A DNA stretch of 25,774 bases, taken from positions 1 through 25,774 of the forward strand of contig JABCTC010000049.1 in the NCBI GenBank assembly GCA_018238545.1. The letters are read 5' to 3'. The notes beneath the pieces were generated by a model, which was given only the letters and a program-made list of their open reading frames with translations, searched no databases and was not told the origin of the DNA. Both the position numbers and the translations under genes were made by a program. Of this stretch, positions 1 through 25,774 are shown in pieces. This DNA is from Candidatus Heimdallarchaeota archaeon (lineage in GTDB: Archaea; Asgardarchaeota; Heimdallarchaeia; Heimdallarchaeales; Heimdallarchaeaceae). How positions within the stretch are numbered: position 1 is the first letter of the stretch; each line of letters opens with the position of its first letter.

Positions 1-220
1 CGCAAGTGTTTGAACACTTGTCCCTCAGTTAATAAAGTTTGAACCATACAGCACGATGCGCAATGGCAGGAATGTTGTCGGAGTAAATGCGCACTCCCTT
101 CATTTCTTCCCCAATCATGATTCTCATGATTCTTCCCCTCAACGCACGTGAGGGGACCCACTTAAACGACGGTTAGACCGCCCCTGGCAAGTTTGACCAA
201 GTTTCATAACGTGCGTTATC
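1..220. other. GC-richer, hairpin-dense segment of unknown nature (structured RNA, mobile-element end, or end of an unrelated contig)
   Basis: About 48% GC by hand count versus an AT-rich window. Inverted repeats at 3-20, 80-97, 113-131, 134-156, 168-182 and 206-219. Abuts a 5'-truncated CDS. Confidence 0.35.
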
Positions 221-856
221 ATACGTGACAATGTAATTGGTCCTCATAATTTTCGAGGAATCAATCTTTACATCTGTCCTGATTCATTAATAGAAAATAA
301 TACTGTTTATGATGCAGGGATTGCTGGTATAGAAATAGCTATTTCGCCAGGGACAGTATTTAATGACAATAAATGCTACAATTGCGGTTTCTATGTAAAT
401 GATAACAATATACCTGATTATTTGAGTTATTCAGCATCGCAAAACAAAGTAAACGACAAACCATTTGGGTGGATTGAGAGCGCATATGATACAGATTATG
501 TCGCAGCTTTCTATGGTCAGATCGCATTGATAAACTGTACAAATGTGGGAATATATGATTTGCATCTATCAAATGCTTCCATAGGACTAATGGCTGTGTT
601 TTCCGATCAAATAGTAGTTGAAGATTGCTCATTTGAAAACAATTCAGAGTACGGTATATTCTTTTATCTATCAACTAATTCTAAAATAGAGAATTGTACG
701 GCTAAAAACAATGACTATGGTGTAAACATCATTTATTCAGATGATACTTTAATCTCAAATTCCAACATCATTAAAAATAGAGATGGGATGTATGGAGATC
801 AGATAGAAAATTTGCAGATTCAAAATTGTAACTTCTTCAACAATGATTTATCTTAG
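218..856 (+). CDS. Right-handed parallel beta-helix (NosD/CASH-type) protein, 5'-truncated
   Basis: The frame of ORF 422..856 is open back to a TGA at 194 and reads IIRDNVIGPHNFRGINLYICPDSLIENNTVYDAGIAGIEI..., followed by typical repeats (YGIFFYLSTNSKIENCTAKNNDYGVNIIYS). No start codon precedes the upstream repeats. Confidence 0.75.
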   Translation: MIRDNVIGPHNFRGINLYICPDSLIENNTVYDAGIAGIEIAISPGTVFNDNKCYNCGFYVNDNNIPDYLSYSASQNKVNDKPFGWIESAYDTDYVAAFYGQIALINCTNVGIYDLHLSNASIGLMAVFSDQIVVEDCSFENNSEYGIFFYLSTNSKIENCTAKNNDYGVNIIYSDDTLISNSNIIKNRDGMYGDQIENLQIQNCNFFNNDLS

Positions 857-937
857 AAAGAGATAGTCTTTTCTCTCCTTTTTTTACATTAATTTTATAT
901 TAGACTATGTTTCATCTTCTTCGATTAGGTGACAATC

Positions 938-1747
938 ATGATTGAGAAGAAGACCATCTTAGTGACTGGTGCTGCTAATGGTATTGGCAAATCTATTTCT
1001 TTGTTTCTTGCATCAAAGGATTATTTTGTTTTTGCAACTGATGTTGATGAGAAAGGATTGAAATCTCTTGAGAACTCAGAAAATATCAAAACTATTCCTC
1101 TAAATATTAGGAATTCAGCAGAAATTGATAGAGTAGTTAACGAAATAACAGATATCACAGAAGGTTTAGATGGTTTAATTAATAGCGCAGGAATCTTTGT
1201 TGGAGGACCCATGCTGGAAATTTCAATTGAAGATATGCGAGCCATTCTAGAGACAAATATTCTTGGAATGATTGACGCGACACAAAAATTATTTCCTCTT
1301 CTACTTAAAAGAAAAGGGAAAATAATTAACCTTAGTTCAGAGGTAGGTAGATTCTCTTATCCTTTTAATGGTCCATATGGTATCTCAAAATATGCTGTTG
1401 AAGCCTATTCAGATTCACTTAGAAGAGAATTAATGTTTGAAGGAATGAAAGTTATTAAGATTCAACCAGGAGCATTTGACACTCAATTTATGACCGAAAC
1501 AGAAGATGAATACAAAAAATTCATTGAGAAATCAAAGTTTAAAGATCAATTATCACGAATTTTACCAGTTTTAGCAAAAGAGAAAAGAAAAAGTTCCGAT
1601 CCTATTGTTATAGCAAAACTTGTTCACAAAATCATGAATAAGAAATACCCACGTAATTGTTACAAGGTTAAGAACAACAGATCTAGGATGATTTTGGAGT
1701 ATCTTCCAACATCTTTAGCTGATTTCTTAATAAAACATTTCATTTAA
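938..1747 (+). CDS. Short-chain dehydrogenase/reductase (classical SDR)
   Basis: TGAANGIG Rossmann motif, INSAG, catalytic YGISK (YxxxK), IQPG. A GGTGA RBS at 928-932 favours ATG 938 over GTG 929. Confidence 0.92.
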   Translation: MIEKKTILVTGAANGIGKSISLFLASKDYFVFATDVDEKGLKSLENSENIKTIPLNIRNSAEIDRVVNEITDITEGLDGLINSAGIFVGGPMLEISIEDMRAILETNILGMIDATQKLFPLLLKRKGKIINLSSEVGRFSYPFNGPYGISKYAVEAYSDSLRRELMFEGMKVIKIQPGAFDTQFMTETEDEYKKFIEKSKFKDQLSRILPVLAKEKRKSSDPIVIAKLVHKIMNKKYPRNCYKVKNNRSRMILEYLPTSLADFLIKHFI

Positions 1748-1794
1748 TATTTTTGCTAAAAACATTTAAAATAAACTAAAGAAATTCACTCTCA

Positions 1795-2553
1795 ATGGCA
1801 CATATTGTAGCACGTTTGTTTGATATGGATTTCATTTATCTTGATTTGCTTTTTTGCGCATTATGGATGACTGTTCTTCTAATTAGAAAAAAACGTTTAC
1901 AATGGATTTTTGGGCTTTTTGGTGCAGCAATTGTATTTATTTCTGATGATTTAATATGGTATCATCTTCAAGAAACAAGAGTATTAGAAACAGTTCCTTT
2001 TAACAATGACCTCTTCTTACTCTACTTTTCCTTCACTTATGGTATGATAGAATTCTCATATGTTGCTACAATGATTTCAGCAAATAATTGGAAAACTATG
2101 TTATCTTGGTCTCTGTTTCTTTATGGGGGTTGGTTTGCAACGGGTTTTCTTTCGAGTTGGCTACACATTGATGATAGGTCTATTTCCATCTATAGAGAAA
2201 TGACCGACATAGGAAGATGGATTCAAATTATGATGGTTGTAGGAGGCTATCTCCTCCTTATTCTATTCAAATATAAATGGAAACCATTTAAAAATTTGTC
2301 ATGGTTGAAACTTGGATATCTATTTCTTGTTGGTTTTATAGTCCATTTTGGGATGGAGATAACTCTACTTGCAGCAGGTATTCGACCTCTGGATGGTTCT
2401 CTTGTTATTCTCATTTTTAACAGCTTTCTTGAATTTAACTCAGGGATACCATTTATCTTTATCGTATGGACTTTGTTAAAAAACAGAGGAATTAGCACGG
2501 GATTAGATGATTTGCATTTAGATTCAGCTGAAATAAGCGAACAACAATTATAG
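1795..2553 (+). CDS. Integral membrane protein of unknown function (~7 TM)
   Basis: 252-aa ORF with about seven hydrophobic segments; no recognised motif. Confidence 0.7.
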   Translation: MAHIVARLFDMDFIYLDLLFCALWMTVLLIRKKRLQWIFGLFGAAIVFISDDLIWYHLQETRVLETVPFNNDLFLLYFSFTYGMIEFSYVATMISANNWKTMLSWSLFLYGGWFATGFLSSWLHIDDRSISIYREMTDIGRWIQIMMVVGGYLLLILFKYKWKPFKNLSWLKLGYLFLVGFIVHFGMEITLLAAGIRPLDGSLVILIFNSFLEFNSGIPFIFIVWTLLKNRGISTGLDDLHLDSAEISEQQL

Positions 2554-2596
2554 AAAAAGAATAAGGTTGAGAGAAAGGAATAAATTGTTCTCTCGA

Positions 2597-2977
2597 TTAT
2601 TTTATCTCAATTGGTTTAATATTTTTGAAAGGATCTTTTCCAATCATAGGAACATTCACTATCAGAAGACCTTCTTCATATTGAACAACAGTGCCTTCTG
2701 GATCAGCGTCTACTAAAAATGAATATTCGTTAACATATTCAACATGTGCGTCACGAACTGCATTGAGTTTTATTCCATTCTTAATAATTCTAATAGATAT
2801 ATTATCCTTCTTAACGCCTGGTATCTCATAAATAAGACGGTAAACATCGTCTTGATCTATACATCCTTCTTCATGTTCATCTGAATCTATACCACAGTCA
2901 CACCCACAGTGAACATGGGGAGTAATCCAGAACTTCCTTCTGATATGATTTTGTTTGTCTTTTACCATTTTTATCAC
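2597..2977 (-). CDS. Small heat-shock protein (Hsp20/alpha-crystallin) with Cys/His-rich N-terminal insert
   Basis: YRLIYEIPGVKKDNISI, YEEGLLIVNVP and C-terminal I-x-I (KPIEIK) are sHSP hallmarks. Likely start is ATG 2968. Confidence 0.85.
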   Translation of the reverse strand: MIKMVKDKQNHIRRKFWITPHVHCGCDCGIDSDEHEEGCIDQDDVYRLIYEIPGVKKDNISIRIIKNGIKLNAVRDAHVEYVNEYSFLVDADPEGTVVQYEEGLLIVNVPMIGKDPFKNIKPIEIK

Positions 2978-3070
2978 TTAAAAAATTCTAAAAAGAAATG
3001 ATTAATTCAAATTATACTCTCTCTGATTCTGAATTTAAAAATATGCTTTGAACAAAAAATAGTTATCTTG

Positions 3071-3595
3071 TTACAAGAGAGGATAATTCAAATCCTTTAG
3101 AACCCTATTCGTTCTTTCTACATAGAAATCATAAGTTTCTTTTCCATGAAGATATCTATCAAAGGAATCAACATCTTTGATTAATTCAACAAATGTATCG
3201 CCAGAATACTGTTTCTTATCTGAATGATGAATGGTTGCTTTAACAATTAGTTCTATTTCCTCATCAGAGATAAATCCATAACTATCTCCAAATCTCTTAT
3301 TATAGTTCTTAAGAAAGTCTCTAACTAGATTAGCTCCATTTGGACCATGATCCTTGAATATCCCTGTTTCTATAATCGCAAGATCATGAATTGCACCAGC
3401 TATTCCTGCAATTTCCTGATCTAAACCACGCTTTATGGCAAGTAACTTAGCTAATTGAGAACAAGAATACATATGCATGATACTCCACTCTAAAGGTTGG
3501 TCTCTGTTAAGGTCTGCAAACTCTTTAGTTTTTTCAAGAAGCAATTCAAGAATAAAATTTAAACGTCTCGATTGTAATTCATGAACATCTTTCAT
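3071..3595 (-). CDS. HD-domain metal-dependent phosphohydrolase
   Basis: H...AGAIHDL...HG...HH...DVD pattern of the HD superfamily. Confidence 0.85.
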   Translation of the reverse strand: MKDVHELQSRRLNFILELLLEKTKEFADLNRDQPLEWSIMHMYSCSQLAKLLAIKRGLDQEIAGIAGAIHDLAIIETGIFKDHGPNGANLVRDFLKNYNKRFGDSYGFISDEEIELIVKATIHHSDKKQYSGDTFVELIKDVDSFDRYLHGKETYDFYVERTNRVLKDLNYPLL

Positions 3596-3664
3596 TAGTA
3601 TCTAAAAGAAAATAGAATATAACATTTTAATACTTTCTAAAAGAAAAAGAAAGAAGAAAATAGA

Positions 3665-4552
3665 TTATTTATAAGCATCAACAACTGAATCTGGGATTTT
3701 GATTATTCCTAGTCCAAAGACGTAGGGTCCTGCATGACATATGATATTAGCTCCAATAGGTTCGTAAAAGAAATGCAACGGTTTGTAATTCTTATTTATT
3801 TCCTCTGAAAAAGCTTTAATTTCAGGATTATCCAGACCGTACATAATGACCATAGCATAGTTCACATATTCCTTTGAGTACTGTTCTGCAATAACACGAA
3901 AAATCTCCATGGCCTCATTATGATTCTTAACTGTTCCAGACGAAGTAATCTCTCCATCCTTCACTATAAGAAGAGGTTTCAAACCCATTATTGTCCCTAT
4001 TAAACTCTTTGCAGCTCCTATTCTTCCTCCTCTGCGCAAAAATTCTAGTGTATCTACCATGAAATGTAATTGGATATTCTTCTTCATTTCATTTATTTCA
4101 TCTCTGACAGTTTCAATAGGAATTCCTTGATCTCTTCTTCTAATCGCATGATCAATCAGTAGAGATTGACCCCATGAAACAGTTTCTGTATCGACTGTGA
4201 TGAAATTATCAGTCTTCAAACGTCTAGCTGTCATTATAGCATTCTGCAATGTTGCAGACATTTTGGCGCTGATTGCTAAAAAGAGCACTTTTTCATACTT
4301 CTCCAAAGATGCTCTTATTACTCGATCAAAGTCTATAGGAGGTGCAACTGAGGTTGATGTTTTAGCTTTATCATTAATCATTTTGTCAATAATCTCTTCT
4401 CTTGTAATATTATCTCGATCCACGTACTCTGTATCTCCAATCATTATTCTTGTTCTGATTAGAATTAAATCATGTTTCTTCATATAATCAAGACTAAAAT
4501 CTGCTCCAGAATCAGTCATGATTCCAAATTTGTTGGTCATAGCTAGAAACAT
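3665..4552 (-). CDS. degV: DegV family fatty-acid-binding protein (FakB-like)
   Basis: IMTDSGAD, TSTS, ISAKMSAT, VDTLEFLRRGGRIG, LKPLL, HAGP motifs. Confidence 0.92.
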   Translation of the reverse strand: MFLAMTNKFGIMTDSGADFSLDYMKKHDLILIRTRIMIGDTEYVDRDNITREEIIDKMINDKAKTSTSVAPPIDFDRVIRASLEKYEKVLFLAISAKMSATLQNAIMTARRLKTDNFITVDTETVSWGQSLLIDHAIRRRDQGIPIETVRDEINEMKKNIQLHFMVDTLEFLRRGGRIGAAKSLIGTIMGLKPLLIVKDGEITSSGTVKNHNEAMEIFRVIAEQYSKEYVNYAMVIMYGLDNPEIKAFSEEINKNYKPLHFFYEPIGANIICHAGPYVFGLGIIKIPDSVVDAYK

Positions 4553-4670
4553 CTTGGAGTAGTATAAAAATTATTACTTAAAATGTATAAACTAACCTAT
4601 CTTTTCTTCAGACATAACTCTTCCAATTTAACTGAAAACATTTATATCTTTGATATGCACTTCATTCTAT

Positions 4671-5138
4671 ATGGGAAAAGGATTAACAGCATTTTTGATA
4701 ATATTTTTTGTTATTTTAGCAGCTGGGGGTGTAATTGGTGTTGACATCTACATGAGTTATAAGGATGTTGAAGCAAATTTTGATCAATTCACTATTGGTA
4801 CTCCTGCTTTCGACATAAGTTCGGATAATACTACTATTACTGTCACAGTAACGGTAGGGACGCCTAAACTAGGATACATTCCTAAATCTATTAGATTAGA
4901 TATACAGCTATTAAAGGGTGGAACGAATTATGGGGATCTCCAACAAACAACTATCAAATTAGGAGAATCTGCACCTGTCGTATTCGAGTTTGTTCTTACA
5001 TCTGCTGATGTATCAAATATAGGTTCAGGTGGAACAATAACTATTACAATAGAAGTTTCAGCTGTGCCAATCTATTTTGGTATTCCGCTATCATTTCTAG
5101 CACAAGATTTGCCTCCTACAGATATAATAATACCTTAA
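4671..5138 (+). CDS. Membrane-anchored beta-rich protein (possibly LEA_2/Ig-like fold)
   Basis: N-terminal TM helix followed by alternating beta-strand patterns (TITVTVTV, ITITIEVSA). ATG at 4671 lies downstream of a TTTATA box. Confidence 0.6.
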   Translation: MGKGLTAFLIIFFVILAAGGVIGVDIYMSYKDVEANFDQFTIGTPAFDISSDNTTITVTVTVGTPKLGYIPKSIRLDIQLLKGGTNYGDLQQTTIKLGESAPVVFEFVLTSADVSNIGSGGTITITIEVSAVPIYFGIPLSFLAQDLPPTDIIIP

Positions 5139-5221
5139 ACATTGAAGTTTAATCTTTTTTGAAACTTCTTATTTTCCTCTTTTTAGAATAAGTTTTTAAC
5201 CATCTCAATTTAATTCCGACT

Positions 5222-5482
5222 GTGACTATTCTAGCTAACCATCTCAAGTGTGACTGTGCTCAAGTGGTAAAGATAGCATCTTGCCCCCGACCCCTTCTAT
5301 CACCTACGCTAGAACAAGATAATACCTATTTTCACTGTCCTTACTGCAAACTTGATTATACTTGTAGTCAAGCAATAAAAACTGTTCATGAAAAAGATAA
5401 ATTTGGTTATCCACAATTGAAGAAGACAGTTTGTAGAAAATGTGAAACTGAAGTAGATAGAAGAAAATGGCCCAATGAATAA
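5222..5482 (+). CDS. Small Cys-rich putative zinc-binding protein
   Basis: CxC, CxxC (CPYC) and CxxC (CRKC) plus further Cys in 86 aa; fills the intergenic gap. Confidence 0.6.
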   Translation: MTILANHLKCDCAQVVKIASCPRPLLSPTLEQDNTYFHCPYCKLDYTCSQAIKTVHEKDKFGYPQLKKTVCRKCETEVDRRKWPNE

Positions 5483-5488
5483 AATCAT

Positions 5489-6937
5489 TTAATTGTTTGA
5501 TTCAATTCTTTCAAGCTTAATAATAAAAACTGCTCCAGAAGGTATGTTGTCTTCAACTGAAATGCTTCCACCAAATTTTGCTAAAGTTAATTTTGCTAGA
5601 TATAATCCCGTCCCACTTGCACCTCCTTTATTTCCTTGAAAATTCTTCTTGAAGATTTTATCTTTCAAATCATCTCCTACTCCTATCCCATTATCTATTA
5701 TTTTTAGAAATACAGTGTTATTTAATTCCTCTACAGCTATCGTCACTTGAACTGTATCTGAATTTTGCTGAAATGCGTTTTGAACTACATTCAATACTAT
5801 TGGAAAAAGCAGTTTGTTAGCTTTAACATACACTGATTCAGTAGGTAAAACTAAATTTACATCGCTAAAAGCTCGTTGAATCCCATCTAGGATATTAAGA
5901 TTAGTGGGTTGAATTTTTAATGAATCCAAAATATGAGCTGGTGTTTCAAATTTCTTTTGCCTCTCCTCCATCAAACTTACTCTCTTCTTTATCAAGTCTA
6001 GAAAGCTATTTTTTGATGTTTCTTCGAATAATTCCATGGAGTTATTTATGACACTTAGATCATTTTGAAGATCGTGAAACCACAATTCGGTAACAGTAAG
6101 CAAATCCTTGGATAAGTACTCTATCTCTTCATATCTTTGTTTGTAAAACTCTCTTTCCATAACGATATCTCTCATTGACTGAATTTTTATTTCAGGATCA
6201 AAGGCAGCAATGAGAGCAATAATCATTGTTGAATAAAAAACAAAACTTAGCACATCAGGTGTTAAAATTTGTAATTCTCCTGTTATCACAATAGAATACA
6301 CTCTAGAAAGATCTCTGAAAACAAGCATTACTAGTCCAATTATTATGAATAACCAATAATAACCATAGCCCATTTTAGAATATAATATCAAGAGGATACT
6401 AAGTATGATAAAGGAAACAAAGCCAACGGTTAACACAATTGCAAATAATACAATCTCAAAAACTGTAAAAATTTGACCTATCTCGTTGAAAGAATAAGAT
6501 AGTATTGGGGATACAATAACAGTAGTAAAACCCACGATCGCAATACCAACAAAAAATGCTGCTTTTGTTACATACTTATAATCTTTGAATATTCTATGAA
6601 TAGAAATTGCTAAGAATGAGAAATAAGCTGCAATGTAAAAGATTGACCAGTAATTTACAGATAAGATTGTTGGATCATCATTAAGAAAATAATCGAATAT
6701 CTCATAAATTAGAAGCATAATTATTGAAAAAGTTATTGCAAAACTAAAGATTTTTTTATCCCTACCTTCTGCTTTGAAAATTGCTGTTACACCTATAATT
6801 CCTCCAATAGACGGTAGAAGGAAGCTTAAGGTGTCCATATAGAGATTGCTGTGTAAACCCCAGAGACTAATAATCAATGGTAAAATACTCATAACAAACA
6901 TTGCTACCCATATTGAAGCTAGTACTCTAGTGCGCAA
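5489..6937 (-). CDS. Membrane-bound sensor histidine kinase (multi-TM, HisKA, HATPase_c)
   Basis: About eight TM segments; H-box WFHDLQN, N-box LNVVQNA, G1 DNGIG, G2 GTGLYL. Confidence 0.9.
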   Translation of the reverse strand: MRTRVLASIWVAMFVMSILPLIISLWGLHSNLYMDTLSFLLPSIGGIIGVTAIFKAEGRDKKIFSFAITFSIIMLLIYEIFDYFLNDDPTILSVNYWSIFYIAAYFSFLAISIHRIFKDYKYVTKAAFFVGIAIVGFTTVIVSPILSYSFNEIGQIFTVFEIVLFAIVLTVGFVSFIILSILLILYSKMGYGYYWLFIIIGLVMLVFRDLSRVYSIVITGELQILTPDVLSFVFYSTMIIALIAAFDPEIKIQSMRDIVMEREFYKQRYEEIEYLSKDLLTVTELWFHDLQNDLSVINNSMELFEETSKNSFLDLIKKRVSLMEERQKKFETPAHILDSLKIQPTNLNILDGIQRAFSDVNLVLPTESVYVKANKLLFPIVLNVVQNAFQQNSDTVQVTIAVEELNNTVFLKIIDNGIGVGDDLKDKIFKKNFQGNKGGASGTGLYLAKLTLAKFGGSISVEDNIPSGAVFIIKLERIESNN

Positions 6938-7043
6938 AAAATACCCTATTTAATTCTATCTTACAATATTTAAACAATTATTATAAAGGCAAGAATTTAT
7001 CATTTTAAAATACAAACATTCTGTGTATCATTTGAAAAAATAG

Positions 7044-8114
7044 TTAGAAGAATAAGTTTAGCTTGGTTACAAATCTTATGATTTTTCCAACAAATCCTTC
7101 CAATAAACTCTCCTCTGTTTTCTTGATTGCTGCTTGTTGTACTAGCATTGAGTATGTCGGGTAGATGTGCATCAAATTAGCAATTTTTGATATGTTCTCT
7201 TTATTCTTTATAGCGAGGATTAATTCATGAATTATCTCTCCTGCTCTAGGACTTACCACTAGAGCCCCAACAATCCTTTGCTTTTTGCTCAAGTAAATTT
7301 TCACAAAACCTGTAGTGTCAGAATCTGTGGTCGCTCTGTCTACTTTTTCAAGGTTGAAGTTGACTTCTGAATACTTCTTAGCATTTAATCCTTCAAATAG
7401 GTCTTCTACTCCAGCAAAAGCTATTTCTGGAGAAGTGAAAGTTGTCCAAGCAATTAACGAAAGCTTCGCTGAACTAGAGAATGGTAACAACGCATTTCTA
7501 ACAGCAATATATCCAAGGAATCCAGCTACGTGTGTAAATTGATAAGAAGCTATACACTCACCAGCTGCATAAATTCTCTTGTTTCTTGTTCTCAAATATT
7601 TGTTTACTTCTATAAACCCTTCATTTAGTGTAACATCCGCAGCTTCAAGATTCAATCTTGAAAGAGAAGGTTTTTTGCCTATAGCAACTAATAAGTGGAA
7701 ACCGCTAATTTTCTTCCCTTCCTTTGTGATGGCTTCAATTTGATCAGATTTTTGCTCAACTTTAACTATTTTGTCACAAAAAACTGTCTCAATTCCTTGT
7801 TGGTTAAATGTTTGAAGAATAAGTTTACTAGCATCTGGATCATTTTTTGTTAACAATCTTTTTTTTGTCGAGATAATTGTTACTTTGGAACCTAACCTAC
7901 GAAAGGATTGACCTAACTCACAACTAATGGGTCCTCCCCCAATAATAACTAGGTGTTTAGGTAATCCTTTTAGATCAAAAACAGTGTCAGAAGTATAGAA
8001 AGTTACTTTACTCAAACCTTCAATCTCGTCAATTGGGATTTTCGGTGATGAACCTGTAGTGATAATGAATCGTTTTGCGCTTATTTCTTTATCATTAACT
8101 TCTATTTTATGATT
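7044..8114 (-). CDS. Class I pyridine nucleotide-disulfide oxidoreductase (LpdA/MerA-like), 5'-truncated
   Basis: GGGPISCELG NAD-binding motif, FTSPEIA, HIYPT. The frame extends upstream of 8015 as NHKIEVNDKEISAKRFIITTGSSP to ~8114, where it is cut. The FAD GxGxxG and redox CxxxxC motifs are absent, and there is no MerA C-terminal CC. Confidence 0.85.
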   Translation of the reverse strand, partial: NHKIEVNDKEISAKRFIITTGSSPKIPIDEIEGLSKVTFYTSDTVFDLKGLPKHLVIIGGGPISCELGQSFRRLGSKVTIISTKKRLLTKNDPDASKLILQTFNQQGIETVFCDKIVKVEQKSDQIEAITKEGKKISGFHLLVAIGKKPSLSRLNLEAADVTLNEGFIEVNKYLRTRNKRIYAAGECIASYQFTHVAGFLGYIAVRNALLPFSSSAKLSLIAWTTFTSPEIAFAGVEDLFEGLNAKKYSEVNFNLEKVDRATTDSDTTGFVKIYLSKKQRIVGALVVSPRAGEIIHELILAIKNKENISKIANLMHIYPTYSMLVQQAAIKKTEESLLEGFVGKIIRFVTKLNLFF

Positions 8115-8331
8115 AGGAATGGAACATGACGGTGAGATCTATAAAAATGATTTTAGTGCACATGTAGAAGTAAATATTATGCCACATGCTTACAATGTCC
8201 TGTACAATACTGAACACCCATCTATGTACTGGTTGACTGAAGAAGAACTTAAGCAAGGTAAGAAGCCCGATGGAGTAGCGACTAAACATATGAAACACTG
8301 GGATGCTAGAATGTGGCAAGAGAAAAACTAG
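8114..8331 (+). CDS. 3' fragment of a diacylglycerol-kinase-family paralog
   Basis: 60 of 70 aa identical to the C-terminus of 8408..9460. Nucleotide similarity starts abruptly at ~8114 (matches 9243). Confidence 0.8.
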
Positions 8332-8407
8332 CAAAAACCCTTGTTTAATCACAATTTTAAGCATTAAACTCCCTAAGGTTTATTTATAACCTTTACTTTT
8401 TTGTTTC

Positions 8408-9460
8408 ATGTCTGAAAAATGGAAATTTATAGTTAATCCTAACGCTGGTACTCAAAGATGTGCTGAAAGATGGGAGAAAGCTGAACCAGTTATTAAAAAA
8501 AGTGGGATTGATTATGATGTTGTCTTCACAGAAGCCCGTAAACAGGGAAAAGAACTAGTTACAAATGCACTTAATGACGGTTTTAATAGAATTATTGTCG
8601 CAAGTGGTGATGGAGTTGTTAATGAGGCGATAAATGGCATTATGTCCTTTCCTGAAAAAAAGAGAAAGGAGATTGCTTTCGGAGTCTTACCTTTTGGAAC
8701 TGGTAATGATTTAGCAACTTACATGGGAATACCATGGGAGCCAAAACATGCAGCTAAGACTCTAATAGAGAAAACAGCTGTTTCGCCTTCATCTATTGGA
8801 AAAGTAAAATATCATGATACAAAGTTCGAAGTGTACTTTGGCAACATGTTTGATTTTGGAATCTCTTCATTAGTTAATTTAGGCAATATGGCTGGGGAAA
8901 TGAATTGGATTAAAGGTCCATCAAGATATACTTTCTTAGCAGTCAAGAAACTAATTACTGTCAAACAAAGAAAAGGAACAATTATCCTAGATGACGGAGA
9001 ACCAATAGACTTCAAATTGATGCTTCTAGCTATAGGAATAGGAAAATCTGTAGGTGGTGGGATGTTAGCCTGTGTCAATGCTCATCCTCAGAACGATTTC
9101 TTTGATGTATGCATAACTCAAAATCTTACAAAACCTAGAACTCTATTAGGAATTCAAAAGATTTTCAAAGGAGAGCACCTTAATTTAAAGGGAATGCTTT
9201 ACAAATATGCTAAGAAAATTGAAGTGAAACTTGAAAGCCCCATAGGAATGGAACATGACGGTGAGATTTATGAAGAAGACGTTAGCGCTCATGTAGAGGT
9301 AAATATGATACCACAAGCTTACAATATTTTATACAACACCGAACATCCATCTATGCACTGGTTGACAGAAGAAGAACTTAAACAAGGTAAAAAACCAGAT
9401 GGAACTGCTACTAAACATATGAAACATTGGGATGCTAGAATTTGGCAAGAGAAAAATTAA
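8408..9460 (+). CDS. Diacylglycerol/lipid kinase family protein (YegS/DgkB/BmrU)
   Basis: IVNPNAG, SGDGVVNEAING, LPFGTGNDLA, GGG, HDGE motifs. Confidence 0.92.
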   Translation: MSEKWKFIVNPNAGTQRCAERWEKAEPVIKKSGIDYDVVFTEARKQGKELVTNALNDGFNRIIVASGDGVVNEAINGIMSFPEKKRKEIAFGVLPFGTGNDLATYMGIPWEPKHAAKTLIEKTAVSPSSIGKVKYHDTKFEVYFGNMFDFGISSLVNLGNMAGEMNWIKGPSRYTFLAVKKLITVKQRKGTIILDDGEPIDFKLMLLAIGIGKSVGGGMLACVNAHPQNDFFDVCITQNLTKPRTLLGIQKIFKGEHLNLKGMLYKYAKKIEVKLESPIGMEHDGEIYEEDVSAHVEVNMIPQAYNILYNTEHPSMHWLTEEELKQGKKPDGTATKHMKHWDARIWQEKN

Positions 9461-9514
9461 TTGTATTATTGTAACAGAACTAATATATACAACTTTTTCT
9501 TAATTTTTGAGTAT

Positions 9515-9883
9515 ATGAGTAGTAATAAGGAAAAATCTAAAGAAACTAAGCTAAATTATAAAATTGAAGATCTGAAAAGATTCTTGAAAACTCGAAAGAT
9601 GTTTATAATCGTGCTTGTTTTCTCGCAATTGTGGGTTTCTGTATTATCCTTCATTACAACTCAATTTGTTTACATAAATACACTGGATTGTTATGCAGCA
9701 ACATTTATTGCAAGAGTTGTTCCTGTATCCTTTTTTCTAGTACAAGCTCTGAATGCTGCGTTTATAATCTATTTATTTGAAAAGAAACATATTGGCAAAA
9801 AAACAGCTTTCTTCTTACCTATGACCAATTTAATAATCTCTGGAATAGTATTTGCTTTATTATATGTTACACCCATATGTTAA
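9515..9883 (+). CDS. Hypothetical membrane protein (3 TM)
   Basis: Charged N-terminus followed by three hydrophobic segments; ATG 9515 is in frame with ORF 9461. Confidence 0.6.
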   Translation: MSSNKEKSKETKLNYKIEDLKRFLKTRKMFIIVLVFSQLWVSVLSFITTQFVYINTLDCYAATFIARVVPVSFFLVQALNAAFIIYLFEKKHIGKKTAFFLPMTNLIISGIVFALLYVTPIC

Positions 9884-9911
9884 CGAGAGAATTATGTATA
9901 GAATTTTTTTA

Positions 9912-11321
9912 CTATGGCATTATTGCTATAAGGAGCATTGAATAACCTATACTGAGTACAGCGAAAGTAAGTGTTAATGGTAACATCTTCTTAACATATT
10001 GTAAAAATGACATAGGATGCCCTTCTCTCTTAAGAATTTCAAGCGCCATTAAAATTGTTATAGAACCTAAAGGTGTAAGTGCTCCTCCTATATTTCCAGA
10101 AAGAACAAAACCTATCCATAATCCTGATGAAATCCCTGCAGGGAGAGATTTGAAAAGATATGAAAATATTAATGCAGCAGAAGATCCATTTAGAAACCCT
10201 GTAATGGGTAGTCCTATAACGCCTATGATGAGTGCTACTAATATCTGGCCGCTGATTGTGGGAGTATCTCCTAAAACACCTCCTAAGATGTTATTCAGCG
10301 GATAAAGTGCACCGGCTGCAGTTAAAACACCCATTAGAACAAATAGCGCAATGAAGAAAACAACAATATTCCATTCAACCCCTTCTTCGAGGTAATGCTT
10401 CAAATCAGCTCTAAAAAGAAAGATTCCAATCATCGTTGTAATTAAAGATACCAAAGCTACATCTATTGGATTCCCTTTGATACTAGTGAGTAGAAAACCA
10501 ACAAAAAGAACTCCTAGAAGAATTATAGATTTCCAAATATTCATACGATCTTCAATGCCAGACCAAGGGTTTATTCTAGCTAATTGTTCTTTCTTTTCTT
10601 CAGGTACTTCCTTAAAAATTTCTTTCTTGTATATAAGGAAGAAGAATCCAGTTGCTAAACCAAAGAAAATTATTGCGATTGGAAGCATATAAGCCATAAA
10701 AAGGATGAAGTTTATCCCTTCTCCCGCATACAAGTTGTAAAATATAATATTAGGGAGTGACGAAACAGGTGTTGGTAGTCCCCCTATTATAGTATTTATT
10801 CCTACGAAAAGCACAAATGGTCTTGGATTTATCTCTAGCTGTTTACAAATAACTACTGTTAATGATCCTAACAGAATTATTGCACTTAAATTATCAAAAA
10901 ACATTGAAACAAAGAATGTTAATCCACCTAATGCTACGAGAAGTTTTTTTGGATCTCCTTTAGTCAATTTAACTATAGACAATGAGATGAAATCAAAGAA
11001 TCCAGCACCTTTTGTGATAGCTACAATTATGCTTACAGAGAAAATTATTATTATCGCTTCAACATTGACCGTTTTGGCTAAAGCTTCCAGAAAATGCTCC
11101 GTTTCAGCTGTATCATATTCTAGATTATTCACGAATCCTGTTTCCCAGTCCATGAAAATCAAATATATGAGAGAGACAATAAGTGCTCCAGTTACTGTTA
11201 TCTTCGTTGCATCTACTCCCTCTTTCATCAGTAATAAAATAGTGGCTAATACGATAATAACAATAATAATTGTTATGATTCAATCAAAATCTCCTATCAT
11301 ATCTGCCAATATACTAGCCAA
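9912..11321 (-). CDS. ArsB/NhaD/SLC13 (IT superfamily) permease; in-frame TGA at 11280-11282
   Basis: SMFFDN, IGGLPTPVSSLPN, NIGGALTPLGS motifs and many TMs. The frame continues upstream of ATG 11228 through a hydrophobic helix, a TGA, and on to TTG 11321 preceded by GGGTG. Confidence 0.85.
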
Positions 11322-11424
11322 CTGTACACCCTTATCTAATTTTAAACTTAGATTTGCGATGAATAATCACATTTCTTTGAATGTTGCTCAGTTTATATGA
11401 GCAGGAAATTAGAATTTTATATTT

Positions 11425-13074
11425 TTATTCAAATTCCATTCTAGAGGAAACTTCTTCAACTTCTTCTTTTTCCTCTTCTTCATCTTCATCTTCTTTTTCT
11501 TCTAATTCCTCTTTTATTTCTTCGATTACTTTCTCTTTCAGTTCCTTCTTAGGTTCTTTGAGATCACGTTTAAGCTCAAATTTGATTTCTTCCTTGATTT
11601 CTTCCTTGATTTCTTCTAGAATCGATTCTTTAAGCTCTTCCATGCTTTCTTCTGTTTTTAGTTCCTTAGAGACTTCTCTCTTAACTTCTCTCTTTGGCTC
11701 TTCTTTTATTTCTTTTTTCACTTCTTTTTTGATTTCCTCAATAACTTCTTCTTTCACTTCTTCTTTGATTTCTTCTATATCAGTCATTTCGGTTTCCTTC
11801 TCGTTTTCTTTTTCTAATAAATCTAACTCTTCAAGTTTTTTGTCAACTTTAGTATCTATTTCTTCTTCTTGCTTCTCATCCTTGGTTTTTTCTTCTTCTT
11901 TTTCTTCATTATTTCCAAGAATTTCCTGTTTTATTTCTTCTTTAATTTGTTCTTTCAAAGATTCATCAATTACTATTATTTCCTTTTCTTCCTCTTCTTC
12001 TTCTTTGATGATTTCTTCTTCTACAATCTCTACGTCCACTTTTTCTTCAGTAGTATCATCGGTTTCTTCTTCATCAATTACTGCTTTCTTTGTTTCTTCC
12101 TTGCGTTTAGCAATAAGTATTGGAAAAGTAATCTCACGATCTTCTAATAATTCAAAAAAATAAGAATATAAGCTTGAATGTTTGGTTGGCATATATATGA
12201 TTAAAATCCCAACATCTTTTCCAAACGAGTTTATTTCATCTTTGAATTCCTCCATTGTGTTTGATGTTATAAGAAGGTACTCAATGAATCTTGATGCTTC
12301 TTTGAACACTTCAGAGTTTGCTCTGTCAAACCTTTCCATTTCTTCTTTGTTCTTTTTGACAAATTCCACAAATTCATCCTCACTCTTGTCTTCGTGATAA
12401 TTTTGATCCACATTAATTAAGCAATGAATCTCACCTTTTTTTAGACTTAATGTGAGAGCTTTTTCAGTAAGATAACTCAATTGTAAGCTGTTACTTGCAA
12501 TAATACAAGTATTTTTCCAAAGTAATTCGACGTTGATTTTATCACTTTGAATCAAAAGAATTGGAATCTCTTTTACTTCTTCAAGAAGATAATCAAAAAT
12601 ATCTCCCATAACAGTGATGTTAGGTTCAGATTCACCTTCTTCTTCTATCTCTGTTATTCCAATGAAGGACGATGGTACAATTATTAACTCATAGTCTCCT
12701 TCCTTTAAGATAGCATCAATAATGCTTCTCAGCATCTCCACGCTCTCTACAACTTGTCCTTTAATCTCGAATTCATCACTTCGCAAGTGTTCGTATGCAA
12801 ATGTAAGTGAATCTTCGTAACTTTCTTTTGATGTCTTTGTTTCAGTAGGAATGCTTTCGGAATAGAAACAGACAACATCAATTTTTGTACCAAAATGACG
12901 ATTTAATTGTTCTGCTACTAAGACTGAAGTTCTAGATATTGATGTTCCATCAATTAGTACAAGAGCCTTTTTGGCAGGATCTGGCTGAGGTCTAACAGAA
13001 GGGAGCAGTGCTGCAAATTTCTGCAATGTCTTTTCTATTTCTGTCTTCTGTTTATCTCTATCTTGAATGCTCAT
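11425..13074 (-). CDS. Universal-stress-protein-like (probably tandem USP) protein with long Glu/Lys-rich C-terminal tail
   Basis: KKALVLIDGTSISRTSVLVAEQL...ELIIVP...MGDIFDYLL...IPILLI resembles the USP consensus. A second degenerate unit ends FPILIAK. The last ~225 aa are low-complexity. Confidence 0.7.
   Translation of the reverse strand: MSIQDRDKQKTEIEKTLQKFAALLPSVRPQPDPAKKALVLIDGTSISRTSVLVAEQLNRHFGTKIDVVCFYSESIPTETKTSKESYEDSLTFAYEHLRSDEFEIKGQVVESVEMLRSIIDAILKEGDYELIIVPSSFIGITEIEEEGESEPNITVMGDIFDYLLEEVKEIPILLIQSDKINVELLWKNTCIIASNSLQLSYLTEKALTLSLKKGEIHCLINVDQNYHEDKSEDEFVEFVKKNKEEMERFDRANSEVFKEASRFIEYLLITSNTMEEFKDEINSFGKDVGILIIYMPTKHSSLYSYFFELLEDREITFPILIAKRKEETKKAVIDEEETDDTTEEKVDVEIVEEEIIKEEEEEEKEIIVIDESLKEQIKEEIKQEILGNNEEKEEEKTKDEKQEEEIDTKVDKKLEELDLLEKENEKETEMTDIEEIKEEVKEEVIEEIKKEVKKEIKEEPKREVKREVSKELKTEESMEELKESILEEIKEEIKEEIKFELKRDLKEPKKELKEKVIEEIKEELEEKEDEDEEEEKEEVEEVSSRMEFE
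11430..12105 (-). repeat. Low-complexity coding repeat, E-E-[IVL]-K tetrads
   Basis: EEIKEEVKEEVIEEIKKEVKKEIK...EEIKEEIKEEIK; 12-nt unit ttgatttcttcc repeated near 11582-11616. Confidence 0.8.
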
Positions 13075-13306
13075 CAGAAACTCTTTTCATCTTTCCCTAA
13101 AAAAGATTACCATCATAATCACAAACTATTTTCTCTCTAAATGTCTTGTAACAGTAACCATATTGACAATGAAGCGTTTTTTCTCTTTATTTTAGTAAGC
13201 ATATAAATAAATGTAATATTAGAAGCAATTCTGACGAAAAATCACTTTTTTTGAGGTTATTTGTAAATAAACAAAATTTATAGAAGACTAAGAATGTACT
13301 AAATTG

Positions 13307-13816
13307 ATGATGTTTTTTAAAAAGCAAAGAAAAGAGAATATTTTCAGGGAAGGGGTTATTGTAACTCTATCTTTCATCTCTTCTGCAGCTTTTTTACTTA
13401 TTTTGAATTTACTCTTCCCAGCTGCTTTACTTGTAGCTTTTTCAATAGTGTTCTTCGCACTGGTTGCAGTTGTGTTGTTCATGATATTTTTTATCCCAGC
13501 AACTGAAATGAAAGGAAGTGCAATTCTGTTATATTTATGGAATGAATTACTGTTTACATTTGTAGCAATTCCACTTGCTATCATATGTATTCTAATCTTA
13601 CCCGTCTCAATCTATATATTATTTTTTTCAGGACATGCTACTGAAGTGATAATCTTTGCAGCTATTTTTACTTTTAGCTTACAGATAACCTCTCTTATCT
13701 ATACTGGAATAAAATTGTGGTTATCGTCCAGATCAAGTGGGAATATAGTGCCAATCAAAGTAGATAAGGATCCAATTGAGCAGTTGCTAAACAGTTTTCC
13801 AAATTTAGAAGATTAA
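13307..13816 (+). CDS. Hypothetical membrane protein (~4 TM)
   Basis: Hydrophobic ORF; no motif recognised. Confidence 0.6.
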   Translation: MMFFKKQRKENIFREGVIVTLSFISSAAFLLILNLLFPAALLVAFSIVFFALVAVVLFMIFFIPATEMKGSAILLYLWNELLFTFVAIPLAIICILILPVSIYILFFSGHATEVIIFAAIFTFSLQITSLIYTGIKLWLSSRSSGNIVPIKVDKDPIEQLLNSFPNLED

Positions 13817-13874
13817 AATTTTCTATCCACAGCAAAATTCTTTTATTGCGTGTAAATCTTTTTATCGTAATTAG

Positions 13875-14963
13875 GTGATATTATTGCACAAAAAATTATG
13901 GATTCCAGGACCAACAGAGGTCAAAGAAGATGTTCTCATGGAACAAGCAAAACCTCTATTCGGCCATAGAAGTAAAGATTTTACACTACTTTATGATAGT
14001 GTATTGACACAACTCCGAGAATTTTTCAAAACAGAACAACATGTTTTAGTTATAACAGCTTCTGGAACAATATTCATGGATATAGCAGCACGAAATCTAA
14101 TTACTAATGAAGGTAAGGCTCTGTGCTGTGTAAATGGTTCATTCTCTTCAAGGATGCATAAAGCTATTATTGATAGTGGGAAGAAAGCAGATCGTATGGA
14201 AATAGATTGGGGAAAAGCTGTAACCGTTGAAATGATCAAAGAGAAACTAGAAACATCCAATTATGAAGCTGTAACATTTTGTTATAATGAAACCAGTACT
14301 GGAGTTAAAGCCGATCTTAAAGCAATTGGAGAGCTATTGAAAAATTATCCTGATACACTCCTAGTCGTTGATGCTGTATCATCAATGGGTGGAGATATGT
14401 TGTTGCCTGATGAATGGGGAACTGACCTTGTTTTTGCATCTACACAGAAATGTTTTGCATTACCTCCAGGTCTTGCTATTGGAATTGTCTCACAAAAGGC
14501 ACTAGATCGAGCAAAAACTGTTCCAGATAAAGGTATGTACATCAACCTAGAAGCTATATTAGGGTATTATGATAAGAAGAAACAAACACCATCAACACCT
14601 AATATTTCACTGCTTACAGCATTTGATTACAAACTTAAACAAATGTTAACAGAAGGTGCAGAAAATATCTACAGACGTCATAAAGAGATGGCTGATTACA
14701 CACATGAATGGGCATTAAAACATGGTTTTGGTCTATTTGCAGAAGAAGGCTTCAGATCGGTTACTGTTACAACCGTTGATAATAGAGAAAAGAACATGGA
14801 TATCGATGCTCTTAACAAAGCTTTAGCTGAGAAAGGTCTTGTAATTGCTAATGGCTATGGTCCATTCAAAGGAAAGACTTTCCGAATAGGACATATGGGT
14901 GATCATACCCTCGATGGTTTAAAGGAGCTTTTAGCTGCCATTGAAGAAATCTGGGAATTATAA
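13875..14963 (+). CDS. Class V PLP aminotransferase (alanine-glyoxylate/serine-pyruvate type; probable archaeal phosphoserine aminotransferase)
   Basis: IPGPT, NETSTG, VDAVSS, STQKCFALPPG (PLP Lys), FRIGHMG; directly upstream of serA. Start may be TTG 13884 after AGGTGA. Confidence 0.9.
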   Translation: MILLHKKLWIPGPTEVKEDVLMEQAKPLFGHRSKDFTLLYDSVLTQLREFFKTEQHVLVITASGTIFMDIAARNLITNEGKALCCVNGSFSSRMHKAIIDSGKKADRMEIDWGKAVTVEMIKEKLETSNYEAVTFCYNETSTGVKADLKAIGELLKNYPDTLLVVDAVSSMGGDMLLPDEWGTDLVFASTQKCFALPPGLAIGIVSQKALDRAKTVPDKGMYINLEAILGYYDKKKQTPSTPNISLLTAFDYKLKQMLTEGAENIYRRHKEMADYTHEWALKHGFGLFAEEGFRSVTVTTVDNREKNMDIDALNKALAEKGLVIANGYGPFKGKTFRIGHMGDHTLDGLKELLAAIEEIWEL

Positions 14964-14976
14964 AGGTGAAAAACAA

Positions 14977-15900
14977 ATGCCAAAAATAATACTAACTGAC
15001 AAATTAAATGAAAAAGCAGTTGAGGTTTTAGAAGCAGCTGGTTTTGAAGTAAAAGTTGCTTGGGATATTCCCAAGGAGGACCTCCCAAAAATTATTGGTA
15101 ATTTTGATGCAATTATTGTAAGATCTGCTACAAAAGTAAGAGGAGATTTATTTGACAAGGCAGTTAATCTCAAAGTAATAGGAAGAGCTGGTGTAGGTCT
15201 TGATAACATTGACATGGAAACAGCACTTGCACGAAACATCAAAGTTGTAAATACTCCTGCAGCTACAACCAACTCTGTTGCTGAATTAGCATTAACGATG
15301 ATTCTAGCTTCAACACGTGATGTAGTTAAAGGTACTTGTGAAATCAAATCTGATCCAAGTAGTTTCAAAACTCTGAAGAAAGAATTATTCTCCCGTGAAA
15401 TTGATGGTAAAACTCTAGGATTAATAGGGACTGGACGAATTGGTACAAGTCTTGCAGTCAAATGCAAAGCTCTAGGCATGAACGTGATTGGATATGACGC
15501 TTTTGTTGCCGAGAACCCTGTTGTAGATATGAAACCTTCAATGGATGATATACTCAAAGAAGCTGATTTTATTAGTCTCCATCTTCCTCTAAATGAAGAC
15601 ACCAAACATATGATTGGAAAAGAAGCTATTGCTAAGATGAAAAAAACTACTGTTTTAATTAACTGTGCTAGAGGTGGAATAGTTGACGAAACAGCTGCAC
15701 ACGCAGCATTAGAATCTGGGGATTTAGGCTACTATTGTACAGATGTTTTCGAAATTGAACCTCCAACCAAAGATAATCCTCTACTTCATCATGAAAATGT
15801 TATAATCAGTCCTCACATTGGTGCTCAAACGGCAGAAGGAAATATGAGAGCTAGTGTTCAAGCAGCTGAAAGAGTTATAGACGCTTTTAAAGAACTTTAA
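14977..15900 (+). CDS. serA: D-3-phosphoglycerate dehydrogenase (short form without ACT domain) / D-2-hydroxyacid dehydrogenase
   Basis: VRSATKV, IGRAGVGLDNID, GTGRIG, INCARGG, DVFEIEPP, SPHIGAQT. AGGTGA RBS precedes ATG 14977. Confidence 0.88.
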   Translation: MPKIILTDKLNEKAVEVLEAAGFEVKVAWDIPKEDLPKIIGNFDAIIVRSATKVRGDLFDKAVNLKVIGRAGVGLDNIDMETALARNIKVVNTPAATTNSVAELALTMILASTRDVVKGTCEIKSDPSSFKTLKKELFSREIDGKTLGLIGTGRIGTSLAVKCKALGMNVIGYDAFVAENPVVDMKPSMDDILKEADFISLHLPLNEDTKHMIGKEAIAKMKKTTVLINCARGGIVDETAAHAALESGDLGYYCTDVFEIEPPTKDNPLLHHENVIISPHIGAQTAEGNMRASVQAAERVIDAFKEL

Positions 15901-16006
15901 TATCTCTAATCTAAAGGAATAAACCATTCCTTTTTTTCTTACCACTTTTGTATAAATTATAGCATTCTTTCTGTACAATCTTTTTGGTGTTTAAATAGAC
16001 CAGTGT

Positions 16007-16166
16007 AGATTATGTGTTGAAGGATTGTAGCTATGCACTAGTCCTATAGTGATCCTCGGGGCTACATCCAACAAAAATCTCAAAGCGAACCGTAAGCATC
16101 TTTGCATGAAGCTGTGGGCGGTGTAGGAGGGGCTGTGGCGTCCCCATGATGTGCTCAGGCACTTCT
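16007..16166 (+). ncRNA. Candidate structured non-coding RNA, family unassigned
   Basis: About 52% GC island (16021-16160, hand count) without an ORF; long hairpin, second hairpin and three-way junction. G-U pairs favour the + strand. TTTAAATA at 15990-15997. Confidence 0.55.
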
Positions 16167-16242
16167 AAAGAATTTGTACAAAATTCATGTCATTAGAACA
16201 TACAAGAAACATTTAAGATAATCCTTAATCACAGCAATAATC

Positions 16243-17292
16243 ATGAAGATTGCTTTAGTAGGTTTAGGTGCTATCGGAGCTATTGTAGCAGCTGATATAG
16301 CAAAAAGTGGTTATCCAATTTACATTCCTTGCAAATATCAAGAAACTTTGGACATAGTTAAAGAGCGAGGGATTAAGGTTACAGGAGTAAATGGCGAATA
16401 TATCGTAAAAGATAATCTCCATCCAGTTTTGGCTATTGAGGATTTACCTGCTAATCTTGATATTGTTTTTCTTGTTACAAAGTTAAATGATATAGAAGAT
16501 GCTATAAAACGACTGGAAGACAAATTGAGCACAAATTATACTTTAATTACTATGACTAATGGGATGATTGAGGAAAAACTATGTCCTAAACTTGGAAGTG
16601 ACCATTTAATTGGCTGTGTTACAAGTTTTGGTGCAACAAAAACTGGGCATGCTGAATCCGATAAAACATCATCAGGGGAAATGGTTGTTGGAAGGTTAGA
16701 TGGTCGTAAAAGAGAAGTTGATGATAAAATCATTGAAATGTTATCTACTACTGTCCCTACTACTTGGTCCGATAATGTGAGAAATGAAAAATTTTCCAAG
16801 TTACTTATTAACCTATCAGTAGCTTCTTTTGGCGTTATAAGTGGTATGACTCTAGGTGAAATGCTTCAAAGGAGAATGACAAGAATAGCTTTTCTTACTG
16901 TTATGACAGAAGGAGCAAAAGTAGCTGATGTAAAAGGAATTGAACTTCAAAAACTAAACAACTTGAATCTCAATTTCTTAGTTCTAACAAAGCAAGAATT
17001 ACATGGTTTTTCATTCAAGCATTACGTTAAGCAGACCATAATAAAAATAATCAGAAGAAAGTATAAGGATCTAAAATCCTCCAGTCTTCAATCAATTGAA
17101 CGTGGAAAGAAGACCGAGATAGACTTCCTCAATGGATACTTAGTTGTTGAAGGCGAGAAGTTTGGTGTTGAGACTCCCTTGAATAAATATGTTCTAGAAA
17201 CAATTCAATCAATTGAGCAAGGAGAAGAATCACCATCTTTGGAAGGATTAAAGCGTTTAGAAGAGAAAACAAAAGAAATTTGGGGACTCTGA
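16243..17292 (+). CDS. panE: 2-dehydropantoate 2-reductase (ketopantoate reductase)
   Basis: GLGAIG, TNG, KLLIN, SSLQSIERGKKTEIDFLNG, TPLN motifs. Confidence 0.9.
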   Translation: MKIALVGLGAIGAIVAADIAKSGYPIYIPCKYQETLDIVKERGIKVTGVNGEYIVKDNLHPVLAIEDLPANLDIVFLVTKLNDIEDAIKRLEDKLSTNYTLITMTNGMIEEKLCPKLGSDHLIGCVTSFGATKTGHAESDKTSSGEMVVGRLDGRKREVDDKIIEMLSTTVPTTWSDNVRNEKFSKLLINLSVASFGVISGMTLGEMLQRRMTRIAFLTVMTEGAKVADVKGIELQKLNNLNLNFLVLTKQELHGFSFKHYVKQTIIKIIRRKYKDLKSSSLQSIERGKKTEIDFLNGYLVVEGEKFGVETPLNKYVLETIQSIEQGEESPSLEGLKRLEEKTKEIWGL

Positions 17293-17301
17293 AGCTTTTT
17301 T

Positions 17302-18774
17302 TCATATGCATCTATCTACAGCAGAAGAACCCCTTTCATCATATTCTGCTTTTGTTACCCAGAGGTTTCTTTCATTGAAAATTTTTAAAGAAGAAAGAAT
17401 TGATCCTCCAATCCAACTTTTAATTAATCTGTTACTATCAGCTTCAACTTTAATCTCTATATGGTCTGGTATCTTGCTTCTAATATCTGAATAGAATCTT
17501 TCCCTGAAACCTCTATATAATGTTCCTCCACCGATTAGAACAATGTTTGATAAAACAAATTTAAGCAAATCTGAATCACATTTCTGAGCAGATTCTATTA
17601 CAGCATCAGTTAAATCTCCAGGTTCCCCTGTTACACTCAATGGTTCATTTCGGAAAAGTATTTCAGGTGCTTTGAACAAAATTTCATCATATTTTACGAA
17701 ATTGTCGTTGATGATATTTGCAGATCTTATTTGTTTGTCCGTTTTTTGCCAAATCTGTTTTTCTTTCTTAGGATTTTCCGATACATAACACAATTCTTCA
17801 GTAGCATATCTTATGTTTCTATCTATGATATTTCTTTGATTTATAGTCCCTTTAAACTGAGTAATACGTTTGTTAGTATAGTCTTTCATTAATTTAGTAA
17901 CATCATTTGCACCTATATTTCGAATACTAATACTATGACTAATTAGATAACCATCATATATGGGAAGGATTCTAGTTGCAGAAGCACCAATATTTACAAC
18001 TAATCCCGTCACATTTCCATCAGCATAAAGTGACATTAACTCCTTTATTGTGAAATATACTTTGGAGATGCTAAATTGGTCAAATAGAATTCTAGCAATT
18101 TTTCTTCTAATAACCTTTGTTTGTTCATAAACTCCAATATATTCAAGCAATTTTTCCTTACGAAGAATATTTTTTGCATTTTCAGGTAGAGACGAATTGT
18201 TTATCACATCTTTTCTTCCCTTAAGGTAATCAACATAACTGTCCCTCTGAGGCCTCTCAAGAATCATTATTGCTATTTTCGAGGATTCTACTTTCATTTT
18301 CTCAAATATGTGGCTAAAGAAAATCTCAAGATGTTTTAAATCTATTTTTTCTTCTACGTTGTCTGTTTCAAGATAAACGGGAGCTTTTTTTACTATTTTC
18401 TTCTTTGGAATAACATCTAGACTTTGAATAAATGTGTCTCCATCAGTAGAATAAAAAATTACAGATTCAAAAATGTATCTTGGTTGATTTTCACCTGCAA
18501 AACCTACTTTTGTAAAACTTGATCCTAAGTCAATTACTATGGTTGTAGGATTTTTCATTCTTACAACTAATTTGACCTCCTCAATTTGATTCTTAAAAAC
18601 ACCTTGGGATTTCATTAAATCAATATTTTTTAAAAACTTAGAACATAGCTCACAATAATAACCAATTGTGATCCACTTACGTTGTTCAGTCCCCTTCCTT
18701 ATATAGACTCTCTGCATAGCTTTTCCGCAATGTTTTGGTCTAGTTTTTTGCAGTTTTTCGGGCATATCTTCCAC
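17302..18774 (-). CDS. Actin-related protein with N-terminal Zn-ribbon-like extension
   Basis: IVIDLGSSFTKVGFAGENQP, SLYADG..TGLVVNIG, PIYDGY, EELCYV, APEILF, IVLIGGGTLYRG, WIGGSILSSL and WVTKAEYDERG match actin. The N-terminus has KHCG...CELC. Confidence 0.93.
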   Translation of the reverse strand: MEDMPEKLQKTRPKHCGKAMQRVYIRKGTEQRKWITIGYYCELCSKFLKNIDLMKSQGVFKNQIEEVKLVVRMKNPTTIVIDLGSSFTKVGFAGENQPRYIFESVIFYSTDGDTFIQSLDVIPKKKIVKKAPVYLETDNVEEKIDLKHLEIFFSHIFEKMKVESSKIAIMILERPQRDSYVDYLKGRKDVINNSSLPENAKNILRKEKLLEYIGVYEQTKVIRRKIARILFDQFSISKVYFTIKELMSLYADGNVTGLVVNIGASATRILPIYDGYLISHSISIRNIGANDVTKLMKDYTNKRITQFKGTINQRNIIDRNIRYATEELCYVSENPKKEKQIWQKTDKQIRSANIINDNFVKYDEILFKAPEILFRNEPLSVTGEPGDLTDAVIESAQKCDSDLLKFVLSNIVLIGGGTLYRGFRERFYSDIRSKIPDHIEIKVEADSNRLIKSWIGGSILSSLKIFNERNLWVTKAEYDERGSSAVDRCI

Positions 18775-18823
18775 TTGTGCTATATTTACTTAATTAACTA
18801 CAATTATTAAAGATTACCAAGGG

Positions 18824-18843
18824 TATATCATATTAATGATATA
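18824..18843. promoter_or_regulatory. Perfect inverted repeat TATATCAT-N4-ATGATATA, possible operator
   Basis: Lies 50 bp upstream of the actin-like gene in the divergent intergenic region. Confidence 0.35.
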
Positions 18844-18974
18844 TCGTCCCGTAATGGTATATCCTTTCTGACATATGTGATTTGTGCTGGATGTAATGGA
18901 AGAAGTAAGATTTTTTCATACTGATATATTAGGGGTCAAGGAAAAAATTAAAAAAGAGTAAATAATGAAAACGC

Positions 18975-20258
18975 TTGATAAGAATGGTTGATATCAAACC
19001 CTTTCGAGCAATAAGGTATACAGAAAAGGCAAGCGATATAGAAAAACTGATTGTCCAACCTTATGATAAAATAGATGAAGAAATGCAAAAATCATATTAT
19101 GCTCAATCAGAGTATAATTACAGCAGATTAACACTTCCAAGTGAAGAGAACCGTTACGAAATATCCCGTCAAAGATTAGAAAAATGGTTAGCAGAAGGGA
19201 TACTAGCAAAAGATGAAGTTCCAGGAATTTATGTTTACTATCAAACGTATGAACTTTTTGGGAAAGAATATATAAGAAAGGGTTTCATAGGAGCCTTAAA
19301 ATTACATCCTTTTGATGATAATATTGTTCTACCTCATGAAAAAACTCACAAAGGACCTAAGATTGATCGTCTGAATATGCTTAGAACAACTAGACACACT
19401 CTTGAAACAGGATTTATTCTATATTCCGATCCAGATAAAAAAACCACTAATCTTTTCGATGAAATTTCTCAAGGCGAACCTTTAATTGATGCTAAAGATG
19501 ATCTTGGTGTTCAAAATAAAATATGGAAAATAACCGATTCAGCACACATAAGAATAGTCCAAGATGTTTTCAAAGAACAGCAATTAGTAATAGCCGATGG
19601 GCACCATAGGTATGAAACAGCTATCACCTATCGTGATATGCGTAGGAAAGATGCTAGTGCTTTAAGAGATTATGATGCTTTTGAATACCGTATGACTTAT
19701 CTTGTTCCTGTAGAAGATGAAGGTTTAATAATTTTGGCGACTCATCGCTGTCTAGCTAAAGAAGCTGTCTCAGAAGAAAAAATGAATGAACTTAAACTGT
19801 TCTTCAATATGAATGAGATAATGAGAACTGAAATTCCTGGATTCTTAGAAGAAAATAGGGATAAACACGCTTTTGTTATGTATCAGGATAGAAGAGCTAT
19901 CTCCATGATTATGAAGGATCCTTCAGCAATTAACAGATATGTTAGCGATGCCAGTGATGACTTCAAGACTCTAGATGTTGTAATCTTGCGAGATATGATT
20001 TTCCATGGTATTATGGAACTTAAAGATCTCCACATAGATGATGATATCTTCTATGAAAGATGGTGGAATGAAGCCATTGAAGAGGTAGATGCTGGAAAAT
20101 ACAAGGTAGCATTTATTCTAAATCCTACTAGTGCAGATGAAGTTCTAAAAGTTGCCAAGAATCATGAAAGAATGCCTCAGAAAGCAACTGATTTTTATCC
20201 AAAGATGATCAGTGGCTTCACAATGCTAAGTTTAGAAGATGGAGAAAAACTTCTCTAA
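18975..20258 (+). CDS. DUF1015 family protein (ParB/Srx-like IADGHHR motif)
   Basis: IKPFRAIRY, PYD, LPHEKT, IADGHHRYETA, THR, MPQKATDFYPK. Likely start is ATG 18984. Confidence 0.9.
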   Translation: MIRMVDIKPFRAIRYTEKASDIEKLIVQPYDKIDEEMQKSYYAQSEYNYSRLTLPSEENRYEISRQRLEKWLAEGILAKDEVPGIYVYYQTYELFGKEYIRKGFIGALKLHPFDDNIVLPHEKTHKGPKIDRLNMLRTTRHTLETGFILYSDPDKKTTNLFDEISQGEPLIDAKDDLGVQNKIWKITDSAHIRIVQDVFKEQQLVIADGHHRYETAITYRDMRRKDASALRDYDAFEYRMTYLVPVEDEGLIILATHRCLAKEAVSEEKMNELKLFFNMNEIMRTEIPGFLEENRDKHAFVMYQDRRAISMIMKDPSAINRYVSDASDDFKTLDVVILRDMIFHGIMELKDLHIDDDIFYERWWNEAIEEVDAGKYKVAFILNPTSADEVLKVAKNHERMPQKATDFYPKMISGFTMLSLEDGEKLL

Positions 20259-20306
20259 TCTTTCATTTCTATTTTTACAACAAATTACTAAAACAATAGA
20301 TAGTTT

Positions 20307-20669
20307 CTAGAAATTTCCTCCACAATTTGTGCAAAACTTTGTTCCAATCGCATTCTTCCCTCCACAGTGTTTACATATAATCTCCCCACTTTCTGTAGAA
20401 GGTGATTGTTCAATTATTGGTTGTTGATATGTATTTAGCACATTATCTTCTGGTAAAGATGTGAATACTTGGGGCTCAGCAAAGGATTGATTTTTCTCTT
20501 TTCTTGATTGTATTATCATAGAAATGAAGATGATAAGACCGATTCCACCTACAACAAGAAGTGCAAACCCATACTCAGGATCGATAAATAGCATAATTAT
20601 ACCAATAACAATTAATCCTGGAGCCGCATAAATAATCCTTCTAACGAAAATTGATTTGCCTTTTAACAT
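20307..20669 (-). CDS. Membrane protein with C-terminal zinc ribbon
   Basis: Two TMs, Q/P/S-rich linker, CKHCG...FCTNCG. Confidence 0.8.
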   Translation of the reverse strand: MLKGKSIFVRRIIYAAPGLIVIGIIMLFIDPEYGFALLVVGGIGLIIFISMIIQSRKEKNQSFAEPQVFTSLPEDNVLNTYQQPIIEQSPSTESGEIICKHCGGKNAIGTKFCTNCGGNF

Positions 20670-20719
20670 ACCTATTTTTGGAAATATTTCTTTTTAAGTT
20701 TTATGTAAAAAGGATGCGC

Positions 20720-20962
20720 TCATCTTCCAAATTCAGCCTCTATAAACCCAATTAGTTCTCCTATAGTATTAAATTCTTTGAGAATGTTTTTTGGTAATTC
20801 AATACTGAATTCATCTTCAATTTTTCTTCTTAGAATCTTCAATCCATTCTTATCTAATCCTAAATCTTTTTCAAAATAAGTGTTGATTGTAAGATCTTTC
20901 TTTTTAATATCTGTCATTCCTGAAATAATTTTTGTAAACCTTCTGTATATACTTGAATACAT
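20720..20962 (-). CDS. Acyl-carrier-protein-fold protein lacking the phosphopantetheinylated Ser
   Basis: Gapless by-eye alignment to ACP (KII...F.KDLGLD...IEDEFSIELP.....FNTIGELI.FI), but D-S-L is D-K-N. Confidence 0.75.
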   Translation of the reverse strand: MYSSIYRRFTKIISGMTDIKKKDLTINTYFEKDLGLDKNGLKILRRKIEDEFSIELPKNILKEFNTIGELIGFIEAEFGR

Positions 20963-20973
20963 TGTTTGTCACT

Positions 20974-21906
20974 TCACATAATTTTGTCAGCAAAAAGCTT
21001 CATTGGATCTTCAATACTCTCAGATTTCCTAATAGCAATAACCATCTTTTGTATGCCTATTTCTTCAACTTTTGTTATCTGATTCTTTAAATCTTCTGTA
21101 AAACCTATGAATGAATTTCGGAGGATGTCTTCTTTTAATGGTTTTTTATCTTCAGGAGCTGCCTTGATTATTCTTTCAACAATTGCATCAAGCTCCTCTT
21201 GAGAATCTACAACATTGATTGTATTGAAGTAAGATATTTCGAAGTTTTCTACATCTCTTTGATATTTTTCTAAGTTTATTTTAATTCTGTTAATTGCATC
21301 TGGTAGATCATCTATTTTTGTATAAGGTAAATTAATCCCATCTGCTTCTCTACAAGCAATATCCATCATCCTCTTGCCATCTGTACCGAGAATTATTTGG
21401 GGATAAGGTTTCTGAATAGGCTTGGGATAATTTCTATTATTCTCAAGCTTCCAGAACTTACCATCATAATCTGTAGAATCTTCCGTAAAGAGCTTCTTGT
21501 AAATTGTAAGAGATTCTTCTAATTCGTCTACTCTTCTCTTTGGTTCTGGAAATGGATAACCATATGCTTTGTACTCTTCCTCATACCATCCTGCACCTAG
21601 CCACAATAGTGCTCTACCTTTAGAAATATTATCGAGCGTGCTAATCATTTTCGCTAGATAAGCTGGGTTTCGGAATGAATTACAAAGTACTATATGACCT
21701 AGCTTTATTTTCTCAGTTTCGATTGCTAATGCACTCATAAGCATTAAGGCTTCGAGATACGGTTCCTTTTTTTCTTGTTTCTCATCAAACCCTATAAAAT
21801 GGTCATTTACATGAGCAGACTCAAAACCTAGTTTTTCTGCTTTAATAGTTAAGTCTCTTATATCATCGTAATTATGAACTGATCTTACGTAATATCCGTA
21901 TCTCAT
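20974..21906 (-). CDS. LLM-class (luciferase-like) oxidoreductase, probably F420-dependent
   Basis: AEKLGFES..V.DHF, FRNPAYLAKMISTLD.IS.GR, LGAGWYEEEY.AYGYPFP, PKPIQKPYP. Confidence 0.9.
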   Translation of the reverse strand: MRYGYYVRSVHNYDDIRDLTIKAEKLGFESAHVNDHFIGFDEKQEKKEPYLEALMLMSALAIETEKIKLGHIVLCNSFRNPAYLAKMISTLDNISKGRALLWLGAGWYEEEYKAYGYPFPEPKRRVDELEESLTIYKKLFTEDSTDYDGKFWKLENNRNYPKPIQKPYPQIILGTDGKRMMDIACREADGINLPYTKIDDLPDAINRIKINLEKYQRDVENFEISYFNTINVVDSQEELDAIVERIIKAAPEDKKPLKEDILRNSFIGFTEDLKNQITKVEEIGIQKMVIAIRKSESIEDPMKLFADKIM

Positions 21907-22095
21907 AATTTGCTAACTAAATCAGTATATTTAACGATTTATATCTAAAAGAAATCAGCAGAATCTGTTCAATCACAATATTATTAAGTTAAAATTCTTC
22001 TATAAGCATGTATCTGTCAAATCTAGACTGAATTTCACCTTGGTTGAGGTTAGACAACTACTAGGCTTGATGATACAAGAACTACAGAAGTTGAA

Positions 22096-22539
22096 GTGAC
22101 AAAATTGAGTGAAGAAAATAAATATATCAAAGTAAGTGAACTCTCTCCAAATATCAGAGATATCAATCTTTTAGCTAAGATTATAGCTCTAGGTGAAACA
22201 AGAGAAGTTACAAATAGAAATACTGGAGAAGAACACAAAGTTATGGATGTTCTCGTTGCAGATGAAACTGCAAAGGTTCTCTATTCAGCATGGAACGAGC
22301 AAATCGATACCATTAAAGAAGGAGAGACTTACCAATTCTTAAACGCAAAAACTATTCTATTCCGTGGTTACATTAGATTATCTTTAGGCAGAAATGGAAC
22401 AATTGAAGAATCTGAAGAAAAGATAGAAGAAACTAATGATGAAGTAGACATGTCAGAAAAAGAACATGAATATGAAAGAAGAGGATATAGGGGCGGCGGT
22501 GGCGGTTCTTATAACAGAAGACCTAGATACGACAGATAA
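22096..22539 (+). CDS. ssb: Single-stranded DNA-binding protein (single OB fold, archaeal SSB/RPA type)
   Basis: KVSEL.P, VADETA, SAWNE; acidic linker followed by an R/G/Y-rich tail. Confidence 0.85.
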   Translation: MTKLSEENKYIKVSELSPNIRDINLLAKIIALGETREVTNRNTGEEHKVMDVLVADETAKVLYSAWNEQIDTIKEGETYQFLNAKTILFRGYIRLSLGRNGTIEESEEKIEETNDEVDMSEKEHEYERRGYRGGGGGSYNRRPRYDR

Positions 22540-22650
22540 AACAATTAGTGAAAGGTTTTTTAGAAAATCTTCCTAACATTTTTTTATTTCTGTGATTTCT
22601 ATTACTCACTAGATTTCTCTTTGCTCAGTATAACAATATTTGAAATATAA

Positions 22651-23535
22651 TCATATGAGTTTAGCAATAAATTGTTTAAGTTCAGTAGCGAAATTTTCAT
22701 GACTTTCCTGAGTTATGCTTTGAATAGATTCCCATTCATCTATTTTATTTGAAATGAAATTTTCAATTTGATTTCTCTCTTCAAAGAGAAACACATAATC
22801 TCTTGGGAAGAAAAGAAGTATCATACAAGGTTGCATTCCTTCAAACCTTGGATCTATCTCATCTTCATCTTTGATTTTACAGATGAAAACTTCTAACAGA
22901 TAGTTAACTTTATCCAAAACTGGAAATGGACCAAAGAAACCTTTTTGGTGTTCATATCCTTGAATGATACCGCTAAAAATGTAAACAGTAAGTTTTGTTA
23001 TTATTTCATCCAGATTTTCAGATTCCTCAAAATCAAGCGGATCAGTTGTTATTATTTCGCCACCAAGATCTCCAAATTTTACTATTGAAACTTGAATTCC
23101 GTTAATAATTTCATCTGAAGATTTTGACGCTAAGACCCTTGATTTATCTTGAAGAGTTACATTCTTTATTATTTCTATGAATTTTTCTAGTTTTCCTTCA
23201 CTATCTGTAATTGGAACGAATTCTATTTCTAGATATAGGTCGTTTCCCTTATCATCTAGTGTCTTCCTGAAAACTTTGTGACCCTTGTTATCTTGCATAC
23301 CAATCGATGCTGGACAATCAGGACATGGTTTTTCTCCTCTATCAGGAAGATAATGCCATCTAGAGTAACATTGACGATGAAGATAAGATCCTATTAAGTC
23401 TTTTACAGTTTCGTTTTCATATAGTATCTCTCGAGTAGGAGTTTGAACTGATATGCCAACTGGGAGCTCATCTAGAACCCATTGAAAGTTTTCTTCGTCC
23501 ATGTCTTTGTTAGAACTATCGGTCATTTTTCTCAA
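22651..23535 (-). CDS. PAS-domain protein (CY...CxxCP type) fused to a putative longin/uDENN-like domain
   Basis: VLDELPVGISV...ILYEN, CYS...PCPDCP, PI.DSEG (PAS/PAC). The C-terminal half has KFGDLGG, GFFGPFPV and DPRF. Confidence 0.7.
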   Translation of the reverse strand: MRKMTDSSNKDMDEENFQWVLDELPVGISVQTPTREILYENETVKDLIGSYLHRQCYSRWHYLPDRGEKPCPDCPASIGMQDNKGHKVFRKTLDDKGNDLYLEIEFVPITDSEGKLEKFIEIIKNVTLQDKSRVLASKSSDEIINGIQVSIVKFGDLGGEIITTDPLDFEESENLDEIITKLTVYIFSGIIQGYEHQKGFFGPFPVLDKVNYLLEVFICKIKDEDEIDPRFEGMQPCMILLFFPRDYVFLFEERNQIENFISNKIDEWESIQSITQESHENFATELKQFIAKLI

Positions 23536-23649
23536 CTTTTTTTCAGTAAATGAGGTTATAAGAATTGAGGTAAAACAAATTAGCTTGTTTAAAAATTCGT
23601 AAAAAGCAACAACATTTAAACAAATACTTACTAGTGTATATTGATTTCA

Positions 23650-24168
23650 ATGAGCTACGAAAACGAAATTATAGAACAAAGAAAGCTAAAGGATGATTTT
23701 GTTAAGACATCCCACCAGTCACCACTTACAGAAGAACAACAACTGACATTTAGAGCGTTAAACTATTTTCCCGTTTCAGATAATTACAAATTTAATGTTG
23801 TTTTAAAAGAATTTACACAACAAACCCCAATAAAAATGATGATTTCAAAGGGAGATGTACAAGACTACATTAAATATTCCTATTTAGAATTCAAGGTAGA
23901 TTCAGTGGATTGTATGTTAACAGTTTACATGGATGATCAGACAGACTATCTTTTTGTTCCATTTAAGGATAAGACTACAGGTGAGGATACCTACAGTGCT
24001 GGTAGATATATAGAATTGGAAAAGATAGGAGAGAAAGAATATCTGTTAGATTTTAACTTAGCCTACAATCCATATTGTGCATATAATGATATGTGGGTGT
24101 GCCCTCTAACTCCATTTGAAAATACACTCAAAGTTGAGATTTGTGCTGGAGAAAAGAATTTCAAGTAG
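23650..24168 (+). CDS. DUF1684 family protein
   Basis: FVPFKDKTTG..TY.AGRY, LDFNLAYNPYCAY...WVCPL.P.EN, AGEK. Confidence 0.9.
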   Translation: MSYENEIIEQRKLKDDFVKTSHQSPLTEEQQLTFRALNYFPVSDNYKFNVVLKEFTQQTPIKMMISKGDVQDYIKYSYLEFKVDSVDCMLTVYMDDQTDYLFVPFKDKTTGEDTYSAGRYIELEKIGEKEYLLDFNLAYNPYCAYNDMWVCPLTPFENTLKVEICAGEKNFK

Positions 24169-24183
24169 AAGAGAATCAAAGAA

Positions 24184-24714
24184 TTATATTTTCAAATTTC
24201 CATCTTCATCATAGAATTTGTTTTTTCTACTGTTGGCAGTCATAAAACGCCACATAACACCAGAACTACTTAGAAACCGTATTTCTTTTCCAAAACCTTT
24301 AGTTTTTCTTATCTTTGGAACAAGTTTCGCTGCTACAACTTCTGGAAGTTCAGCTAAAATATTGAATATCTTGCTAGCTTCAAGATTAGCATTTTTCTTT
24401 AATAAATCTGTCATGACCATCCCTGGAGAGATTGTGCGAACACCTATCTTCTTATTAGTAATTTCAGTTTTAAGAGTTTTAACTAACTGTGGCATGGAGC
24501 TTTTTGTTGCCCCATAGGTAGCAAGCTTATGAGATGCTTTTCCATTACTTCCATATCCTGACAGGTTGAATATTTGCCCATATCCTTGTTTTTCCATGAA
24601 AATAAGAACTTTTTTAGAAGCGTAAAGAGTTCCTAATAAATTTGTTTCCACAATTTGCTTTATCGTATCATCAGGAATGTTAACTAATTTATCATACATG
24701 TAACCATTGGTACC
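24184..24714 (-). CDS. SDR oxidoreductase, 5'-truncated
   Basis: TNLLG, YGATK (YxxxK), ISPGMV.T. The Rossmann N-terminus is missing; ORF-track residues upstream of 24714 are just antisense nikR. Confidence 0.8.
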   Translation of the reverse strand, partial: GTNGYMYDKLVNIPDDTIKQIVETNLLGTLYASKKVLIFMEKQGYGQIFNLSGYGSNGKASHKLATYGATKSSMPQLVKTLKTEITNKKIGVRTISPGMVMTDLLKKNANLEASKIFNILAELPEVVAAKLVPKIRKTKGFGKEIRFLSSSGVMWRFMTANSRKNKFYDEDGNLKI

Positions 24715-24715
24715 G

Positions 24716-25174
24716 TATGATAAGTTTGAAGCATTCAGAAAAGAATTAAATATCTCAAGATCTGATGCTATTAGGAAAGCCATGCATGGTTTAATGATAA
24801 GTGAAGAAAACCTTCCCCTTACGTCTGGAAATGTTGTTGGCTGCATTACAATGATAATAATTCACGAACATTTTAACCAATTACATCAACATCCCCACGA
24901 TCACGACCTAGACCACGATCACGACCATGATTACAGCTCAAGACCGGTATATACTAATGTTCAACAAACGGATATAATTCTGAATAATGATATTCAGCAT
25001 CATTTCGTAGATATTATCATATCAACAATGCACATTCATTTAGAATTCGAAAAATGTCTAGAAATCATTGCAGTATCGGGGCAATATGAAAGAGTAAAAA
25101 AATTAAAGAACGCCCTTCAAAGGTTAAAAAGTGTTACCTCAATTGGTTTTTTTATTATCGATAAAGGCAATTAA
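24716..25174 (+). CDS. nikR: NikR-family nickel-responsive regulator with His-rich insertion, 5'-truncated
   Basis: RHH helices (SRSDAIRKAM) and Ni-site pattern IQHHF...STMHIHL...CLEIIAV.G; the N-terminal beta-ribbon is missing. Confidence 0.8.
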   Translation, partial: YDKFEAFRKELNISRSDAIRKAMHGLMISEENLPLTSGNVVGCITMIIIHEHFNQLHQHPHDHDLDHDHDHDYSSRPVYTNVQQTDIILNNDIQHHFVDIIISTMHIHLEFEKCLEIIAVSGQYERVKKLKNALQRLKSVTSIGFFIIDKGN

Positions 25175-25774
25175 ATTATTTTTAGTGTAAGTGTTGCTGT
25201 ATCTATTTCAACTTCAGCACCGATTGGAACAGTTAATCTTGGAGTAACATGTCCGATCGGAAGTCCATACAATACTGGAATATTTAAAGGCTCTAAAAAC
25301 TCTTTAAATAATTCATAGTAATCGTAATCTCTTTTAACAACTTTCTTATAAGTCATTCCTCCAATTACAACTCCTTTTAACTCTGATAAAATTCCACTTA
25401 ATCTAAGTTTTTGAAGCATTCTATCTACTCGGTATATTGGTTCATTTATATCTTCTAACAATAATACCTTATCCTTAAAATCAATTTGATAAGGAGTTCC
25501 AATCATTACATCCATTAAACTAAGATTACCGCCTACTAATATACCTTTGGCTATCCCATTACCAATGCTTTTAATGTTATATTTATTATCTTCATTGATT
25601 ACATAATTTCTTGATTGATTTACTAAAATATCATTAAAAGAATCAATTGATTTTTGATTAAATGAATCAGTAAAATCAATTGCCATCATTGGACCGTGAT
25701 ACGTGATTAAATCACACTTATCATATATTGTATTCAATAATAATGTTACATCGCTGAACCCTACAAAGATTTTC
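25171..25774 (-). CDS. LD-carboxypeptidase / peptidase S66 (MccF-like), runs off window end
   Basis: The frame extends to the edge as KIFVGFSDVT..., then YHGPM, GGNLS, LEDINE, DRML, IGH and PIGA. Confidence 0.9.
   Translation of the reverse strand, partial: KIFVGFSDVTLLLNTIYDKCDLITYHGPMMAIDFTDSFNQKSIDSFNDILVNQSRNYVINEDNKYNIKSIGNGIAKGILVGGNLSLMDVMIGTPYQIDFKDKVLLLEDINEPIYRVDRMLQKLRLSGILSELKGVVIGGMTYKKVVKRDYDYYELFKEFLEPLNIPVLYGLPIGHVTPRLTVPIGAEVEIDTATLTLKII

Follow-up and report, generated by a model that had tools for sequence, protein, structure and literature searches.

What is a GC-rich island without an open reading frame doing between a serA-like gene and panE in a Heimdall archaeon? In the window, a stretch of 25,774 nt from Candidatus Heimdallarchaeota archaeon (contig JABCTC010000049.1), the GC content is 51% at 16015-16166 vs 33% across the whole stretch, and no ORF was found in the island. 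An earlier note on this DNA had placed a separately promoted structured RNA here, to be read as a novel stand-alone ncRNA or as a riboregulator of panE. Its sequence and coordinates were correct when checked, including the upstream TTTAAATA at 15990-15997 and the TTTAAG box of panE at 16212-16217. The Rfam scan that it had called for (gathering threshold; E<=10) gave chance hits only and no family match in the island, and ARAGORN found nothing there. Its suggestion of a likeness to the archaeal SRP Alu domain could not be upheld, as no Rfam/SRP model matched and the true SRP RNA of the genome is on another contig (C124). Further along the window, positions 17302-18774 of the minus strand carry an actin-family gene (PF00022).

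Copy number, ends and insertion sites

The island was found to be part of an element of 233 bp (15961-16193), of which there are nine copies in its own genome with 81-100% identity and up to 14 copies in each of its relatives (genomes of the same family). Homology among the copies ends sharply at 15961 and 16193. The other copies occupy unrelated sites, and the right flanks were different in 37 cases among 38 distinct copies. In the public contigs, depth was about sevenfold higher over 15956-16193, with loose ends at 15956 and 16193. The database records carrying the element were from Heimdallarchaeota, while the core motif had no match in viral contigs. Some copies were truncated, decayed or interrupted (L004, L022, and contigs C45 and C86 of the genome that holds the window). 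A MITE in many copies had been named in the earlier note as the finding that would speak against its reading, and a repeat of many copies is what was found.

These observations bear directly on panE. In relatives, 19 serA-panE alleles were examined and none contained the element, which rules out a conserved panE regulator; the panE box was retained in the empty alleles of the three closest relatives. We consider it highly improbable that the RNA is a riboswitch or otherwise acts in cis on panE, or that it represents a new class of chromosomal ncRNA. The element does share the strand of panE and stands 50 nt before it, and read-through could affect panE in this strain, but its copies elsewhere stand at unrelated sites and it is homologous to TnpB omega-RNA (see below). 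We read the element as one form of an already described selfish system rather than as a control device of panE.

The junctions of the element follow a simple rule. Copies are preceded by the consensus T-T-A-T, host DNA that occupies 15957-15960 (plus strand) in the window next to the loose end at 15956, and they end in TCAT; the last two bases of TTAT (AT) are thus also the last two bases of the element. Two exact empty sites were available. A copy in one genome (G006) could be compared with an empty site in another (G004; L013/L184, 93.8% identity), and a full tnpB element in a third (G010; L143) with an empty site on contig C21 of the genome that holds the window. In both, TTAT is retained and joined exactly to the right flank. 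The dinucleotide AT occurs at both junctions and once in the empty site, and there is no net target duplication; a shared AT core and a 2-bp AT duplication fit equally well. For the copy in the window, the allele of G021 has TTAT where the right junction falls, and the comparison is not exact because about 21 nt are missing in the left flank relative to the nearest empty alleles. An A follows the element directly in 38 of 41 copies, which makes the target near-palindromic. No excision joint was seen in the public contigs. As far as sequence comparison goes, the mobility of the element and this junction rule are established.

A MITE of the IS630/Tc1 type with TA target duplication would also account for the TA on either side and for the imperfect inverted repeats, which are in register. 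The exact empty junctions, which join TTAT to the right flank, exclude such a duplication, as the empty sites are not 2 nt shorter. Moreover, no DDE_3 transposase was found in the genome, and this explanation retains hardly any credibility.

The left end (15961-15989, plus strand) mirrors the right end around TGTACA as an imperfect inverted repeat, with matches at 11 of 17 positions in the window copy and 14 of 17 in the consensus (counted by eye). It forms no hairpin (fold -0.1 kcal/mol, z +1.1). The right end (16170-16193, plus strand) consists of a weak, AT-rich hairpin (16170-16186) followed by the terminal TGTCAT, which reaches the loose end at 16193.

Two further insertions were observed. 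In L022 (1186-1500) a gene-less IS607 mini-element of about 315 bp with a CG core has split a copy of the element; the ends of this IS607 mini-element match a TnpA and 600-650 aa TnpB family of these genomes. In L021 (1300-1602) the 3' end of a tnpB gene that belongs to the element's own family holds a copy in reverse orientation, at TTAT^A.

RNA fold, pseudoknot and promoter motif

Taken alone, the window sequence folded no better than its shuffles (z 0.06 on the plus strand, 0.35 on the minus strand), and the structure drawn in the earlier note therefore needed comparative support. The homologues and covariation that it had asked for were found. Across 39 copies, 97.4% of the cells were paired, and 17 pairs had two-sided changes vs 6.6 in shuffles (0/500), the shuffles ignoring the relatedness of the copies. 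The compensatory and G-U-preserving changes lie in internal stems far from the ends and fit the plus strand.

The details of the proposed fold fared differently. The arms GGGG/CCCC and GTGC/GCAC were supported by covariation, and so were CCG/CGG and the inner stem of the second hairpin. The first hairpin stood in its core and upper stem, whereas its TGTT/AACA base was paired in only 64%. The AGGA/TTCT closure had no covariation support because it is nearly invariant; the tnpB relatives favour pairing of TTCT with GA just before GTGC, and AGAG/CTCT is changed to AGAT/ATCT in L153 and L021. Absent from that fold were the pseudoknot, the right-end hairpin, the ends of the element and its multicopy state.

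On the plus strand, the revised structure begins with a 5' hairpin with an asymmetric internal loop (16022-16069). In its helices 1-2, 5 of 14 pairs had two-sided changes and 97-99% were paired, which points to structural selection on this hairpin. It is followed by an A/C-rich linker, 10 nt shorter in some copies, and then by the conserved AAAGCGA (together 16070-16089). With this motif, which also occurs in tnpB 3' ends, the omega-RNA core begins. Stem A (16090-16121) comprises CCG/CGG and a variable upper stem (helices 3-4) and has a homologous stem in tnpB elements. Stem B (16129-16145; helix 5) exists in several variants and its loop forms the pseudoknot. Stem C (16148-16165; helix 7) has three pairs with two-sided changes and is shortened in comparison with tnpB elements. 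The window copy itself has two stem mismatches, one in stem A and one in stem B.

The pseudoknot, of 6 bp, joins the loop of stem B (16135-16140) to the last six bases of the element (16188-16193), and all six pairs are intact in 81 of 84 elements, mini- and full ones counted together. The loop and end change together, as GTGACG/TGTCAT, GTGATG/CATCAT, GTGATT/AATCAT and GTGGTG/CACCAT, with U-A/C-G, G-C/U-A and A-U/G-C as compensatory pair types. Over 13 distinct types, 74 of 78 pairs were formed vs 67.9 in shuffles (4/5000), again with relatedness ignored. Such a pseudoknot is a hallmark of TnpB omega-RNA, and in ISDra2 it is likewise formed by the final scaffold bases that precede the guide (PMC10097598). 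Considering that it ends here on the last six bases of the element, the guide should begin at 16194. Together with the element end and the ISDra2 architecture, this suggests a guide taken from the host flank at 16194-16213 on the plus strand, a length that is itself an estimate. The predicted target would be TTAT followed by the sequence of 16194-16213, namely the empty site, with TTAT as the predicted transposon-adjacent motif (TAM). For the guide of the window copy, no other target was found in the genome at the stringency tried; the guides of other copies gave two weak AT-rich matches elsewhere in the genome.

Transcription would start from the archaeal TATA box at 15990-15997 (plus strand), which is present in 36 of 38 copies and lies 32 nt before GGATT in 34 of them, although the sequence of the spacer is more variable. 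The predicted start lies near 16019-16022. The full elements also have a TATA-like box before tnpB, and since that of L153 is nearly identical to the box of the mini-element, the promoter was probably inherited as the former tnpB promoter. Scans for bacterial promoters and terminators were uninformative, their models being bacterial and the host archaeal. Covariation and the fixed spacing of the TATA box thus favour the separately promoted, structured plus-strand RNA that had been proposed.

Probable origin from a solo tnpB family and the question of the mobiliser

The genome contains 36 TnpB-like matches, and 28 matches to the TnpB of the element's family, many of them with open frames. In one solo tnpB family (415-425 aa) the end of the gene is homologous to the 3' half of the element (blastn: 70% over 87 nt, E 5e-7) and likewise terminates in TCAT. 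The mini-elements also served to build a covariance model, which matched 17 tnpB 3' ends (E 3e-17 to 5e-9), and among the 82 genomes of the class that were searched its matches were almost confined to the Heimdall family. The whole transposon family has 20-30 members per genome. Relative to a full element, about 1.2 kb of tnpB is missing from the element, while both ends, the promoter and the omega-RNA scaffold are kept. There is a weak similarity between the 5' hairpin and the tnpB codons in whose place it stands (above shuffles, 0/300, for a region chosen post hoc). The element is thus very likely a nonautonomous derivative of a Heimdallarchaeaceae solo-tnpB transposon family.

The TnpBs of the family score as RNA-guided TnpB. 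Glycine replaces the RuvC-II glutamate in them and an alternative glutamate lies downstream (readable in L120), a rearranged pattern that defines TnpB2 / RIIr-5 and is common to Fanzors (PMC10530073; PMC10691335). A search by sequence gave no match to a solved structure.

Other arrangements of the same parts were observed. L286 (G010:C73) is a chimera in which the 5' hairpin and stem A of a mini-element are joined to a tnpB-type right end, and on its right it has a flank like the one next to L004, the truncated copy in the genome that holds the window. Other omega-RNA elements without a gene, each with a 5' hairpin and an A-rich linker, are L276 (a longer hairpin), L274 (a different one) and L265 (the same one), all with the pseudoknot between loop and end; the 5' hairpin of the mini-element is found on a different right end in both L265 and L286. 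A deletion derivative of the tnpB family of 202 bp (G000:C111:9862-10064) has neither TATA box nor 5' hairpin and was seen once.

Two other readings accept this origin and differ in what the RNA does. In the first, the RNA is a relic that TnpB ignores, its fold being kept for transposition at the DNA level or because the copies are young. The truncated, decayed or interrupted copies would suit this reading, and so would our failure to find a full-length element with exactly the right end of the window element, which would be the one with a cognate TnpB. Against it stand the compensatory changes in the internal stems, the conservation of the TATA box and its spacing, the maintenance of the pseudoknot and, as an anecdote, the single occurrence of the promoter-less derivative on C111; we regard it as unlikely. 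In the second, the RNA is a decoy or domesticated regulator, abundant enough to titrate TnpB or recruiting another protein through its 5' hairpin, and it would restrain TnpB or serve the host rather than homing. A selected 5' hairpin outside the tnpB omega-RNA core speaks for this, as do the other gene-less omega elements with the same or different hairpins and A-rich linkers (L265, L274 and L276). But the guides differ from site to site, no fixed locus is common to the genus, and one orthologous copy was interrupted (L022), all of which leave this reading with even less probability than the relic.

The enzyme that moves the element can be named with less assurance, and we file the element in neither the IS607 nor the IS200/IS605 family. 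A serine TnpA acting in trans is somewhat favoured. In a quick TnpB tree, the family grouped with TnpBs from another order in a single clade (SH-aLRT 99), and its nearest relative with a linked transposase, a tnpB gene of that clade and order, overlaps an IS607 TnpA gene (L292). Short direct motifs stand at both ends and together form an imperfect inverted repeat, TTGTC in the tnpB members and TGTACA in the mini-element. The IS607 TnpAs of this genome belong to a different IS607 family, with a CG core and a TnpB of 600-650 aa, and searches of the family found only TnpAs of that other IS607 family, none of them with the ends of the element. Scans of end pairs with other cargo and of multicopy proteins gave no candidate transposase, and another type of enzyme is a possibility that we take seriously without preferring it.

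Slightly less probable still is that a Y1 TnpA moves the element in single-stranded form, as in a classical IS200/IS605 PATE, which would concern the mobiliser only and leave the guide role unaffected. Insertion 3' of a tetranucleotide without duplication and the right-end hairpin would agree with this, and TvTnpB of the TnpB2 class is Y1-linked (PMC10530073). Yet the left end has no hairpin, no Y1 TnpA was found in 24 genomes of the genus (72-92% complete), and the five Y1 matches in the family are separate IS605 elements with different left ends. The A after the element in nearly all copies, with its near-palindromic target, also argues against Y1.

Stand-alone serine recombinases of 250-290 aa occur at G000:C6:7488, C88:39972 and C26:29240 with no obvious surrounding element, and most of the family's genomes have one to three of them. 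Directly upstream of tnpB, two genomes from another order (L305, L308) carry a conserved ORF of 244 aa without an NCBIfam match.

Comparison with known systems and proposed role

Gene-less omega-RNA elements were already known. The PATE-borne omega-RNAs of IS200/IS605 (Meers et al., 10.1101/2023.03.14.532601) likewise have both ends and an omega-RNA, no gene, and a TnpB and transposase acting in trans; they insert 3' of the TAM and take the guide from the flank. In contrast to PATEs, the Heimdall element lacks a left-end hairpin, no Y1 TnpA was found in the 24 genomes of its genus, and it has imperfect inverted-repeat ends, an internal TATA box and an extra selected 5' hairpin. With the IS607 TnpA(S)-TnpB elements (Chen et al. 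PMC6188088; CboIStron, 10.1101/2023.11.20.567912) it shares a 2-nt core without net duplication and an imperfect inverted repeat with short direct motifs at the ends (PMC6188088). Moreover, TTAT/TCAT parallels TGGG/TCGG of the IS607 system, where TAM and end also differ at position -3 (10.1101/2023.11.20.567912). Most IS607 members have a GG core, whereas the core here is AT, there is no protein gene, and no TnpA gene with the element's ends was found. The omega-RNA of ISDra2 TnpB (PMC10097598) is also composed of the tnpB 3' end and the right end, and its pseudoknot also uses the last bases before the guide. Unlike it, the Heimdall element has a different sequence and different stems, its own promoter instead of processing from tnpB mRNA, and partner nucleases with a rearranged RuvC-II (TnpB2 / RIIr-5 type).

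The aCas1-linked TnpB elements of Asgard archaea (PMC10691335) are likewise flanked by repeats, and a related subfamily in the genome studied here ends in GTCACTCAT. In contrast, the solo-Cas1 elements L096 and L114 have long perfect inverted repeats and no adjacent tnpB. The casposon-like solo-Cas1 element was observed in L114, L096 and L125, with near-perfect terminal inverted repeats of about 50 bp; it is frameshifted in G024 and truncated in the genome studied here, and more of its repeats were seen on C36 and L248. A link to aCas1 was rejected: the solo-Cas1 ends differ, and the likeness TTATAAG..TTTTTGT is off-register and was treated as chance. The Heimdall element differs from the gene-less omega-RNA elements known before in its ends, which have an AT core and resemble those of IS607, in its partner of the TnpB2 type, and in having an internal promoter and a 5' hairpin under selection.

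Based on these features, transcription from the TATA box would yield an RNA of about 175 nt that continues into the downstream flank, which would serve as the guide. Full-length elements elsewhere in the genome would supply the TnpB that loads this RNA in trans and perhaps trims it at the 5' hairpin, TnpB being able to trim its own RNA at the 5' end (PMC10278001). The complex would cut empty alleles at TTAT plus guide, and repair of the cut allele would copy the element back so that it is retained, as was proposed for the PATE-borne omega-RNAs (10.1101/2023.03.14.532601). For moves to new sites, a transposase would have to act in trans, and the somewhat favoured candidate is a serine recombinase of the IS607 type that uses the AT core.

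The analysis removes a false lead, that of a new RNA or a panE switch. It also provides a test case for TnpB guide RNAs that would act in trans and stem from elements without a gene, in the class of archaea closest to eukaryotes. The partner nucleases have the rearranged RuvC common to Fanzors, and the covarying pseudoknot fixes the boundary between scaffold and guide and predicts a TTAT TAM. As a tentative and broader hypothesis, Heimdall archaea may possess promoter-driven, trans-acting guide RNAs for Fanzor-like (TnpB2) nucleases, to which a 5' module and an A-rich linker were added repeatedly to do a job of their own (processing, stability or protein recruitment), and the TTAT/TCAT family may be moved by an undescribed AT-core recombinase.

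Follow-up and report, generated by a model that had tools for sequence, protein, structure and literature searches.

Which task can an actin perform when a zinc-ribbon-like module precedes its fold and its active site has decayed? The question is raised by a gene, hereafter ZnARP (zinc-ribbon actin relative), found in a contig of 25,774 nucleotides from a Candidatus Heimdallarchaeota archaeon (JABCTC010000049.1), the whole of which is referred to here as the window. Actin-related proteins of the Asgard archaea figure in models of eukaryogenesis, with an activity proposed for almost none of them, and no publication describing a zinc-ribbon/actin fusion was found in a literature search. An earlier reading of the locus (the original prediction) had recognized such a fusion; the conserved barbed-end groove, the promoter boxes and the wider module family described below are new relative to it. 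The interpretation favoured here is that ZnARP may be an ATPase-dead, non-homopolymerising relative of actin whose zinc ribbon would bind the promoter of its own gene; confidence is high for the fusion and for the degenerate active site, and moderate, overall about evenly balanced, for the model of autoregulation by DNA binding.

Reading frame and translation start

The open reading frame occupies positions 17302-18774 on the (-) strand and comprises 490 uninterrupted codons counted from a GTG at 18774, the start assumed in the original prediction. This start was not confirmed: the database copy of the protein has 487 amino acids, matching an ATG at 18765, three codons inside the GTG, and in the orthologues an SD-like element of the GGTG type is conserved 5-9 nt before the ATG, where the window reads GTGGA. 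The ATG is therefore the probable start and the GTG would sit within the SD-like element, so that the coding sequence becomes 17302..18765 (-), encoding 487 aa followed by the stop; residue numbers (H15, C16, etc.) are nevertheless counted from the GTG throughout. Translation from M20, where gene callers place the start of some orthologues, was considered and rejected, since the peptide KPKHCGK is still encoded in frame upstream of it; no ATG, GTG or TTG is found in frame upstream of M20 in these orthologues, for which an ATT or ATC start is possible. In one of them (L022:690-750) the usual ATG is mutated, leading gene callers to begin at M20; KPKHCGK is again in frame and the possible starts are only ATT or ATC.

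Reality and distribution of the fusion

Three parts follow one another in the protein: a basic zinc-ribbon-like module (residues 11-49; 18628..18744, (-) strand), delimited by its conservation in alignments and by a predicted three-stranded sheet; a variable linker (residues 50-75; 18550..18627, (-)), with a pLDDT of 54-66 falling below 50 at residues 58-63; and an actin-fold domain (residues 76-490; 17305..18549, (-)). A protein database search retrieved about 40 orthologues of 471-519 aa with the same architecture (39-89% identity, coverage 96-100%), both parts being always fused; the next tier of matches consists of canonical Asgard actins, 375-381 aa long and 29-34% identical. Alignment of the orthologues shows the module and the actin part to be equally conserved.

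When other genomes were searched for the same fusion, a profile of the module matched 20 of 399 Asgard species genomes, once per genome (16 of 23 in the genus of the window, 2 of 2 in a second genus and 1 of 1 in a sister family), and in each of these 20 genomes the frame that contains the module stays open over about 482-526 aa, except where the contig stops first. A scan of 185,579 species genomes with a back-translated pattern yielded 14 loci, 12 labelled Heimdallarchaeota, one Thorarchaeota and one Promethearchaeati; the orthologous loci carry Heimdallarchaeota MAG labels, and the orthologues fall in three genera. In the sister genera, two closed genomes included, it is the entire ZnARP gene that is absent and not the module alone, while one absence within the same genus is accounted for by a contig that breaks off within the adjacent DUF1015 gene. 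Besides the constant fusion in the orthologues, a contig from an independent study spans the module/actin junction identically, and a co-occurring strain variant differs over codons 11-83 by 25 base changes, most of them synonymous, as only 8 residues change, with no insertion or deletion. These observations show that ZnARP is a genuine, always-fused protein in which a flexible linker connects the basic zinc-ribbon-like module to the actin fold.

The genome of the window (3.63 Mb, 92% complete) also encodes two canonical actins, which score 450 and 443 bits compared to the 201 bits of ZnARP; on sequence grounds ZnARP is thus a third, divergent and lineage-specific actin paralogue of the Heimdallarchaeaceae, in agreement with its proposed distinctness from the canonical Asgard filament actins. 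Lokiactin genes of this genome lie at C21:52144-53253 and C52:8187-9299. In a limited tree with lokiactin and eukaryotic actin, all ZnARP sequences group together (SH-aLRT 100) outside these two, and the stem of their clade is long. The confinement of the gene to three genera suggests that it arose late, within this lineage, and that the nuclear ARPs do not descend from it, so that its narrow distribution bears on the readiness of Asgard archaea to repurpose actin rather than on direct nuclear-ARP ancestry.

The zinc-ribbon-like module

The H-C-x24-CxxC module that had been noticed ahead of the actin is confirmed by the alignment of 27-29 orthologues, where its pattern reads H15-C16-x24-C41-x2-C44, with C16, C41 and C44 invariant and H15 nearly so; the invariant or nearly invariant positions comprise, in addition to these four, K18, M20, Y24, R26, G28, T29, R32, W34 and G38. 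Its basic character is apparent over residues 4-60, which contain 13 K+R vs 4 D+E. Modelled alone, the module is predicted to form a three-stranded sheet and a helix (core pLDDT 83-91). The first 72 residues of ZnARP matched no Pfam family, and no Pfam zinc ribbon at E<=0.1; searches with the isolated fold gave no Foldseek match at E<=0.001, the matches obtained being weak, with a TM of 0.58 over about 60 residues and a best VIA Z of 3.9 (for a COMM domain, judged unrelated), and an Atlas feature search with the module returned nothing above 0.85.

A recurring weak match (Foldseek probability up to 0.54) is the zinc ribbon of large serine recombinases (PF13408), which is a DNA-binding domain. 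In the predicted model, the ZnARP module shares with it a small β-ribbon followed by a helix, and the two superpose with a TM of 0.57-0.59 by query and an rmsd of 2.8-3.1 over 57-63 residues (VIA Z 3.0-3.2), a match too weak for a claim of homology. The two differ in the first knuckle, since in zinc ribbons this is usually CxxC while in ZnARP it is H-C, two adjacent residues with an atypical zinc-ligand geometry.

The actin fold and its degenerate active site

The complete actin fold of the original prediction is supported both by Pfam, where residues 77-488 cover profile positions 5-407 of 410 of the Actin family (PF00022; 204.5 bits vs a cut-off of 27), and by an AF2 model built with the family alignment (pLDDT 85.6, pTM 0.81), in which the predicted four-subdomain fold superposes on many actins with a Foldseek TM of 0.84-0.88 by target. 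Among the best 60 solved sequences for the ZnARP profile all are conventional actins, the first in rank being HC1 actin from Hodarchaeales (9wc4), and no solved ARP is present.

The active site was compared with that of 11 canonical actins, drawn from eukaryotes and Asgard archaea and including both of those encoded in the genome of the window, all of which keep D11, N12, G13, S/T14, G15, K18, H73, Q137, D154, G156, D157, G158, H161, K213 and E214. Among the compared active-site positions the ZnARP family retains only D11, G13, K18, G156, T160, E214 and G301/302. In the phosphate-1 loop, DLGSSFTK instead of DNGSGxxK (18508..18531, (-)), N12, S14 and G15 are not conserved: N12 is replaced by L, I or P, position 14 is variable and G15 is mostly S. 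In the phosphate-2 loop, NIGASATR instead of DSGDGVTH (17971..17994, (-)), D154 is replaced by N, G, S, H or M, D157 by A, S or N, G158 is lost and H161 is Arg (R268 in the window) in every member; H73 and K213 are also lost, and K336 is mostly Leu. The predicted replacements of D154 by N261, of D157 by A263 and of H161 by R268 are all recovered in HMMER and MAFFT alignments. That of Q137 by Lys holds for the window, where both alignments place K244 (18043..18045, (-)) at the catalytic position, but it is specific to a subclade, most of the family carrying Gly. Conventional and Asgard actins bind metal and split ATP with these lost residues, and we infer that the actin part of ZnARP would not hydrolyse ATP by the actin mechanism; the preservation of D11, G13, K18, G156 and E214 makes nucleotide binding, and even some unconventional hydrolysis, possible.

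Filament faces, D-loop and insert

Two further features of the original prediction, an insertion of about 40 aa after the ERP sequence and a shortened D-loop, are both present in the alignments. The insert comprises 41 residues (177-217; 18124..18246, (-)), is conserved and predicted to be helical (pLDDT 81-94, motif LKGRxDVINNSxLPExxKExL), and follows ERPQ in subdomain 1, where it replaces the actin 110-112 loop involved in the interstrand contact; the subdomain-2 loop is 5-7 residues shorter, and the plug region has gained 2 residues and is hydrophilic in character.

The faces of the filament, defined by textbook F-actin contacts and not by contacts derived from a ZnARP model, have diverged unequally: the family consensus equals the canonical consensus at 67% of the barbed-face positions, 3% of the pointed and 12% of the lateral ones, and 39% of all other positions. 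No such asymmetry is seen in three Asgard actins that are just as divergent but devoid of the module (pointed 16-34%, barbed 31-39%). The barbed-end groove motifs LSLYA, PIYEG, WIGGSIL and the C-terminal RCI are kept, the conservation of this face including in part structural core (LSLYA, WIGGSIL). Judged by these alignments, the pointed-end and lateral filament contacts are lost in ZnARP and the barbed-end groove is kept; ZnARP would accordingly be unable to homopolymerise as actin does, with a groove that is probably functional and whose selective conservation points to an actin-type protein partner.

According to a different explanation, ZnARP is still a cytoskeletal actin that polymerises, handling its nucleotide in an unconventional way, and the zinc ribbon does no more than anchor the filaments or bundle them. 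The complete actin fold predicted with high confidence and the retention of D11, G13, K18, G156, E214 and the GGG motif speak for this possibility, as does the fact that distant actin-like proteins polymerise via different contacts; yet a pointed-face identity to actin of 0-12% and a lateral one of 8-19%, the short D-loop, the hydrophilic plug, the insert at the interstrand loop and the absence of the catalytic Q137, D154 and H161 render it very unlikely.

Gene neighbourhood

The order of the genes around ZnARP is conserved down to 41% ZnARP identity: a divergent DUF1015 gene, ZnARP, a convergent PanE gene, a SerA-like dehydrogenase and a class-V aminotransferase. A functional link of ZnARP to these neighbours is unsupported, the block looking metabolic and DUF1015 persisting without ZnARP in sister genera. 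The DUF1015 protein (18975-20258, (+)) contains a DGHHR motif reminiscent of ParB/sulfiredoxin-fold enzymes, and the SerA-like gene (14941-15900) and the class-V aminotransferase (13875-14963) are conserved beside it; together the three may constitute a metabolic block related to serine and phosphoserine.

Two other observations concern this region. At 20307-20669 (-) lies a gene for a protein of 120 aa whose N-terminal part contains hydrophobic segments and whose C-terminal part is a CxxC...CxxC zinc ribbon, weakly matched by the Pfam families DZR and Zn_Ribbon_1; the protein is kept in several syntenic loci and is unrelated to the ZnARP module. In a closed genome of a sister genus (G015:C1:729254-730246, L040), the intact DUF1015 gene is followed after about 1.5 kb by another copy, which is truncated and interrupted by a TAG.

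Relatives of the module outside ZnARP

A search of 1.84 billion representative sequences with the module profile gave 38 matches. Those that are not ARPs are rare metagenomic proteins of 37-156 aa, some with two modules in tandem, sharing the pattern CxxC-x3-M-x-R-x-Y-I-R...K-W-I-P-[IV]-G-Y-Y-C-x2-C; the CxxC...CxxC arrangement of the standalone relatives suggests that the H-C knuckle of ZnARP evolved from a CxxC knuckle. One protein of 156 aa with two distant module copies in tandem (L045:4852-5471) adjoins a phage-type integrase and is possibly encoded by an autoregulated gene of a mobile element. The module of the H-C type also occurs in a second fusion (P0157/P0124, L046:1-230), joined to an unrelated domain of about 390 residues that has no Pfam match and only weak Peptidase_C39/BtrH-like leads (Atlas scores 0.86-0.87); a GyrI-like gene follows this fusion, and the GC content there is 42%. 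Searches of metagenome contigs, with the module profile and then with P0157, and of viral contigs confirmed no further loci. Since it is present standalone, in tandem and on a second unrelated protein, the module is a portable unit.

Promoter boxes

Upstream of ZnARP three boxes related to the palindrome ATGrTATAyCAT are found on the gene strand: the distal box 1, AGGATATACCAT (18854..18865, (-)), which matches 11 of the 12 positions; box 2, ACGATATATCAT (18836..18847, (-)), 18 nt from box 1 start to start; and box 3, ATGATATACCCT (18820..18831, (-)), which follows box 2 at 16 nt and precedes by about 8 nt a TATA-like element, TTTAATAA (18804..18811, (-)). The latter, found at a matching position when the upstream regions of the orthologues are aligned, probably represents the archaeal core promoter. 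The three-box array with its 18+16 nt spacing recurs in 19 of 19 distinct orthologous ZnARP promoters (consensus A[T/C]GATATA[C/T]CAT), in which the intergenic sequence around the boxes is not conserved; box 1 is the best conserved and reads ATGATATACCAT in most of these loci, and three loci have an extra box over the start codon. In the co-occurring strain variant from the probable source metagenome (run X1, window 18774-18904), the flanks align, but the promoter stretch, of equal length (129 nt), has diverged too far for an alignment at 88% identity.

Single boxes occur in the genome of the window at chance level: of 77 sites matching at least 11 of 12 positions, only those of the ZnARP promoter lie more than one within 60 nt. 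A looser second cluster (C48:19767-19857) was discarded as a regulatory site because it is a coding tandem repeat, GDHDIS; the gene concerned (C48:19243-20067, (-)) encodes a 274-aa membrane-anchored protein, and the DNA of its GDHDIS-type repeats mimics the box motif.

Boxes are also found at other genes carrying the module. The contig of the P0157/P0124 fusion has four of them (matching 12, 11, 11 and 11 of 12 positions), flanking a TATA box upstream of the ATG, and at the tandem-module gene of L045 the sequence AAAATGTGTATAACATG, a box of the ATGTGTATAACAT type, is present three times, its final copy covering the start codon. None is found at three non-fused homologues of the P0157/P0124 C-terminal domain, nor upstream of DUF1015 in sister genera devoid of the ZnARP gene. 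The region upstream of the standalone relative P0129 shows no boxes, though the gene in question is internal to an operon. The presence of boxes with the module in two unrelated fusions and in a distant relative, and their absence at the non-fused homologues, indicate that the boxes follow the module and not the fused domain, which in turn suggests that the module binds them. The tethering of ZnARP to nucleic acid that had been proposed thus finds circumstantial support in operator-like palindromes that appear to travel with the module.

These data can be read differently. Zinc ribbons often bind proteins, and that of ZnARP might be a tether to a protein or RNA (acidic actin, the ribosome or a membrane partner), a separate transcription factor binding the boxes and timing ZnARP production; the weak top Foldseek match of the module, the toxin-binding zinc domain of MqsA, and the lack of a strong structural match fit this alternative, and the boxes do lie in an intergenic region shared with a divergent gene. 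We consider it unlikely, because boxes are found along with the module in two fusions to unrelated partners and at a distant relative that stands alone, because they are missing at the non-fused homologues and at DUF1015 promoters without the ZnARP gene, because the genome contains one array and only one module, and because no regulator gene is conserved beside the ZnARP loci.

The occurrence of the same module with the same boxes on a non-actin protein suggests a portable autoregulatory cassette, and opens the way to another explanation, namely that ZnARP is a one-component regulator with no cytoskeletal role, in which the degenerate cleft would sense a small ligand, or the assembly of the protein itself, and thereby control whether the zinc ribbon binds DNA; sensing and dimerisation would then be the tasks of the actin fold, in the manner of trigger enzymes or ROK repressors. 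Binding as a dimer is implied by the palindromes, and the cleft has kept ribose and phosphate anchors but not the catalytic residues. Against it, no second target cluster is found in the genome, so that the protein would regulate only itself, and the selective conservation of the barbed-end groove points to an actin-type partner; this reading is accordingly held to be quite improbable.

A model for ZnARP and its implications

In the autoregulation model, the zinc ribbon would be a sequence-specific DNA-binding unit recognizing ATGrTATAyCAT palindromes, by means of which ZnARP would sit on its own promoter and limit its own synthesis. The actin part would neither hydrolyse ATP by the actin mechanism nor form an actin-type homopolymer, and its intact barbed-end groove would hold a partner, the most plausible candidates being the pointed end of either canonical actin of the cell or a ligand of the profilin/gelsolin type. 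As a counterpoint, the P0157/P0124 fusion could have acquired its promoter and its module jointly by inheritance.

A bolder version of the same scheme, which we regard as improbable, sees in ZnARP a chromosome-anchored binder of actin ends: the zinc ribbon would fasten a few copies of the protein to a single centromere-like array at its own promoter, thereby also capping synthesis, while the barbed groove would capture or nucleate the pointed end of lokiactin filaments. If true, one chromosomal locus would be coupled to the Asgard actin cytoskeleton through a fused ParR/parC-like adaptor built from actin.

Among Asgard actin-related proteins ZnARP offers a concrete and testable case, that of an actin fold which would have given up ATP hydrolysis and self-assembly while keeping the face used for binding actin or its ligands, and which is joined to a module that probably binds DNA sequence-specifically, at a 12-bp target that can be named. 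Were the proposals made here to hold, it would be, as far as known, the first member of the actin family to carry a DNA-recognition domain of its own, and its module would define a new small family of zinc-ribbon DNA-binding proteins that also occurs standalone, in tandem and on other proteins.

Comparison with known systems

With lokiactin and conventional actin ZnARP shares the four-subdomain fold (as predicted), the barbed-groove motifs and the D11/G13/K18/G156/E214 anchors; it is distinguished from them by an identity of about 29-34% and by the module, the 41-residue insert and the short D-loop.

The eukaryotic Arp2/Arp3, the dynactin Arp11 and the nuclear Arp4-9 are, like ZnARP, divergent actin paralogues that bear insertions, and, as is predicted for ZnARP, their ATPase is altered or weakened, they conserve one filament face and they do not self-polymerise; in Arp2 and Arp3, in particular, the barbed end is conserved and the pointed end has diverged. 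Unlike them, ZnARP is limited to three Heimdall genera, and its profile ranks conventional actins best. The likeness to nuclear ARPs is therefore best regarded as an analogy only; to our knowledge, no eukaryotic ARP has a built-in zinc-ribbon DNA-binding module.

The ParMRC type II system resembles the ZnARP locus in that an actin-fold gene lies behind iterated operator-like repeats flanking a core promoter, and in that a DNA-binding function would exert autoregulation. The differences are, however, several: the ParR adaptor is a separate gene in ParMRC, whereas in ZnARP the adaptor-like part is fused and no ParR-like gene lies beside it, its neighbours being DUF1015 and PanE; ParM dynamics need the ATPase residues, which ZnARP lacks; ParMRC resides on a plasmid, whereas the ZnARP locus is chromosomal and syntenic, with only 3-5 boxes; and a cassette of the ZnARP type, unlike ParMRC, is also found on a non-actin protein.

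The ROK repressors (NagC/Mlc) and the trigger enzymes PutA and BirA provide a further parallel, a DNA-binding domain being fused in them, as proposed for ZnARP, to an ASKHA-fold or enzyme domain. No ZnARP regulon beyond its own promoter was found in a box scan of the 3.63-Mb genome, and it is on palindromic operators at their own promoter that these proteins act, as would ZnARP; they differ from it in the parts employed, using HTH or RHH domains and an ASKHA fold of the sugar-kinase type, whereas ZnARP combines a zinc ribbon with an ASKHA fold of the actin type.

Follow-up and report, generated by a model that had tools for sequence, protein, structure and literature searches.

The locus described here raises the question of what becomes of an acyl carrier protein (ACP) fold once the serine that carries its phosphopantetheine has been lost, and whether the redox enzyme encoded beside it is its partner. 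The window, the whole stretch of 25,774 nt of Heimdallarchaeal DNA that was analysed, encodes on its minus strand an 80-aa protein (hereafter ACP-like) immediately downstream of a luciferase-like (LLM class) oxidoreductase. An earlier note, made by inspection of the same DNA, had interpreted the small protein as a repurposed carrier fold, possibly serving the LLM enzyme. The features on which the following analysis depends are listed below.

20707–20711, minus strand: run of five T, 9–13 nt past the ACP-like stop codon, a possible archaeal oligo-T terminator as judged by eye
20720–20962, minus strand: gene for the 80-aa serine-less ACP-fold protein, stop codon at 20720–20722 (Pfam, alignment to PDB ACPs, AF2/Foldseek, dN/dS)
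20723–20797, minus strand: residues 56–80 (LPKNIxKEFNTxGExxGxIEAExGR), comprising loop II, helix III, helix IV and the C-terminal tail; near-invariant block by entropy and proposed binding face
20807–20851, minus strand: helix II, residues 38–52, KNGLKILRRKIEDEF; basic here (+2), variable across the family (+3 to −7)
20849–20851, minus strand: Lys38 codon AAG (CTT on the plus strand), at the phosphopantetheine-serine position of the ACP alignment
20963–20973, minus strand: 11-nt spacer from the LLM stop to the ACP-like start, with a Shine-Dalgarno-like GTGA, read from the sequence
20974–21906, minus strand: 310-aa luciferase-like (LLM class) oxidoreductase, probably F420-dependent (Pfam, NCBIfam, PDB relatives)
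21907–21960, minus strand: A/T-rich stretch 5' of the LLM gene with TATA-like boxes, a probable archaeal promoter of the two-gene unit as judged by eye

An ACP fold without its serine

The 80-aa protein scores 29.8 bits against the Pfam PP-binding model (PF00550), above the gathering threshold of 20.8, and phmmer aligns its residues 3–79 without a gap to dozens of solved ACPs, pairing DLGLDKNGL with the DLGADSLDV of ACPs and so placing Lys38 at the serine position. The codon used, AAG, is two base changes away from any serine codon. An AF2 model, for which an alignment of 18 homologues was the input, has a mean pLDDT of 88.2 and four helices (residues 2–16, 38–52, 60–63 and 67–79); its top Foldseek match is the apo-ACP of Thermotoga maritima (6lvu; TM 0.87, rmsd 1.3 Å), the other matches are all ACPs, and an ESM Atlas search returned generic ACP clusters only. 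The gapless alignment, the identity of residue 38 and the codon distance had all been read correctly in the earlier note, and the profile search and structure prediction that it proposed as checks both bear it out: the protein is a genuine ACP fold minus the phosphopantetheine serine.

In fold and ancestry alike, the protein is of the AcpP type. With the bacterial type II FAS proteins of T. maritima (6lvu), A. aeolicus (2ehs) and E. coli (1l0h) it shares the four-helix fold (TM 0.82–0.89, rmsd 1.1–1.5 Å), the length and the gapless alignment, as well as several motifs: DL before helix II, EEF at the end of helix II, the (L/I)P loop, and TxGE/D at helix IV. It differs from AcpP in that the serine of DSL is missing, helix II and the DSLD region are the most variable part, the pocket positions are bulkier, and helices III–IV, like a C-terminal extension of 3–4 residues, are invariant. 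The AcpP-type models of NCBIfam score it at 30–40 bits, far under their cut-offs (38.9 bits against 70.45 for TIGR00517, the equivalog for housekeeping AcpP). Since the attachment serine is absent, acyl carriage on phosphopantetheine should be impossible, and a phosphopantetheine carrier role is ruled out on sequence grounds. Helix II of the window copy, with a net charge of +2, is also not the acidic recognition helix of an ACP. The serine and a conserved acidic helix II are defining features of ACPs, and as the protein fails on both counts it should not be classed as one.

A narrow family under purifying selection

The searches covered about 5.8 billion clustered proteins, GTDB species genomes and JGI metagenomes, and a family profile was run against 1.84 billion representatives. 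Together they recovered one narrow family of about 30 homologues, all within one GTDB family of Heimdallarchaea and all from Heimdallarchaeal MAGs, one of which bears the label Thorarchaeota. Members are 80–81 aa long, save for a few truncated database entries of 65–69 aa, and are labelled in GenBank as "acyl carrier protein" or "hypothetical protein". The most distant of them, the P0014 cluster, end in GMG instead of GR. In a 300-genome sample of the phylum, the family profile matched 19 of the 21 genomes of the window's own genus (g1) and both genomes of a sister genus (g2), and found no member in three further genera of the same family (g3, g4 and g5, two of whose genomes are closed) or in 29 other families; the one exception in that search was a canonical, serine-bearing ACP on a 1.9-kb contig of a single MAG. 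Stand-alone ACPs of the canonical kind are absent from the host lineage. In the explanation that fits best, the ACP-like gene would have arisen as an add-on in the common ancestor of the two genera that have it. A literature search turned up nothing on the family, on ACPs in Asgard archaea or on stand-alone ACPs that lack the serine.

Pairwise dN/dS values between the ACP-like copies lie between 0.04 and 0.14 at dS values of 0.8–1.5, no stop or frameshift occurs in the approximately 30 copies examined, and not one of the homologues, whether from genomes or metagenomes, has serine at the attachment site. Given so many homologues of the same length, their purifying selection and the uniform lack of the serine, the ORF is neither a chance one nor the product of sequencing error, in keeping with the earlier argument that a single base error was unlikely. 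That argument had also named the findings that would speak against it, namely close homologues with serine, relaxed selection, a fold unlike that of ACP, or an unconserved linkage to the LLM gene, and none of these was encountered in full.

Inverted conservation

Conservation within the family was compared with that among 78 canonical, serine-bearing, single-domain ACP representatives. Position 38 is occupied by K (58%), E (26%), D (11%) or N, and with an entropy of 1.53 bits is among the more variable columns. The four D-S-L-D positions (37–40) range from 1.3 to 2.0 bits in the family as against 0–0.9 in canonical ACPs, whereas positions 60–79 average 0.54 bits in the family and 2.04 in canonical ACPs. 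Expressed as family-to-canonical entropy ratios, helix II stands at 0.92 and helices III–IV at 0.26. The pattern is thus inverted relative to a true ACP, with the DSLD region the most variable and helices III–IV and the C-terminal EAExGR tail almost invariant. Residues that are specific to the family and invariant or nearly so are Y2, N27-T28-Y29, P57, K58, E63, F64, N65, G68, E69, G72, E75, E77, G79 and R80; of these, E63, F64, G68, E69, G72, E75 and E77 show no variation across the whole family, its most distant members included.

The net charge of helix II varies from +3 to −7 across the family, and that of the whole protein from +4 to −9. The basic helix II to which the earlier note drew attention is real in the window copy (+2) and in its three closest relatives (+1 to +3), whose whole-protein charges, together with that of the window copy, are +2 to +4; it is confined to this sub-clade and is not a trait of the family. 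Residues equivalent to those lining the acyl pocket are larger than in ACPs (in E. coli numbering, A59 to F/L, I62 to F, A68 to I/L and T39 to L, a sum of about 154 cubic angstroms), which would fit a core that has been filled. Taken as a whole, the conservation data suggest that the classical docking surface on helix II has been freed from constraint and that the functional surface now lies on the face formed by helices III–IV and the C-terminus.

The LLM oxidoreductase and the two-gene unit

The product of the upstream gene matches the TIM-barrel family Bac_luciferase (PF00296) at 156.7 bits, against a threshold of 27.9. Among the NCBIfam models it scores highest against the F420-dependent TIGR03560 (F420_Rv1855c), with 202.4 bits and so under the cut-off of 231.4, and the next five matches are four F420-type subfamilies and the FMN-type SfnG (117 bits); its relatives in the PDB are 3rao, Mer and Fgd1. 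Genes for F420 biosynthesis are encoded in the same genome, all above their cut-offs: CofH (446.8 bits, cut-off 374.1), CofD (336.3, cut-off 257.5) and CofE (235.8, cut-off 180.7). As the best family matches are of F420 type and CofH, CofD and CofE are present, use of F420 by the LLM is plausible, and the enzyme had been assigned to this type in the earlier note as well.

Of the 20 genome loci, 18 have the LLM gene immediately 5' of the ACP-like gene, as do eight of nine informative metagenome loci (26/29 together). Each of the 24 linked loci examined has a spacer of 8–11 nt, with GGTG, GAGG or GTGA at or beside the LLM stop codon, a pattern that reads as the signature of an internal, Shine-Dalgarno-dependent cistron. 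Co-transcription, predicted earlier from the 11 nt separating the two genes in the window, is therefore supported across the family by gene arrangement. Because the relative reading frame of the two genes differs among loci, they must specify separate polypeptides; a search for fused LLM/ACP-like proteins or other long forms found none, which counts as weak evidence only.

The pairing is not obligatory. The LLM orthologues of g3, g4 and g5, at 63–69% identity, have convergent neighbours, and in these three genera the family profile found no ACP-like gene either beside the LLM orthologue or elsewhere in the genomes. Conversely, in a sub-clade of three loci (L015, L016 and L046) the ACP-like gene directly adjoins a divergent SSB gene and there is no LLM gene at the locus; the ACP-like gene is intact there, with a dN/dS of 0.04. 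The genomes of L015 and L016 have only LLM paralogues of 33–39% identity elsewhere, and L046 is a 1-kb metagenome contig. The absence of the LLM gene from this sub-clade probably reflects a single deletion event. A single alignment column, with a conservative difference (L versus I/M), is all that sets partnered LLMs apart from unpartnered ones, and no co-variation was seen between the net charges of LLM and ACP-like proteins (rho −0.19, p 0.53). Linkage between the two genes is therefore strong yet dispensable in both directions. The suggestion of an LLM module holds as far as the linkage goes, and is weakened by the sister-genus LLMs, which have no such partner, and by the sub-clade in which the ACP-like gene persists without the LLM.

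Wider gene order is also retained. The series PAS-like sensor, SSB-like OB-fold protein with an RGG tail, LLM, ACP-like and DUF1015 (18975–23535 in the window; loci L001–L017) is kept down to 50% identity between ACP-like proteins, and in the sister genera the LLM orthologue is found in a different neighbourhood.

A PfaA-like megasynthase in the same genome

Outside the window, contig C73 of the same genome encodes on its minus strand a PfaA-like type I synthase of 3363 aa (L035:6555–16646). The order of its Pfam domains is NMO/FabK-like ER, KS, AT, two ACP domains, KR, PS-DH and a C-terminal PPTase, and it is flanked by genes for a carboxyltransferase and a biotin carboxylase. The synthase is kept in all five genera of the Heimdallarchaeal family, at 57–86% identity over KS-AT. 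All other PP-binding domains of the genome, and its PPTase domain, reside in this protein, so the search for a PPTase that had been proposed as a check was positive only in a qualified sense: the sole ACPS/PPTase match is the C-terminal domain of the synthase. Its two ACP domains (near residues 2190 and 2285) read DLGVDTVKQ and DLGIDTIKQ, with threonine aligned to the attachment serine of PigH and AcpM. As the ACP-like protein has lysine at this position and both megasynthase ACPs have threonine, the genome is without any PP-binding domain that carries the canonical serine. By genus (loci L041–L044 also being considered), the megasynthase ACPs of g1, g2 and g4 have threonine only, and those of g3 have serine, threonine and serine; tandem DLGIDT(V/I)KQ ACPs recur in the PfaA-like database representatives P0016, P0017, P0024, P0027 and P0030, the last being named as bacterial (Calditrichaeota). 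The threonine forms could represent either threonine-linked phosphopantetheine, on which a literature search found nothing, or inactive ACPs. An origin of the ACP-like gene from the megasynthase's own ACP domains was considered and rejected, as these score only 4.7 bits against the family profile.

Proposed role and alternatives

In the ACP-like protein the cofactor site appears to have been lost permanently, and the protein would most likely act through non-covalent binding to another protein. Its binding face is probably made up of loop I (N27-T28-Y29), helix III, helix IV and the C-terminal EAExGR tail, and not of helix II. Translation is expected to proceed from the LLM mRNA by way of the Shine-Dalgarno-like site beside the LLM stop codon, and since both proteins would be made from one message, the LLM is the most likely partner. 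The small protein may then be an accessory subunit of that enzyme, whether as stabiliser, adaptor or substrate-presenting partner, and one that is presumably not required for LLM catalysis as such. The preferred reading is of a lineage-specific, cofactor-less ACP fold whose role is that of an accessory which binds a protein, the LLM being the likeliest one; it is put forward tentatively, and could well prove wrong in the identity of the partner. The general part of the earlier proposal, a repurposed ACP fold, stands, as the fold is kept, the serine is lost and the gene is not decaying; the specific mechanisms attached to it do not.

The most substantial competitor, doubtful but quite possible, is that the ACP-like protein binds something other than the LLM and merely rides on the LLM transcript, candidates being the PfaA-like megasynthase or a protein specific to g1 and g2. 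It is a serious rival, since the ACP-like and LLM genes each persist independently: where the LLM gene has been deleted the ACP-like gene stays under selection, with an A/T-rich upstream region of its own, and the LLM itself shows no adaptation to having a partner. It does not readily account for the 8–11 nt coupling to the LLM gene being held across sequences that are only about 50% identical. The megasynthase in particular is a poor candidate, as it is present in all five genera when the ACP-like protein is found in two, and the latter resembles AcpP-type ACPs and has hardly any match to the ACP domains of the megasynthase (4.7 bits). Alternatively, within the Heimdallarchaeaceae the ACP fold might have been turned into a dedicated cofactor or carrier protein for the F420-dependent LLM, with its cargo bound non-covalently or at a new site (for example, the invariant acidic helix III–IV face or the C-terminal Gly-Arg). 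This is unlikely, although if true it would amount to a phosphopantetheine-independent carrier system in the archaeal lineage closest to eukaryotes. Slightly less probable still is a new type of carrier whose substrate or prosthetic group would be attached away from the classical serine, for instance at an invariant glutamate (E51, E63, E69, E75 or E77) or at the invariant C-terminal Gly-Arg, and presented to the LLM. Carrier proteins that use a C-terminal residue exist, LysW being an example, and the invariant or nearly invariant EAExGR tail and acidic residues, together with the adjoining redox enzyme, are what such a carrier would lead one to expect; but the locus has no conserved gene for a ligase, an ATP-grasp enzyme or a transferase, the GMG terminus of the P0014 cluster lacks the Gly-Arg, and the LLM orthologues of the sister genera work without an ACP-like protein.

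The remaining possibilities have far less to recommend them. A charge-reversed, basic helix II binding anions or nucleic acids, as had been suggested, would suit the window copy and its three closest relatives, with their positive helix II and whole-protein charges, but in other members helix II falls to between −1 and −7 and the whole protein to as low as −9, and the conserved surface is located elsewhere; with acidic to neutral relatives of this kind, such binding is not the conserved function of the family, and we give it very little credence. The other mechanism proposed earlier, a carrier with a covalent adduct on Lys38 in place of serine-linked phosphopantetheine, draws on the fact that lysine sits exactly at the serine position here and in about 60% of the family. 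The other members, however, have E, D or N in this column (1.5 bits) and are under equally strong selection, and a conserved lysine-linked carrier is in consequence very unlikely. Nor is this a bacterial ACP gene that was captured and now decays without a function, as the loss of the defining serine and the narrow taxonomic range might have implied: the low dN/dS at saturating dS, the constant length of 80 aa with reading frames intact throughout, and a nearly invariant C-terminal third exclude decay.

Related systems and wider meaning

Loss of the serine is not in itself rare among proteins that resemble ACPs: of the 96 best single-domain matches to the family profile, about a dozen lack it too. 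In the representatives P0034, P0045 and P0061, and in NCBIfam TIGR04069 ('peptide maturation system acyl carrier-related protein'), the ACP fold is kept and the serine is replaced, often by Glu or Asp. Such look-alikes of phages and bacteria are unrelated in sequence to the present family, which is archaeal, belongs to one Heimdallarchaeal family, is operonic with an LLM gene and has an unconserved helix II, and it is by host, range, LLM operon and helix II that it is distinct. Close phage relatives were searched for, and the best matches were only 24–31% identical. Two bacterial representatives, P0018 and P0099, have a different architecture, with about 300 aa comprising an NHLP-clan, RiPP-leader-like N-terminal domain (NF038399) and two serine-less ACP-like repeats; this is apparently another undescribed re-use of the ACP fold.

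The pairing itself has a parallel in bacterial LLM and carrier pairs of the MupA/Atu3671 type (NCBIfam TIGR04020), where a luciferase-like oxidoreductase likewise adjoins a protein of PP-binding fold. In those systems the carrier is a true holo-ACP or PCP that presents a thioester-bound substrate, whereas the Heimdallarchaeal protein is without the serine, and the window LLM favours the F420-type TIGR03560 (202 bits) over TIGR04020 (42.5 bits). No synthase or ligase genes flank the Heimdallarchaeal pair.

The lipid biochemistry of Heimdallarchaea is central to the debate on the origin of the eukaryotic membrane, and the GenBank label "acyl carrier protein" would wrongly imply that lipid synthesis in these organisms is ACP-dependent; the finding that the protein is not a carrier of this kind corrects the annotation. 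The family also provides a clean cellular case of an ACP fold re-used with a different functional surface, and one that is small, easy to express and has a clear candidate partner.

Other genes of the window

The gene 50 nt downstream of the ACP-like gene (20307–20669, minus strand) encodes a protein of 120 aa, for which two membrane helices are predicted and which has a zinc ribbon at its C-terminus. This protein is present only in the closest relatives of the window (L001–L003), at about 40% identity, and so is fast-evolving. A homologue of ketopantoate reductase (PanE/ApbA; 16243–17292, plus strand), an enzyme of the pantothenate pathway, lies 3.4 kb from the ACP-like gene, probably by coincidence. 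Between these two genes is that of an actin-family protein of 490 aa (17302–18774, minus strand), which matches Pfam Actin at 204 bits over residues 77–488 and has an N-terminal extension of about 75 residues with a CxxC...CxxC, zinc-ribbon-like arrangement; it looks like an Asgard homologue of actin in which the N-terminal domain is unusual.
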